Source of the DNA: Rubripirellula sp.
GTDB lineage: Bacteria > Planctomycetota > Planctomycetia > Pirellulales > Pirellulaceae
Length of the DNA stretch: 64,000 bases
NCBI GenBank assembly: GCA_965216875.1
Contig: OZ244207.1
Coordinates: forward strand, 7,840,001 to 7,904,000
Reading direction: 5' to 3'
In this document: positions 1-64,000 of the stretch, in pieces
Numbering within the stretch: position 1 is the stretch's first letter
How the letters are laid out: each line of letters opens with the position of its first letter
Position numbers and translations under genes: made by a program
Notes under the pieces: generated by a model
Database searches by the model: none
What the model was told of the DNA's origin: nothing
What the model saw: only the letters and a program-made list of their open reading frames with translations

Positions 1-664
1 TGATGCCTTCGGTCACACCCGGTGCGATGGAACCGCTGTAGTCGATCCAGGGTGAACGCTGGCCAAAGAGTGCTTTCTCGCCCTGTTTGCCGTTGGCATC
101 GGTGAGGATTCCGTCGCCAAAGTACGCCGAAATCGATTTGGCAACTCGGACCGCAAGGAGGCCGAAGTTCGTCTGACCCAATTCAAGTGATTCGGCGACT
201 GACGTGAGTGACGTTTGGATTTCGAGCAAGACGCCCTGATTATCCGACGCACCAGAATTGCCGTCTGGGGAGATCACACAGATCATTTGTTGGTTCAAGA
301 GTGGTTGCGGGTCGTGTCCGTCGTACCACTTCAAGTTGACTGCCATCCTGGCTTCTTCTTCGCCATCCTCGTAGGCAAGCCACGCATCTTGACGAATGAA
401 TGATGTGGCGCTGTTTGACCAGAAGTCGACGCCAAGCACCTTGTGGTGTGCGAACCAGATCGAGCGATGGTGATCGTGATTGGGTGCACCGGGATGACCC
501 ATCCGAGTCAGGGGCAAGCCCGACGGACCGATCAGCGGAAAGAAAAACGGACGCGGGGCGCCGCTGCCGGCATGCCAACGAAGTCGCTCGACACCATCGA
601 TTGAAAAAGCGACTTGATCATTGGGAAGAGGAAGGATCTGACACCGCGGAGAGTTGGTGAACAT
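1..664 (-). CDS. DUF6807/'PmoA'-like family protein, partial (runs off the left edge)
   Basis: Absent from the ORF track because it has no stop in the window. Manual translation from ATG 664 gives MFTNSPRCQILPLPNDQVAFSIDGVERLRWHAG...RPFFFPLIGPSG...HDHHRSIWFAH...VDFW...FGLLAVRVAKSI...WIDYSG, open to base 1. The HxHHRxxW, DFW and WxDYSG motifs are typical of this family. Confidence 0.75.
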   Translation of the reverse strand, partial: MFTNSPRCQILPLPNDQVAFSIDGVERLRWHAGSGAPRPFFFPLIGPSGLPLTRMGHPGAPNHDHHRSIWFAHHKVLGVDFWSNSATSFIRQDAWLAYEDGEEEARMAVNLKWYDGHDPQPLLNQQMICVISPDGNSGASDNQGVLLEIQTSLTSVAESLELGQTNFGLLAVRVAKSISAYFGDGILTDANGKQGEKALFGQRSPWIDYSGSIAPGVTEGI

Positions 665-752
665 CGCGAGCCGATAGATTGGGGAGGGAAGGTCTTAGGA
701 GGGACCTTCGATTGTAACAGCAGCCAAACGTGCGTGTGGTCAGCGCCGAAAA

Positions 753-1259
753 CTACGGTTTGGTGAGCTGATCAACTCGAGAGAGCGCTTGGGGGAAGCG
801 ATGGTTGCCCGCCATGGTCCGCACAGAGTCTGCGGCCGATTGGGCGTCGATGCCGACGGAGGTCACAAACAGCGGCTTCACCGAATCACCGCGGAGGACT
901 TCGATAGCGTGTGTCGCGCCATGAAATGCCGTTTTGGCGACGCCGACAACCGCGATCGACGGTTGGTCGGTGCGCAGATGGTCGTAGAGATGCATGCCCA
1001 AACCCGCGCGGCCATCACCATTGAGGGTGACAAAACCATCGATGACAATCACCTCTGGCGTTATCGAAAGCGATTCGAGCATCGCCAGCAGGCACGGCAT
1101 CTCACGCCGGTAGAACTCGCCCGGAACGTATGCGGCGACTTGATCGATCTCGAGAGTCGATTCGGTGGTCACCGTTTCCGATGCCCAGTCGTCGATCACG
1201 ACGGCGGCGACCTTCGCCGATCCATCGTCGCGATAGCCAACATCCATGCAAATGATCAT
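753..1259 (-). CDS. nfi: Endonuclease V (deoxyinosine 3' endonuclease)
   Basis: Motifs DVGY, YVPGEFYRRE, VIVIDG, GLGMHL, VVGVAKT and RGDSVKPLFVT, and HRFP near the C-terminus. Confidence 0.88.
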   Translation of the reverse strand: MIICMDVGYRDDGSAKVAAVVIDDWASETVTTESTLEIDQVAAYVPGEFYRREMPCLLAMLESLSITPEVIVIDGFVTLNGDGRAGLGMHLYDHLRTDQPSIAVVGVAKTAFHGATHAIEVLRGDSVKPLFVTSVGIDAQSAADSVRTMAGNHRFPQALSRVDQLTKP

Positions 1260-1374
1260 CACGTTCTCGAGCCGGTTGGGAAGAATATCCGTCTCGAGAT
1301 TCTAGCGAAGCGAACGAGTTCCCGTGCAGAGCGAGAACCTCCGCGCGCAAATGGGCAAGCCGTTGTCGTCGGTG

Positions 1375-1548
1375 TTAGTCGACAAACGGATTGGCTTGCT
1401 CATCACCCATGAAGGTCGCGTTGGGAGCCTCGGCAGTGTCCGGAAGGCCCGAGGACGAGCCAACAATGCCGAACAGGGCGCCACCACCGGTGACCCAAAA
1501 AATGATTCCGCCGATAACCAGAAATGCAATGAGATTGATTGGTTTCAT
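1375..1548 (-). CDS. Small (57 aa) single-pass membrane protein, unannotated
   Basis: ATG 1548 to TAA 1375 gives MKPINLIAFLVIGGIIFWVTGGGALFGIVGSSSGLPDTAEAPNATFMGDEQANPFVD. It fills the solA-nfi gap on the same strand and has a clear hydrophobic N-terminus. It is shorter than any ORF in the track (all 60 aa or longer). Confidence 0.65.
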   Translation of the reverse strand: MKPINLIAFLVIGGIIFWVTGGGALFGIVGSSSGLPDTAEAPNATFMGDEQANPFVD

Positions 1549-1714
1549 GGAGGTGTTCCCGTGACCTGGCGTGCGCGTAAAAAGCAGCGTGATTTGGGTG
1601 TAGATGTCTAGCCAACTCTACGTCTTGGATCCAAATTGGGGTGGTCGGTCGAGAGAACGGAATTCGGATTCCAGAATCGCAGCGCGGCTGAATCGATTGG
1701 TCACGTCACAACGG

Positions 1715-2857
1715 TTAGTCCGACCGACCGGTGTCTTCCAAGAGTCGCTTTAAACGAAACAGCGACAGATCAAACTTAGGAACATTGCCAGAAGCCAACG
1801 TGGCTGCGAGCTCGCCGAGCACGCTTGTGAATTTGAACCCGTGTCCGGAAAGTCCGCCAACGACAGTGATGTTCTTGTGTTCAGGGTGGTGGTCAATGAT
1901 GAAATGTTCATCGGGCGTTGACGTGTAGTAGCAGCCAGCCGAGGAGATGATTTTGTTGGTGACGCCGCGCAGGTACCGGTCGGCAAAACTCCGCGTCAAC
2001 CGATCGTCTTCTTGATCGACTTCGTGATGCTCGGTAGGGCCCGGAATCAATTGCCCGCCACTGTGGCGAGCGATCTTGACGCCCGCACCGTGATCCGGAA
2101 ACCCGTAGAAATAGCCCTCGGGCGTATCAAAGAAAAAGCAGGGTGTTCCGGATGATTGTGACCATTGGTCAGGTTGAGCCTCGAACCAGTATTGATGTTT
2201 GCGGATGACGTTCAAATGATTGGCAAGTTCCGGCACCGCTTTGCCAAGCCATGGACCCGCAGCAATGATCAAGTGGTCCGCGGTCTCGACCACTGAACCG
2301 GTCGTCACCGAAACCTTGGACTCGGTCGCATGGAGTTTGGTGACATGTTGTTGAAATCGCAGTTCGCAAACGTCGCTGGCGTTTTGTTCGAGGTGCGCCG
2401 CAACACAGTCTTCGACCTTCAGGTAACCGGCGTTCAGTTCGATGACTGCAGCCCAGTTCGATTCGCCTTGAAACACTGGCCACCGCGCCGCAACCTCGCG
2501 TGCCGAAAGTGCTTCGATTGGTAGATCATGCTGCATCGCACTCTCTTTGACACCACGGATCACCACTCCATCGGCGGGGCCAATTTCGACCAGTCCCGTT
2601 TTGCAAAAAAGTTCGCTTCCCGATTGTTGCTCGAGAGATTCCCATAGCTCATAGGCGCGGCGCAACAGCGGCACATAGGCCGGGTCTTCAAAATAGGCTT
2701 GTCGAATCACACGTGAGCGGCCATGCGAGCTCCCTCGATCGTGTGGTGGCGAAAACTGGTCGATTCCCAACGTACGAAGCCCCTGTGACGCTAGGTGATA
2801 CGCTGCGGCGCTACCGACTCCTCCCAATCCCAAAACGATGACGTCCCAGTGCGACAT
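1715..2857 (-). CDS. solA: N-methyl-L-tryptophan oxidase / monomeric sarcosine oxidase family FAD oxidoreductase
   Basis: Rossmann motif VIVLGLGGVGSAAA, PPHDRGSSHGRSRVIRQAY, CYYTSTPDEHFIID (flavinylation Cys region) and GLSGHGFKF. Confidence 0.88.
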   Translation of the reverse strand: MSHWDVIVLGLGGVGSAAAYHLASQGLRTLGIDQFSPPHDRGSSHGRSRVIRQAYFEDPAYVPLLRRAYELWESLEQQSGSELFCKTGLVEIGPADGVVIRGVKESAMQHDLPIEALSAREVAARWPVFQGESNWAAVIELNAGYLKVEDCVAAHLEQNASDVCELRFQQHVTKLHATESKVSVTTGSVVETADHLIIAAGPWLGKAVPELANHLNVIRKHQYWFEAQPDQWSQSSGTPCFFFDTPEGYFYGFPDHGAGVKIARHSGGQLIPGPTEHHEVDQEDDRLTRSFADRYLRGVTNKIISSAGCYYTSTPDEHFIIDHHPEHKNITVVGGLSGHGFKFTSVLGELAATLASGNVPKFDLSLFRLKRLLEDTGRSD

Positions 2858-2965
2858 GGCCAAGCTTTACAATTACTCTGTGAAGGGGAAACCGGAGGCT
2901 CGATTCATCGGGCTCGGCCTATCAACATAACATCGGCACCAGATGTAGCCGGAAGGAGACTGTAA

Positions 2966-3718
2966 GTGATGACGACTCGACTTGATCGCCGCCAATTGAT
3001 GCGTGGCTCGATGGCGTTTGCCGCCGCTGGTGCTGTGGCTGGTTCGACGGAGACTTTGACCGCAGCGAATGCGGCGAGCGAACTGCCCAAAGGATCGGTG
3101 TTGTTGTTCCAAGGCGATTCGATTACCGATTGTCGTCGAGATCGTAAGCAGAAGTCGGCCAACAACCCGCGAGGTTTTGGATCGGGATATCCGATGTTGA
3201 TCGCAAGTGGGCTGCTTCGCGATCATGCCTCTTCGGACCTGAAGATTTACAACCGTGGCATCAGCGGCAATAAGGTCCCTGACCTCGACGCCCGTTGGAA
3301 AGAAGACTGCATCGATTTGAAACCGGCCGTGCTGAGCATCTTGATTGGCGTCAACGACATCTGGCACAAACTCAATGGACGCTATGAGGGGACGGTGAAA
3401 ACCTATGAAGAGGGTTTGCGGGCGCTGCTCGACCGGACCTCCGACGCGCTGCCCGACACAAGGATCGTGATTTGTGAACCGTTTGTGCTTCGCTGCGGCG
3501 CGGTCAACGATTCATGGTTCCCCGAATTCGAGCATCGAAGGGCTGCGTGTGAGGCAGTTGCCAAGTCGCTATCGCTCGACTTTGTTCCCTTCCAAAAGAT
3601 GTTTGACGAAGCAACGGCTTCAAGTCCGCCAGCCTACTGGGCGGCTGATGGCGTTCATCCAACGATGGCGGGTCACGCATTGATGGCCAAGACCTGGCGT
3701 GAGGTCGTCGGGGTCTAG
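2966..3718 (+). CDS. SGNH/GDSL hydrolase with Tat signal peptide
   Basis: DRRQLM twin-Arg signal; blocks FQGDSITD, NRGISG, IGVND and DGVHP; AGGAG Shine-Dalgarno upstream. Confidence 0.9.
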   Translation: MMTTRLDRRQLMRGSMAFAAAGAVAGSTETLTAANAASELPKGSVLLFQGDSITDCRRDRKQKSANNPRGFGSGYPMLIASGLLRDHASSDLKIYNRGISGNKVPDLDARWKEDCIDLKPAVLSILIGVNDIWHKLNGRYEGTVKTYEEGLRALLDRTSDALPDTRIVICEPFVLRCGAVNDSWFPEFEHRRAACEAVAKSLSLDFVPFQKMFDEATASSPPAYWAADGVHPTMAGHALMAKTWREVVGV

Positions 3719-3752
3719 TGCGAGCCACGATCGCGTAGGCGGCAACGAGGCA

Positions 3753-3780
3753 CGTTCGTAGTACCGAGCTTTAGCCGGAA
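3753..3780 (+). repeat. REP-like element, family A (GTAG-type), single copy
   Basis: CGTTCGTAGTACCGAGCTTT is identical over 20 bp to 40291-40310. It lies between convergent genes. Confidence 0.7.
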
Positions 3781-3893
3781 TCTTCTGGCCCATTCGACAA
3801 TCTGCGATCGCCAATTCAGCTGGGTCGGCCGGGTCGGTTTGGGCCAATGATCATGCCGGATCTGCGTTGCTGTTGCTCCTTGATCCGGCCTAC

Positions 3894-5396
3894 TCAAGCC
3901 AAGATGTCGCGGACGACATGACCGTGAACGTTCGTGAGTCGGCGTTCGAGCCCGTTGTGGTAGAACGTCAACCGTTCATGGTCGAGTCCCATCAAGTGCA
4001 AGAGCGTCGCATTGAAGTCGTACACGGTCAACTTGTTTCGTGCCGCTTTGAATCCAAACTCGTCGCTTTCGCCATAGCTGGTCGCGCGTTTGACACCGGC
4101 GCCCGTCATGAAGCAGGTAAAGGCGCTCGGGTTGTGATCGCGTCCCGTTCCGTTGGATTGAAGGAATGGCATGCGACCGAATTCGGTGGCCCAAACGACA
4201 AGCGTGTGCTCCAGAAGCCCGCGTTGCTTCATGTCGGCAATCAAAGCAGCGGTTGGCTGGTCCATGATCTCGGCTTGCATTGCATGCGTTTTGAGGATGT
4301 TGGAGTGTGAGTCCCAGTTGGTCACTCCATTGCCGCCGGACGGGTCGCTGCCGTTAAACAACTGAACGACACGCACTCCTTTTTCAAGCAGTCGACGCGC
4401 CAGGATGCAGTTGCGTGCGTAGTGCCCTCGCAGTTCGCTGCCACCTTCAACGCCATACGCCTTGAGGGTCGATTCCGTTTCACCTGAAAGATCCATCACG
4501 TCTGGTACGGACGTTTGCATCTTTCCGGCAAGCTCATAGCTGGCAATTCGGCCGGCAAGGTTGGCATCGCCTGGGAATTGTTCCAGGTGTCGCGCGTTGA
4601 GTCGTTTCAATAGGTCGACCGTTTTGCGATCATCGCCGACAGAGAACGATTCGGGACGGTTTAAATTGTTCGGTGGGTTCTTGGCATTGAAGTCCGTTCC
4701 TTGGAATGCAGCAGGTAAGAATCCATTGCCGAAGTTGTTTTTTCCACTTCGAGCCAATCCCCGTGGATCGTTGATGGCGACGAAGGCCGGGAGTTCCTGG
4801 CTTTCGGTTCCCAAGGCGTAAGTGACCCAGGCTCCAAACGACGGAAAGCCTTCCATCGTGAAGCCGGTGTTCATAAAGTTCTCGCCCTGTGGATGAGCAC
4901 TCGTGTCGGTGGTCAACGAGTGCAGAAAACAGAAGTCATCGACCTGCTCGGCTAAGTTTGGCAGCAGGTCGGAAACCATCTTGCCTGTTTCACCGCGTGG
5001 CTTGAAGTCCCAAAAAGGTTTGGCGATGTTTCCACTTGGGCCTTCGAAGGTGACGGCCGGTAACCCAGGTGGCTTTTGTCCATGGAGCTTTGTCAGCGCC
5101 GGTTTGTAATCGAAGGTGTCGACATGGCTGACGGCACCTGGGCAATAGATCACGAGTACCTGCTTCGCCGGCATCTCGAAATGTGGCTGCCGCGACGAGT
5201 ACGGGTTGTTGGGATCTATCGTTGGACGCAGCGGCGTCTTGCCGCTGACCGTTCGTGAGTCAGCAGCCAAAAGACCATCGGTATCGAGCATGCTGGTGAG
5301 GGCAAGGCCCGCGGTCGAGAGACCCGCCGTGCTCAAAAAGCCTCGGCGATCGAGTAGCCGACGGCCATGCGGGGAGAGTTTTTCGGGATTGGTCAT
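3894..5396 (-). CDS. DUF1501 domain protein (Tat-exported, PVC family)
   Basis: DRRGFL Tat motif; SHVDTFDYKP, ASYELAGKMQ, CILARRLLEKGVRVVQL, WDSH, EFGRMP, GRDHNP, LGLDHERLTF-like segment. Confidence 0.92.
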   Translation of the reverse strand: MTNPEKLSPHGRRLLDRRGFLSTAGLSTAGLALTSMLDTDGLLAADSRTVSGKTPLRPTIDPNNPYSSRQPHFEMPAKQVLVIYCPGAVSHVDTFDYKPALTKLHGQKPPGLPAVTFEGPSGNIAKPFWDFKPRGETGKMVSDLLPNLAEQVDDFCFLHSLTTDTSAHPQGENFMNTGFTMEGFPSFGAWVTYALGTESQELPAFVAINDPRGLARSGKNNFGNGFLPAAFQGTDFNAKNPPNNLNRPESFSVGDDRKTVDLLKRLNARHLEQFPGDANLAGRIASYELAGKMQTSVPDVMDLSGETESTLKAYGVEGGSELRGHYARNCILARRLLEKGVRVVQLFNGSDPSGGNGVTNWDSHSNILKTHAMQAEIMDQPTAALIADMKQRGLLEHTLVVWATEFGRMPFLQSNGTGRDHNPSAFTCFMTGAGVKRATSYGESDEFGFKAARNKLTVYDFNATLLHLMGLDHERLTFYHNGLERRLTNVHGHVVRDILA

Positions 5397-5459
5397 TCTC
5401 TTTCTCCGTCACGTCCATGATTCAATGGGCGCGATTGAATGCAACCGTTTTGAAATAGG

Positions 5460-8258
<2,799 letters not shown>

Positions 8259-8354
8259 TGGATTGGGAAGTGGTGGCATGGCGCCGTAACGGCAGCGGCT
8301 ATCCGAGGAAGCCGACATCAAACGGTAGGGGCAACGAGATGGAACGGAAGCGAT

Positions 8355-9968
8355 CTACAAGGCTGCTTTCCAACCCGCATCAAGTTGTTTGCGAAGCTTG
8401 GCGACAACATCAGGATGCTGGTCGGCAATGTTCTTCGTCTCGGTGGGATCGGTTTGGTGATCAAACAATTCAGTGTAAACCGGCTCGGCCGTTGCATCAC
8501 GCCAATCTCGCCAAAGCACGAGGCGGTACCGATCCGTTCGCATGGTGTATCCCATCAGGTGCTGTTCAAAAAACTCGCGGTTCCACTTTGTACCTTGTTG
8601 GTCGATGATTCGCGTTTCGACCTGTTTGATCAGCGGTCCAAACCAGGTTTCTCGCATGCCTTGTGAAAGCGGGTTGGCTGCCCATTCACGAAGTGCGGGG
8701 TTGGGGTATTGGCTGAACGCCGCCTTTTTCCACGGTTTGTTCGGATCATCCAGCAAGGGCACAAAACTGTGGCCCTCGATATGCTCGGGGACGGGAACGC
8801 CAGCCAGTTCACAGAGCGTCGGGTACATGTCAACGAGTTCCACCAGTGCGTCCGTCTTGTGTCCACGCGTCTTCATGTCGGGCGTCCAGATCATCAAGGG
8901 CACGCGGGTGGCAATTTCGTAGTTCGTGGCTTTGCCCCAAACGCCCATGTCGCCAAGGTGCCAGCCGTGATCACCCCAAACGATAATGATCGTGTTGTCG
9001 CGAACGCCGGCTTCTTCAAGAGCCTCGACCATCATGCCGATTTGAGCATCGACGTAGCTGACGCAAGCAAGGTAGGCGTGCATCAAGGTGGTCGATAGTT
9101 CATCGCCCAGCGGTCCGATCTTCGGTATGCCCGCCCGTGTTCGCAGTTCGAACGAGGCGTGCAAACCCATCGCCGCACCGCCGTCGGGGGCGTCGGTTTG
9201 CGTGGCGAGTGGAATATCGTTTCGATCGTAAAGATCCCAATATTTCTTTGGCGCGACCCAATTGAGGTGTGGCTTTTTGAATCCGAGTGCAAGGAAAAAT
9301 GGCTTGTCTTTGTCATCCACCATCTGCTTCATGGTTTCGATGGCAAGTAGCGTGTTGTAACCATCGATGTAGGCGTGGTCGGGGACATCAGCCATTTCGT
9401 AGGCTGGGCCGGCCGCCAGACCTCGGCGTGCCGCCTCGCCATATTTCGCCAACATCTTTTTCATGTTGTCGGCTTTCATTTTGTTGTTCTCGGGAAGTGC
9501 ATAAGCGCCAACCGGCTTTTTGACTCCGCGAATCCACTTGACGGGCCTTCGGCTCCACGAGTTTTCTTCGTCTGTATCGCCTTGATGAAACACCTTGCCA
9601 CAGTAGACCGTTTCGTAACCGTGGCCGATCAAATGTTGTGGCAACGTGACGATGTTCGGTCGTAGCTCGCGCAGGGCAACATAATTGTGAGTCAGGCCTG
9701 TGGTGTCGGGGCGCGCTCCGGTCATCAAGCTGGCACGCGATGGACGGCAAATCGCCTGTTGGCAGTAGGCCCGATTGAACAACAAACCGTCTTTGGCCAA
9801 CGCATCGAGGTTGGGTGAAATCGCGACTTGAGAACCGTAGCAACCGAGTTCCGGGCGCAGGTCGTCGATGGCGATAAACAAGATGTTGGGTTTGTCTGCC
9901 CTGGCTGAAGGTGCCAGCGCCAACGCGGCAACCATTGCCACAAGAATGAACGACAACCTCTGCGACAA
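8355..9968 (-). CDS. Sulfatase, iduronate-2-sulfatase-like (S1, Cys-type)
   Basis: KPNILFIAIDDLRP, CRPSRASLMTG (CxPxR formylglycine motif), GFKKPHL, GDHGWHLGD and a signal peptide. The ORF-track start (10169) overlaps the upstream gene, so a start near 9968 (TTG) or 9935 (ATG) is more likely. Confidence 0.9.
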   Translation of the reverse strand: MSQRLSFILVAMVAALALAPSARADKPNILFIAIDDLRPELGCYGSQVAISPNLDALAKDGLLFNRAYCQQAICRPSRASLMTGARPDTTGLTHNYVALRELRPNIVTLPQHLIGHGYETVYCGKVFHQGDTDEENSWSRRPVKWIRGVKKPVGAYALPENNKMKADNMKKMLAKYGEAARRGLAAGPAYEMADVPDHAYIDGYNTLLAIETMKQMVDDKDKPFFLALGFKKPHLNWVAPKKYWDLYDRNDIPLATQTDAPDGGAAMGLHASFELRTRAGIPKIGPLGDELSTTLMHAYLACVSYVDAQIGMMVEALEEAGVRDNTIIIVWGDHGWHLGDMGVWGKATNYEIATRVPLMIWTPDMKTRGHKTDALVELVDMYPTLCELAGVPVPEHIEGHSFVPLLDDPNKPWKKAAFSQYPNPALREWAANPLSQGMRETWFGPLIKQVETRIIDQQGTKWNREFFEQHLMGYTMRTDRYRLVLWRDWRDATAEPVYTELFDHQTDPTETKNIADQHPDVVAKLRKQLDAGWKAAL

Positions 9969-10074
9969 GTTTTCAAGCGGTAGGACGCGTTTGTACGACC
10001 GATTGATCTTGCCCCTCACGCGGTTGCATCCGATTCGGGGTTGGACAAACCAGCCGCAGAAGTTGCGTGATTCT

Positions 10075-11754
10075 CTAATAACCAAGGGGTTTACCTTTCT
10101 CGTAAAGCGAGTCGATTTCTTCGGGCGAAAGGACGGCGTTGAAGATGGCGAGTTCGTCGATCGTGCCATTCAAATTCCGAACCGCAAACCATGGTGTCTT
10201 TCGGAACGGCTGCCCCCAGTTGCCGATCTCGGCCGGGCCAATGTGAAGCTTGTCGGTGTAGTAGGTGTCAGTGATCTTGTGTTGACATACTTGGACGCCG
10301 TTGACGTATTGAGTAACGCGGCGGCCAGCGGGATCGTACACGGCGGCGATATGGAACCACTGGCCACTCTTTGAAATGTCCCAGATCGGTTCACTGAAAT
10401 AGACGCGGTGCAAACCTGCCGTCGTCACGATCGTTTGATCGTATTGATTGAAGTGTTGGATGTGGTGGGTGTCGTCCACCATGACCGAGAACATCAAGCA
10501 TCCGTCATCGCGGATCTGCCAGTGCGGCTCGCCGTTTTCGTAACCGTCCCCCATAAAGAGCGCGTTGTAGCGGTTTTCGAGACTGTCGATTTTGACCCAG
10601 CATGCGAAGGTGAACGATTGGAACTCGCCATCAATGCGTGTTCGCACGCGAGCACCCGGGCGATCAAATTCAAGGCCAGCCGATGAACTGCCGAATCGTC
10701 CAGACGTGCGGTTGACTGGTCCGATTATCAAACCGTCCTTGTCCGCTCCTGTATTGGCCGAATTCGAAACCACACGTTGCTTCTCGAGCTCCGCGATCGG
10801 ATAGTAGGCAATCAAGCGATCATCGTCGCGTAGTTGTTGCGAATAGGCTTTCCAACGATCAAAGCGATTTGCCTCGGCGTTTTCGTGCAGTCGGTTCAGT
10901 TCGTTCTGTGAGCTTGGGCGTTGAAGCTTGGCCGGACTCGTGCCTTCTCCTTCGAGCCACTTGCGATCTCCGGTCAAGAGGTGATCGCCGTCGTGTCGAC
11001 CGCCGCGAAGCATGATCTCGCCATCGATGACTTCGACTTGCGAAGTTTGATCGCCAACCTCGAGGGCGAACTCAGTGCCAAGATCGACGATTTCGGATTC
11101 GCCCGCCTTCACGACAAAGCCTCGCGCCGCCGGTGGGACGTTTGCGCGTAGACGACCTTCGAGAACGCGAACAGACCAATCCGATTCAACATCAAGCGTT
11201 GCAGGACCTTCAATGATCAACGTCGCGCCGCAGAAGAAGTCGATCTCGGCCAAGCCTTGTTTGAATTCGAGCCGTCCATCGGGAATGACATCCCCCTGTC
11301 GCCAGTGGTTGGCGCCCTGGGCCCACTGTAAATCGACGACACGTCGAAGCGTTGCGTGGCCAGCGATCGCGGTTTCGGACTCGTCGCGCGCCTCAGCCGA
11401 GGGTTGCTGAGGTGATGCTGTGGCGATTTGGTTTTCGTTAGAGGCCTGGCTGCGCCCAATCAGAAAGGCCGCGCCGCCAACGATCAGCAAAACGGTTGCT
11501 GCAATTGCCAGGACGGAAAGCGAGAAGAAATTCCATACCGAGTTGTTGGGGCTCGACTGCAACGGGTCCATCGTTGCGATGTCGTCTTCATTGTCGGCGA
11601 TTTCGCCTAATGACTCACAAAGACGAACCGCGCGCAGGTATTCACTACGAACTTCTTCGTCCTGTTCAATCTTGTCTTGTAACCGTTCAAAGTCTTCGGC
11701 GCTGATCGTTTGGTCGATCGCTTGAAAGATCAGTTTGCGAATGTTGCTATCCAT
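10075..11754 (-). CDS. FecR-like anti-sigma factor with C-terminal LamG/concanavalin-A domain
   Basis: N-terminal helical anti-sigma region, one TM helix, FecR-like GLAEIDF..GATLIIEGPA...VDLGTEF, and LamG-like FACWVK...WFHIAAVYD...YVNG...GTIDELAIFN. Its ATG overlaps the ECF stop codon. Confidence 0.85.
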   Translation of the reverse strand: MDSNIRKLIFQAIDQTISAEDFERLQDKIEQDEEVRSEYLRAVRLCESLGEIADNEDDIATMDPLQSSPNNSVWNFFSLSVLAIAATVLLIVGGAAFLIGRSQASNENQIATASPQQPSAEARDESETAIAGHATLRRVVDLQWAQGANHWRQGDVIPDGRLEFKQGLAEIDFFCGATLIIEGPATLDVESDWSVRVLEGRLRANVPPAARGFVVKAGESEIVDLGTEFALEVGDQTSQVEVIDGEIMLRGGRHDGDHLLTGDRKWLEGEGTSPAKLQRPSSQNELNRLHENAEANRFDRWKAYSQQLRDDDRLIAYYPIAELEKQRVVSNSANTGADKDGLIIGPVNRTSGRFGSSSAGLEFDRPGARVRTRIDGEFQSFTFACWVKIDSLENRYNALFMGDGYENGEPHWQIRDDGCLMFSVMVDDTHHIQHFNQYDQTIVTTAGLHRVYFSEPIWDISKSGQWFHIAAVYDPAGRRVTQYVNGVQVCQHKITDTYYTDKLHIGPAEIGNWGQPFRKTPWFAVRNLNGTIDELAIFNAVLSPEEIDSLYEKGKPLGY

Positions 11755-12361
11755 GCCCCACCTCCCCAATGAGTCGTTGCTGAACACATTCGAGCAAGTG
11801 CTTGCGAAGCACATTCACCCGGTTGTACAGCCGTCGTGCCTTTTGTCCTGTTTCGGCGGCGATCAAGGCAACCGATTCGCCAGGTGAATGGACGCTCAAC
11901 ACGAGGCGTCGGTGATCGTCTTGCATTTTGCCAAGGCACTGCTCGATGGCGGCCCGCTCGGCGTCCTGACGATCGAGGTTGGTCATCGCGGTCTGCGCCA
12001 ATTGGTCGATGACACCTTCACGGAACACGAGCCGGTCGCGTCCTTTATCACGCTGCCAACTGAGTGCCTTGTACCGTGCAATCACACACGCCCAGCGGAT
12101 GAATTCGTCGACTGCCGATTGGGGATCGGAGGGAGAGAAGTCGTCGAACTTTTTCCAGCACTCGAGCGCGGTTTCCTGCATCACGTCGTCGACCCCGTCA
12201 CGCGTTGGCAGAAGCGATCTGACAAATCGACGTATCGATTGATCGTGCCGAGCCAATAACGCGACGTAGTCGTTGTAGCGGGCTTCCCGATCGATCGCCC
12301 CCGAGGAGGCATGGGCGAGATCGTCTTGCGGGGCGGAAGGCGTGTTTTGCGGGGTGTCCAT
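11747..12361 (-). CDS. ECF RNA polymerase sigma factor (Rhodopirellula/Verrucomicrobium type)
   Basis: Sigma2 region IRRFVRSLL..VDDVMQET..CWKKFDDF..FIRWACVIAR; sigma4 region CLGKM..LYNRVNVLRKHLLECV. Confidence 0.9.
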   Translation of the reverse strand: MDTPQNTPSAPQDDLAHASSGAIDREARYNDYVALLARHDQSIRRFVRSLLPTRDGVDDVMQETALECWKKFDDFSPSDPQSAVDEFIRWACVIARYKALSWQRDKGRDRLVFREGVIDQLAQTAMTNLDRQDAERAAIEQCLGKMQDDHRRLVLSVHSPGESVALIAAETGQKARRLYNRVNVLRKHLLECVQQRLIGEVGHG

Positions 12362-12509
12362 CGTATCGCTGCGGTGAGGTGACACTGGGATATTCCAGTT
12401 ATCCCACAAATTACCAGCGAGACGAAAAAGATTTTTTCGCGGGCCGAACCGCGGTCCGTCTGTCTGCCAACGTTCCGTGACACTCCCACTTGGTCACCGT
12501 TTGTGTCCC

Positions 12510-13964
12510 TTATTCGAAGGCCTCGTCATAGTCGGGCATTTGGGCCTTGTTCCATTGGTCTCGAGCCCGCAGGTCGTGGAACCAGCGGGGGGCCTGGTGA
12601 TTCTGGCTCCACTGTTTGGCTGCAGCGACGAGCTGACGCACTAAGTCAGGATGCTGCTTGCTGAGATCACGGCGTTCGCCGATGTCGTCATCGAGGTTGA
12701 ACAGTTTCCAAGGGCCTTTGCTATCTCGGCAGGCTTTCCAAGGACCTTGCCGCACCCCCACTTCACTGAAGCCGTCACGGTAGCGAAGCGCAAAGATCTT
12801 GGAATCGCCTCGCGGGTCTTTGCCGGCGATAAAGTCCGACCAGATGTTGCGTCCGTCAAGTTGTTTGTCGGCTGCGATTTCGCCGCCAGCCAGTCCGGTC
12901 AGTGTTGGATAAAGGTCGAGTGCCGAGATGGGGTGATCAAACTTGACGGCTGCAGGAACATGACCTGGCCAGTGGAAAAACATCGGAACGCGACATCCGC
13001 CTTCGTACACACTTCCCTTTCCGCGAGCCAACGGAACGTTGCTGGCACCGGCTGACGTTTTGCCACCGTTGTCGCTAAAGAAAATGATCAATGTGTTTTC
13101 ATATTGCCCCGTTTCTTTGAGTGCAGCGACGACTCTTCCCACGCCGCGATCGACCGCGTGAACCATGGCGGCGTAGGTTCGGCGTTTCGTGTCTTTGATG
13201 TTGCTGTAATGTTTGAGGTCTTCCTCTTTTGCTTCCAGCGGCGTGTGCGGTGCGTTGTAGGCTAGGTAAAGAAAAAACGGTTTTTCTTGCTTTGCCGCTT
13301 TTCGAACGAAGCGATCGGCTTCGCGCGACAGACCGTCGGTCATGTATTCGGTTTCTTCAACTTGTTTGCCATTGAGTTCCAATGGCGTGACATATTCGTT
13401 GATATGAGTCTTGGCGGCTCGGCTTTGGCGTTCGTAAATCGGACCGTATCGCTCGGGAAAGTACATGTGGCCTCCGCCAAGGAAGCCGTAGTGTTCGTCG
13501 AATCCGCGCACATTGGGATGGTAGGGTTTGCCAAAACCGAGATGCCATTTGCCGACCGCGATGGTGTAGTAGCCCGCTTGCTGAAGGACTTCGCTGATCA
13601 GTTTCTCGTTCGACGGGATGCCCCGTTTGTTGTACGCGTCGATGCCAAGCCCATAGGGTGGAAGATTAAAGGCACCACCAAACGCATGAGCGTAGCGACC
13701 GGTCATTAACCCCATTCGGCTCGGGCCACAAAAGGGGTGCGACACGTAGGCTGAGGTGCAGATGGTTCCGCCGCGGGCCAGTGCGTCCAATTCCGGTGTC
13801 TGAATGTCTCGGCATCCATTGAAGCCGACATCGCCATAACCAAGGTCATCGCACAAGACCAACAGCACGTTTGGTCGTGTGGCGGGCGTCTCCGCTCGGC
13901 AGGAATTGGCTGCAACGACGGCGACCACCAGGCAGGCAACAGCGGAGGTTCGAAAAAACGGCAT
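12510..13964 (-). CDS. Sulfatase (arylsulfatase-like, S1)
   Basis: RPNVLLVLCDDLGYGD, CGPSRMGLMTGRY, GKWHLG, YNAPHTP, SDNGG; signal peptide. Confidence 0.92.
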   Translation of the reverse strand: MPFFRTSAVACLVVAVVAANSCRAETPATRPNVLLVLCDDLGYGDVGFNGCRDIQTPELDALARGGTICTSAYVSHPFCGPSRMGLMTGRYAHAFGGAFNLPPYGLGIDAYNKRGIPSNEKLISEVLQQAGYYTIAVGKWHLGFGKPYHPNVRGFDEHYGFLGGGHMYFPERYGPIYERQSRAAKTHINEYVTPLELNGKQVEETEYMTDGLSREADRFVRKAAKQEKPFFLYLAYNAPHTPLEAKEEDLKHYSNIKDTKRRTYAAMVHAVDRGVGRVVAALKETGQYENTLIIFFSDNGGKTSAGASNVPLARGKGSVYEGGCRVPMFFHWPGHVPAAVKFDHPISALDLYPTLTGLAGGEIAADKQLDGRNIWSDFIAGKDPRGDSKIFALRYRDGFSEVGVRQGPWKACRDSKGPWKLFNLDDDIGERRDLSKQHPDLVRQLVAAAKQWSQNHQAPRWFHDLRARDQWNKAQMPDYDEAFE

Positions 13965-14100
13965 AGGGCGGAGACTCGTTGGAATGGGCGTGTGGTGGTG
14001 GTTACCTGACTATTCCGCGAGAGCCGAGATTTACCACCGGATTCTGACTGCAGTCGACGCGACTCCACGAGACAGGCCCTCGCATTCTCCGGCGCATGCC

Positions 14101-15378
14101 CTAAAGCACCGGCAGCAGGTCGCCGTCACCATCAAAACGGAGTGGTGCTGGCTCGGTGAGGGGCTGGAGGTCGTCCCGCTCGCGGGCCTCGTTCCAAAAC
14201 GCTTCGCTGCAGTTCAATTCTGAAATGTGAAGCGTGTCGAGAATCCACATCCATTTCACTTCATGAATCGGCGTGCGACCAACTTGCGACATGATCGCAT
14301 GAAGGACCTCGCGATCACTGTCGAAATGGATCGGGACAGCACCGGCGGTTGCATGGCCACTTGTGACGCAGTTGATGCGAGTCGTTTCGTGGTCCATGGC
14401 GTCAACGACTCGGCGATGACAGTATTCCGATGCTCCGATCCCACAGGCGTTGCCTGCCGATTTCTTGGTTAGCGACCGAACGTAGATCTCGCGAATTTTC
14501 GGAAACTCGTCAGGCCCCGCACAACGGTCGCTCGCTTTTCGACCGACGACGTTCGTGTCCATCCCCATTCCCGAGATCTCTTTTCCAATCTGGTCGACGA
14601 CAAGCAAGTCCGCTCGTTCGAAGGGCAATCGTGGCATGCGTTGACGAGCCAAAGCGAGAAGCTGCGGTTCATCGCTCAGAAAACGCTCTGGCTCAATCGC
14701 CCGGATCAATGACGTTTGGTCGAAGGCATCTTCGACAATGGCGATGCCCAGCGAGATTGGCATCTTGTCGACGATCTGGGGGATGACTTTCGGCAGCAAG
14801 TTGTCGAGGCTATAGGCGTAGTCAGCAAACGTTTGGTGGTAGAGCTTTGCCCCGAGATGTTTGCCTAGCCCGATCATCAACATTTTTGACAGACCGCTTT
14901 CAATGGAACCAATCAATCGAGTGTGCGGCTTGACTCGATTGACGACGATCACATGGTCGGCTCGGCTTGATGCTTCGTCGAAATGGATCTTGAGTCCATC
15001 CTCGGTCCGTCCAACTTCGACGGTTTCCATTGAGGAGACGATCGGGCATCCCATCGATTCTGCATCGATCCCGAACGAAGCCAGCATTGCCGCTTGACCA
15101 GGCCCCGTTGCACCGCCATGACTCCCCATCGCCGGAACGATAAAGGGCTCGCCACCCATCTGCCGAACGGTCGAAACAATCGACCTGATGATTTCGGCAA
15201 TGTTGGAGATGCCACGACTGCCGGCGGTAATGGCAACGGATTGGCCAGCAGTCAGCTTTTGCGGAAGCGATGAACTGGCGATCGACTCTCGAACGGATGT
15301 TTCGATGTCATCAATCGCGTGCGCAGCGAAGTTCTGACGCACTCGGAAAAACTTTGGAAGCTCACCTGCAGTCGTCAC
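14101..15378 (-). CDS. LarA-like / DUF2088 lactate-racemase-domain protein
   Basis: GSRGISNI, PAMGSHGGAT, NRVKPHT, ESGLSKMLMIGLGK and GKEISGxGMDTNVVGR. Confidence 0.75.
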   Translation of the reverse strand: MTTAGELPKFFRVRQNFAAHAIDDIETSVRESIASSSLPQKLTAGQSVAITAGSRGISNIAEIIRSIVSTVRQMGGEPFIVPAMGSHGGATGPGQAAMLASFGIDAESMGCPIVSSMETVEVGRTEDGLKIHFDEASSRADHVIVVNRVKPHTRLIGSIESGLSKMLMIGLGKHLGAKLYHQTFADYAYSLDNLLPKVIPQIVDKMPISLGIAIVEDAFDQTSLIRAIEPERFLSDEPQLLALARQRMPRLPFERADLLVVDQIGKEISGMGMDTNVVGRKASDRCAGPDEFPKIREIYVRSLTKKSAGNACGIGASEYCHRRVVDAMDHETTRINCVTSGHATAGAVPIHFDSDREVLHAIMSQVGRTPIHEVKWMWILDTLHISELNCSEAFWNEARERDDLQPLTEPAPLRFDGDGDLLPVL

Positions 15379-15379
15379 G

Positions 15380-17206
15380 CTAACGCAGCTCCAGCGGGTT
15401 GATTTGAAGTTGTGGACGCAGTTGCTTCAATCTCGCGACTCCGTTGTTGGAGACCTGAGTGCGTTGGAGATCAACGGCACTCAGTTTTCGCATGCGAGCG
15501 ATTGTGTCGATCGATTCGTCGGTCACTTGGCTTCCGGTCATCCAAAGCACTTCCACATTAGGATGTTTGGCAATCGCTGCGATGGCCGAGTCGCCAACTC
15601 GGGTGAAGCTCAAGTCAATCTCTTGCAAGTTGCTTGCCTTGGAAAGCCACGCGTCTAAGCCGGCATCGATTCCCGTTTGCTCGAGTGACAATTGCGTGAC
15701 GCTGGCGGGGTTAGGTGCGAGCCGCGCGACCGTTTGGTTCCCGGCGGCGCCGATGCGTGAGAGGTCAAGCCAATCCAGCGATGCCGAGGGTGTGATGTTT
15801 GAAAGCCCTTTGCCGGTGATCAGGCAATCGACCAAACAAAGGCGTTTGAGTTCAGCGCGATTGGGGTTGGTCGACACGTGGGGGTCGGTGATCTTGAGGA
15901 AGTCAACAAGTTCTCGTTCCGGCGATTGTGGGAGCCGACCCGAGGGCAGGTCCGTTTTGATGCGATAGGTGTCGGCGAGTTGTTTGTAGATCCATTGCCT
16001 TGCGCGGTGGTCACCACCATCGAGCAGGTGATGCGTTTGGGCGATCGCATGCGCATAAAAACGCGCGATGTCTTGGCGTCTTTGAACGGCTTGTCGGCCG
16101 TCGTTGGTGAGCTCTGGCATCGGCATCATGTCGCGTCCCGCGAGGACTCGATAGCGTGCATACTGCAACCTTGATGAATCCCAGCCACCGACGGTAGCCA
16201 TGGTGGGACCGATGTCGAGCGATTCGAAGTAGCCCGCAATCCCTTCGACCAGCCAGAAGCCGCTTTGTTCGGCTGGCATACCGTTACCGAGTTGGCTGCG
16301 CGTTGCTTCGCGAAAAAGTTGATGGACCACTTCGTGTCGCCGAGTGGCTGCATCGTCGTTTTCACTCGCGTAAAGAAAGATCGTCTGATTGTCGTCGCTG
16401 TAAAAACCGGTTGATCGTTCGACACCAGGGACGACGGGTGAAAGCTTGTTTTTGTATTCGGCCGCGTTGCGGAACAAGACGACACGCATTTTTCGGCGAA
16501 TCGAAATGCGCGCCGTCTTCTTGGTTTGCAGAAACGCGTCAAGACTTTGTGTGGGCGGCACGGACGAAAGCGTCCCGGAGACCTGAGCACTTCCTTCCCA
16601 AAGCGGAAAGAACATTTGCGTCCAAATCCAATAGCAGCGTTCGAGGTCTTCGGTAACACGCCTGCTCTCTGCCGCCGGTGCTCGCGTGTAGATCGAAAAA
16701 TGCGGGCTGTCGATTTGTTGGTACGTTCCCGCTCGCCAGCCAAGCCAAGAGGGGGCCGACCTGCCACGGCGAGTGTTCAATCGCGCGGTCGTGCTTTGTG
16801 GTAGCCCCAGGTAGCGCCGGATGGCGACACTGTCGGGGTTGGCGGAAAACTCGCGCCACAATCGAATGTAGGATTTCCAACCGGCCGAGGCCTCGTCACC
16901 GAATCGAACGTCCGCGAACTCGCGTTGAGCCTTCGCAACTTTGGTTTCACCGTCGTCGTTTGCCTTGGTTTTCGGATCGGCGGTAGATGGGGGCACCACA
17001 AAACTGGTTCGGTCGACCCTGGCAACTCCGTCAACGCGTGCAGATTGAGCTTGGCAGTCGGCCGAATCGCCCAGCGAGCCTCCGACCAGTGAAGCTCCAA
17101 CCATCGAGACAAAGCTGACGAGCAAAAGCCAAGCGGCTCTGCCCGGTCGTCGATCGGCACGAAAAAATGTTTGCGTCATGCAGGCACAGCCCGAAGTGAT
17201 TCCCAT
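15380..17206 (-). CDS. Secreted DUF1570-like (HExxH) protein with C-terminal leucine-rich repeats
   Basis: Signal/TM segment, HEVVHQL and WLVEGIAGYFE, and C-terminal LRRs (LQEIDLSFTRVGD, VEVLWMTGSQVTD, LSAVDLQRTQVSN). Alternative start 17179. Confidence 0.7.
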   Translation of the reverse strand: MGITSGCACMTQTFFRADRRPGRAAWLLLVSFVSMVGASLVGGSLGDSADCQAQSARVDGVARVDRTSFVVPPSTADPKTKANDDGETKVAKAQREFADVRFGDEASAGWKSYIRLWREFSANPDSVAIRRYLGLPQSTTARLNTRRGRSAPSWLGWRAGTYQQIDSPHFSIYTRAPAAESRRVTEDLERCYWIWTQMFFPLWEGSAQVSGTLSSVPPTQSLDAFLQTKKTARISIRRKMRVVLFRNAAEYKNKLSPVVPGVERSTGFYSDDNQTIFLYASENDDAATRRHEVVHQLFREATRSQLGNGMPAEQSGFWLVEGIAGYFESLDIGPTMATVGGWDSSRLQYARYRVLAGRDMMPMPELTNDGRQAVQRRQDIARFYAHAIAQTHHLLDGGDHRARQWIYKQLADTYRIKTDLPSGRLPQSPERELVDFLKITDPHVSTNPNRAELKRLCLVDCLITGKGLSNITPSASLDWLDLSRIGAAGNQTVARLAPNPASVTQLSLEQTGIDAGLDAWLSKASNLQEIDLSFTRVGDSAIAAIAKHPNVEVLWMTGSQVTDESIDTIARMRKLSAVDLQRTQVSNNGVARLKQLRPQLQINPLELR

Positions 17207-17284
17207 GATGGCGTGGAGGCGACTATCCTATTGCAACAGAAAAGCCATCCACCACAGCGTACCCTAATGTTCCACGGATAATCG

Positions 17285-18859
17285 ATGAGAACCAGTATTC
17301 CCAAACTCAAACGTACTTCACAGGTGATTGGTCGGTTGTCGGTGCTAGCGCTCGGCCTCTTCATTTTGACAGGAATTGTCGAAATTGAACCGGTCAATGG
17401 TGCAGAACGGAACGTTTTGTTCATCATCACCGACGACGAAAGCCCCACATTGGGGTGCTATGGTGACCCGATCGCTTCGACACCTGCGATCGATGCGATT
17501 GCGAAGGACGGCATGGTCTTCCGCAATGCCTTTGCGACGACCGCGTCCTGCAGTGCCAGTCGCAGTGTGGTGATGAGTGGATTGCACAATCACCGCAATG
17601 GCCAATTTGGGCACCAGCACCACTATCACAAGTTTGCGTCCTTCCATGATGTGGTTTCACTAGCGCTACCGCGCGTGATGCAGCGTGCCGGATACCGAAC
17701 GGGCCATATCGGCAAGTACCACGTTGCCCCCGAGACGGTTTATCACTACGAAACGTACATGCGAGGCAACGCTCGCAATGCCGTTGCGATGGCCGAAACG
17801 GTCAAAGGATTTCTGACTGACAAGTCGGACGATCGCCCTTTCTTTTTGTACTTCGCGACTTCCGACCCGCATCGCGGCGGTGGCAAAGACAAGACATCCA
17901 AGTTGGAACTCAAGGCGGACCTTTTTGGGAACAAACCAAACAAGGGTTCGCACGATGGCGTCAAAGAGGTCTTCTACGATCCGGCCGATGTCGTAGTGCC
18001 ACCGTTTCTGCCCGACACGCCCGAGACGCGCGAGGAGCTTGCTCAGTACTACCAATCTTGTTCGCGAATCGATGCCGGCGTGGCTCGCCTGGTCGAGATC
18101 TTGAAGGAGGCCGATCTTTACGACAAGACGATGATTGTCTTTACCAGCGATCACGGCATGGCTTTCGCCGGCGGCAAGACGACGGTTTACGAAGGCGGCT
18201 TGCGAGTTCCAATGGTGGTGCGTGACCCCTATCAAAAGGATCGTGGTGTTCAAAGTGAAGCGATGGTCAGTCACATCGATATCACGCCCACCCTGCTCGA
18301 TTTTGCCGGTGGTCTCGATTCCAAGACGAACGCGCCCAAGAACATGCTTAACCCCAACAAGTTTTGGAAGGAACGTGGTGAGGCGCTCAAGGAAAACCGA
18401 GACGGGAACATGAAGTTCACCTCGTACCATGGAAAGTCGTGGATGCATTGCTTAGCCAATCCCAGCGACGATCATCATGAAACGATCTTTGCTTCACACA
18501 CGTTCCACGAAATCCAGATGTATTATCCGATGCGCGTCGTCCGCGACTCGAAATACAAGTTGATCTGGAATATTGCTCATCCCCTTCCCTACCCCTTTGC
18601 GTCGGACCTCTGGGCGGCAAGTAGTTGGCAAGCGCAATGGGCGAAAGGTAACGACGCACCGTACGGCAACATGACGGTTGGGCAATACGTGCAACGCCCT
18701 CAGTTTGAACTGTTCGATATTGCCGCGGATCCCTACGAAACGACCAACCTTGCCGACAGTGATGGCCACAAAGACGTGCTTGAAAAGTACAAGGCCAAAC
18801 TCAAAGCGATGCAGAAATCGATGGACGATCCGTGGATCATGAAATGGGATTATGAGTAA
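17285..18859 (+). CDS. Sulfatase, N-sulfoglucosamine sulfohydrolase (sulfamidase)-like
   Basis: NVLFIITDD, SCSASRSVVMSG (CxAxR), GKYHV, DPHR, SDHG, SHTFHEIQMYYPMR. Confidence 0.88.
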   Translation: MRTSIPKLKRTSQVIGRLSVLALGLFILTGIVEIEPVNGAERNVLFIITDDESPTLGCYGDPIASTPAIDAIAKDGMVFRNAFATTASCSASRSVVMSGLHNHRNGQFGHQHHYHKFASFHDVVSLALPRVMQRAGYRTGHIGKYHVAPETVYHYETYMRGNARNAVAMAETVKGFLTDKSDDRPFFLYFATSDPHRGGGKDKTSKLELKADLFGNKPNKGSHDGVKEVFYDPADVVVPPFLPDTPETREELAQYYQSCSRIDAGVARLVEILKEADLYDKTMIVFTSDHGMAFAGGKTTVYEGGLRVPMVVRDPYQKDRGVQSEAMVSHIDITPTLLDFAGGLDSKTNAPKNMLNPNKFWKERGEALKENRDGNMKFTSYHGKSWMHCLANPSDDHHETIFASHTFHEIQMYYPMRVVRDSKYKLIWNIAHPLPYPFASDLWAASSWQAQWAKGNDAPYGNMTVGQYVQRPQFELFDIAADPYETTNLADSDGHKDVLEKYKAKLKAMQKSMDDPWIMKWDYE

Positions 18860-19021
18860 GCCGGATCGAAAAGCGACGGCGACACAGATCCGACTTGATC
18901 TTTGGGATGCTACGCGGCAAGGTTGATTTAACGAACCCGGCCGCGTGAAGAAAGAAGGGGAACACTAATCGCCTCTGATCGACACTAATCAAAGCCGAGT
19001 GCAGTAAATGAGGCCACAGGT

Positions 19022-19129
19022 CCGGTGGCTAACGCCACCGGCAAGTATCTATCGCCCTCTGGGCTACAGTTTCAAAACACTTCTTAGCCCGGAGGGCTGC
19101 AAATCACAGCCGGCGGCGTTAGCCGACGG
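19022..19129. repeat. Inverted-repeat REPIN-like element (family D)
   Basis: Arm 1, CCGGTGGCTAACGCCACCGG...CGCCCTCTGGGCTA (19022-19066), is an imperfect reverse complement of arm 2, TAGCCCGGAGGGC...GCCGGCGGCGTTAGCCGACGG (19085-19129). It lies between convergent genes. Confidence 0.75.
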
Positions 19130-19167
19130 TATGCTACTCAGTGTCGTCTGTGGCTTTGCAAATCTTG

Positions 19168-19213
19168 CCCTCTCCGGGCTTTAGCGCCCGACCCTCCCGC
19201 AAGCGGGAGGGTG
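19168..19213. repeat. Palindromic intergenic element (family E); may act as a terminator
   Basis: Perfect hairpin ACCCTCCCGC-AA-GCGGGAGGGT at 19191-19212, preceded by CCCTCTCCGGGC...GCCCG. Confidence 0.6.
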
Positions 19214-19240
19214 CAGATCGCGGAGTTTTGCGTTTGCTGA

Positions 19241-19720
19241 TCACTGACGGCGCACTAAGAGCGTTCCCACTCCGGAAAACAAAACGCCGATCGCAATCAT
19301 GATCAGCGTGGATAGCCAGCGAAACTCGAGGTCGATGTAGGCCTTGGGAGGATCGCCCGCGTTGACATAGCACAGTACCGTCGATCGGCTCGACTTTGTT
19401 TGACGTAATCGAGCAGCCAGTTTTTTCTTGTGGCTGGCGAAGCACTCGATCGCGTCAAACGGCGAAACTTGACTCCCGGTGACGGTTTCGCCTTCCCAAT
19501 CGTATTGGTAGACCACATTGAGAGTGGTTGAGGTTGATCGACCGCGGGCGCCCGTCCCGGCTGTCGTGACCACTTCGGCCGAGATCACACTTGCGTCGGT
19601 CGTTGACCAGGAGCGGGCACGGTTCCAATTCCAAACCGCCAGTGCGGCCATGCCGATCGGCACAAGTCCGGCAACGACGAACAGCCATCCGAAGGCCGCG
19701 TTCTTTGGTCTTTGAGCCAT
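19241..19720 (-). CDS. DUF3592 domain membrane protein
   Basis: N-terminal TM, ARSWSTTDASV...VVYQYDWEG..TG, VLCYVNAGDPPKAYI and a C-terminal TM. Confidence 0.8.
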   Translation of the reverse strand: MAQRPKNAAFGWLFVVAGLVPIGMAALAVWNWNRARSWSTTDASVISAEVVTTAGTGARGRSTSTTLNVVYQYDWEGETVTGSQVSPFDAIECFASHKKKLAARLRQTKSSRSTVLCYVNAGDPPKAYIDLEFRWLSTLIMIAIGVLFSGVGTLLVRRQ

Positions 19721-19725
19721 CGCAA

Positions 19726-20199
19726 TTACGAATCCGATTCTTCAGACAGCATCAGTTGAAGTTCGGTCCGGTACTTCTTTGGATTCCCTTTGAAAATCAT
19801 CCCGGGGCCCTTCAGGTAGACTTCACGAGTCGGACGCTGGAAAGCGATTCCGTTTTCCTCGGCGTACGAGAGGATTTTTGCGTAACTTTCGCTGAGCGTT
19901 TCGTAGGGGCCGTGGTGAATCAGCGCAAGGCATGAGCCACCTGGTAGCTCGCGTACTGAGATTTCATCGGACGATTCGCCTCGACGCACCGGCATGCACA
20001 CTTCGAAATCGGCGTCGTCAGCCCGGTATTCATCGTCGTAGCAGAGCATCATGGCTTTGCCGCAGATGTGCCGCCCCACCTTGCGGCCAAGCTTTTTGAA
20101 TCCATCACCGCAATCGGTGTATTTACCTCGCATCCGAATGCCCGCAATCAAGACAGGGGCGACAAGCTTGCGCTGAATGGTCGGGGATTCGTTGCTCAT
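19726..20199 (-). CDS. GyrI-like small-molecule-binding domain protein
   Basis: DFEVCMPV...ELPGG.CLALIHHGPYETLSESY...REVYLKGPG...YRTELQ. ATG 20199 avoids overlap with the upstream gene. Confidence 0.85.
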   Translation of the reverse strand: MSNESPTIQRKLVAPVLIAGIRMRGKYTDCGDGFKKLGRKVGRHICGKAMMLCYDDEYRADDADFEVCMPVRRGESSDEISVRELPGGSCLALIHHGPYETLSESYAKILSYAEENGIAFQRPTREVYLKGPGMIFKGNPKKYRTELQLMLSEESDS

Positions 20200-20221
20200 G
20201 TGTGGCGTGTGAGGTTTGGGG

Positions 20222-21550
20222 TCATGTTCGGGTGTCGATAAGTTCGCTCGTGACCCAGCGATGTTTGCCGGCAAGGTTCCCAGCGATTCGATCGGACGTG
20301 GTGACCTCGACAGGGTAGCCATCAAGCATCGTGGTTAGCTTTTGACCAATCGATTCTAGCGGCAAGACGCTCGAGCTTGGCCCTTCACTGGCGGGTGATT
20401 CTACCTCAAGCGTCACCCTCAGCCTTCCCGTTGCATCTTGATTGGCACAAAATCTCCGAATGGGATTATGGTGTTCCAGGACATGTTTGACTGCGAGAGA
20501 ATGGACCAGTCGGCCGTCTCGGGCAACCAGAAAGTCGTTGCAACGCCCACCGATTTCGGCCAGCGTCGAAAAACCGTCATCGCCCTTGGCGAGCGGGGCT
20601 GAGGTGACATCGCCAATTCGATAGCGAAGTAGCGGGAAACTCGGGTTGTTGAGCACGGTGATCACAAGTTCGTATCGACCGTCATCTTGTTTGATCGTTT
20701 CGACAAAGACGTTGTCTTCACGAACTCGTAAATGGCCTTCGAGGTCCGAGGTTGCGATGACCCCACATTCGACCGAGCCGTATTCGATGGCAACCTTGCA
20801 GCCGAAAGCCTCTTTGACCGCCTGCTGACTTGCATGGTCGGCTGGTTCGGCAGTTAGGATCGCCAGTTTCAGTGAAGGTAGCGTCACCGCTTGCTCCGTC
20901 GCACGCGCCGCAAGCAAGGCGACTGCGCTGCTGTAGCCATAGAGGCTGTGCGGGCAAAAACGCGATAGCCGTTTCAGGTGTTCATCCAAGTCGTTTGTGC
21001 CCAATCGATAGGCACTCAAACGAAGGCGGTTTCGCAAACGGTCTTCGATCGGACGCCGCACTCTTTGTTTGATACCCGCGAGTCCAGGTGCGACCGATCC
21101 CGAATGTCCCCACAGAAAGGCTGAGCGATCGAAGATATCGATGTCCCACTGTTGAAGCATCCGGTACTTGGTGCGGAGCGTTTCGCGGTGGGCGGACGAT
21201 TCCCAAAAGACTCGCATCGGTGTGCCCGTCGATCCGCCGGTGCGGTGCCAGCAACCATCGTCGGTGCGTTTGGCCAGGATGGATTCACATTGCTGGCGAA
21301 CAACCGATTTTTCAAGCAGTGGCATGGTGCTGCAGTACTGCTCGAGCGATTCGAATTGTTCGGGTACTTCGTGTCGGGATGCCGTCTGTTCGTAATAGCT
21401 GGAATGGGATCGAGCGTGTTGCCAGACTTCGTTCAGTCGCCGAAGTTGCCAAGCATCGATTTCGGCTCGCGACCAGTTCTCGCGTTCACGTAGTTGGCTG
21501 AGCGCAGCGCGTGCTTGCCGAAACCGGGGTAAGTGTTTCAAGACCGACAT
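20222..21550 (-). CDS. Phenylacetate-CoA ligase-like adenylate-forming protein (CapK-like)
   Basis: RTGGSTGTP, YGYSS, EYGSVECG, PLLRYRIGD, GRCND and AGKHRW; lies inside a polysaccharide operon. Confidence 0.85.
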   Translation of the reverse strand: MSVLKHLPRFRQARAALSQLRERENWSRAEIDAWQLRRLNEVWQHARSHSSYYEQTASRHEVPEQFESLEQYCSTMPLLEKSVVRQQCESILAKRTDDGCWHRTGGSTGTPMRVFWESSAHRETLRTKYRMLQQWDIDIFDRSAFLWGHSGSVAPGLAGIKQRVRRPIEDRLRNRLRLSAYRLGTNDLDEHLKRLSRFCPHSLYGYSSAVALLAARATEQAVTLPSLKLAILTAEPADHASQQAVKEAFGCKVAIEYGSVECGVIATSDLEGHLRVREDNVFVETIKQDDGRYELVITVLNNPSFPLLRYRIGDVTSAPLAKGDDGFSTLAEIGGRCNDFLVARDGRLVHSLAVKHVLEHHNPIRRFCANQDATGRLRVTLEVESPASEGPSSSVLPLESIGQKLTTMLDGYPVEVTTSDRIAGNLAGKHRWVTSELIDTRT

Positions 21551-22779
21551 CAGGCAGCTCCGTCGGCACGATGGCTTTGCAAAACGTCGTTCGAATCGTC
21601 AACTCCACGCCGCTGCATCGCGAACTCGTAGATCTCGATCAGGCGTTGGTAGTTGTGGTCGATCGTGTACTTTGATTTGTAAGACGTGCGTGCGGCGTTG
21701 CGCATGTCGCTGTAACGTTTTTCGGACGCATTGCAAACGCGCTGGATGGCATGGGCGAGTTGTTCCGAATCACCGGGTTCGAACAACACACCATTGACGC
21801 CGTCTTGAACCAGTTCCGACATCGCTCCGAGTCGGCTTGCAATCACAGGAGTGCCGCGTGAGAACGATTCGGCAATCGTTCGTCCAAAGGTTTCAAACCA
21901 CTGTGACGGCATGATCAGACATCTCGCGTCGCCAAGGTGTTCGAGCACTTCGTCGTGTGGCAGTTCGCCCAAGTAGGTCACAGCAGAGTGCTGTTGAGCA
22001 AACTGTTTGACGGCCTGTTGTAGCGGTCCACCACCGATGATTTTTAGCGGCGCCTTGAGGCCATGTTGACGCCAAGCGTCACAGAGTGTGTCGATCCCTT
22101 TTTCTTTCGAAAGACGCCCCACGTAGATCATCGAACCCGAGCCACCCATGCCGATGCCCGGGTCGGGGTCGATGAAATTGCGTTTTACAAATAGGGACTC
22201 GGGATCGTAACCACCGCGCGTATAGATCTCGCGTGCAAATTCGCTGGGTGTGAAATAGGCATCGACAAGCGGCTTGACCCGGTTGAGTGTCCGGTTGACC
22301 AATTGCATCGATGTGACAACCGCACTCGCCGCGCTGCTGTCGCGATAGCAGCCATGGCGAACCGAAGCAAAGGCGGCTGGCTTGCCCAAGCATTGGGTGC
22401 AGACTTGATCGTCACGATAAAAAAATGAGTTGGCGCAAAACGGGCGGTAGTTTCTCAGTGCCTGGACGATCGGAATGCCGCGTTTTGCAGCAGCGGAATA
22501 GACCGAATGCGAAATCTGAGGAAACAAGTTGTTGCAATGCAAAATGTCGATTTGGTGATCGTCCATTAGCTTTGCGACATCTTGTTTTGCCGATCTGCTA
22601 TAGAACGTACGCCCAACAGCGTGAATGCGACCGTTCAGTCCGTCCTTGATGTCGTTGTTGCTGCGAACATAGGTCACGACTTTGTGGCCGCGTTGTCGCA
22701 GCATCGCAACTTCCGACTCAAACGATTGATCCTCACCACCGCGGTAGCGGTAGTAATTGTGGCACAGCAGGATTCTCAT
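21550..22779 (-). CDS. Glycosyltransferase family 4
   Basis: MRILLCHNYYRYRGGED, HCNNLFP, YVGRLSKEKG, PSQWFETFGRTIAES. ATG 22779 overlaps the upstream TGA (ATGA). Confidence 0.92.
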   Translation of the reverse strand: MRILLCHNYYRYRGGEDQSFESEVAMLRQRGHKVVTYVRSNNDIKDGLNGRIHAVGRTFYSRSAKQDVAKLMDDHQIDILHCNNLFPQISHSVYSAAAKRGIPIVQALRNYRPFCANSFFYRDDQVCTQCLGKPAAFASVRHGCYRDSSAASAVVTSMQLVNRTLNRVKPLVDAYFTPSEFAREIYTRGGYDPESLFVKRNFIDPDPGIGMGGSGSMIYVGRLSKEKGIDTLCDAWRQHGLKAPLKIIGGGPLQQAVKQFAQQHSAVTYLGELPHDEVLEHLGDARCLIMPSQWFETFGRTIAESFSRGTPVIASRLGAMSELVQDGVNGVLFEPGDSEQLAHAIQRVCNASEKRYSDMRNAARTSYKSKYTIDHNYQRLIEIYEFAMQRRGVDDSNDVLQSHRADGAA

Positions 22780-24149
22780 GATGCCGTGCCTGGAAGCAGG
22801 GCCTGCTGGCGGCGGAGCGATTGTCCAATGCCGAGGCCGATAAAGGTGAAGAAGAACACCGACTCGGTTCGGACTGGTCCCATGAAAGACGCACAGGTCA
22901 TCGACCAGCCGAAATACCAGATGGCGACAAAGACCAGCATCCAACCGATTGATCTGGCGATTCCCCCAACACCTTCGAGCGAGCGGAATTGAAAGAACAG
23001 GCTCATTCCGGTTGCTGCGAACAAGAGCAAGCCGATCAAACCCGTCGATGCCATCACTTGAAGATAGACGTTGTGCGCGGTGTGGTTCGTGACAATGTTC
23101 CAGACTTCGACTTCGCCACCTTCACTGGTGACAAAGTAGCCATGACCGATGATGGGAGATTTCAGGAACTCGTTCCAGATCGCGGACCACATCTCCGCCC
23201 GTCCTGACACCTCGCGAATCTGTTCGAGCGATTGTCCACGCGCAAAATATTCCGTCCCGGCGCCCAATCCATCGGAAACCGATCGGAAACCAGGGTCGAT
23301 CAACAAGATCATTCCCAGTCCGACAGCACCTGCGATCAAGGACGCGGCTCGCACTCGGTTGTCGGCGAACCAAAAGACGATCATTCCTGCCGTGCCAATC
23401 GCAAGCAGGCTCGAGCCACGACTGTTCGAATAATAAAGAACGGCGGCATGTACCAGCAACGAACTGATGGTGAAGGTCTTGGACCAACCAAGTCGTCCAA
23501 TCACCGTGCACATCACCGTCAGCAGGATCCCCAACGAAGCTGTCGAGCCCGATGCGGTCGGATGCACAACGCCATCGGCACCCGAATCGACAAGCGTACG
23601 ATCGAGCCCCGACGACATGGGGAAAAGTAGATGTATGACCAACACAAAACCACTGAGTCCAAGCAAGACGCCAGCCAGTGATTTGAGAATCCGCGGCACC
23701 ATTGCGGGATCGAAACTGATCACGCTTATGGCAACCGCGTAGATGATCAGTGCAGTGAGTCCACCGGCTTGCCCAACCGTGACGGCCTTCAATGGAGACC
23801 AAGCGACGCTTAGGATTGCCCAGGCGAGAAACGCGAACGCTGGCAGCATCGGTGACACGACGCGTTGAAAAAGTGGCCTTTGGAATTGGCCAACCAGTAG
23901 GCGGCCCCCATAAAGGCAGACGTACATCAAGATGGCCAGCTTGGCAAAGGCGAGTCCGTCCAAGAATCGCAGTGCCGACGGTGACGGACGTCCCGGAACG
24001 GTGAACGTCATGATCGGAAGCAACGCCATTGCCCAAAAGGCGAATCGTGTTAGACGCTGTTGCTTGAGGTCGACCTGAGGGTGCGCACCGGCATTGTCTG
24101 CGTTAGACACAGGGCGATCAATCGCTGGACTGGATGCCGATGTTGCCAT
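22776..24149 (-). CDS. O-antigen ligase / Wzy polymerase family membrane protein
   Basis: About 11 hydrophobic segments; SNSRGS, SGRAEMW, PIIGHG and AHNVYLQ motifs. Confidence 0.85.
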   Translation of the reverse strand: MATSASSPAIDRPVSNADNAGAHPQVDLKQQRLTRFAFWAMALLPIMTFTVPGRPSPSALRFLDGLAFAKLAILMYVCLYGGRLLVGQFQRPLFQRVVSPMLPAFAFLAWAILSVAWSPLKAVTVGQAGGLTALIIYAVAISVISFDPAMVPRILKSLAGVLLGLSGFVLVIHLLFPMSSGLDRTLVDSGADGVVHPTASGSTASLGILLTVMCTVIGRLGWSKTFTISSLLVHAAVLYYSNSRGSSLLAIGTAGMIVFWFADNRVRAASLIAGAVGLGMILLIDPGFRSVSDGLGAGTEYFARGQSLEQIREVSGRAEMWSAIWNEFLKSPIIGHGYFVTSEGGEVEVWNIVTNHTAHNVYLQVMASTGLIGLLLFAATGMSLFFQFRSLEGVGGIARSIGWMLVFVAIWYFGWSMTCASFMGPVRTESVFFFTFIGLGIGQSLRRQQALLPGTAS

Positions 24150-24191
24150 GAGAGAGACGTGGTCGCCACGATTGGGCCGGTGTGCAATCGA

Positions 24192-25778
24192 TCATCGTGG
24201 CTTGGTTGCTGCATCGCCGACGGCCACGGGAGCCGGTGACGAGTTCGTCGTAGGGGCCCCGTTCGTTGTGTCGCTTGTTTCTGTCGCGGTCTGGTCCGAG
24301 CCAACGGGTGTTTGGATTGTGGCGGCGAGCAGTGTGTGGTGCAGCTGCCATGAGTACTTCAGCAGCGGAAAGCCCACGGCGGCGAGAACGGCGGCGAAGA
24401 CACCAAAGATCGCACAGAACTTTTTGTCGGGTGTCACCGGGCGTCGTTCGAGACTCGCGGGTTGGACAACATTCACACTGGTGATCCGTTGTTGTTCCAG
24501 CACATCATCAAGTCGCGCTTGTTCCAGCTTGTCGGCATGGGCCGCGTAGCGATTCTCGAGAATCGTCACTTCGTTGGCCAACGCCTGGATTGCCTTTTCG
24601 TTTTCATTTAACGCTGCAACTTCGACTTGTAACTCGAGTTGCTTTTTCAGAAGGGTCGACTTCTTGTTTTCGAGGGCGCGAGCCGAGGCCTTTTGCAACA
24701 GCTGCTCTTCGAGCAGTTTTTGGTAGGCCGGGTTTGCCGTTCGCGTGACTTCGTCACGTTCGGTGCTTTGTTCAGCAAAGATTGCTCTCAGGTCTTCCAG
24801 CTGACGCGTGACGGCCGACAGTTTTGGGTGACCAGGTTTGAGTTTGCTGCGGAGGTCTTGTTCGAGCGTTTCCATCTCGAAGAGTTGGGCACGCATTTCG
24901 TCGATCGCTTCGTTCGCTTTCGCAGTGACCTCTTCGATGTTGGGAGAAACTTCATTGGTCAGGAGCTTTTGGATTTCTTGCACTCGTGACTCGGTTCCGG
25001 CGAGTTCGCCTTCGGTTTCAAGCAGAGCGGTTCGCAATGCTGCTAGTTGCGATTCGAGGAGTTTTTGTTGCCCCTCGATCGTGACCAAGTTGGCGTCGCT
25101 CTTGAGTTTGCGAAGTTCTTCGCGCGTCGCGTCGAGCTGCTGTTTGAGCGTTGCGTCTTGCTGTTCAAAGAAGGCGTGGGTTCCTTGGGTGCGATTCACT
25201 TTGACGTGCAAGCTGATGTATTGGTCAAGCCACGCTTCGACCACTTTCTGGGCCGCCTCGGGAGACTTGGCTCGATACTCAATCGAAACGACACTCGATT
25301 CGCTTGGGGCCGAGATCGAGATTTCTTTTCGCAACGATCGGATCGCCCGTTCGCGATCGGGAATGGGGTCGATCGAGGCGAGTTGCGCTTTCGCTGGACC
25401 GACGAGCGAAGACAGAATGCTTTCGTCGGAAACGTCTGCATCACCACCGGGAAGGTGACCGCTTAGGACCACCTCTTCACCGACTTGATCGACGATACGT
25501 TCGATCAGCGTGTCGCTTTGCATGACGCCAAGCGCCGTCTGCATTTCGTGTTCGCGCGTCTGCATGATGTTCAACTTGTCACCATCGGTCGATGCCGTCG
25601 GATCGAGTTTGACACTTTCGCGGCCGACGCGAAGCAAGAGCTTGGCTTGAGATCGATAGGCACGGGGGTAGTACAAGATCACCAGCACAGTCAACGTGAT
25701 GACGGCTGCGAACATCAGGGCTGAAAGCAGCCAATGCTTGCGAAGGGCGTCAATCCACTGGGAAAACGACGTTTGCAT
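24192..25778 (-). CDS. Polysaccharide co-polymerase (GumC/Wzc N-terminal-like, no kinase domain)
   Basis: TM followed by PRAYRSQAKLLL, a long periplasmic coiled coil, VNVVQPA..PVTP and a second TM. No Walker A motif after it. Confidence 0.85.
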   Translation of the reverse strand: MQTSFSQWIDALRKHWLLSALMFAAVITLTVLVILYYPRAYRSQAKLLLRVGRESVKLDPTASTDGDKLNIMQTREHEMQTALGVMQSDTLIERIVDQVGEEVVLSGHLPGGDADVSDESILSSLVGPAKAQLASIDPIPDRERAIRSLRKEISISAPSESSVVSIEYRAKSPEAAQKVVEAWLDQYISLHVKVNRTQGTHAFFEQQDATLKQQLDATREELRKLKSDANLVTIEGQQKLLESQLAALRTALLETEGELAGTESRVQEIQKLLTNEVSPNIEEVTAKANEAIDEMRAQLFEMETLEQDLRSKLKPGHPKLSAVTRQLEDLRAIFAEQSTERDEVTRTANPAYQKLLEEQLLQKASARALENKKSTLLKKQLELQVEVAALNENEKAIQALANEVTILENRYAAHADKLEQARLDDVLEQQRITSVNVVQPASLERRPVTPDKKFCAIFGVFAAVLAAVGFPLLKYSWQLHHTLLAATIQTPVGSDQTATETSDTTNGAPTTNSSPAPVAVGDAATKPR

Positions 25779-26132
25779 GGGTGTCACGCGGGAGACGAGA
25801 AGATGGGGAGTGGTGCTGCCCAAACGGGGACAGGGCTGCCAAAATTGACACTCAGGGAATGAGCCGTGTCCGCCGGAGGACTGGCCAATGAGTACTCGAC
25901 GATCGGTCTTCAGCACAGTCTCATGCTAACCAGCCGGGCCCGAAAGAGAACGTCTTGGCGATCCCGCGGCGGGCGGGATCCTATGCCCCGCCCAAATAAC
26001 CGTTACCCTTGGCACGAGCCGACCGCGTAGGTGATCGATCTCACTCACCACCAGCGCCCCACGCCACGCCCCGGCAAAATGCGGCCTACGTTTGTCGCTG
26101 GAAATTGTGCATCCCGAAAAGACCGTCCCGCA

Positions 26133-27482
26133 ATGACGACGCCCTCTCCCGTCCCATCTGATTCGTCCGACGAGGTTTTGCCGTCGAACACCGACAAATC
26201 GGAGGGAGGAGCCAAACGCATGCTGCAGACCAACCGGGGACGCGGCAGTTTGGCGGTGACCGATCAAATTGTCGTAAGTGGTACGAACTTCTTAACAACC
26301 GTGCTGGTCGGACGCGTTTGTGGTGCCGATGAATTGGGGCTGTTTGCGATCGGCTTTTCGGTCATCGTGATTGTTGCCACCGCGTTGCGTTCGCTCTTGG
26401 TGACGCCGTTTTCGGTTTTTGTGCATCGAGTTGATGCCCAGCGACAGCGGCAAATGCGAGGGGCGACGTTGGTCCTGGCCCTGATGCTCCTTGCCGGGAT
26501 CGTCACTGTCTTGGTCGTGGGCAACGTGAGCTGGGCCATGCGAGGCTTGGGATCGCCGCAGCAGTTCGGTTTCTCACTTGCTGTTTGTGTCGCGACGGCC
26601 TGTTGGACACTTCGCGAATTCTCGCGCCAGCTTTCGTTTGCCGACTTGCGGTTTGCAAGGTCTTTGGCAATCGACTCGGTTGCGGCACTCATCCAGCTTT
26701 GCGTGGTCGTCGCGCTGATCGCATCAGGGAAACTCTCTGCAACCACGGCCATGTACGCATGCGGCTTCGCAACCGCGATCATGGCGACGGGATGGTTTTG
26801 GGCGAATTCCCGAGAGTTTGATTTTTCTGCTCCGTGGCGAGCTGACTGGAAACAAACCTGGGACTTTGGCCGTTGGGGGGCTCTGTCGCAAACAAGTCAC
26901 GTGGTTCAGAGCTACGTGGTTTCTTGGATTGTCGCGTTGGCCGGTGGGCTGACGGCAGCCGGGGTTTATGCGGCCGCTTGGTCCATCGTGCAACTTGCGA
27001 GTCCCTTCGTCCAAGGTGCTGGGAATGCGATGGGGCCGGTGTTGGCAAAAAAGCTGGCGGATGATGGGCTAAGTCAACTGAAGCGACTGGTGATTCGTGT
27101 CGCGATTACATCTGCTGTGCTTGCCGCGATGTATGTGAGCGTGATTTGGTTATCCGGCGGCGAGTTGATCCAACTTTTCTACGGCCAACGCTATGAGATG
27201 CCCGCGCTCTTGCTGACGCTCTTGGCTGGTTCGGTTGCCGTCTCGGCAATCGCGCTTGTGGCAACCAAGGCGATCTCGGTACTCGAATTCCCGCAGGTGA
27301 ACTTCGCGCTCAACGTCACGGGGCTCGCACTGACAACTCTCTTTGGGATCGTGCTTGGAACCCGCTGGGGCATCGAGGGGGCGGCCGGAGGTCTACTGTT
27401 GGCAGCCGCGATCGGCTTTGTGTTCAAGTGGGTCTGCTACCGACAGGTGTGCCGTCGATCCCTTTCCCGGCCATCAGCTTGA
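26133..27482 (+). CDS. Wzx-like polysaccharide flippase
   Basis: DQIVVSGTNFL..LVGR..GADELGLF, about 12 TM segments, AAGVYAAA. The ORF is open from 26031; ATG 26133 is the likely start. Confidence 0.85.
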   Translation: MTTPSPVPSDSSDEVLPSNTDKSEGGAKRMLQTNRGRGSLAVTDQIVVSGTNFLTTVLVGRVCGADELGLFAIGFSVIVIVATALRSLLVTPFSVFVHRVDAQRQRQMRGATLVLALMLLAGIVTVLVVGNVSWAMRGLGSPQQFGFSLAVCVATACWTLREFSRQLSFADLRFARSLAIDSVAALIQLCVVVALIASGKLSATTAMYACGFATAIMATGWFWANSREFDFSAPWRADWKQTWDFGRWGALSQTSHVVQSYVVSWIVALAGGLTAAGVYAAAWSIVQLASPFVQGAGNAMGPVLAKKLADDGLSQLKRLVIRVAITSAVLAAMYVSVIWLSGGELIQLFYGQRYEMPALLLTLLAGSVAVSAIALVATKAISVLEFPQVNFALNVTGLALTTLFGIVLGTRWGIEGAAGGLLLAAAIGFVFKWVCYRQVCRRSLSRPSA

Positions 27483-27508
27483 CCGCAGGCATCAAGCATG
27501 CGAAGTGC

Positions 27509-27546
27509 AAAAAGAAACAGGGCGTGTCGAAGACACGCCCTGTTTC
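27509..27546 (-). terminator. Rho-independent terminator (possibly bidirectional)
   Basis: 15-bp perfect stem GAAACAGGGCGTGTC-GAA-GACACGCCCTGTTTC with an A-run on its left, which is a U-tail on the minus strand. Confidence 0.8.
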
Positions 27547-27555
27547 AAGATTCGG

Positions 27556-27759
27556 TTAGACGTACGGATTGTAGTCCGACGGAGTTACCATCACGGTCGG
27601 ATTGGCTTCCGACGTGCGGTAGTAATCGGGTCCCCAGCGTCCGAGCTCGATGAACATCGCAATGACTGCGATCAACATGAAGATCATGCTTAGGAACAGC
27701 ATGACGGTGTAAATGCTCGGGGGCTGTTTACGGTTTTCAGTCGAGGGTAGTGTCGACAC
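27556..27759 (-). CDS. Small single-TM hypothetical protein (67 aa)
   Basis: GGAGG SD before GTG; PSIYTVMLFLSMIFMLIAVIAMFIE TM helix; overlaps the upstream gene by 23 nt and is followed by a terminator. Confidence 0.8.
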   Translation of the reverse strand: MSTLPSTENRKQPPSIYTVMLFLSMIFMLIAVIAMFIELGRWGPDYYRTSEANPTVMVTPSDYNPYV

Positions 27760-28585
27760 GGTCGCCCTCCAAGATCAGGCCTTCGCTGTAATCGGGAAGG
27801 ATTTCAGCGACAGCGCGGTTCGGTTCAGTCTTACGGACTCGAAGCTTTCCGACGTAACGTCCTTTTCGAGTCACTTCCAGGAAGTGTCCATTTCGCAGGC
27901 CATCATCGAATCCAATCGAGACTTCGACGAGGTGTTTAGGACGGTTGATGACCAAGACGTTGCCATTGCGTTCTGGCGGAGCACCATCAAGGGGTTCATC
28001 AACGTCAATGCCGTGGTAGGTCACGACTTCTTCAAAGCGAGTGACTTGTTCGGCAAGTTGACGATTTCGTTCCTCAAGCATTTGCTTGAAGCCACGCAAA
28101 CGGTTTGCCTCGTCGGTCAGGACCAAGGTTTCGGCAAAGAGTTTGTCGCGGTCTTGTTGTTCGGTTCGAATTGCGATCCGCAGTTCGGCTGTCTCTTTGG
28201 TGAGGCGAGCGAGCTGCTCCGTTGCCGATTGGACCGACTGGGTTAGTTCGGTGTTTTTCTGTTGCTCTGCCGTCAAATCAATGTTGAGCTTTGTGTTTGC
28301 AGCGTCGAGCACATCGACCTGTGTTTGCAAAGCACCCAATGCGGTTCGACGGGCAGCTTGTTCACGGGTCAGGTCTGCCCGGATTCCGGCTTCCGACTCT
28401 TGCAAACGCTGATTGTCGCGTTCTTTATCCTCGATTTGTTGTTTCAATCCAGGTTGGCTCCCAACACCAACCAGCACCACATCTTTCCAGTTACGGTGCG
28501 AGGCGTTGACCGCCAATGCGAGCACCATAAAGGTGAGACTGAGGATGAGGATGACGACGGAGAAGGACTTCCCAAGTAGGGTCAT
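27737..28585 (-). CDS. Membrane-anchored coiled-coil protein with C-terminal beta domain (hypothetical)
   Basis: N-terminal TM (LGKSFSVVILILSLTFMVLALAV), about 150 aa of coiled coil, and a C-terminal VEVSIGFDDGL..G..LEV...VGKLRV...AVAEI...EGDRV beta domain. Confidence 0.85.
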   Translation of the reverse strand: MTLLGKSFSVVILILSLTFMVLALAVNASHRNWKDVVLVGVGSQPGLKQQIEDKERDNQRLQESEAGIRADLTREQAARRTALGALQTQVDVLDAANTKLNIDLTAEQQKNTELTQSVQSATEQLARLTKETAELRIAIRTEQQDRDKLFAETLVLTDEANRLRGFKQMLEERNRQLAEQVTRFEEVVTYHGIDVDEPLDGAPPERNGNVLVINRPKHLVEVSIGFDDGLRNGHFLEVTRKGRYVGKLRVRKTEPNRAVAEILPDYSEGLILEGDRVDTTLD

Positions 28586-28727
28586 TTCGGCGTTTCCCTA
28601 TACGATCAGACCGACGAGACGGACGTGGTTTTGGATGTGGATCATCCACGATTTGGCTGTGGCGGCGGCTGCGACACCCGTCGCGACAAGAACCTGCCTG
28701 ACACACCTAATACGCCACGTCCATCGA

Positions 28728-28757
28728 AGTATAGTTAGGCAAAAAAAGGAGTGTCAA
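28728..28757 (-). promoter_or_regulatory. Sigma70-type promoter for the 28585-27556 operon
   Basis: TTGACA (28757-28752), 18-bp spacer, TATACT (28733-28728). Confidence 0.75.
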
Positions 28758-28964
28758 CGAAATCGCCCTGAAAACCCTCAATCCCCTGGCTTCACATATT
28801 CGGGGTCGGTTTGTGCCGGTTCGATCGGTCAAATAATGACGGATGTCTCGACGCTGGCCGAAAAAACGCCCCCCAGGTGGAGGTTGGCAAATGGTGATTC
28901 CGTCGATTCAAGCCGCGGGAAGTCATGCTGCTTGAAGTCGCGGTGCGTAACATGCTGCACCATT

Positions 28965-29852
28965 CTAGGCGACAAATGCCGTTTTTACCGAACGGATCGC
29001 GTGCAGAAATTGGTCCACGGATTCCGTTCTTTCTTCGACCTTGGGTTGGATCATGTTCATGATCGCTCGGGCCAGTCTCGGATCGATATTGGGACAACGC
29101 TCGATCAAATCGGTCGGCGGCGAAGTGTCGTGGTGGAGTGCGGCTCGGCCGTTGAGGATTTCACCCTGCCAGGGATGCTCGAAGGCACAGAGACAGTAGA
29201 ACGTGACGCCGAGTGAAAAGATGTCGACCCGTTTGTCGGTCGCCCGCCGACGCACGATTTCGGGCGACATGTACAGCGGCGTGCCCGTTCGGTTCCCAGG
29301 TGCCATGAATGGGGAGGTGGCCGGAACGGTTAGCCCAAAGTCGATCAGTTTGACGCCCGTGGTCTCGGGCAAGCAAATGAAGTTTCGCGGGCAAATATCG
29401 CGATGGATGAAGTCTTTGGTGTGGACGTACTTGAGCGCCTCGGCCATATCGCGGATCAGCATCATGCGTTTGCCCTGAACGTGGTGTTCCTGCTTTTTCA
29501 CCACGATGTTCTGCATGCTTGGCCCTGCGATGTACTCCATCACAATGACCGGCTGGCCTTTGGTCGATACGCCAACTTCGTAGGTTTCGACGATTTTCGG
29601 ATGATCCATCATCATCGCGATTTCGCCCTCGGTCGGCTTTCCGAGCCCTTTGAACCGACCTTCAAACGCTTCGACCTTTTCGATGTCGAGCACTTTGACA
29701 CCGACGAGTTTGTCGTTGTTTTCACGGTCTTTGGCGACAAAAAAGTGCGCCATCGTGCCCGTCACGCCCGTCCTTTGGCGAGTAAAACGCGTCTCCACCT
29801 CGATCTTGGCGCTCGAGCGGAGTTTCGATTTAAGAGAATCGAGAAAGCCCAT
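28965..29852 (-). CDS. Cytoplasmic Ser/Thr protein kinase
   Basis: VGVKVL, HPKIV, MEYIAG, HRDICPRN, IDFGL, GTPLYMSPE, DIFSLG; no TM or sensor domain. Confidence 0.9.
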   Translation of the reverse strand: MGFLDSLKSKLRSSAKIEVETRFTRQRTGVTGTMAHFFVAKDRENNDKLVGVKVLDIEKVEAFEGRFKGLGKPTEGEIAMMMDHPKIVETYEVGVSTKGQPVIVMEYIAGPSMQNIVVKKQEHHVQGKRMMLIRDMAEALKYVHTKDFIHRDICPRNFICLPETTGVKLIDFGLTVPATSPFMAPGNRTGTPLYMSPEIVRRRATDKRVDIFSLGVTFYCLCAFEHPWQGEILNGRAALHHDTSPPTDLIERCPNIDPRLARAIMNMIQPKVEERTESVDQFLHAIRSVKTAFVA

Positions 29853-29905
29853 TCGTATGGTATTCGTCGTGAGAAGGGTGCAGAGTTTGGGCGATAACCC
29901 CGCGT

Positions 29906-30760
29906 CTACTTTCCACAATAGTCGATGGCTCGAGCGATCTCGGTTTTTAAGTTCTTGCGAGGGACGATTCGATCGATGTAGCCATGTTCGAGCAGGAATT
30001 CACTCGTCTGGAAACCTTCGGGAAGCTCGATGCCGATCGTCGCTTTGATTGTTCTCGGGCCGGCAAAGCCAATCAATGCCTTGGGTTCGGCAAAGACGAG
30101 GTCGCCAAGCGACGCAAAGCTTGCCGCCACACCGCCCATCGTTGGGTTGGTCAGGACGCTGATGAATAATCCGCCAGCTTGGTCATAGCGGGCAAGTGCT
30201 GCGGACACCTTGGCCATTTGCATCAGCGAGAGAATGCCCTCGTGCATTCGGGCACCACCGCCGCTGGCACTGATGATGATCAGCGGCAGATTGTGATCGG
30301 TTGCGTGTTCGATCAGCCGTGCGAGGCGTTCGCCTACCACCGAACCCATGCTACCCATGATGAACGCGCTGTCGGTGACGGCAAAGGCAACGCGGCGAGC
30401 CCGAATCATGCCCGTTCCGGTGACAGCCGCGTCGGTCAGTCCGGTACGCCCTTGTTCGCTCGACAAGCGGTCAACGTACTTTCGGCGATCAGCAAACTCG
30501 AGCGGGTCGGTCGAGCGGAGCTGCTCGTTCATCGGTTCGAACGTTCCCTCGTCCAAAACCTGGGCGATGCGTTCGCTGGCCGAAACGTAGAAATGGTGGT
30601 CGCACTTGGGACAGACGTTCTGTCGCTGGGTCACCTCTTTCTTGTAAATCGACTCGCCACAGCCAGCACATTTCAGCCACAAACCCTCCGGTACGCCCCG
30701 TTTTTTCGGGGGTGCGGGTGCTTCGCTCGCGTCGGTAGATTGAGAATCGACTGTGGACAT
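29906..30760 (-). CDS. accD: Acetyl-CoA carboxylase carboxyltransferase beta subunit
   Basis: [10 protein letters not shown]...CPKC zinc finger, [53 protein letters not shown]. Confidence 0.97.
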
Positions 30761-31000
30761 TCGACGAAAAGGGGCGGGGACGAACAGGTGAAGGGGCCGG
30801 CGAAGGGGCTGGGACCCGAAAAATCGTTTCTGCGAACTGTCTACCTTAGCTGAATCGTCGATTTTTCGCTGCCTCAAACCGTCACAAAGCGGTCAAGGTG
30901 GCTTCTGGTCCCAAATCGCGACACTAGCGGACGGTTTTTGCACAAATCGCCCCGAAACTGGAACAGATCCAGGCGTCTGTGTCGATCCGGTCGAGACATT

Positions 31001-32443
31001 TCACCGGGTCACGACAAAGGTCTCGCTGGTTGGCGGGATGTCCAGCGAGTCGATTTGCCCTGGCCACAGCTCGAGATCGATCGTTTCTTGATCCGAGCCA
31101 TTCCGGGTGATTCGGACGATGGCACGGTCGCCGCTCCGCATTGCGGACCAAATCACTTCGCCGCTGCGAGCGTCGGGGACATCAAGATTGATCGGCACTG
31201 CAGCAGAAAAGTCGTCGCCAAACACGACGTGCATCTCATCGAAAACCACAACGGCGTCGGCGACTTCTCTGATCGATGAATTGGTATCACCCGTGGTACG
31301 GGCGTTGAACAGCTGCATCGAGTCGACGCCGCGAAGCCAAAGGTGACGCAACCCCTCACGGTACGCCTCGCGGCTCATCGTCGGCGTTTGGCCAGGTTCG
31401 GTTTGCAGTCTGCAAACACGAGCCACCCAAGGGATCGACATGTGTTTGCCCGCGTGATTGGCATGGTCCGTCGAGACTTGTTGTAAGAGCTCATGGAAAT
31501 AGAACCGGTCGACGGCGACTTGGTCATCCTTGTCGATGCTGGTCGCCCGGTTGATCCAAACCGAATCCGTTCCATAGGCGATCGGGTTGGTCGCATTGAA
31601 GAAATCAAACTTCAATTCAGGGAGCAGGGTGTCGCGAACAAAGTAACGGACCGGCCGAGCGTTCGTGCTGCGGACCACGTGCCAGTTGGTGACAAAACAC
31701 TCGGGAAAAACGTCTCGCACGGCCTTTGCGAAGTGTTGATCGTAAAGACGGACATACTGTTGCCAGCTGTAGTCGCGAAAACGATCGCGATCTTTCAGGA
31801 CGCCGGCGGGCAGCTCTGCTTGGCACCGTTTGCAAACGCGAGCTTGATCATAGAGGTGGGACCAAGGATAGGGATCGCCTTCAAAGTCGACCCATACACC
31901 AACGACGTTCACGCCCGCTGAACGAAATGCGGTGAGTGTCTTGTGGGTCTGTTCATAAAGCGTCTTCCAACCGCTGGTTTGGTTGGGGCAGGCCCCATGC
32001 CATCCAAAGGCATTCTCATCTCCAAACCAAGGGCGGGGAAAACCGGTGGGCAACTGATGTGCCCACTTGCTGACATCACTTTCGAGGGAATAGGGCCAGT
32101 TGTCGGTCCGCCCTTCCATCAAGATCACCGGCATGCCAGCCGCTTGCGCGGCAAGTGCTGCAGGGATCATCGAATCGGAAAGTTGAAAGTGCTGGCACAG
32201 ACCTCGGTCGCCGAGCACCTTGCGGTCAGCGTCCGACAGTTCACCGAAACCAGCCCCTTCCCACACGATCATCGGCAAGCGATCACCGCGCGGGTGTTTG
32301 AGCGGCGGAACCTCGGCGGCGATCTGATCGATCCATCGCGCGGCGGATGGATCGTTTGGCGCGGGCTGGTCGGTCTGTTGCCATCCGCGTGCCCGGCCCG
32401 TTAGGAGGACAAGCAGCGTGATGGCGACAAGAAAACGGTTCAT
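31001..32443 (-). CDS. Secreted hypothetical protein
   Basis: 480-aa ORF with a Sec-type signal peptide; last gene of the 37.2-31.0 kb operon (10-bp gap). No family recognised. Confidence 0.8.
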   Translation of the reverse strand: MNRFLVAITLLVLLTGRARGWQQTDQPAPNDPSAARWIDQIAAEVPPLKHPRGDRLPMIVWEGAGFGELSDADRKVLGDRGLCQHFQLSDSMIPAALAAQAAGMPVILMEGRTDNWPYSLESDVSKWAHQLPTGFPRPWFGDENAFGWHGACPNQTSGWKTLYEQTHKTLTAFRSAGVNVVGVWVDFEGDPYPWSHLYDQARVCKRCQAELPAGVLKDRDRFRDYSWQQYVRLYDQHFAKAVRDVFPECFVTNWHVVRSTNARPVRYFVRDTLLPELKFDFFNATNPIAYGTDSVWINRATSIDKDDQVAVDRFYFHELLQQVSTDHANHAGKHMSIPWVARVCRLQTEPGQTPTMSREAYREGLRHLWLRGVDSMQLFNARTTGDTNSSIREVADAVVVFDEMHVVFGDDFSAAVPINLDVPDARSGEVIWSAMRSGDRAIVRITRNGSDQETIDLELWPGQIDSLDIPPTSETFVVTR

Positions 32444-32453
32444 TCCCTACTCG

Positions 32454-33410
32454 CTAAAGCGACTCGACAAATGCATCGTAGCGGGTTTGGATTTCGGGGA
32501 CCGAAGGAGAATCGCCTTCGCTGACGATGAGCCGGTATTTCATTTCAAGCGGACTCGCTTCGGTGAGCTTCGTTTTGAAATAGGTTCCGAACCGGCCGTA
32601 AGGACGCTCGGAAAAGAGTGCTGGCTTGGGCAGATTCGGATTGTCAAAGTACTCGACGGTGTAACGCTTGCCATCGATTTCATAGGTGTTGGCGAACCAC
32701 GTCAAGTTGATGTGGGGTGGTGGATTGCCTTTATCGCCGACCTGGATCGCGTCGGGATCTTGAGGGAAGTTTGCCGGACGAAGGTAGGTTGACCCGTTCG
32801 AATCGGCGACCGATTGAGCAGCTCGGAATTGGAAGCCTGCGTGTTGGCGGTCACCCGAGAGCGAGATGTCGCCGCGTTGGGATTCCAGCTTGGTCGACCA
32901 GTCAATTTGCCAGCCTTGGGTCGTCGGCTCGCGATGCACCGTGACGGTGCGTGTTTCTTGAATTACCGCATTGCCTTCAGGATCGTTCCAGTGGATCTCG
33001 GCAGTCATCGTGCCATGTTTGGAATCGGCGGATTGGTCATGGAATTTGACGTGTCGTAGGTGAGCACCCTTTTTGCAATGCCAGAAGTCGAGCGTCTTGC
33101 CTTGAAAGTTTGTGCGGTTCCAACCGACGAACATGCCGCGGTGGTGAGTGAATTTGCCGCCGGCGCCTTTGGTGATTTGCTGTCCGCTCGAAGGTCCAAA
33201 AACGTGATGGAAGACTTTGTAGGTGTCGTGCACTTTTTGGTCGTTGGAGGTGTCATAGTCGAACATGTAACGGAGGACTGGTTGGTCACCGTAAAGCAGA
33301 TCGGCAGTGCCCGCTTTGGCGTCGGTTTCCCAACGAAACGACTCGCCCCAGAGAGCGGTCGGAAGGCAGGTCAAGGCGAGCAGGGGCAAAATGCGGAGGG
33401 TTTGAAGCAT
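32454..33410 (-). CDS. DUF6807/'PmoA'-like family secreted protein
   Basis: Signal peptide; YKVFHHVF, FTHHRGMFVGW, DFWH, HAGFQFRA and RPYGRFG. Confidence 0.75.
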   Translation of the reverse strand: MLQTLRILPLLALTCLPTALWGESFRWETDAKAGTADLLYGDQPVLRYMFDYDTSNDQKVHDTYKVFHHVFGPSSGQQITKGAGGKFTHHRGMFVGWNRTNFQGKTLDFWHCKKGAHLRHVKFHDQSADSKHGTMTAEIHWNDPEGNAVIQETRTVTVHREPTTQGWQIDWSTKLESQRGDISLSGDRQHAGFQFRAAQSVADSNGSTYLRPANFPQDPDAIQVGDKGNPPPHINLTWFANTYEIDGKRYTVEYFDNPNLPKPALFSERPYGRFGTYFKTKLTEASPLEMKYRLIVSEGDSPSVPEIQTRYDAFVESL

Positions 33411-33412
33411 GG

Positions 33413-36400
33413 CTATTTGGAGTGTTGTTGGTGGGAGGGGTGTTGGTGAGATTGTTGAAGGTGAGACGGCAACTTGTAGCCGCCCGATTGAATCAGCGTC
33501 ATCAAGTCGTTGATTTCCTCTCGCGTGAGTACGTCAAGCAAGCCGCTCGGCATCGCCGACACCTTTGATTTGACCTGCTGATCGATGTCCTCTTTGTTGA
33601 CGCGAGTCAGTTTCTTTGGAGTCAGGAAGTTTGTCATCACCGCAAAATGATCTTTGGCATCGTGGGCGATGACGCCCGAGACAACGCGGCCGTCGGCCAA
33701 CAGGAATCGCTGCATCTGATACTTTTCGTGAATCTCGCTCGAAGGCTCGAGCAGTTGCTTGAGCAGCTTTTCGTCCTTGTACCGTTTGGCGACCTCTTTC
33801 AGGGCGGGACCGAGATTGACGCCGTGCCCCGCCAAGACGTGGCACTGGTTGCAGTTCGCTTTGGCAAACGCGGTCATGCCGCGCGCGACAGACGCGTCGG
33901 TTGGTTCAGCGGTTTGGAAGCCTTCGAAATCGGCAAGTTTCCACTGCTTGACGATTTTCGGGCGGGCTGCGGCGACCATGCGATCGACCTCTTTCAAGTC
34001 GTTGGCAACCACCATCACCCCTTTCATCACCACCCAGTGTCCCGGGAAGGTGCAAACGTAGGGATAGATCCCAGGTTCTTTGGGCGCGTGAAAGCGAAAC
34101 ACGTGGACTTGCGATTTACGTGTTGGCCCAATCATTTTCGAGGCGTGCAGAATCAACTTGCGTTTTGATTTGGGAATGAAATCCGAATTGGCGAACTTGG
34201 GATCCTTGGCCATTTCGTTTGCTGCGATGCCAACCTCTTCGAGGGCTCCGGGTTGGACAATCACCAGGTTGTGGTCAGTTGCATCGGGATTGGAAAAGAC
34301 GATCTTGACCGGTTGACCGGTAAGCACTGCGAATTGTTCTTTCGTGTACTTCATGACCTCGGGGACACACGAAATACGGAACGTCGCCAAGTTCTTTTGC
34401 GTGTCGAATTGGGCCTCGGGCGCGCTCGGCGTCGGTTCACGCAACTGCGCTTGCTTCTTGGCGTCGCGTAGCAATTCGGCGACTTTGTACTTGGGGTTGT
34501 TTTCCCAGTAGGGGCGAAGCGTTCGGCTGCCCAATGCGCATGTGACTGCGTAGGCCAAGTGGCCTTCACTGGGATGGTTCAGAACTTCGAGTACCGCTTG
34601 GAATGCGTCTTCAGTACCGATGTAGCTTGCCGCGATCGCCGCTTGCATGCGAACCATCGGGGCCGGGTCGCCAGCAGCCCGCTGGAGCGCGTCGATTCCG
34701 TTGGGCAGCAGGTGGTGCCAGTACCGCAACTGCTGGGTTGCTGCGGCACGAGCATGGTGGTCGTCGCAAGACAAGAGTGCGTCTAGGAGGTCGACGTTGG
34801 TTGCTTTGATGCCGCGATAAACCCAGACCGCTTCGAGTTGATGGTGGCGGAATCGCGGATCGGCGACATCAAGGTCCTTGACCCATTTGTCCAAGGCGTC
34901 TTTGACTTCGGCGGCGTTACGTTCACGCAGTTCGCGGCGAACCCAATAGCGAATCCGCGACTCCGGGCGTTTGAGTTGTTCGATCAGCTCGACGACCGAA
35001 GCCTCGGCGATCTTGGGCGGATCTTGCAGCGGCTTGTCTTTGCAGGTGATCCGCCAGATACGTCCTGAATGTCGGTCGCGGCGTTCGTCGCGTAGTGAAT
35101 ACTGTGCGTGGCCTTTGACTGGGTTGTACCAGTCGCAAACGTACATCGCGCCGCGCGGACCGTAGCGAATGTCGACGGGAATGAAACTCAGGTTCGACGA
35201 AAAGATCAGGTCGCTGACGTATTCTTCGTCGTAGCCGAAAGGGCCCTCTTTCCAGCGATGGATTTCAATGCGGTTGGTCGGTTTGTAACGTGCCTTGATG
35301 AAGCCGCCCTGAAGGTCGTCGGGGAACGTTGCAAAGTCGACAAACTCTTGCCCACACGTCCCCGAATAGGCTCTCAAGCCGACAGGTTTCGGATGTTGTG
35401 TCGGGTAGGGCGGATCAAGTGAATGGAAAGCTTCGGCAAAGATCGGATGACTGGCAACGTGTTGTCCCCAATCATCAAAGGTGACTCCCCAGGGATTGGT
35501 GCTGTGGTAAGACCCAAAGCTGGTGAGCTTTTGCGAATCAGGCTCGAAGCGAAACCAACCGCTGTTCTGTTGTCGCACCGGTCCGTAGGCCGTTTCGACT
35601 TGCGAATGGTGGAAAATCGATTCGCGGAACACGAGGTCACCGTCGGGCGACCAGATGAAATCGTGCAAAGAGTGGTGGGAGTCCTCGGTGCCAAAACCAC
35701 TCAGGACTTGTCGTCGATAATCTGCCTTGCCGTCACCGTCAGTGTCTTTGAGGAATGTCAGGTGTGGTTCCTCGGAAACGTAGACGCCACCATCCCCCAA
35801 TTCGAATGACAGCGGGATGTGAAGGTCGTCGGCAAAGACGGTCGACTTGTCGGCTTTCCCGTCGCCATCGGTGTCTTCCAAAATGACAAGCTGGTCGTTC
35901 GGTTCCTTGCCGGGATAGACATGCGGGTAGGTCGTAGAACAGGCAACCCAAAGTCGGCCTCGGTCGTCCCAACGCATTTGGATCGGCGCGGCGATATCAG
36001 GAAACTCTTCTTCGCCGGCAAACAGATTGACTTCGAATCTCGGGTCGACCTTGAATTCTTTCAACTCATCGGCCGCCGACATCCAACGGTTCGCACCGCG
36101 GCTCTGCTTCGTCTCGGGCATGACCGGAACATTCGAATCGTCAACGACGGTTGGGACGGGCTGGTCTTGCGCGATTCTCCAGATCCGCTGATCCCGATTC
36201 GACGTCATGATGTCGAAGTTCCGCATCGCTGGCAGGAAATCGAGATAGCCGTAGGTCTTGCTCCGCCCACCGGTGTAGTAAAAGGTGTTCAAAGGACGGT
36301 AGCGACGAAAGTACTGGCGGTTCTTGTCGATGATTGCTTCACGCAAATCGTCACGCACCGGAGGTGATGGTTCGGCCAGGAGTTGAGAGACGAGGTCGGC

Positions 36401-37219
36401 CGCAAAGATCCCGTAGCCGGCTTCGTTGAGGTGCACGCCGTTGATCGTAAGATCGTTCTCGGGCGAAGCCATCGCCAATTCGGTTGCCTTGAACGCATCG
36501 ACGAATCCAACCTGTTGCTCGTTGGCAACGGAGCGCACGATGTCGGCATAGCGTCGCAGGTTATCGTTGTTCAGGTCGGCGGCGGGAATGCCCGAGATGT
36601 TTTCGCTGGCGATCGGCGAGATCAAAACGATCTGAGGCCCCGAACGCCCGTTGAAGGCGAGACGTTTGAGTTGGCTGACGTACCGGGTGAGCGATTGGGC
36701 GAACGCATCCGCACCTTCGGGGCCGTCAAACGATTCGTTAAATCCGAACGCAGCCAAAATGATGTCCGCTTTTTCGTGCAGCAGGTGTTGTTGCACGTCG
36801 GCAAAGTTGTCTGGTCGAGGTTGAAGATCAGGGGTGTCGGCAGGCCAAGCAAGATTACGAACGATCAGATGATGCTTGGGGTACCGCTGGTGCAGCAGTG
36901 CTTCGATGTGACCAAAGTGTTGCGAACGTTCGAGCAACATGTTGCCGATCAGCGCGACGCGCGAACCGGGAGCAAGTTTGAGCGGCAACGTGGTTTCGAT
37001 CGGCTCGGTTGTTTCGGCGCGGGGCGCGGTTGCAGCGTAGATCGCGTATTGGGCATAGACAGGATCTTCGAAAGGCGGCGTTTGGCCGGTCGCGCGGTTT
37101 CGCGCATCCTGGTTCTTGGGTTTGCTCGTTTTTGCGGATTGGGCGTGGGCTACGAGCGGCGTCGAAAGGACTGCGGTCGCAATGAGGGCGCGCAGCATGG
37201 TCGCTGTGGCTAGATTCAT
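33413..37219 (-). CDS. PVC-type heme-binding CxxCH protein: SGNH-like + beta-propeller dehydrogenase-like + HEAT + azurin/plastocyanin + cytochrome c
   Basis: FEVNLFAGE..PIQMRWDDRGRLWV, LEDTDGDGKAD repeats, NPWG, GPRGAMYVCDWYN..GH, HEAT repeats, HN...CTFPGH..MKG copper ligands, CNQCH, GPAL and SAMPSGL. Confidence 0.9.
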   Translation of the reverse strand: MNLATATMLRALIATAVLSTPLVAHAQSAKTSKPKNQDARNRATGQTPPFEDPVYAQYAIYAATAPRAETTEPIETTLPLKLAPGSRVALIGNMLLERSQHFGHIEALLHQRYPKHHLIVRNLAWPADTPDLQPRPDNFADVQQHLLHEKADIILAAFGFNESFDGPEGADAFAQSLTRYVSQLKRLAFNGRSGPQIVLISPIASENISGIPAADLNNDNLRRYADIVRSVANEQQVGFVDAFKATELAMASPENDLTINGVHLNEAGYGIFAADLVSQLLAEPSPPVRDDLREAIIDKNRQYFRRYRPLNTFYYTGGRSKTYGYLDFLPAMRNFDIMTSNRDQRIWRIAQDQPVPTVVDDSNVPVMPETKQSRGANRWMSAADELKEFKVDPRFEVNLFAGEEEFPDIAAPIQMRWDDRGRLWVACSTTYPHVYPGKEPNDQLVILEDTDGDGKADKSTVFADDLHIPLSFELGDGGVYVSEEPHLTFLKDTDGDGKADYRRQVLSGFGTEDSHHSLHDFIWSPDGDLVFRESIFHHSQVETAYGPVRQQNSGWFRFEPDSQKLTSFGSYHSTNPWGVTFDDWGQHVASHPIFAEAFHSLDPPYPTQHPKPVGLRAYSGTCGQEFVDFATFPDDLQGGFIKARYKPTNRIEIHRWKEGPFGYDEEYVSDLIFSSNLSFIPVDIRYGPRGAMYVCDWYNPVKGHAQYSLRDERRDRHSGRIWRITCKDKPLQDPPKIAEASVVELIEQLKRPESRIRYWVRRELRERNAAEVKDALDKWVKDLDVADPRFRHHQLEAVWVYRGIKATNVDLLDALLSCDDHHARAAATQQLRYWHHLLPNGIDALQRAAGDPAPMVRMQAAIAASYIGTEDAFQAVLEVLNHPSEGHLAYAVTCALGSRTLRPYWENNPKYKVAELLRDAKKQAQLREPTPSAPEAQFDTQKNLATFRISCVPEVMKYTKEQFAVLTGQPVKIVFSNPDATDHNLVIVQPGALEEVGIAANEMAKDPKFANSDFIPKSKRKLILHASKMIGPTRKSQVHVFRFHAPKEPGIYPYVCTFPGHWVVMKGVMVVANDLKEVDRMVAAARPKIVKQWKLADFEGFQTAEPTDASVARGMTAFAKANCNQCHVLAGHGVNLGPALKEVAKRYKDEKLLKQLLEPSSEIHEKYQMQRFLLADGRVVSGVIAHDAKDHFAVMTNFLTPKKLTRVNKEDIDQQVKSKVSAMPSGLLDVLTREEINDLMTLIQSGGYKLPSHLQQSHQHPSHQQHSK

Positions 37220-37433
37220 GTCGAGAGCGTGACGGTGGGGATGTGGTCGCCAGAAAGGAAAGGCGAGCGTGGCTGGTGGCTGGTTGGACGGTAGTATAGC
37301 CAAGAGAGGGCAGGTTCACTTCGGAACGTGGCGTTTCGACGAGGCACCAGCAAGTTTCGGTCTCGGGCTGTTTGGCCTGCGGGGCTGTTTGGCTCGCCAG
37401 CGCATTGGGGAGGGCACATTTGGGTGGGCGCAT

Positions 37434-37462
37434 AAAAAAACGCCCTGTGATTCACAGGGCGT
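37434..37462 (-). terminator. Rho-independent terminator of the 74-aa gene
   Basis: ACGCCCTGTG-ATT-CACAGGGCGT hairpin adjoining an A7 run (U-tail on the minus strand). Confidence 0.85.
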
Positions 37463-37493
37463 CTGGGTCGATCATCAATCTTCTACTGGCGAT

Positions 37494-37718
37494 TTACTCG
37501 CGAGGGCGGATAGCACCGGTCAAACCGCTGTAATCGACGCGGTCGGTGTTGTGCCAGAGCGGTTGGCCCAGCTCGACGCGGCGGCGCAAAACTTCGATCT
37601 TGTCGGAGCTGCCAGCTGGAGCGTCAGTGGGTTCGAATTTGTCGTCCTCGTTAGGGACAAAATCTTCGTCGTGGCCGTAGCGCAAGATTGCTTCAAAGAC
37701 GTTCTTGCATTGACTCAT
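37494..37718 (-). CDS. Small hypothetical protein (74 aa)
   Basis: Monocistronic with its own promoter-like element and terminator; PTDAPAGS..KIEVL..RVE.GQPLWH..D motif, recalled from planctomycete hypothetical proteins. Confidence 0.85.
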   Translation of the reverse strand: MSQCKNVFEAILRYGHDEDFVPNEDDKFEPTDAPAGSSDKIEVLRRRVELGQPLWHNTDRVDYSGLTGAIRPRE

Positions 37719-37838
37719 AAAATCAGGTTTCCCGAAACGATTGGTCGCGACAAGCTAATCCAATTAACTGTGTTGACTAAGAGGCTTTGACTTCAGGTAC
37801 GCGACCGTCCCTTGGTCGCCGTTTCACGTCACGATGTG

Positions 37839-37866
37839 ATTATTGACGTTCCGATTTCCGAGTCAA
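37839..37866 (-). promoter_or_regulatory. Putative sigma70-type promoter for the 74-aa gene
   Basis: TTGACT (37866-37861), 16-bp spacer, AATAAT (37844-37839). Confidence 0.45.
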
Positions 37867-38203
37867 GAAAATTGTGTTAACTGGGAAGCGCAGCCGCGTG
37901 AGTTGCTTGACATCGGCATATGCGAAGTTCTCGCACTCGGGGAACCTTTTCGTGTTGTGCGTTTTCGGCTTGTCGCGGAAACACAATCGACCCGCAGGTC
38001 GTCAAGGGGGGAATCACCGACATTGCTGGAAACTGGTGGTGTCAAGGCGTCCATGCTTCGCGACGTTCGGGTGGTTCGAAAACCGCGGTAAACCGCAGGT
38101 GCATTGCGCAGGCCGGTTCCATGAAGACCGGGAAACGCTACGCTTTCGGCAATAAAAAACTTTTTTGATTTTGTTCTTTTCGTGAGCTACGACACCTCGA
38201 TTC

Positions 38204-38626
38204 ATGTGGATTCAAAAGACAATTGGGCTCCCCGCTGCCCGACGCGGGTTTCATTTGGTGACCCATCACATCGTTGATGCGGTTCCCGAGATCGCAAAGT
38301 TGCGCGTTGGGTTCATGCAAGTCTTCATCCAACACACCAGCGCCTCATTGACGATCAACGAGAACGCCGACCCCGATGTCCGCGTCGATTTTGAGACCGC
38401 GATGAACCACGCTGTGCCTGAATCGCTGCCGTACGTGCACACGCTCGAAGGTCCCGATGACATGCCCGCTCATGTGAAGGCATCCATGATGGGGGCGAGT
38501 GTGTTGATTCCGATCGGCCAAGGGAGGCTGCAACTAGGCACGTGGCAGGGGATCTACCTTTGCGAACACCGTGACCGAGGGGGGAGCCGCCGTGTGGTCG
38601 TGACCGTGATGGGGGAAGAGTCCTGA
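38204..38626 (+). CDS. yjbQ: YjbQ / UPF0047 secondary thiamine-phosphate synthase family protein
   Basis: RGFHLVT, HTSASLTINENADPDVR, EGPDDMPAHVK, LGTWQGIYLCEHR. Confidence 0.95.
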   Translation: MWIQKTIGLPAARRGFHLVTHHIVDAVPEIAKLRVGFMQVFIQHTSASLTINENADPDVRVDFETAMNHAVPESLPYVHTLEGPDDMPAHVKASMMGASVLIPIGQGRLQLGTWQGIYLCEHRDRGGSRRVVVTVMGEES

Positions 38627-38642
38627 GCCCTTCCCCTCCGTC

Positions 38643-38696
38643 GCTTGCCAATCGGCTATAGCTTGCCAATCCGTTGGGGCTTGCCAATCAGTGGCA
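38643..38696. repeat. Three direct repeats of GCTTGCCAATC with 18-bp period
   Basis: Units start at 38643, 38661 and 38679, with variable 7-nt linkers; intergenic between yjbQ and folC. Confidence 0.85.
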
Positions 38697-38778
38697 AAAG
38701 AAGAAAGACTTTGTGAAGTCTTGTGAAAGCCCTTGATGTTGAACTGGTGGGAACGGTCTCCCACAACGTGGTGAGCTG

Positions 38779-40299
38779 GTGACACAATCCCCATTCGTTT
38801 CGGATCGATCCAAGTCAGATGCGAAGGCCTACGCCGACGCTTTGGGCTATCTGTTTGATCGCTTGGATTTCGAGCGTTTGTCGTCGGATACCTCTCGTTA
38901 TTCGTTTCGGCTCAACCGTATGTTCGCGCTGGCTCGCCAGCTCGGTCTCGGGGCTTATCTGTGCGATGCGGGTGAAAACCAAGCTGCCGACCGATTCAAC
39001 GCTCCAGTCCCAGAGGGGCGATCTGGCGTCGAGACGGGGTCGGCACTGCCGTTGATTCACATTGCAGGCACAAAGGGAAAAGGTTCGACCGGGACGATGG
39101 TGTCCGCCATCCTAGCCAGTGCTGGGATGAAGACGGGACTCTACTCTTCGCCCCACTTGCGCGATCTCGAGGAACGTTTCCGAGTCAATGGCATCCCTTG
39201 TTTGCGTGACGACGTGATTGCGTTGGTTGACCAAATTCGCCCCGTGGTTGATCGGTTGGTCGCCAGCGACGAAATCGCAGAGCCTTCTTTTTTTGAAGTC
39301 ACCACGGCAATGGCGTTGCTTCACTTCCAACAGGTCCAGTGTGACGCAATGGTCTTGGAGGTCGGCTTGGGCGGACGCCTCGATAGCACCAACGTTTGCC
39401 ACCCATCGGTAACCGCGATCACCTCGATTGGACTCGATCATCAGAATGTTTTGGGCAACACCGTTGCCGAGATCGCAAATGAAAAAGCGGGGATCATCAA
39501 AGAAGGCGTTCCCGTTGTTTCGGGCGTACGAGACGGTGACGCCGCTGAGGTCATTGCGGAAGTTGCCCAGCGTCATCGGGCACCGCTCTTTCAAATTGGA
39601 CGAGATTTTGACGTCGAGTCGCATCCCGACGATCGTTGGGGATCGAAGGTGACTTTTCGTGGCAATGGTCCGCTCAGAGAGTCGGCCACATTCAAGTTGG
39701 GTTTGGAAGGAAGGCACCAACCGATCAACGCGGCCGTTGCGATCGCGTGCGTCGATCTTGTTTGTGACTCGAAAGCGGGTCCTGCCACTTCATTGGTGCG
39801 GGTTGGCCAAGAAGACTCGCTTGATTGTCTTTCCGATGTTCAATGTGCCTGCCGCGTCGAACGTTTTGACCTTGCCGATGATGTGATGGTGATCGTCGAT
39901 GGAGCGCACAATGCAGATTCGGTCGCTGCACTTTGCGACTGCGTCCGTACGCGGCTGGATGGCCGACACGTGCAAGTCGTGTTTGGGACCAGTCGCGACA
40001 AGAACGCTCGGCCGATGATCGAGCAACTTTCGCAAGTGGTTGATCGACTTGTCCTGACCCGTTTTCATGGCAATCCACGGTTTCGCGCTGTTCCCGATCT
40101 CGCTGAGCTCGTTCCCGATTCCTATCGCGGCGAGGTCAAGCAGCAAGAGGATCCGATCGTTGCTTGCCAAAACGCAATCGATCTTGCCCGATCGGAAAGG
40201 CGAAATGGGCAAGGCGGTGTGGTGGTGATCTGCGGCTCGTTTTTCTTGGCCGCGGAAACCCGCTCATGGGTCGCTGAGCAAGCGAGCTTTCGTTCGTAG
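38779..40299 (+). CDS. folC: Bifunctional folylpolyglutamate synthase/dihydrofolate synthase
   Basis: IHIAGTKGKGST, YSSPHL, ERFRVNG, FFEVTTA, EVGLGGRLDSTN, IGLDH, EKAGIIK, DGAHN, CGSFFL. Confidence 0.95.
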   Translation: MTQSPFVSDRSKSDAKAYADALGYLFDRLDFERLSSDTSRYSFRLNRMFALARQLGLGAYLCDAGENQAADRFNAPVPEGRSGVETGSALPLIHIAGTKGKGSTGTMVSAILASAGMKTGLYSSPHLRDLEERFRVNGIPCLRDDVIALVDQIRPVVDRLVASDEIAEPSFFEVTTAMALLHFQQVQCDAMVLEVGLGGRLDSTNVCHPSVTAITSIGLDHQNVLGNTVAEIANEKAGIIKEGVPVVSGVRDGDAAEVIAEVAQRHRAPLFQIGRDFDVESHPDDRWGSKVTFRGNGPLRESATFKLGLEGRHQPINAAVAIACVDLVCDSKAGPATSLVRVGQEDSLDCLSDVQCACRVERFDLADDVMVIVDGAHNADSVAALCDCVRTRLDGRHVQVVFGTSRDKNARPMIEQLSQVVDRLVLTRFHGNPRFRAVPDLAELVPDSYRGEVKQQEDPIVACQNAIDLARSERRNGQGGVVVICGSFFLAAETRSWVAEQASFRS

Positions 40300-40350
40300 T
40301 ACCGAGCTTTGGCCGGACTCTTCGCGCATTCCGCCTGAAGGCGGGACTAC
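40296..40350. repeat. REPIN-like doublet, family A (GTAG...CTAC)
   Basis: GTAGTACCGAGCTTTGGCCGGA followed by inverted TTCCGCCTGAAGGCGGGACTAC. The folC TAG stop lies within the GTAG. Confidence 0.75.
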
Positions 40351-40376
40351 AAACGGGCAGGACCAAAAACGGCGCA

Positions 40377-40934
40377 CTATCCCAGCGGCATCGTGCTGAC
40401 GAGCAGTTCGACGTCACCGAGCGGGAGGCGGGTGCGGTCAGCAATCTCGGTTGCGGTGTGCCCCGAACGAGCGAGCCGCTCGACTTCGCTTTTTTGGTTG
40501 GCGGTGATGACGCTGCTGGAAGCAGGCTCGGCCGATGGCGGAGTCTCACCTTCGAGCTGTGCAAGGTATTCGATTCGCTGGTCAAGCTGACGCATGAGAG
40601 ATTGAACCACCCCAATGCGCGTATCGAGTTCCGCCTTGAGTTCCCGCTGCAGGTCGAACATCGCGACTTGCCAGCGTTGGGTTTCGGGCGGAGCATCGGC
40701 CAACGGCAGCGCCGGTTCCTTGTGCTCACGCACCGCCGCAAGTTGCTTGCGTGCGGAGCGATTGTCGCGATTGACCCGTTTTCGGTTTTTGATTTGGCGT
40801 CGCGCGAGAACCCAGCCCAGCATGATGAAACCGGCAACCATCAGCAGCTGGGCTTGCTGCATCTCACCCTCGGCGAGCAAGCTGACTTGGGCGCAAACGG
40901 ATAGAGAGGAACTCGAAGCGAGCATGGCCAACAT
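40377..40934 (-). CDS. Membrane-anchored coiled-coil protein with C-terminal HTH (DUF2802/DUF6115-like)
   Basis: One TM helix, coiled coil (FDLQRELKAELDTRI..), C-terminal VERLARSGHTATEIADRTRLPLGDVELLV. Confidence 0.7.
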   Translation of the reverse strand: MLAMLASSSSLSVCAQVSLLAEGEMQQAQLLMVAGFIMLGWVLARRQIKNRKRVNRDNRSARKQLAAVREHKEPALPLADAPPETQRWQVAMFDLQRELKAELDTRIGVVQSLMRQLDQRIEYLAQLEGETPPSAEPASSSVITANQKSEVERLARSGHTATEIADRTRLPLGDVELLVSTMPLG

Positions 40935-41178
40935 CAACCAAGTGCAAAATGTCTGGGCTCTGATGGCGCAGGATTAGCGCCATCGGCATACACTTGGTAT
41001 CATCGTCGCGCCCGGTGGTGGCAAAGAGTCTTGTTGAAGGAGGACGGGTTGTAGGGAATGCACCCGTTGCAGCGTGCGTAGCGACTTGCCCATCTATTCG
41101 GCCAGACGGGCCGGCTTGTCGGGCCGGCTTATCGGGCGGTCCAAAAGGCAAGATGTTCGTTTCCACTGATAACCTGTG

Positions 41179-41916
41179 ATGACTCAGCGTTCCTCCATCG
41201 TCGAACTTTGGCATGCGACGAGTTCGTCCGAAGCACCTGGTGAAATCGAGGCGACGTGCCACGAGTGGCTCGCCGCATCGGAGAAAGAACGCGCGAATCA
41301 GTTCAAGGTGTCAACCAGTCGCAACCAGCACATCGTTGGCCGCGGGATGGCCCGACGCCTTTTATCGGACAGCCAAATCGCGCCGGGTGCGATCGATTTC
41401 GATTTGCTGCCGCACGGCAAGCCAGTGGTCGCTGCTCCGGAACAAGCCAGGCGGCCGTTCAACGTCGCGCACACCGACGGGTTGGTGATGTGTGGCATCA
41501 GCCGCCAAGCGGACATTCAACTTGGTGTCGATGTTGAACGTTTCGGCCGCCGGACGGACCCCGAACTGGCGCAGCGTTTCTTTTCACGACCTGAAGTTGC
41601 CCTGCTCGACAATTGCAATAGCGAGGAGCATCGCCGCGACCTGTTCTTGAAAATATGGACGCTGAAAGAGTCTTTCATCAAAGCGATCGGTACGGGAATG
41701 CACACGCCGCTTGCCGATTTTGCGTTTCACGACGTTGAATCGTCTTCGCCAACGATCGAACTGTTGAGTCCCAAGTTGGACCGCGGAACTCGTTGGACCT
41801 TCTTTTCGCTCCAGCCCCGCCCCGGATTCATCGCCGCCGCGGCCGTTGGCAGTGACGATGCCGAGACGACGTATGACTTCGCGGTTGAAAGCTTTGACGA
41901 ATTGCTTCAAGGCTGA
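41179..41916 (+). CDS. 4'-phosphopantetheinyl transferase (Sfp type)
   Basis: HGKP, FNVAHT, LGVDVE, FFSRPE, WTLKESFIKAIGTG. Confidence 0.93.
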   Translation: MTQRSSIVELWHATSSSEAPGEIEATCHEWLAASEKERANQFKVSTSRNQHIVGRGMARRLLSDSQIAPGAIDFDLLPHGKPVVAAPEQARRPFNVAHTDGLVMCGISRQADIQLGVDVERFGRRTDPELAQRFFSRPEVALLDNCNSEEHRRDLFLKIWTLKESFIKAIGTGMHTPLADFAFHDVESSSPTIELLSPKLDRGTRWTFFSLQPRPGFIAAAAVGSDDAETTYDFAVESFDELLQG

Positions 41917-43946
41917 TCGGCCTGCGATGGCTCGGTTGGCATGGCAAAGATGCGTTGCGTTTGACCATCGGGCCACTCGGCAGTGACGGCGAAGCGTAGG
42001 CTCGCGGTTTGTTCAAGCACTTCGATCAATGTTTGCAATTGAGCAACGTTTTCTGAAAGCACTTTGTTGGTTTCGGCCGCCGTTTCGGCGCGATCCTGTT
42101 TGACGCGCAGGATGCGCCGCCCGTCAGGTCCTGCTTGTTGGTAGACCGAATCAAGTCGCGCGATTTCGCGTTGGATCAATTCGGCTTGGCCCGTGAGTTG
42201 GTTTGCGAATTGATTCAAGTTGGCTTTGCTGACCATTTGCCAAGGTGTATTGGGAGTCAGCCGAGCAGCGTATCGGATGCGACACTGCAACTTGCGACCG
42301 CCGCGAACATCCAACCGGATTCCCACGGCAATCGATTCGGTATCAGTAGGAGTGATGACAGCGATCGCGTTGGTTTTGCGAAAGGAGGTGGGGTCAATCG
42401 GCTCGATCCAGCCGAGTTCGACGCCCTCCGGGAGGTCGACCTGGACATCGACGCGCGCTACTTTCGGAAGCACGGGTACGTGCAGATCCCAGCTCGGTTG
42501 CACGTCAGGTCGCCCAAAGTCGAGCCCCAACGGATCGGCTTCGACCTCGGGCCGTAGATAGACCATGGATCCACTGTCGGGCCATTTCAATCGGCCATGA
42601 ATCAGTAGCGAAGCCGAGGGCGATGACTTGGCTTGTTCGGCCCAACGAAATGCGAGTTGACCCTCTTCCGACGTCAGTAACGCGATCGGATGATCGCCGC
42701 GTGAATCGCGTATCGACCAACCCTGTTCATTCGCCACGACTTGGTAGGGGCTTTGAAGCGGGTATTCGAGCTGCACGTCCCCTTGGTCATGTGCGCCAAC
42801 AATGATCGATGCTTGGTGATCACGTGGTGCAGGCAAAGTGACGGCGGTCACATTGGCGACACGTGTTTCCTGTGGAGACTCTTCGGGGGCGGTGTCATCG
42901 GACATGACCGCATCGAGACTTGTCGTTTCCGCAGTTCCCGCCGAAGTCCTTTCGCCTGCTTCAGGCCTTGGTTCGGACGCGCCCGCAACTCCGGTGTGTT
43001 CCAGCTCGTTTCGTTTCTCATCGGCATCCGTTTCGACGGCTTGGTCAAAATCGAGAGCGGGCGGCATCCACTGGTCGAGCGAGACTTCCGTTTCGCTCAT
43101 CGTTTCATTCTCAACATCGGCATCGATCGATTCGAGTGTTTCCAATGCGTTTTGGCCATTCTCGGACGCCGGCAGATCCAATCCAGACACATCCCCTTCC
43201 GGTGCGTTTGATGCCGTCATCGGGGACGTGGTGCCAGCGGGCACGGCTTGAGAGTTGCTTGCTGTTTGATCAGGCCCGCGCGTGGCGATCGCGATGCCCG
43301 TCACGACCACGACCACGATGGCAACGAGAACAAATGCTCGCTTGGCGTTGGAGGTTGTTGGTCGGTGGCCGGTGAGTTTTTCTTGGCCCGTGAGTTTTTC
43401 CGAACTCGCGTCGGCGGTGGTTTCCAATGCCGGGGGCGATTGCGAAGACTCGGCTGCGTCCTTGCTGGCGTCCGTCGACGAGTCCACCAGCGCTGGATCG
43501 ACACCTAGTTGGCGGGCCAATCCACGGAGGTGATCGATCGACTGGTCGAGCGTGGGCCCGGAAGTGGGCCCGGAAGTGGGCCCGGAAGTGGGTTGCCGTT
43601 CCTCAGCGAACGAGTGGCCATTCCAATGCAGTCTTGCTTGGTGATCAATGCACCAAGTGTGTAAATCGATTTCGGGCAAAGGTTGGTTGGTTTCACGCTC
43701 GTGAAACGCCGCGATCGATTGTGCTTGGGCAAGCCAGTTTCGAGCAATGTCTTCGGGCGGCTGACCAAGTTGCTGGATCAGCTCGGCGAGCGTTGCGATT
43801 CCATCGGCTTTATCGTCTGCGGCGGGAGAATCAGCGAGCGATTGAGCAACCAGAATGCGCGCTGCTTCGGCTGGCGAAAGGGTACCCGCTTGGACGCTCT
43901 CGAGTGTGTCGCGGAGTGACGTTGGATGTTTGGGATTGGTCCCCAT
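41907..43946 (-). CDS. Single-TM hypothetical protein with low-complexity linkers
   Basis: Long ORF with TM segment AFVLVAIVVVVVTGIAIA, acidic linkers and a C-terminal coiled coil. ATG 43946 is preferred over the ORF-track start at 44045. Confidence 0.8.
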   Translation of the reverse strand: MGTNPKHPTSLRDTLESVQAGTLSPAEAARILVAQSLADSPAADDKADGIATLAELIQQLGQPPEDIARNWLAQAQSIAAFHERETNQPLPEIDLHTWCIDHQARLHWNGHSFAEERQPTSGPTSGPTSGPTLDQSIDHLRGLARQLGVDPALVDSSTDASKDAAESSQSPPALETTADASSEKLTGQEKLTGHRPTTSNAKRAFVLVAIVVVVVTGIAIATRGPDQTASNSQAVPAGTTSPMTASNAPEGDVSGLDLPASENGQNALETLESIDADVENETMSETEVSLDQWMPPALDFDQAVETDADEKRNELEHTGVAGASEPRPEAGERTSAGTAETTSLDAVMSDDTAPEESPQETRVANVTAVTLPAPRDHQASIIVGAHDQGDVQLEYPLQSPYQVVANEQGWSIRDSRGDHPIALLTSEEGQLAFRWAEQAKSSPSASLLIHGRLKWPDSGSMVYLRPEVEADPLGLDFGRPDVQPSWDLHVPVLPKVARVDVQVDLPEGVELGWIEPIDPTSFRKTNAIAVITPTDTESIAVGIRLDVRGGRKLQCRIRYAARLTPNTPWQMVSKANLNQFANQLTGQAELIQREIARLDSVYQQAGPDGRRILRVKQDRAETAAETNKVLSENVAQLQTLIEVLEQTASLRFAVTAEWPDGQTQRIFAMPTEPSQADQP
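43552..43592. repeat. In-frame 12-bp tandem repeat (GTGGGCCCGGAA x3.4), encoding PTSG x3
   Basis: Perfect units at 43552, 43564 and 43576. Confidence 0.9.
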
Positions 43947-44230
43947 GAACTGCCTTAGGCACGAAAGCAAGGTAAATGAGATCAGAGTGGCATTGGGGAA
44001 GGCCGATTTTAGCGGATTTTTTACTTCGACTTCGCAGCGTTTCACGGTGTCAAACCGGGATCGTCAAAGTTTTCCTACCACGATCAAGCGGAATAACCAA
44101 ATGCTGAGGTCTGATCGTGCCGATAAATCCGCCTGAAGCGGTTGTTCTGCACGACCGGATCGTACCAGTTCACTCTGGATACGTTCGATTCGTGCGGTTA
44201 ACGGCTGTTTCAGGAGCCAATAACGGGGGG

Positions 44231-44344
44231 AGGTTCAACACCGGAGGCACGGAAGCCTCAGTGGTGGTGTTGAGCTTGAACGTCTGCATCGCGATGGATG
44301 TGATGTGGTCGTTCGGCGCATGTGCAGGCATGGATGACTGTGCA
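44231..44344 (+). promoter_or_regulatory. Structured 5' leader with three ANGGAN-loop hairpins (CsrA/RsmA-type sites)
   Basis: GAGGC-ACGGAA-GCCTC, GCATCGC-GATGGAT-GTGATGT and TGTGCAGGC-ATGGAT-GACTGTGCA upstream of the BBP7 start. Confidence 0.55.
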
Positions 44345-44410
44345 TTGCGACGCCCTGTGAGTGACTTACCGGCCCACAGCGAGGCGGCCTCGGCCGCGGA
44401 GACGTTTGCG

Positions 44411-45910
44411 ATGCACCGAATGACTCAACCAAAATCAACAAGAACCCTGGTTGCCGCGATCGCGTTTGCGATGCTCGCGAGCGTGGGACTTCAAGCACAG
44501 GCACAAATGACGTACCCACCGATGTCGGGTGCGTCTCAAAGCGTTTACGACTACGAAGCCAGTGGCTACGTCGTTCCAGCTGGCATGGTGCCACCAGCCG
44601 AATACACAGGCGGCGCAATGCCTGCCTACGCTGGCGGTATGACGCCCGGGTACCCTGGCGGCGTGATGCCCGTCGGTTTCTTCGCCGGTGGCGGCTGTGA
44701 CACAGGCTGTTGCGATATGCCGATCGGCTGTGACGGCTGCGGCATGGCATGCGGCTCAGGCCAATGTGGTTGCGGCGGCTTGATCGGCAAGCTTCGAGGT
44801 GATCACTACAACGGCATGTCGAACTTGCGTCATGCATGTATGTTCTGCCGCGGAGACGGCTGCAGCGTCTGCCAAAGCATCGGTCGCGGTTACTTGCTCG
44901 GCGCGTTCAACTTCTTGCGACCCTACGACAAGCAAGGCATCTGTGCACAACGCTGGTACGACCTTTCGGTGGAAGCGATCTTCCTCGGACATGGCAGCGG
45001 CAGCGTCACAGGTAACCTGACGACTCAGGGTGTTGCACCCGGTGTCGCGGGTGACCCTGTCCCCGCCAACATCGTTGTGCTGCGTCGCGAAGATGCTAAC
45101 GACGGCAACGACCTGGAAGCCGGTGCCCGGATTTCGGCATCGATGATCTGGGGACCTGGCGGAAACTTGGAAGCGACCTACATCGGTGGCAACAAGTGGA
45201 ACGCTCGTGCCGAGGCTCGAAGCGGTGCAGCTGACCTGTACTCATTCATCAGCGACTTCGGTCGCGATCCGGTTGGCGGCTTCGACGATACAGACCAGTC
45301 GATCATTCAAGGAGTGGAAGCCAAGAGCGAATTCCACAGTGCTGAATTCAACTACCGTCGTCGCACGGTTGGTCCTTACTGTCGCTTCCAAGGATCGTGG
45401 TTGGTCGGTCTGCGATACGTCCGCTACGACGATACCTTCAACTACTTCACAGCTGATGGCGGAACGGACTTCTTCAGTTCGCTCGACCAAGCTCAAAACA
45501 ACTACTTCGGACCTCAAGTCGGATTTGATCTGTGGTGGAACGCTCACCCAGGCATCAACCTCGGCATGGGCTTCAAGGGAGCTTGGGTGCAGCTGGATGG
45601 TAAGCGAGTCACGACGCTGAGTGCCAACTCACTCGCTCCGATCGCGACGCCTGGATCGATCACCGCTCCAACGACCATCCGCAAAGGCACGACGATGGCA
45701 GAGTTCGAAATGAAGGCAATCTATCGCCTCACCCACTCGATCGCTCTGCGTGGCTCGTACTTTGCCCTGGCTGTCGACGACGCGATCTACGGCACCGCTG
45801 ATCTGGCGACCGTCAACGCGTTCCTCAACAGCAACTTCGACAACATCCCAACACAGACCAATTCGCTGGTCGTGCAAGGTGTGTCGTTCGGTGCCGAATA
45901 CACTTGGTAA
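44411..45910 (+). CDS. BBP7-family planctomycete outer-membrane beta-barrel protein
   Basis: Signal peptide, Gly/Cys-rich N-terminal region, W.....EAIFL, GLRYVRY.D.F, NNYFGPQVG and C-terminal beta-signal GVSFGAEYTW. Start 44411 or 44420 (ORF open from 44117). Confidence 0.8.
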   Translation: MHRMTQPKSTRTLVAAIAFAMLASVGLQAQAQMTYPPMSGASQSVYDYEASGYVVPAGMVPPAEYTGGAMPAYAGGMTPGYPGGVMPVGFFAGGGCDTGCCDMPIGCDGCGMACGSGQCGCGGLIGKLRGDHYNGMSNLRHACMFCRGDGCSVCQSIGRGYLLGAFNFLRPYDKQGICAQRWYDLSVEAIFLGHGSGSVTGNLTTQGVAPGVAGDPVPANIVVLRREDANDGNDLEAGARISASMIWGPGGNLEATYIGGNKWNARAEARSGAADLYSFISDFGRDPVGGFDDTDQSIIQGVEAKSEFHSAEFNYRRRTVGPYCRFQGSWLVGLRYVRYDDTFNYFTADGGTDFFSSLDQAQNNYFGPQVGFDLWWNAHPGINLGMGFKGAWVQLDGKRVTTLSANSLAPIATPGSITAPTTIRKGTTMAEFEMKAIYRLTHSIALRGSYFALAVDDAIYGTADLATVNAFLNSNFDNIPTQTNSLVVQGVSFGAEYTW

Positions 45911-45936
45911 CCCGCTGGAAACAGCAAACGAATCTC

Positions 45937-45974
45937 AAAAAAGAGCCCGCTCGGCAAGCCGAGCGGGCTTTTTT
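45937..45974 (+). terminator. Rho-independent terminator (bidirectional geometry)
   Basis: A6-G-AGCCCGCTCGGC-AA-GCCGAGCGGGCT-TTTTT just after the BBP7 stop. Confidence 0.9.
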
Positions 45975-46230
45975 CGTTTTGAAACGTACCGCAGAGTCGT
46001 CTGAGAAAATTGAGCCCAACATGCTGCGATCGGGATCGTTTGGGCATGTATACTGATGGTCACTGTCCGCAGGGCTTGACGCGATTCAGCGGCTGAGGTG
46101 AGCGGCGGCAAGACGGGGCAATGTGATCGGTTGGTATCAGTGTTTTGGGTGATGGCCTCGTGGTGACGTTCGATTCGAGTTGCTGGTTCACCCCGTTTAG
46201 CCGCCGCGGTCTTTCGATTGGGGCGACGGA

Positions 46231-49200
46231 ATGACGGACAGGACGACGCTGGACTGGGAGTCGCTTGCTCCCGCCGAGCTCGAGCAAGTCGAGCTTGCGC
46301 TGGACCGCTGGGAAACCGCGACACGCGAAAACGCTTCGCCGGCGCCGGATGACGTTTGCGAGAATCCAAAGCTCGCCCCCTTTGTGGCAGAGCGGATTCG
46401 AGATCTCGATCGAGTCACCGAGTTTTTCGAGGGACCGGGGGTTGCTTGCACCCAGCCGGTTCAAATCGGGCGCATTCGAATCGTTCACACGATCTCTCGC
46501 GGTGCGATCTGCGATGTCTATCAAGGCCAGCAACACGACCCGCAACGAACGGTTGCCGTCAAGGTATTGCACAGCGCGGGAAGTGATGCGTCGATCGAAC
46601 GCGCTTTTAAACGCGAAGTCCAAATTCTGGCAAAGCTCAATCACGTGGGCGTTGCCAAAGTCTTTTATGCGGCAGCGACCAACGATATCCAAAGGCCTTC
46701 GCTCTACTTCGTGATGGAGTATGTGGCTGGTCCTCGATTGACCGAATATGCTCGCGCCAAGAGTTTGGACCTGAGTCAACGTGTCGAGTTGTTTGTGAAA
46801 GTGTGCGAGGCGATCGCCCACGCGCACCATAGCGGTGTGATTCACCGTGATTTGAAACCATCCAACATCCTTTGCACCCGTGACGGGCAACCAAAGATTC
46901 TCGATTTTGGAATCTCGGCATGGTTGGAACAGTCGGGGACGCAGTATTCCCAACGCGGCATCGGCACGCCTCCCTACATGAGTCCGGAGCAGTTTGGCGA
47001 GAATGATCGTCAAGACACTCGTAGCGATCTCTACAGTTTGGGCGTGATCTTGTATCGCTTGTTGAGCGGTCGTTTCCCATACCGCAAATCGGTCGACACG
47101 CTTGCCGAAGCAGCCAAAGCGGTCACCAGCGGTGAGCTCATTCCGCTGCAAACCTGTTTGAAGGGATGTCCTCGGGACCTCGCGGCGATCACGCACAAGT
47201 GTTTGCAACTTGATCCCAAGAACCGATACCAGAGCGCTGAACTGCTGGCCGCCGACTTACGCGCTTTCTTGGCCGGCGCGCCGGTCGAGGCGAGGGTAAT
47301 GTCTCGCTGGGAACGTTTTCAGCGTTGGACCGTGCGCCATCGCGCCTTTGCGGCCGTCTGTGTGTTCGCAATGGTGTGCGTTTTGACGGGCGGCATCGCG
47401 TCGTTCCTGCTCTGGCGGCAAGCGGCTGACATCGCGGCGAATTTGAGTGCTACTGTCTCGCAACTGCAAGTGTCGCGTGCCGAAGCCGAGGAAGCACGCG
47501 AAACACTTAGCGACGAAGTGACACTGCGAAGGCGGTCATCGCACAATCACGTTCTCGCTCAGGTCGATCGCCATTGGCACAGTTCTCCCGACCAAGTTCG
47601 GAATTGGTTGCAGGACTTAGAAAGCAAGCGTCTTGGCCCTCGCAGTTTCGCATGGAATGTCCAGTGGCATCGCTCCGTCCGTGACACGTTTGAGATCGCC
47701 GCCCACGAGGGAAGCCTCACTCATGTCGCTTGTTTTCCTGATGGGCAAAAGGTTGTCTCGCTTGGTGTCGATGGATTCGTCCGTGTGTGGCAGCTTGCGA
47801 GTCAGCAGATGCTATGGGAACGACGCCTCGATGGTTTCGGCCCCTATTCGTCCTGTGACGTCAGTGCAGCGGGCGAGCATGTTGTGGTTGCAACACCCAA
47901 CGAGATCGTTTTGTACCGGGGGGATGATGGGCAAGTTCTCAAACGCCACGTTGCATCCGACTTGAAATACCGTGCTGCCTACTTTTCGCCGCGCGGCGAC
48001 AAAGTTGTGTCTTGGAACTCGGGCGGCGAGATCCAGGTTTGGGACGAAGGGCTTGCAAAGATTGAACATCGGTTCGAAATGGTTGGCGATCTGACTCACG
48101 CCCAGATCAATCTCGATTCGACCGAGGTGGTTGGGTTTGTTCGCGGCGGCACCATCACTCGGTTTCCCCTTCAGGGAAAAGACTTGGCCGAAACGTTCCG
48201 CGTTGAGAGACCCAAGATCTTTCGGGCGACGGCCACCAATGATTTTCGACGCTTTGCGGTTTCGCATATTTTCAACAACGGGCGAATCTACGCACCTGGG
48301 GAAACGGATCATCCCGTGCACATGAGTTTGCAGGGTTCGAAGATTCGTTCGATGCGATTCACGCAAAACGGTGATTCACTGTTGTTGGCCGATCGTGCTC
48401 GCGTTGACGCTTACTGGCGAAAGAGTGGTTGGGAAATGCGATGGTCGCGGAAGTTTTCCAAACCGATTCATTCCAACATCGCAATCTCACGCGACGGCAC
48501 TCATTTTGCAGTCGGGCTTGATGGCGGTTCGCTGGTATACACCGCGATCAATGCCGAGCGTTTGCAGACAACGTTGGGAGTGGAGCTCAATCGGCCGCGC
48601 GCTGTCTGTTTGGACCCATCCGCCGGTAAGGTCTATGTCGCCGGCGCTGGCGTGACTGAGTTTGTGGTCGACGGCACGACGAAGCGGCGGCGATCCATCT
48701 TGGACATTGATTGCGCAGACGCGATTTGCTCGTCCTCCGGTGACCTGTTCGTCGCACTTGGCAAGTCAAAGCAAGTCCTTTGGAAGTGCGCCGATGAAGC
48801 GGGATGGCGCGACGCCTTGAAAACCAATGCGGCAGTGCGGACGGTGGCCTACGATGAGTTGAACAACACGTTGATTGCGGGCGACTTTCAGGGAACGCTG
48901 TACCAATGGGATCTTGGTCGTGACTGTGAAATGACAACGTTCACCGCTCACCAGTCCCCCGTCGTTTCGTTGGCATGTGATCGCAGTTCTGGGTTGATCG
49001 CCACCGGCAGCGACGATGGCGAGATCGCAATCTGGAATCCCTCGGGAAGGTCCATCAAACGCTTTCGCATTCACCAAGGTGCCGTGACGGATATCGCGTT
49101 TTGCGGGGCGGGAAATTGTTTGGTCAGTGTCTCAAACGATGGCACCATCGGGATCATCGATGTCGCCGCGCAAAAAGCTCGGCCAAATATTCGGATTCAT

Positions 49201-49488
49201 CGTGAACGGTTGCGTGCGGTGACCATTTCGCCCGATGGTGAGACGATTGCATCAGCCGGCGAAGATCGACAGATCACGTTGTGCGATCTCGTCACCGGGG
49301 AACTGCAAGCTGTCTTGATCGGCCACACCGAAACGGTGACGGCATTGCAATTTAGTGCGGATGGACGCGAGCTCTACTCGGTGGCGCAAGATGGAACGAT
49401 TCGACGTTGGCGTCCCCGTGTCAACGAGGTCCCCCAAGATGCGGACGAAGCCGTTCAAACCGTTGCTGCTGCGAACACGCTCGATTGA
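46231..49488 (+). CDS. Ser/Thr kinase with TM helix and WD40 repeats
   Basis: VAVKVL, FKREVQIL, HRDLKPSN, LDFG, GTPPYMSPE, TM segment, then many WD40 units (AHEGSL.., HQSPVVSL..ATGSDDGEIAIW, GHTETVTAL..). Confidence 0.93.
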   Translation: MTDRTTLDWESLAPAELEQVELALDRWETATRENASPAPDDVCENPKLAPFVAERIRDLDRVTEFFEGPGVACTQPVQIGRIRIVHTISRGAICDVYQGQQHDPQRTVAVKVLHSAGSDASIERAFKREVQILAKLNHVGVAKVFYAAATNDIQRPSLYFVMEYVAGPRLTEYARAKSLDLSQRVELFVKVCEAIAHAHHSGVIHRDLKPSNILCTRDGQPKILDFGISAWLEQSGTQYSQRGIGTPPYMSPEQFGENDRQDTRSDLYSLGVILYRLLSGRFPYRKSVDTLAEAAKAVTSGELIPLQTCLKGCPRDLAAITHKCLQLDPKNRYQSAELLAADLRAFLAGAPVEARVMSRWERFQRWTVRHRAFAAVCVFAMVCVLTGGIASFLLWRQAADIAANLSATVSQLQVSRAEAEEARETLSDEVTLRRRSSHNHVLAQVDRHWHSSPDQVRNWLQDLESKRLGPRSFAWNVQWHRSVRDTFEIAAHEGSLTHVACFPDGQKVVSLGVDGFVRVWQLASQQMLWERRLDGFGPYSSCDVSAAGEHVVVATPNEIVLYRGDDGQVLKRHVASDLKYRAAYFSPRGDKVVSWNSGGEIQVWDEGLAKIEHRFEMVGDLTHAQINLDSTEVVGFVRGGTITRFPLQGKDLAETFRVERPKIFRATATNDFRRFAVSHIFNNGRIYAPGETDHPVHMSLQGSKIRSMRFTQNGDSLLLADRARVDAYWRKSGWEMRWSRKFSKPIHSNIAISRDGTHFAVGLDGGSLVYTAINAERLQTTLGVELNRPRAVCLDPSAGKVYVAGAGVTEFVVDGTTKRRRSILDIDCADAICSSSGDLFVALGKSKQVLWKCADEAGWRDALKTNAAVRTVAYDELNNTLIAGDFQGTLYQWDLGRDCEMTTFTAHQSPVVSLACDRSSGLIATGSDDGEIAIWNPSGRSIKRFRIHQGAVTDIAFCGAGNCLVSVSNDGTIGIIDVAAQKARPNIRIHRERLRAVTISPDGETIASAGEDRQITLCDLVTGELQAVLIGHTETVTALQFSADGRELYSVAQDGTIRRWRPRVNEVPQDADEAVQTVAAANTLD

Positions 49489-49509
49489 CGACGCGTCGAA
49501 CGCTTAGCG

Positions 49510-50337
49510 TTACCCTTTCGAGGCGAGCGTCCAGATCCCCTGGCGAATCAGAGTCTGCAGTTCGGCGGCGTTGACCGAAATCTCGCTTGAAGAGGCGGGG
49601 TCAAAGACGACCAGCGATTGTGATTTGAGTTCGCGGATCCGCGCTGGACGCGGCGGCTGGAACCCCTGGAAGAAATAGAACTTGTTCTGTTCAAGCTTTG
49701 GGACTACGCGTGTTTTCTTGTCCGCGCCCCGTTTCAGTTGCAGCTTTTCACCGAAGCGATAGTTGGCCGCGAAACTACCGAGTAGATTCAAATCGGGCGT
49801 TTCGGGTTGTGGCGGTTTGTTTGCTGGCGATTGTTGATCGTTACCATCGCCGTCTAGCGAATCGCTCGTCGTAGCGTTTGCCTTTTCCTCGCTCGCGTCG
49901 GGCTCTTTGTCACGACCTTCCATCGACACAGCGTGTTCAAGCGCGGCGACCAAATCTTGGAAGGCCTTGCCAGCCGGTCCCGTCAATTGCTGCATCTTGG
50001 TCTGCGCGTTCTTGACTTCGTTCAGTTTTTGAATCGACAGCCTTTGCCGCCCTTGTTTTGCTGATGAAATCAAAGAGTTGATCTGTGAATGCCAGCGTCC
50101 CGAGATCCCTTGGAACTGTGCTTCGATTTGGCGAATACGATCGAGCGCCGTGCGTGTGCGTCCAAGCTGGAATTCTTTTTGAGCGTCGGCGACATCCGAG
50201 CTGAACGAACTGACGCCCTGAAGCCCACCAATCACGACACCGCCTGGCAGCCCGTGTACTTGGCCCCCCGTCAAGCTGCTTGTCCGTTGAACGGTGGTGA
50301 TCACGTTCGAGAAGAGAGAGGGTTCGACGCGAATCAT
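49510..50337 (-). CDS. Hypothetical protein
   Basis: ORF fills the gap downstream of the kinase; helical N-terminal domain, acidic linker and small C-terminal beta domain. ATG 50337 preferred (open from 50415). Confidence 0.7.
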   Translation of the reverse strand: MIRVEPSLFSNVITTVQRTSSLTGGQVHGLPGGVVIGGLQGVSSFSSDVADAQKEFQLGRTRTALDRIRQIEAQFQGISGRWHSQINSLISSAKQGRQRLSIQKLNEVKNAQTKMQQLTGPAGKAFQDLVAALEHAVSMEGRDKEPDASEEKANATTSDSLDGDGNDQQSPANKPPQPETPDLNLLGSFAANYRFGEKLQLKRGADKKTRVVPKLEQNKFYFFQGFQPPRPARIRELKSQSLVVFDPASSSEISVNAAELQTLIRQGIWTLASKG

Positions 50338-50517
50338 GAATACAGAAAAACTCGAAACCAAAGGGGCGCGGGGCGTCGACGATAGGACGCTTGAGGAACC
50401 GTCATTATCCTCCAAGCACCATGTTCTCGCAACGTGCGCGGAGAGGCTGTTTGGCGCTGTGAGCCGTGATCGCGTCAGCGGTCGGGCCTTGCACGCTTGT
50501 GCGCGTTGGGCGAACGC

Positions 50518-50601
50518 CTGTCATGCGGAGCATGACCTACGAAGACTGTCATGCGGAGCATGACCTACGAAGACTGTCATGCGGAGCATGACGTACGAAG
50601 A
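50518..50601 (-). repeat. Three tandem 28-bp REP-like units (family B)
   Basis: CTGTCATGCGGAGCATGACCTACGAAGA at 50518, 50546 and 50574 (one mismatch in the last). The reverse strand reads GTAG followed by the GTCATGC-TCC-GCATGAC hairpin. Confidence 0.9.
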
Positions 50602-50637
50602 TGCGCAAAAAGTGATCTGTGCGTGCGAGCACACACG

Positions 50638-53484
50638 CTACTCTTTGGTTTCACCAAACAGGACGCCAGGGACGTAGATCGCGACTCCGATCAGGACCGA
50701 GAGCATCCAGGGTTGCAATGCCGAACCGACTCCCGGAACTCCAAAGTCTTGGCCGAACAAGATGATGACGGTGGCGACGACCGCGAACGGTGTCATCCGC
50801 CAGCCAGAGACGAACGCAGACATGACAAGCAGCAAACCGGCGATGCCGATCGACCATTTGCGCCCCGAGTTGCTGTCGAGTTCTGCTGCCGAATCTTGCA
50901 GTGCCGTCACTTCACCCTGATCGATTGAACCCGTTTGAGCGGCTGATTCGGCAATCGATTTGACTTGATCAAGCAACCCTGTCTGTTGGGCCCAGATGGC
51001 GAAGATCGCGAGCAAGATACAACCGGCAAGCAGTCGGGTTTGGCCGCCCAGAGCGAATCGGATGATCGAAAACCGTTTCGGTGCCGACTTGTACTTGCCA
51101 CTTCGCGCGTCGGCAAGCATCGCCTTCATTCGCTGCCGTTTTGCTTCGGCCGCAGCATCCACGTTTTCGCTCGGGGCCGTTTGCGGCTTGGCAACTTCCA
51201 TAATCGCTGCGGCCATTTGCCAGCCACGGTCGCGGGCTTCGTCTGCACTGAGTCCTTCGCTTTGCAAGCCGCGTTGTTCGATCTTTGCGAGCCGCTTGTG
51301 ATCGCGAGCCTGTTTGTTGGCGAGTGATTTTTCGGAAAGGCTTTCGCAAACCTTGTCACGCAATGTTCGGCGCCGCGCTGACGCGGAAAGTGCGGGGTCG
51401 CTTTTGAGTTGTTGCCGAATCGTCTGCAACGCTTCATAGCCAAACAGCGTTTCATACAACCCTTGCCACGACTTGCCACCATAACGTGCGGCAAACAGTC
51501 GAACGCCGTCTTCATCGGCTCCTTCGATACGAAGGTTTCGCAAGAACCGTTCTGCGTCGTCGATGACGGCGGCAGCCTTTTTCCGAGTTGGGGCGACGAG
51601 GCCAAAGTGGAAAGCGGCTCCTGCAGCACAGCCCAGCAGCGCGCCGACGATCACACCGACAGCGGCACCTGACGCGAAACTGACCAACACCGCAACAAGG
51701 CAACCAACCACGCCGACGGCATAGTCAAACCATGAAAGCGAGCCAAACCAACGTCGCAGTTCATTGACGATGGCACTGCGGCCACCGCCGGCACCAAGCG
51801 CAAGCGCAGTCACGATTGCTGAGACGAACATTGCCGGGCCAAACAACAGCCAGCCCAATCCGATAAAGGGCATCACCAGCGTCAGCAGAGCACAAACGGT
51901 GGCGAAACAGGCAAACACCGGGCTGACCAATTTGGCCAATCGTGTGGCGGTTTGAAAACGCCGAGCGATCTCTTCCCATTGATCGGCTTGATCGGTGGAC
52001 GGCGAAAACGTACCCTCGCCACTGATGCCGAGGTACGCTTCCATGTCGTGAATCATTTCGGCGACCGACAGGTATCGGTCTTCAGGCCGCTTGGCCATCG
52101 ATCGGTCAACGATGGCTTGCAACGCTTCGGGGATCCGAGCATTGATCGTGTTCATCTGCGGCGGTGGCTGGTGCGCATGCTGCTCGAGCACTTCAGAGAC
52201 GACGCTGCCGTCAAAAGGAGGCTGTCCGGTCAGCATGTAAAACAGGGTGCAGCCAAGCGAGTAAATGTCGGCGCGGTGATCCACACCCGCAGCGTCAATG
52301 CTCTGTTCCGGGGCCATGTAGGCAGGTGTGCCGACGGCGGTGCCCTGCATCGTGACTTGCGTGCCACTCTCGACTCCGCTGATCGAAGAGGCGCCGACGT
52401 CCGATTCGGGGTCAATTTGATCAGGGATTTTGATGAGGCCGAGATCTGCGACTTTCACGACCCCTTCGTCACTGAGCAACAGGTTTGCGGGCTTGATGTC
52501 GCGATGCACCATGCCACTGCGATGGGCGTACTGCAGCCCCCGGGCGGCTTGCAACGTGTAGCCGACTGCGATTCTTGGTTCGATCGCACCCTTCTCTTGT
52601 ACGACATCGCTCAAGGGGCCACCGCGCACCCATTCCATTGAAAAGAAGTGTTTCCCTTCGTCTTCACCAAAGTCGTAAATCTGAACGACGTTGTGATGAG
52701 TCAACTGGGCCGCTGCATAAGCTTCGCGTGTGAATCGTGCCAACGACGACGCGTTGCCGGCGAGTCGACCACGGATCGTTTTGAGTGCGACAAGGCGATC
52801 GAGCGAGACTTGTTTGGCTTCGTAGACCGCACCCATGGCTCCCCGTCCCAACAGGCGAAGAATGCGGTAGCCGCCCAGTCGATCGGGGACCTCTCCGTCG
52901 TCGGTCGATCCGGTTTGCTTTGACTTGGACGATCCACCCGCCGAGACGACGGGCGATTTCGATGCCTGTGATTTTCCAGGTTTGACAACGACGCTCTCGT
53001 AGTCGTTGGCGGTGGCATCGATTGTCGATTCGACATTGCCCATCGTTCGAGCCGCGTTGCCTGTGGCGGTTTCAATGGTCGCTTGGATATTGGTTTGATC
53101 GCTTGTGGCGTCGACCGGGCCATCCATTGTTTCTTCGACGGTCGCGCCAACATCATCGGCGGCCGTCATCGATGGAAGTCCCGCATCGTGACTCTCTTCG
53201 CCCGCCATCGTTGCATCAATGCTTCCGCCACCGCCAACGGTTGCTGCCACTTTCGACGCTGGGGCCTTTGCAGGTTTGGATTCTTGTTTGGCGGAAGCGG
53301 CTTCCTGTTTGACGTTCGATTTCGCCGAGGGCTTTAGTTTTCCGACGGCGACTTTGGGCGGATCGTCATCGGAGACCTTGAGGCGAAACTGTTTGTGGCA
53401 ATGTTTGCACTTGGGGCGGTAGCTTCCTGGTTTCGGCTGACCGAGCGACAGTACCGATTCACATTCGGGGCACTTGATTCGCAT
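50638..53484 (-). CDS. Ser/Thr kinase with N-terminal zinc ribbon and multiple TM helices
   Basis: CPEC...CKHC, Thr-rich linker, LGRGAMGAVY, VALK, FTREA, HRDIKPAN, ADLGL, GTPAYMAPE; about 8 hydrophobic segments in the C-terminal half. Confidence 0.93.
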   Translation of the reverse strand: MRIKCPECESVLSLGQPKPGSYRPKCKHCHKQFRLKVSDDDPPKVAVGKLKPSAKSNVKQEAASAKQESKPAKAPASKVAATVGGGGSIDATMAGEESHDAGLPSMTAADDVGATVEETMDGPVDATSDQTNIQATIETATGNAARTMGNVESTIDATANDYESVVVKPGKSQASKSPVVSAGGSSKSKQTGSTDDGEVPDRLGGYRILRLLGRGAMGAVYEAKQVSLDRLVALKTIRGRLAGNASSLARFTREAYAAAQLTHHNVVQIYDFGEDEGKHFFSMEWVRGGPLSDVVQEKGAIEPRIAVGYTLQAARGLQYAHRSGMVHRDIKPANLLLSDEGVVKVADLGLIKIPDQIDPESDVGASSISGVESGTQVTMQGTAVGTPAYMAPEQSIDAAGVDHRADIYSLGCTLFYMLTGQPPFDGSVVSEVLEQHAHQPPPQMNTINARIPEALQAIVDRSMAKRPEDRYLSVAEMIHDMEAYLGISGEGTFSPSTDQADQWEEIARRFQTATRLAKLVSPVFACFATVCALLTLVMPFIGLGWLLFGPAMFVSAIVTALALGAGGGRSAIVNELRRWFGSLSWFDYAVGVVGCLVAVLVSFASGAAVGVIVGALLGCAAGAAFHFGLVAPTRKKAAAVIDDAERFLRNLRIEGADEDGVRLFAARYGGKSWQGLYETLFGYEALQTIRQQLKSDPALSASARRRTLRDKVCESLSEKSLANKQARDHKRLAKIEQRGLQSEGLSADEARDRGWQMAAAIMEVAKPQTAPSENVDAAAEAKRQRMKAMLADARSGKYKSAPKRFSIIRFALGGQTRLLAGCILLAIFAIWAQQTGLLDQVKSIAESAAQTGSIDQGEVTALQDSAAELDSNSGRKWSIGIAGLLLVMSAFVSGWRMTPFAVVATVIILFGQDFGVPGVGSALQPWMLSVLIGVAIYVPGVLFGETKE

Positions 53485-53596
53485 CTAACTTTCTCAATGA
53501 TGACGCTTTGGATTCGCTTGAGGTCGACTACCGCACAACAGAAACCTCGAGAGAAATGATACTAGTCGGGAATACGGGATGCACGTTTGCGTGGGT

Positions 53597-54877
53597 TCAG
53601 CTCCCACCGAACCATTGCCTCACTTTTCCTTTCCAAGCACCCCGAGTGGTGGGGGGCGTGGCGCCGGAAGGCAATCGGTCGGTATCGGCAAGACGGATCA
53701 GATGTTCTCCAATTCTGCCGCCAGCTTGACCTGGGAATTGAGTTTCAATGGCTTGAAGTTCCGCAGCGATGCGACCAGCCCAGGGATCGTCCCACCCGAC
53801 GGCTGCGACTGCCACCAATTTGATCAACGCTTGAATGTCGGTTTGGATTGAGGTCGCCAACGCGTCCGGTTCTGGTAATTCGCTCACCTCTCGTATCCAG
53901 CGATTGGCTCCTTCCAGATTGCAGATCGCATCCAAGATTTGAGGTTTGCCGTCATGACTGATCAACACGTTTCCGGCATGCAGTCCACCGTGGGTTGCAC
54001 CGCTGTCGTGTGCGGACTGCAGCGCGAAAGCGACCGACGCGATCGTGCGCAGTTGAGTGGATCGAGGGATCGATTCATCGCCGCGATGCCACGGTTGTGC
54101 GAAGACCCAGGGACGGACGATTGCCAAGCGACGGTTTTGAATTGCGGCCACCGTGGGCGCAATCCAATGTCGATTGCGAACCTTGGATGCCGTCTCGCAC
54201 GCGTCGAGAAGCCTCTGTTGTTGTTCGCCGCTGATCTGCGCTGGTAACTCGATGACCTTGAGCGCGAGTTTGTCGCCGCGGTCAACTTCGCGACCGCGAA
54301 AGAGCCAACGCCCAGGACTGCATGCGATCGATTCCTCGGGTACGAACCATTCCGGAAGCTCGACCGGAAACGCAATCTCCATTTTGCCGTCGTGAATTTC
54401 GGGCATCGGAGCAACGGAAAACTCGGCGGAGCCTTCGGTTGAATCATCGCTCACACGGCGCGAGTCGCCGAGTCCTATGATGGCCGATGCCATTGCGACT
54501 GGCGGTACGATGTCAAGCTGAACCAGTTCACCGATCGCGTCCCCATATTTCGGAAAGCGTTTGACATAGTCGTCCACGCTGACCGGTTGCCCAAGTTCCT
54601 GGGCGACGCAGATTTCGGCATCGATCAAATCGAGCACGTGCGATTCGCTGCCAAGTTCCGAGAATTCGTCGACATAGTCTTCGACGGTCGTCTTGTCTCC
54701 GAGACGTCGGCGATGCATCAGGTCGATACATGCGACATCGACCAGTCGGTCATTGGGTACCTTGTGACCAGAGAGCAGGTCACTCAATTTGGCGGTTCGA
54801 TTGTGTTGGCGTTGGCTACGGACCCACTGAATCAAATCATCGATAGAAATTCGGCTTGGGTCCGCGATGTGATCCAT
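53597..54877 (-). CDS. Pseudokinase (degenerate Hanks-type kinase fold) with ECF-associated-kinase-like N-terminal repeats
   Basis: Duplicated N-terminal unit (G....VEDYVDEF / GQPVSVDDYVKRFP); LALKVI retained; HGGLHAGN replaces HRDLKPxN; ILDAI replaces DFG; no GxGxxG loop and no GTxxYMxPE. Starts 1 bp after the ECF stop. Confidence 0.72.
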   Translation of the reverse strand: MDHIADPSRISIDDLIQWVRSQRQHNRTAKLSDLLSGHKVPNDRLVDVACIDLMHRRRLGDKTTVEDYVDEFSELGSESHVLDLIDAEICVAQELGQPVSVDDYVKRFPKYGDAIGELVQLDIVPPVAMASAIIGLGDSRRVSDDSTEGSAEFSVAPMPEIHDGKMEIAFPVELPEWFVPEESIACSPGRWLFRGREVDRGDKLALKVIELPAQISGEQQQRLLDACETASKVRNRHWIAPTVAAIQNRRLAIVRPWVFAQPWHRGDESIPRSTQLRTIASVAFALQSAHDSGATHGGLHAGNVLISHDGKPQILDAICNLEGANRWIREVSELPEPDALATSIQTDIQALIKLVAVAAVGWDDPWAGRIAAELQAIETQFPGQAGGRIGEHLIRLADTDRLPSGATPPTTRGAWKGKVRQWFGGS

Positions 54878-54878
54878 C

Positions 54879-55499
54879 TCAGATGTCCTCTTCGCCCAAA
54901 CCAATGTCACGACGGACTCGGTCGAGTGCACGTTTGACTCGCATTCGCGCGGCATCGGGAGTCAAATCGAGCGCTTCGCCGATTTCTGCCCAATCGCGGT
55001 TTTCCAGCATTAGGTCGATTGCCTTGGCGTCTTTTTCGTTCAATTGCGAACGGATTTTTGTCAGCACTTCGCGGCGAAGCGCAATCTGGCTCGGCGTGTG
55101 TTGTTGCTGGGCGACCGTCATGTCTTCAACAGGCGTTGCTTCGTTGCGTCGAAAGTCACGACATTGTCGAGCAAGCGTGCGAAACGTATCGAGAACCTGG
55201 TTGTCGATCGCGCGCATGATGTACGCCAACACGTCATCGGGGCTGACGGTGTCATCGCCGTAGCGTTTGGCCAAGTCCGCCATCACATCGTTACAGATGT
55301 CCATCGACTCGGCTTGCCCCGTCAAACCGTATTGCCGCAAACGCGTTCTCGCTCGCCGTCGCAATTGGTCGCCGAAACGACGCCAAACGACCGCCAACGG
55401 CTGGCTCGATTCGGCCGACTCGCCGATGTTTGCCGAGCTGTCGTCGTTGCCCGAGGGCGACGCTGGTACGGGGGATTCCGGCTTCATGGGTTGACTCAC
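54879..55499 (-). CDS. ECF-type sigma factor (kinase-associated type)
   Basis: LRRRARTRL..ESMDICNDV, LAYIMRAIDNQVLDTFR, TPSQIA, and sigma4 WAEIGEALDLTPDAARMRVKRAL; AAGGA SD before GTG. Confidence 0.85.
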   Translation of the reverse strand: MSQPMKPESPVPASPSGNDDSSANIGESAESSQPLAVVWRRFGDQLRRRARTRLRQYGLTGQAESMDICNDVMADLAKRYGDDTVSPDDVLAYIMRAIDNQVLDTFRTLARQCRDFRRNEATPVEDMTVAQQQHTPSQIALRREVLTKIRSQLNEKDAKAIDLMLENRDWAEIGEALDLTPDAARMRVKRALDRVRRDIGLGEEDI

Positions 55500-55791
55500 T
55501 ACTGTCCTTGGCCGATGCGTCTATGCGGGTGGAAAAGAAAAGGGCGCCAAACGCACCACTCGCACAAACACAGTCCGCCAAACCGTTGGGCGAGATCTGG
55601 CGAAGAAACGAACAGCAAACCAGAAACAGCCAACGGGCTTCCCCCCAGTATGACTGATTCGTCGGAGATGTCCCGCTTTTTGAGGCACGATTCGCGACGC
55701 GGAGAGGCGGCATTCAAAAGCATGAGCCGCAACGCGATAACGTGCGGTTTTGGACAAAAGGCTGGATGACAAACCCTACCCAAGCCGCGAA

Positions 55792-58700
55792 TCACTCTGC
55801 GGCAGGTTCTTCAGCTTCGTCTTCCGATACCACGTCGTCTGCTTCTTCGCCCGCTTCTTCACCCTCGGTTTCTGATTTTGGCGACCCGGTCAATTGACGT
55901 TTCGCGTCGCCCATCAGTCCGAGCCCCTCGTGGATGCAGACACCTGCGACGACCACCGTCATCGCAACGGCAAGGTATCGCACGATGCCGGGCAAGAAGT
56001 AGTAGCATGCGACACCACACGCCAACGCAGCACACGCGAAACCGTATTGCATCACGCCCTTCATTTGAGTGTTTCGTGATTGAACACGAACGCTCTTGTT
56101 GATGGCGCTACGAGCGGATTCATTGGCCAGCTCTCGCATCGCCGACAGATTGCTGTGCTTTTCGGGGGCCTCGGATCGAGGCACCAAAGGTGCGTTGGGA
56201 TCTGCCGCCGGTTGAGGCTCAGCGACTTCTTCTTGCGGAGCTTCGAGGCTTTGCGAGAGGGGCTGGCTGAGTGGAGCGGAGGTCGACAGCGAGACGGTCT
56301 CTGGCTTGTCCTCGCCCTCTTCGCCAGGCTCGCCTTGAACGCGTTGCAGCAAACGGTTCATGTAGGCTTCGATCGAATCGTCATCCGCACCTTCGGGTAC
56401 TGACGGCAGGTCCCCAACCTCTGCTGGCAAACTGGCCTCCGCTGGCAAACTGGCCTCTTCCGGCAAACCGGCTTCTGCTGGCAAACCGGCTTCCGGCACA
56501 GGCGATTGCTCAAAGTCTTGGCTGTCGGACAGTTCCGAATTGTCAAACTGTTGCGTCGATTCGTAGTCCGAATCCTGTTCGAACTCCGTGCCCTCTTCTT
56601 GTTCGAACTGAGCAGTCGGTTCGTGGGCGTATTCGTCTTCGGTAAAGCTACCGCCTGAATCGAATCCGCCGTCTTGGTCGATCGATTCACTGCTGTACCC
56701 GTCCGACTCATTGGTCCATGAGCTCGAGTAGGCTTCTTCGGGGTGTTCTTGGTCCCAGCCCTGCGAGTCTTCGATGTCTTCGGCACCTTCGTCCATGACG
56801 TAGGTGTTCTCTGACGGTTGCTCTTGGTCGCGATCGGCGGCCAAGTCTTGGATCAACATGCTTGCGAGCGAACCATCGGCGACTTGGTCTTCCGATTCGG
56901 AACTCTCGTGCTGACCATCGACCGCTTGCTCGCCCTCATGCTCAGCAGTCCCGTATTCATCAGAGGCCTCCTGTTCTGGCGACGATCCCCACGCGCTGGC
57001 TTCATCTTGTGGAAGGTCTTCTGCCGCTGTCCAAGGTGACGTGACGCCATGTTCTTGTTCGTCCGCCGGCTCGCTCGCCCAAGAGTTTTCATCGCTTGAG
57101 GGTTCGATCGCCTCAGGTCCATCGTCCGAGCCCCAAGCCGATTCTTGAACGGGTGGTTGCTCAGCTTGCGACTCGGAGTCCCATGCCGATGAGGACGACC
57201 ATGGGTTCTCTGAATCCGAGTTTTCAGCAGCGGAGGGTTCGGGAGCATCGTCCCAATTCGCAGTGTGCTCGACCGAATTGGCGATCTCGTCGCTCGGCGT
57301 TTCGGAAGGTTCGCTCCACACCGACGACGATTCGCCCCAGGGGTTCTCGTCGCCACTCGCTTCGGGTTGCTCGCCGCCCCAAGCCGAATCGGAATCGGCC
57401 TCTGGAAGTGCTGCCTCGGGTTCGGGGCTGGCCGCCGTTTGAGGTTCGGTTTCAGGCGTGGCGGTGTCTTGGTACGCCTCGTCGATTGCCTCAGGTTGCG
57501 AAGCATCTTCGACTGGTTGCGAAGCATGTTGCTCGGCAGGTGCCTCGGCCATTTGGTAGGTCGGCCAGGCCTCGTCGTGTTCGTCCGTGACTTCGGACGC
57601 GGACGAATCCGCAAGCACGATGTCATCGCCGCCAGTTGGCTGTTGAGCGTCGTGACTGGTCGCGTCGTGACTGGTCCCGTCCTGGGCGGTGTCATCCTGG
57701 GTGGCGGCGTTGGACGCCGCGGCGGCTTCGACTTCATCAAGCCGGTTGCGAGCAGCATCGTATTCGCGTTTCATCTCTGCGAGCTGCTGATTCGCACAAT
57801 CGAGTTCTTCGCGGAGCGACAGCCAGGCTTCGTCGCTTGGGCGGTCGTCGATTTGCTTTTGGATCTCGTCACGTTCTTGGCTGATTTGTTCGCGAAGCGA
57901 TTGGATTTCGTCTCGTTCCGCGGCAATGTCGTCCCGTTCCGAGGTGAGCGATTCTTTGTGTTGCTCGAGCTCGTCACGTTCGGATTTCAAAGCGTCTCGC
58001 TGAGCGGCCAACTCATTTCGTTCGGCGACCAGCTCGTCACGTTCGCTGGCAAGATCATCGCGCTGAGCCGAGATCTCGTCTCGCGTCGTCACGGCCTGTT
58101 CACGCTGTGCGGTCGCTTCGTCACGCTCGGCGAGCACCAGGTCTTGTCGTGCGGAGAGTTCGTCGCGTTCTGCCGATAGCTCATCACGCTGGGACGAAAG
58201 TTCGTCGCGCTCGGCGGTCAGTTCATCTCGTTCCGAAGCAATCTCATCGCGCTGCGCAGTGATCTCGTCGCGCTGCGCAGTGACCTCGTCACGCTGTGCA
58301 GTGATCTCATCACGTTCCGTTGCGAGCTCGTCACGCTGTGTGGTGATCTCATCACGCTGTTTTGCGATTTCATCGCGTTCGCCGGCGATTTCGTCGCGTT
58401 GGCGAGTGACCTCTTCAAGTTCAGCACCAATTCGTTGAAGTTCCGCCAGCGTGTCTTCGTGCTGAGATTGAAGGTGATCGCGTTGTTGGTTGAGGTGATC
58501 GCGTTGTTCGGTCACTTCGTCGCGCTGAGAAACGAAATCATCGCGTTGGCCCGAAAGGTCGTCCAGTCGCGATTGCGCTTCATCACGCTGCTCGGTGACT
58601 TGGTTGAGTTCGTCGGCGATCCGATCACGTTGCTCGGCCAAGTCACCGTGTTGCGATTCCAGATCGCTTTGCTTCGAGACAAGTGATTCGACGTTGGCAG

Positions 58701-60903
58701 CAAGGTCATCGCATTTAGCGACCAATTCGTCGCACTTTTCAGCGAGCTCGTTTCGCTCGGCAGCGAGTCGGTCGCGGTGCGAGGCGATCCCGTCGCGTTC
58801 GGCGGCGATCTCGTCTCGATGAGCGGCGAACTCATCTCGCTGGGCGGCGAATTCGTCTCGCTGTGAAAGAATCTCGTTCCGCTGCGTCGCCAGTTCATCA
58901 CGTTGCGACGCGATCTCGTCTCGCTCGTTGGCCAACGCGTCACGTTGGTGGGTCAATTCATCGTGAAGACCGGACAATTCTTGGTGTTGTGCCGCCAATT
59001 CATCGCGATAGGTGGCGATTTCATCACGCTCGTTTGCGATCTGATCACGCTCAGATGCCATTTCGTCACGCTGGGTGTTGGCCGCGTCACGCTCTTGGGC
59101 GAACTGATCGCGCTCGCTGCGCATCTGTTCGCATTGTTCACGCATCTCCTCGAGGCGTCCGGTGAGCGTTTCGTTTTGCTCACGCATTTGCGACAGGTCG
59201 TTGTTCGCCTGAGCGAGGTTGACCGAGAGCTCATCCACACTTTGACGCAGCTGCTCGGCTTCTTGCTCCCAGCTTGCGCGAGCAAGGTCGCCTTGCGATT
59301 CGCCTTGCGAAACCGCGGCTTCCAAACTTTCGACGTTGCGGCAGGCCGTTTCATAGTCGGCTCGCAATTGTTGCGATTCATGGCGCGCGTGATCGACGGC
59401 CTGTTGCAGCTGTTCCACTTCATGCCGAAGTTGGTCGGCGACCGCTTCACTGTCCGCAAGTCGTTGTTGCTGATCTTGCAGCTCGTCGCTTTGCGTCGTG
59501 CGCAGCGAATCCATTTCGTTGAGCAGGTCTTCTGCTCGTTGTTGCGCTTGTTGGCGTTGGGCTTCACTCTCGGCTTTTGCATCAATCGCGCGATCACGAG
59601 CCGCTTCAAGCTCGGTGCGCAGTCGTTGATGCTCCTCGCGCTGACTCGTTTCTTCTGACTGCAAACGAGTTTGTTGGGTCGACAAATCATCGATCTGTTG
59701 ATTCAGGACGACAAACTGCTCACGCATCCGTTGGACCGCGTCCGACGCCGCATGGGCTTGCTTTTGCGACTGCTGCAGTTGGTGCGTCGCTTGGTCGAGC
59801 TGGACGCGGTAGGCGCTTTCCTGCTGTTGGAATTGCGCTTCAAGCGTTCGCAGTTCAGCTTCGCGCCGTTCGAAGCCTTGCTGGCGCGCGATGTTGGCGT
59901 CGCGAAGTTGCAGAAGCTCTTGTTGCTTTTGCGTGATCTCTTCGTGCAATTGTACGGCTGCAGATTCGGCCGACTGGACCTGAGCTTCGCGTCGATAGAG
60001 GTGCTCGGCTCGCGCCCACAATTCGGATTCGCGACCACGCAGGTTGGCTTCACGGTCATCGCACCGAGACTCGCGGCGATCGCATTCGGCTTGGCGTGTT
60101 CGCCATTGATCGATTTCACGTCGCAGCCGTTCACGCCATGCCGCTTCGCTCTCTTGGCCACCATAGTTTGGGGCACCAGGTGGTTGCGAACCGATTGGCG
60201 ATTGACCCCCACGCGAAGCAGGGCCACCCAATGAAGCAGCTGGTCCACCCAAAGTAGGACCACCCAACGAGTTTGCACCGCTTAGCGGTGAGGAGGAGAG
60301 TGACTCGAGATCGGCGAGTGCCGACTCGAGCGCTGGCAGCGAACCGAGCTGGGAGAAGGTTGGCGCCGAATCAAGGGCACCATGGCCACCAGCTGGTGAC
60401 GAATCGAACGCCGTTTGCGCCGAGTGATGGGCCGGCATTGGATCGACTGTTGGGCTGGAGACGGAAAGGAGTTCGAACCGGTAAGAGCCCATGCGCAGCA
60501 CGTCGCCCACGTGAAGCGTCGTTTCGGTCGTCTCGGTCTCGTTGATTTCGATGGGGACCGAATAGGCACGAACCTTAATCTGGTCGGCTTCGCGAATCAG
60601 CACGGCATGCATCGGACGCAGCGCTTCGTCGGTCAGACGGATGGAGCAGCCTTCGGCACTGCCGAAGGTGTACCGATTTCCGGTCAGCCGGAGGCGGCGA
60701 ACGGGTGCACCGGGCCTGAGGACGCGAAACTCGAGGGCACTGCTGCGGGTGCCAGCAGAGAGTCCCGCGGAAAAGTCGCCCGAATGGTTCGGCAGCGTGG
60801 AGGTAGGCGAAAAACTAGAGTCAGGATTCATGGTGTTTGGACCGGTTTGCACGTTCATTCCAGCGGCTTGGCCAAGGTTCGCGTGATTCATACTCACCGT
60901 CAC
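55792..60903 (-). CDS. Giant FHA-domain / coiled-coil / acidic low-complexity protein with C-terminal TM hairpin
   Basis: FHA-like fold (YTFGSAEGCSIRL..RPMHAVL..IN..LHVGDVLRMG), about 800 aa of coiled coil, about 450 aa of acidic linker and two C-terminal TM helices. Start may be 60903, 60897 or 60891. Confidence 0.88.
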   Translation of the reverse strand: MTVSMNHANLGQAAGMNVQTGPNTMNPDSSFSPTSTLPNHSGDFSAGLSAGTRSSALEFRVLRPGAPVRRLRLTGNRYTFGSAEGCSIRLTDEALRPMHAVLIREADQIKVRAYSVPIEINETETTETTLHVGDVLRMGSYRFELLSVSSPTVDPMPAHHSAQTAFDSSPAGGHGALDSAPTFSQLGSLPALESALADLESLSSSPLSGANSLGGPTLGGPAASLGGPASRGGQSPIGSQPPGAPNYGGQESEAAWRERLRREIDQWRTRQAECDRRESRCDDREANLRGRESELWARAEHLYRREAQVQSAESAAVQLHEEITQKQQELLQLRDANIARQQGFERREAELRTLEAQFQQQESAYRVQLDQATHQLQQSQKQAHAASDAVQRMREQFVVLNQQIDDLSTQQTRLQSEETSQREEHQRLRTELEAARDRAIDAKAESEAQRQQAQQRAEDLLNEMDSLRTTQSDELQDQQQRLADSEAVADQLRHEVEQLQQAVDHARHESQQLRADYETACRNVESLEAAVSQGESQGDLARASWEQEAEQLRQSVDELSVNLAQANNDLSQMREQNETLTGRLEEMREQCEQMRSERDQFAQERDAANTQRDEMASERDQIANERDEIATYRDELAAQHQELSGLHDELTHQRDALANERDEIASQRDELATQRNEILSQRDEFAAQRDEFAAHRDEIAAERDGIASHRDRLAAERNELAEKCDELVAKCDDLAANVESLVSKQSDLESQHGDLAEQRDRIADELNQVTEQRDEAQSRLDDLSGQRDDFVSQRDEVTEQRDHLNQQRDHLQSQHEDTLAELQRIGAELEEVTRQRDEIAGERDEIAKQRDEITTQRDELATERDEITAQRDEVTAQRDEITAQRDEIASERDELTAERDELSSQRDELSAERDELSARQDLVLAERDEATAQREQAVTTRDEISAQRDDLASERDELVAERNELAAQRDALKSERDELEQHKESLTSERDDIAAERDEIQSLREQISQERDEIQKQIDDRPSDEAWLSLREELDCANQQLAEMKREYDAARNRLDEVEAAAASNAATQDDTAQDGTSHDATSHDAQQPTGGDDIVLADSSASEVTDEHDEAWPTYQMAEAPAEQHASQPVEDASQPEAIDEAYQDTATPETEPQTAASPEPEAALPEADSDSAWGGEQPEASGDENPWGESSSVWSEPSETPSDEIANSVEHTANWDDAPEPSAAENSDSENPWSSSSAWDSESQAEQPPVQESAWGSDDGPEAIEPSSDENSWASEPADEQEHGVTSPWTAAEDLPQDEASAWGSSPEQEASDEYGTAEHEGEQAVDGQHESSESEDQVADGSLASMLIQDLAADRDQEQPSENTYVMDEGAEDIEDSQGWDQEHPEEAYSSSWTNESDGYSSESIDQDGGFDSGGSFTEDEYAHEPTAQFEQEEGTEFEQDSDYESTQQFDNSELSDSQDFEQSPVPEAGLPAEAGLPEEASLPAEASLPAEVGDLPSVPEGADDDSIEAYMNRLLQRVQGEPGEEGEDKPETVSLSTSAPLSQPLSQSLEAPQEEVAEPQPAADPNAPLVPRSEAPEKHSNLSAMRELANESARSAINKSVRVQSRNTQMKGVMQYGFACAALACGVACYYFLPGIVRYLAVAMTVVVAGVCIHEGLGLMGDAKRQLTGSPKSETEGEEAGEEADDVVSEDEAEEPAAE
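56419..56497. repeat. In-frame 18-bp tandem repeat (EA[GS]LP[AE] x4)
   Basis: GGCAAAC(T/C)GGC recurs every 18 bp. Confidence 0.85.
57856..59115 (-). repeat. Sixty consecutive 7-aa (21-bp) degenerate repeats, consensus [EQ]RDE[IL]xx
   Basis: From ERDQFAQ to ERDEIQK is 1260 nt (420 aa) with no break in phase. Confidence 0.9.
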
Positions 60904-61578
60904 GTCCCTTCCATTTCGACGTCAGACTGGGCAATGCGAGACAACCTGTGGGTGCGAGACCGCCTGTCGGTGATGGGGCATCCCCCGGTTGTCGTGGGCG
61001 CGCGGGTTGATCACCGGATCAGCGCAGCGCTACCCAATGTCAATAGTTCGGACACTTGGGCTGGCTCCTGTTAGTGAATCTGCGAGGGATGCACCGCTTT
61101 TAGGAGCCAGAATCGGATTGACAGCCTCGAAATCGGCCCGGCGACCCCTGAAAGAGGGGCCAGCTACGCAAATGTCCACGAATGGTATGGCTGCCGAGCG
61201 GCGATGTCGAAACGGCCGCAAACCCTTTGCAAACCGGACTTTACACACATTGCGAAGGGAAAAAACGGACGAAACCCGCCAAGGAAGGGGGATTTGGGTT
61301 CCCGTGTTTCTATCATTAGGCCGGATCGAGATTCGCTCCGATTGCACGAACGGCATGGCCGGTTGTTGCGTAGCACCGCTGAGCTGGTTGGAAATGGGCC
61401 GCCCTAAAACGGTCCCTTTTGAGCCAGGCGGGATTGAAACATTCGTCACTGTGGGACGAGGTTTCGAAAAACAGCGAGGAGTTGAGTTTTGAGTGTGAGT
61501 GAGCGTTGTTTCACGAGCATAAACATCGGTCAATTGAAAAGAATCGATTGACGTGCTTCCAACCAACAAGGTGATTTG

Positions 61579-61992
61579 ATGTCCCGAAAAGATGCCATTG
61601 AGAAACTGCGAGAGACTTTGGTTCGTCGTCGCGACGCCTTGCGACGGGCTCTCGAGGGCGACTTAAGTTTGCTGCAAGAACTACACCAAGACAAAACAGG
61701 TGACGTCTTGGATGCTGCGGCTGATACCGTTCAAGACGAATTGAACAGTCAGTTGATTGAGGCGGAGAGCCGCGAATTGCATGCAATCGATGATGCCATC
61801 GCTCGCATCGAACAGGGCGTTTATGGAAAGTGTGACGGTTGTGGCAAAGCCATCCCGCTGACACGCTTGCGCGCCGTTCCCTACGCTACCGATTGCATTG
61901 CTTGCCGGCGAAAAGCGGAAAGTCGCAGCAGCAACTCGGGTGCTGTCTCTTGGAACCGCGTGTTTGACAATGCCGAAGTGGATTCGATGTAA
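61579..61992 (+). CDS. dksA: DksA/TraR C4 zinc-finger family transcription regulator
   Basis: Coiled coil with DVLDAA (DxxDxA tip), IDDAIARIEQGVYGKCDGCG..IP..RL.A.P....CIAC. Confidence 0.88.
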   Translation: MSRKDAIEKLRETLVRRRDALRRALEGDLSLLQELHQDKTGDVLDAAADTVQDELNSQLIEAESRELHAIDDAIARIEQGVYGKCDGCGKAIPLTRLRAVPYATDCIACRRKAESRSSNSGAVSWNRVFDNAEVDSM

Positions 61993-62064
61993 CGCCATCG
62001 CGACTTGATCGCGATCAATCGATCGCCAAGGCGAGGGAGTCCGCCTTGTGGAAGCACGCCAGTG

Positions 62065-62093
62065 ACGGCCGGCCAATTGTCCGGCCGTTTTTT
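62065..62093 (+). terminator. Rho-independent terminator after dksA
   Basis: ACGGCCGG-CCAATTGT-CCGGCCGT-TTTTT. Confidence 0.75.
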
Positions 62094-62257
62094 ATTGCGC
62101 CGTCCGTAGCGATTCTTACAAATGCTGCGCTCAGGGATGCCATCGACATCATCCAGCAAGCTGGCCTGTGCAGTTGGACGATGCCTAAGATTGCACCGAC
62201 GCCTCCCCTATTTCCGTCAGTGCACTTTGAAAAAAGCCTCCCCAAGCAGTTGCATCC

Positions 62258-63505
62258 ATGGTTCGTCCTCTCAATCTCCTTTCGGTTGGCAGTCGCGCAC
62301 TGACGATTGCCGCCATTGTTGGTGTTGCTTCCACAAGTGTTTTGACAACGCCGGTCCGCGCTCAGGTTGCCGAAGGAAGTCCAACGACGGTCCTGACGCC
62401 AACGCGTCCTTCCGTGACGACCGCCCCTCCGCGAATTACCGTCAACCGTCCTTCACTCGAGTCGCAGTCGACGGAAATCAGTCCGTCAGGTTCGGTCGAT
62501 CTGCAACGCGAACGCCTGTTCAACGAACTGCGTGAAGAGTTCAACACGTTTGATCGGTTGGGCAATCTGGTTCGACGTGTTTCTCAGTTGGTCAAGCCAA
62601 GCGTGATTCACATCGAAGCTCACAAAACCGAACAGAAAGCGGGCACGCGTGAATCGTACGACGAAGCCGGAAGCGGCGTGATCATCGATCGCGGCAACGA
62701 ACAATGGGTGCTGACCAATCGGCACGTCATCCTCGGCGCGAGCCCACGCGAGATTCTGTTGCGATCAAGTGATGGACGTGAGTTTTATCCGACTCAGGTG
62801 ATTGCAGACGCCAGCACAGACGTTGCCGTCATGAAGATCGAAAACCACGGCTTGCCATCGGCACGCATTGGCAACAGTGACGGAATCGATATCGGCGATT
62901 TTGTCATTGCAATTGGAAGCCCCTTTGGTCTGAGCCACTCGGTGACGTTTGGCATCTTGAGCGCCAAGGGACGTCGTGACCTTGAGCTGGGCGAACAGAA
63001 AATCGACCTGCAAGACTTTTTTCAGACCGACGCCGCCATCAATCCTGGCAACAGCGGTGGCCCGCTGTTGAACCTGCGTGGCGAAGTGATCGCGCTGAAC
63101 ACCGCGATCGCCAGCAGCAGTGGTGGTAGCGAAGGCATCGGATTTGCAATCCCGATGAACATGGCACTGACCGTAGCCGACCAGTTGATCGAAAACGGTC
63201 GTCTACAACGCGGTTACTTGGGCGTGACACTCGAGCCCGAGTTCAGCTCGGCCGACTTGGTGGCGGCAGGCTATGGTCTGATGAGTGGAGCGTTGGTTAA
63301 GAGTGTCCGCAACGGATCACCCGCTGAAAAAGCCAACCTGCAACGTGGCGACATCATCGTCATGTTCAATGGCAAGAGTGTCGAAAACGACGATCACCTC
63401 GTCGCCCAAGTTGGCCTGACCCCCATCGGTTCGACCGTGCCGATGATTATCTACCGACAAGGCAAACGCTATCGCACCGAGGTTGTGCTGAGTGATTTGA
63501 ACTGA
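62258..63505 (+). CDS. HtrA/DegS-like trypsin serine protease with one PDZ domain
   Basis: GSGVII, TNRHV, TDVAV, IGSPFGL, QTDAAINPGNSGGPL, and PDZ (RGYLGV..SPAEKANLQRGD). Confidence 0.93.
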   Translation: MVRPLNLLSVGSRALTIAAIVGVASTSVLTTPVRAQVAEGSPTTVLTPTRPSVTTAPPRITVNRPSLESQSTEISPSGSVDLQRERLFNELREEFNTFDRLGNLVRRVSQLVKPSVIHIEAHKTEQKAGTRESYDEAGSGVIIDRGNEQWVLTNRHVILGASPREILLRSSDGREFYPTQVIADASTDVAVMKIENHGLPSARIGNSDGIDIGDFVIAIGSPFGLSHSVTFGILSAKGRRDLELGEQKIDLQDFFQTDAAINPGNSGGPLLNLRGEVIALNTAIASSSGGSEGIGFAIPMNMALTVADQLIENGRLQRGYLGVTLEPEFSSADLVAAGYGLMSGALVKSVRNGSPAEKANLQRGDIIVMFNGKSVENDDHLVAQVGLTPIGSTVPMIIYRQGKRYRTEVVLSDLN

Positions 63506-63517
63506 GTCGCTTCAGTC

Positions 63518-63624
63518 GTCGTGGATGAGGCTGCGAATCCCCTGATTCGAAAATGATTCGGAAATTCGGGACTCGTGGCCTCGTCCACTTGCGATAGTTC
63601 GGGACTCGTGGCCTCGTCCACTAC
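63518..63624. repeat. REP/REPIN-like cluster (family C)
   Basis: TTCGGGACTCGTGGCCTCGTCCACT occurs twice (63565, 63598); the second ends in CTAC, so the reverse reads GTAGTGGACGAGGCCACGAGTCC. A degenerate inverted copy lies at 63518-63541. Between convergent genes. Confidence 0.85.
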
Positions 63625-63637
63625 GGAAGAAACACCG

Positions 63638-64000
63638 CTAGACCATTTTCATTCGGCGCCAACGGCCGTGGATGAAGCGGGCGACCATCACCAAGGCGAG
63701 TAGCCACACCCAAAGGGTGACCATCCACCACCACCATCGCAGCTGTTCGGTCGGTGGTTCAAAGATCAGTCCGATGGCCAGCGCAATCGCGGACGCAGAA
63801 AAGCCGCCGATCAGCACGAACCAAGTGTCGCCAGCCCCGCGAAGGGCGCCGGCAACGATCAATTGCATGGCATCGAGCACGACGTAGATGGCCACAAAGA
63901 CCAGTAGCCCGCGAGCTAGGTCGATCGCCTCGGCCGATCCTTCGGTCTGTCCACCCGCTTGAGTGTAGAGCGACATCAGCGTGTCGGGGATCGCCAGGTA
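63638..64000 (-). CDS. MATE family efflux transporter, C-terminal part (partial)
   Basis: LDAMQLIVAGALRGAGDT motif and R...GRW C-terminus; runs off the right edge. Confidence 0.88.
   Translation of the reverse strand, partial: YLAIPDTLMSLYTQAGGQTEGSAEAIDLARGLLVFVAIYVVLDAMQLIVAGALRGAGDTWFVLIGGFSASAIALAIGLIFEPPTEQLRWWWWMVTLWVWLLALVMVARFIHGRWRRMKMV

Follow-up and report, generated by a model that had tools for sequence, protein, structure and literature searches.

We analysed a 64,000-nucleotide stretch of DNA from the planctomycete Rubripirellula sp., hereafter the window, in which three neighbouring genes lie on the minus strand: an ECF sigma factor gene (54879..55499; 206 aa, GTG start), a pseudokinase gene (53597..54877; 426 aa, an intact ORF with its ATG start at 54877) and, 112 bp after it, a zinc-ribbon Ser/Thr kinase gene (50638..53484; 948 aa). 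A single base (54878) separates the ECF stop from the pseudokinase ATG, in agreement with the boundaries given in an earlier, sequence-only reading of this DNA, and from this spacing the two genes are likely to be translationally coupled. The third gene encodes the canonical membrane kinase that the same reading had described. Its catalytic set is intact (GRGAMG, ALK, HRDIKPAN, DLG and GTPAYMAPE), it scores 166.5 bits against Pkinase, and it carries a zinc ribbon (CPEC...CKHC) together with eight hydrophobic segments by hydropathy, i.e., about eight predicted transmembrane segments.

The ECF consists of sigma2 and sigma4 only. It lies above the TIGR02937 cut-off (45.5 versus 42.9 bits), its Pfam matches to sigma2 and sigma4 are weak and score under cut-off, and its motifs comprise the sigma2.1 helix RRRARTRLRQ, ESMD in sigma2.2 and a linker [TS]PS. 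Its relatives form a Pirellulaceae clade of 63 rows, two identical pairs included, with a tree support of 100/99. The loci were collected by an alignment-based scan, a scan with a single-protein query having given none, and kin are not independent in any count reported here, be it of loci, rows or genomes. Orthologues occur in cultured Rhodopirellula baltica, Stieleria species and Roseiconus; a further 300 genomes sampled from throughout the phylum gave no match to the clade at E<=1e-32. Within the clade, T/S52 is conserved in 63/63 rows, S65 in 62/63 and [ST]135-P-S137 in 63/63, and S65 is also conserved in 13/13 sister ECFs. ESMD, to which S65 belongs, does align with DAED, as had been read from the sequence, and both acidic residues (E and D) are retained. 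The further proposal that its Ser is an EcfP-like phosphosite did not hold: this Ser occupies position 2, whereas the EcfP phosphosite, in the part of the source available, is the second Thr of STTA at position 3 (PMC8999054), which is Met in 63/63 clade rows. On this alignment the ESMD Ser is not an EcfP-equivalent phosphosite, and with two acidic residues kept and Met at the EcfP position, the ECF may thus not need phosphorylation.

The predicted structure of the middle gene shows a bilobal protein kinase, which bears out its earlier description as kinase-like. We place this domain at residues ~167-402 (53672..54379, minus strand) from predicted fold, motif alignment and dN/dS. Foldseek matched Stk1 (E ~6e-9) and returned at least 500 matches at E<=0.001, all among the matches listed being kinases or pseudokinases. 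VIA gave Z 17.1 for Nek7 (rmsd 3.1, 202 aligned), 16.7 for PknB (rmsd 3.3, 213 aligned) and 16.6 for PknS (rmsd 4.0, 208 aligned); against Pfam Pkinase, the ORF reaches E 0.02 only, under the cut-off. It carries the motifs HGGLHAGN, DAI and ALK, and GTPxYMxPE is absent. The catalytic Asp (position 298) occurs in 0/100 homologues, and the RD Arg, the F-G of DFG and the P+1/APE segment are missing as well; between the DFG Asp and the alphaF Asp, which is kept, lie 32 residues versus 44, shortening the C-lobe. The loss of the catalytic Asp and of the activation segment had been recognized before, as had the retention of the beta3 Lys (K207, 97/100). Loss of DFG was only partly right, holding for Phe-Gly and failing for the Asp (D316, 97/100), and the Gly loop, reported as lost, is degenerate (A-x-[GS]-P-G-R) rather than deleted. 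Also kept are the alphaC Glu (90/100), the catalytic-loop Asn (99/100) and the catalytic-loop His; position 300 is His in 69/100, and the gatekeeper position is Arg in 98/100. In kinases, the beta3 Lys, alphaC Glu, Asn and DFG Asp hold ATP and Mg, and the pseudokinase may bind ATP. Phosphotransfer by the middle gene is predicted to be absent. A conserved W191, considered as replacing the beta2 Val and filling the ATP pocket, was dropped, as L192 aligns there.

With about 100 clusters at 50% identity and a dN/dS that ranges over 0.11-0.33 in the 27 dead-domain pairs compared, the middle gene represents a conserved pseudokinase family under purifying selection and not a decaying copy. Members of ActPs1-3, GLW and DLHK all lack the VAIK Lys, as far as the description at hand goes (10.1101/2025.01.12.632604), whereas it is kept here. 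CP1 pseudokinases are tied to a COG3899 ATPase domain in the accessible portion of PMC12599244; in contrast, the 426 residues of the middle gene comprise an N-domain and the kinase-like domain only. By these sequence features, the family does not fit ActPs1-3, GLW, DLHK or CP1, which together with DYD make up the seven families catalogued.

The sequence-only reading had missed that residues 1-124 (54506..54877, minus strand) form a separate helical domain, predicted by AF2 with a pLDDT of 88. This N-domain contains two LxDLxxx-type helical repeats and evolves under constraint (dN/dS 0.02-0.22, 28 pairs); L82, D83, D86, A87 and C90 are invariant in 56/56 dead-kinase rows and 4/4 fusions (see below). 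In Pfam, 68/72 rows were unmatched and four had a single weak, unrelated match. Foldseek gave no match at E<=0.001, the best fold matches (Z 9.4, rmsd 3.9, 119 aligned) were helical repeats of a generic kind, the ASD anti-sigma domain was absent among the matches listed, and an Atlas look-up at 0.90 yielded nothing beyond planctomycete clusters without a name. The domain lacks a zinc motif, and none of the solved anti-sigma domains clearly matches it.

Modelling the ECF together with the pseudokinase yielded a complex score of 0.73, the best control reaching 0.00; the score mark applied is reached by 116/157 solved pairs versus 2/215 mismatched pairs. At least 26% of contacts recur between runs, with a partner pLDDT of at least 56. 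In the model, the N-domain sits on the sigma2.1 helix and touches the start of sigma4, with D83 and D86 facing R48, R49, R51 and T52 of the ECF and T52 at the centre; S65 is not part of the confident interface. Within the N-domain, conservation is higher in the interface columns than elsewhere (0.65 versus 0.49). D86 is present in 56/56 dead-kinase rows versus 1/12 active-kinase sisters and R49 in 63/63 clade ECFs versus 1/13 sister ECFs, so that D86 is nearly confined to the clade, together with R49 and R55. The model supports binding of the ECF by the N-domain. The earlier suggestion that the pseudokinase partners the ECF stands to this extent, with the contact running through the N-domain instead of the kinase-like domain, which makes no confident contact. 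Anti-sigma domains cover sigma2.1 and touch the start of sigma4. The model would fit an inhibitor and a substrate-presenting dock alike, and the pseudokinase has apparently been retained for the sigma-binding role of its N-terminal part.

Gene order is conserved around the pair. The ECF lies directly upstream of the pseudokinase in 56/58 assessable loci, and the two are unlinked in two genomes. The kinase is close downstream in 31/59 loci, with none nearby in 16/59. The three-gene arrangement, which had been taken as a unit, is hence the commonest without being universal. A membrane kinase of this family is found in 33/33 sampled genomes carrying the ECF clade, in 10/10 tested genomes with no kinase adjoining the locus, and in 57/268 genomes without the clade; together with the 16 loci lacking a nearby kinase, this indicates that it has other jobs. 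One genome contains an extra copy of dead domain and kinase (L034) without N-domain or ECF. An apparent ECF-pseudokinase fusion (L158) was rejected as an assembly gap of Ns translated through as X. The genome studied here by itself contributes 120 matches to TIGR02937 and 105 to Pkinase, and within it an ECF precedes 6/9 N-domain kinases versus 23/90 other kinases, a tendency that is suggestive only since paralogues are not independent.

The sister ECFs reveal the ancestry of the middle gene. In 12/13 of their loci, the ECF is accompanied by an N-domain joined to a kinase with an intact HRD, the thirteenth ending at a contig edge. Against a profile of the dead domain, these sister kinases reach 38-59 bits (a single gapped row, 22) and the membrane-kinase family less, 24-33 bits; an origin by duplication of the neighbouring kinase is thus disfavoured. 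A profile comparison with that kinase aligned only 35 columns. In one nested lineage of four genomes (support 100/95 in the ECF tree and 100 in the kinase tree), the N-domain is fused straight to the membrane kinase and the dead domain is deleted. The fusion happened once, and it demonstrates that the system can do without the dead domain. Such an in-frame deletion joining adjacent genes could become fixed with no functional coupling beforehand.

Some 90 nt before the start of the ECF gene, we found a candidate autoregulatory ECF-type promoter, TGTTCG-N16-CGCC (55589..55614, minus strand), with a spacer of N16 here and N17 in most relatives. It scores 21.6, the highest value among 400 random 450-mers being 13.6, and the motif exceeds 13.6 in 37/59 ECF-clade loci, some of them outside the matrix-building set, and in 0/13 sister ECFs. 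It is absent upstream of six unlinked kinases and one duplicate copy, and upstream of ten kinases from ECF-free genomes (best 13.5). The motif TGTTCG-N16/17-CGCC is a candidate for what the ECF may read. A second copy (28968..28993, minus strand; score 25.2, the second-best in the genome) lies upstream of a gene for a 282-aa membrane-anchored, coiled-coil-like protein (28585-27737) and here overlaps the 3' end of a kinase ORF. Orthologues of this gene have an upstream motif above 13.6 in 8/18 genomes with the ECF and in 1/11 without (13.9), making it a candidate target and a lead only. Genome-wide, the top score was 25.7 versus 21.5-23.9 in column-shuffled controls, with 6/40 matches intergenic and upstream versus 0-4 in controls; these values are near those of the controls, and we claim no regulon. 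A match before a PIN/TRAM gene was not conserved (0/29), and sigma-70 and terminator scans stayed at chance level.

The outcomes that the sequence-only reading had named as refuting it did not appear, and that reading is partly supported. Taken together, we propose a split ECF-kinase switch, with the N-domain as anti-sigma or tether module and release by phosphorylation in trans, to which we assign roughly even odds (about 0.5). The ancestor would have been an ordinary planctomycete pair of an ECF followed by one protein combining the helical N-domain with an active kinase. The cognate kinase of this clade would have lost its catalytic Asp and activation segment and yet been retained. Its N-domain would grip the basic sigma2.1 helix through the invariant Asp83 and Asp86 and keep the sigma factor from RNA polymerase, and the dead kinase domain would provide, without catalysis, a surface for coupling to a partner, probably the zinc-ribbon membrane kinase. 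Once a signal arrives, this kinase, which probably supplies the phosphate, would phosphorylate the ECF or the pseudokinase; candidate sites in the ECF are T52 in the middle of the interface, S65 in ESMD and T135/S137 in the linker. Phosphorylation would free and/or activate the sigma factor, which might then transcribe from TGTTCG-N16/17-CGCC promoters, its own operon included. Several observations weigh against this proposal: the kinase is away from the pair in 16/59 loci and present in 57/268 genomes lacking the ECF clade, ECF and pseudokinase are themselves unlinked in two genomes, the fusion lineage manages without the dead domain, and the Ser of ESMD is off the EcfP position. A more specific and tentative version holds that the N-domain is an uncatalogued sigma-binding class, anti-sigma or docking, present in many planctomycete ECF-cognate kinases, and that here the pseudokinase is an anti-sigma factor from which a recruited membrane kinase releases the ECF by phosphorylating T52.

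The same N-domain also occurs on active cognate kinases and in the fusion, as would be expected of a pure adaptor, whose docking of the ECF would serve solely for presentation to the membrane kinase; the ECF would then be intrinsically inactive until phosphorylated, as in EcfP and EcfK. The conservation of S65 outside the confident interface points the same way, as do, in the portions of the literature at hand, a Ser phosphorylation proposed for ECF59 and ECF60 (PMC8103513) and the role of the linker Thr106 in EcfK activation (PMC13147305). However, ESMD retains its acidic residues, the modelled interface resembles that of anti-sigma domains, and the ECF-pseudokinase pair persists at loci with an unlinked kinase; we consider the adaptor possible, if doubtful. 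The pseudokinase could instead be a self-contained anti-sigma sensor, in which a ligand such as Mg-nucleotide, on binding to the dead domain, frees the ECF allosterically, the neighbouring kinase being merely co-transcribed. This would account for the retained nucleotide-holding residues and for a linkage to the ECF that is tighter for the pseudokinase than for the kinase. It is nevertheless unlikely, as the dead domain is dispensable where the kinase is fused in, the nucleotide-holding residues are lost in the more distant members L117, L119, L120, L121 and L123, and the degenerate Gly loop and gatekeeper Arg may block the pocket, comparable to MviN, in which bulky residues do so according to the available text (PMC12599244).

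A domain that is not dead at all, and modifies the ECF itself by weak or atypical catalysis or another nucleotidyl transfer, would be compatible with the conserved Lys, Glu, Asn and Asp and with the His at position 300. HER3 and JAK2 JH2 show low-level phosphotransfer without the catalytic base. The missing catalytic Asp and P+1/APE segment and the shortened C-lobe make this very unlikely. Finally, divergence is faster in the pseudokinase, with 29-54% identity to homologues, than in the ECF, with about 55-85%, and some loci are frameshifted, which a functionless, decaying remnant would explain. The number of clusters, a dN/dS far under 1 and the invariant residues oppose this, and the same assemblies also have frameshifted ECF and kinase genes, which points to sequencing error; decay is thus largely refuted.

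The split switch that we favour has partial precedents. EcfP/PknT of Vibrio parahaemolyticus and EcfK/PknS of Xanthomonas citri, both of group ECF43, likewise have an ECF without a classical anti-sigma gene, and they share with our locus a co-encoded membrane Hanks kinase and a conserved Ser/Thr in sigma2 and linker; they differ in that the +1 kinase here is dead and the active kinase belongs to a separate, older family. PknS, too, has an N-terminal helical region, of 81 residues, which in the part of the report available has no assigned role (PMC13147305). ECF43, as far as its description goes, has a non-charged motif in place of DAED with a phospho-Thr at position 3, as in STTA, unlike ESMD with its Met. 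The groups ECF59, ECF60, ECF61, ECF62 and ECF217, compared by the available portion of their published descriptions (PMC7826278), belong to the same phylum and have a kinase in the neighbourhood. ECF59 has TC in its -35 element and ECF60 a divergent sigma2. In ECF61, a kinase with at least five TM helices lies two genes away at position -2; distance and TM count fit our locus, where the kinase is second downstream, in apparently opposite direction. ECF59, ECF62 and ECF217 have the kinase at +1, as do the sister ECFs, whereas the +1 gene here is kinase-derived, lacks the catalytic Asp and stays under the Pfam cut-off. That portion of the survey mentions neither an intervening pseudokinase nor a sigma-binding N-domain for these five groups. 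MviN of Mycobacterium tuberculosis (ActPs3), with PknB and FhaA, is likewise a pseudokinase with a shortened activation segment and a scaffold working alongside an active kinase, as proposed here (available text of PMC12599244). ActPs3, however, is a membrane-bound protein in control of cell-wall synthesis from which the whole triad has been lost, whereas the pseudokinase here is a soluble protein, linked to a sigma factor, that keeps the Lys and the Asp of DFG. The scheme itself, a soluble protein that holds an ECF until a Ser/Thr kinase releases it, corresponds to RshA/SigH and RseA/SigE with PknB as described in the accessible part of PMC8999054; RshA and RseA are ZAS-domain proteins, whereas the N-domain lacks a zinc motif and derives from the ECF's own former kinase. 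Our literature search found no published pseudokinase tied to a sigma factor; earlier ECF surveys or the kinase-atlas supplement may describe the ECF group or the middle gene.

Planctomycetes possess very many ECF-kinase pairs, and reviews, in the parts available, note that their mechanism lacks testing and may differ from that of EcfP. The locus represents a new form of ECF-kinase signalling and adds a conserved bacterial Ser/Thr pseudokinase family, and the N-domain is one that probably gives a kinase its sigma specificity. With a small interface, three candidate phosphosites and a candidate promoter, the proposal is testable with two soluble proteins. If true, it would constitute a three-part, pseudokinase-gated sigma switch whose history can be read in living genomes, from an active pair to a dead pair with an outside kinase and on to re-fusion.

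The three genes lie on the minus strand as the sequence-only reading had placed them: the ECF sigma factor at 55499-54879, a 426-aa ORF (54877-53597) starting one base past it, and a 948-aa kinase (53484-50638) 112 bp past the middle ORF. The ECF scores above the TIGR02937 cut-off and under the Pfam cut-offs for sigma2 and sigma4. As for the third gene, it encodes a canonical kinase, and its description as a zinc-ribbon, multi-TM protein holds (zinc ribbon and eight hydrophobic segments). The middle ORF matches Pkinase at an E-value of only 0.02. An AF2 model of this protein (pLDDT 80) shows two domains with a disordered linker between them, and the kinase fold suspected at 53597-54877 was detected in residues 167-402 (Foldseek E ~6e-9; VIA Z 17.1, rmsd 3.1, 202 aligned).

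A search of 50%-identity representatives returned 101 proteins at E<=1e-10. From this and one other search we aligned 100 sequences of 300-520 aa (query counted in, three doubtful rows retained). All of them lack the catalytic Asp, its position being taken mostly by Gly (52), Ala (20), Ser (10), Asn (6) or His (5); its loss is thus not decay of one copy. Other kinase residues are retained, namely K207 (97 rows), E228 (90), H296 (96), N303 (99), D316 (97) and D347 (99), and the gatekeeper position is Arg in 98. The DFG Asp, earlier counted as lost, is therefore present as D316. The activation/P+1 segment, including APE, is indeed missing, with two Asp anchors 32 residues apart versus 44 in the kinases of the sisters, i.e., the nearest ECFs outside the clade. 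Across 28 non-independent locus pairs of at least 62% identity, dN/dS was 0.11-0.33 for the dead, kinase-like domain (27 pairs), 0.02-0.22 for the N-terminal domain and 0.01-0.15 for the ECF. The pseudokinase family is real and conserved. At eight loci (L117, L119-L123, L136 and L137) the middle genes are more eroded and keep the N-domain, most kinase motifs being gone in the five rows inspected; this suggests that the dead domain is still decaying in other branches. Two further ECF-adjacent kinases of the window's genome (contig C1, 5195570-5198962 and 5419962-5423054) have altered catalytic loops (HHDIK, HGDLK) with the Asp retained.

The N-domain, residues 1-124, is confidently folded (pLDDT 88); a Pfam search of it gave no family, and generic helical repeats were the only fold matches. 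A model of the ECF-pseudokinase complex passed the mark for such models, scoring 0.73 versus 0.00 for the best of three controls, which included no cousin ECF. Of 157 solved pairs 116 attain this mark, and of 215 mismatched pairs 2 do, counts that are only rough with our own alignments. Runs share at least 26% of contacts, with a partner pLDDT of at least 56. The confident contacts come from the N-domain only, chiefly D83, D86, C50 and C90 against R48, R49, R51, T52 and R55 of sigma2.1 in the ECF, and there are lesser ones at 87-99 and 147-152. Region sigma2.1 contributes to the core-binding surface, and anti-sigma domains insert themselves between sigma2 and sigma4. Interface residues are invariant or nearly so within the clade (C50 in 47/56), whereas the sisters mostly have other residues at D86, R49, T52 and R55. 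The model thus supports binding of the ECF by the pseudokinase as proposed, but through its N-domain: the predicted role belongs to an uncatalogued domain at the N-terminus instead of the kinase-like domain.

The ESMD motif of the ECF aligns with DAED. Its Ser had been proposed as the phosphosite; it is not equivalent to that of EcfP, because EcfP is described as phosphorylated at the third motif position (PMC8999054), which is Met here. Ser phosphorylation has nevertheless been proposed for ECF59 and ECF60 (PMC8103513). Further candidate phosphosites are T52, which is T or S in 63/63 and central to the modelled interface, and a linker [TS]PS, by analogy with Thr106 of EcfK (PMC13147305).

The ECFs paired with a dead kinase form one clade (63 rows, two pairs of them identical; support 100/99; frameshifted rows omitted). 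The nearest ECFs outside it carry DSMD, DSVD, DSQD and, once, ESMD. Of 13 sister loci, 12 have the same N-domain on an HRD-intact kinase after the ECF, and the remaining one is cut by a contig end; at a further ECF locus, L145, no N-domain kinase gene was found. Against a dead-domain profile, these cognate active kinases score higher than the membrane-kinase family does. Since the sisters carry an N-domain on an active kinase, the paired ECFs are one clade and the profile favours cognate kinases, we conclude that the pseudokinase descends from the cognate kinase of this ECF. At the closest sister locus (L139, G032:C38:477-4510) RRRARTRL and ESMD are already present in the ECF, but the cognate N-domain kinase still has its active motifs, so this locus offers experiments a natural control.

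Four genomes carry a fusion in which the N-domain runs straight into the third gene's kinase and membrane tail; the dead domain and the zinc ribbon have been deleted. These fusions form one nested clade in both the ECF tree and the kinase tree (FastTree, omitting three loci presumed to be duplicates and rows with fewer than 600 aligned residues). They therefore go back to a single derived event, stable over long branches, which brought back the ancestral layout of N-domain plus active kinase. One genome (L034) holds a second dead domain and kinase copy without N-domain or ECF. Such second membrane-kinase copies, preceded by a dead-domain ORF lacking the N-domain, occur at L034 (7839-8858) and L169 (221-664, at a contig end), which belong to different genomes within a single genus.

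The pseudokinase family was found in 30/301 genomes and 10/126 genera of the window's family, a survey overlapping the 59-locus set, so that counts are not to be summed; most of the records that bear a name come from Pirellulaceae (Rubripirellula, Rhodopirellula, Stieleria, Roseiconus). In 300 other genomes sampled across the phylum, no member of the ECF clade was found. Synteny of the pair is kept, the ECF lying directly upstream of the pseudokinase at 56 of 58 assessable loci. The three-gene arrangement is kept only in part: among the 59 loci the kinase follows within 600 bp at 31, lies 0.7 or 4.2 kb off at 2, is fused at 4 and absent from 16, with 6 cut by contig ends. This membrane kinase is encoded somewhere in 33/33 sampled ECF-clade genomes, in 57 of the other 268, and in 10/10 tested genomes without an adjacent kinase. 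The ECF and pseudokinase are unlinked in 2 genomes. At L098 (5923-7293) and L112 (2587-4110) the pseudokinase stands apart from its ECF behind another gene, which at L112 has a histidine-kinase-like motif, judged by eye.

Upstream of the ECF, a bipartite motif, TGTTCG-N16/17-CGCC (55614-55589, minus strand), looks like an autoregulatory promoter. It is found at 37/59 clade loci, some outside the training set, versus 0/13 sisters, and is missing from most loci with an unlinked kinase. A genome scan gave one candidate target only, partly conserved: a 282-aa membrane-anchored protein (27737-28585, minus strand; motif at 28968-28993) without a Pfam match, whose gene has the motif upstream in 8/18 genomes with the ECF versus 1/11 without. 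Top motif hits in the window's genome include two genes with N-termini similar to this protein. Directly upstream of the ECF lies a gene for a 1703-aa FHA and coiled-coil protein (55792-60903, minus strand) with 21-bp repeats, kept in position in both same-genus genomes. Because FHA domains bind phospho-Thr, a link to the ECF system is possible. Just past the kinase stop, a 28-bp unit in three tandem copies (50518-50601) is a member of a dispersed repeat family that has many copies across the genome (at least 80 BLAST matches, those listed spanning the first 1.75 Mb).

We consider it most likely, at a probability of about one half, that the N-domain would keep the ECF inactive, the dead domain would link the membrane kinase with this complex, and sigma would be freed or activated by phosphorylation in trans. 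The main counter-evidence to the kinase link is the kinase's frequent independence from the pair together with the single origin of the fusion. The protein could instead be a pure substrate adaptor, a distinctly less probable reading, or, somewhat less probably still, a self-contained ligand-sensing anti-sigma factor. Residual catalysis by the dead domain is improbable. Decay of the middle gene is hardly credible, as the catalytic Asp is missing family-wide with other motifs kept and that domain's dN/dS stays at 0.11-0.33.

The system resembles a cross between control by a kinase, as in EcfP/PknT, and anti-sigma factors that a kinase releases; its ECF fails the ECF43 motif test. ECF61 is described with a kinase of five or more TM helices two genes away (PMC7826278), which may overlap with this locus, so the linkage of ECF and kinase as such may have been recorded before. 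Judged by their descriptions, the pseudokinase falls outside all six classes compared, ActPs1-3, GLW, DLHK and CP1, the seventh catalogued class, DYD, lying outside the comparison (10.1101/2025.01.12.632604, PMC12599244); 'sigma' and 'Planctomyc' are absent from the main texts of both. No such circuit appeared in titles and abstract openings on pseudokinases with ECFs, planctomycetes or anti-sigma factors, nor in parts of the literature on ECF61/ECF62 and ECF60 and of PMC11032199. The observation is real, conserved and better supported than sequence alone could show: the proposed pseudokinase circuit would be a new variant of known ECF-kinase signalling with an uncatalogued N-terminal domain.
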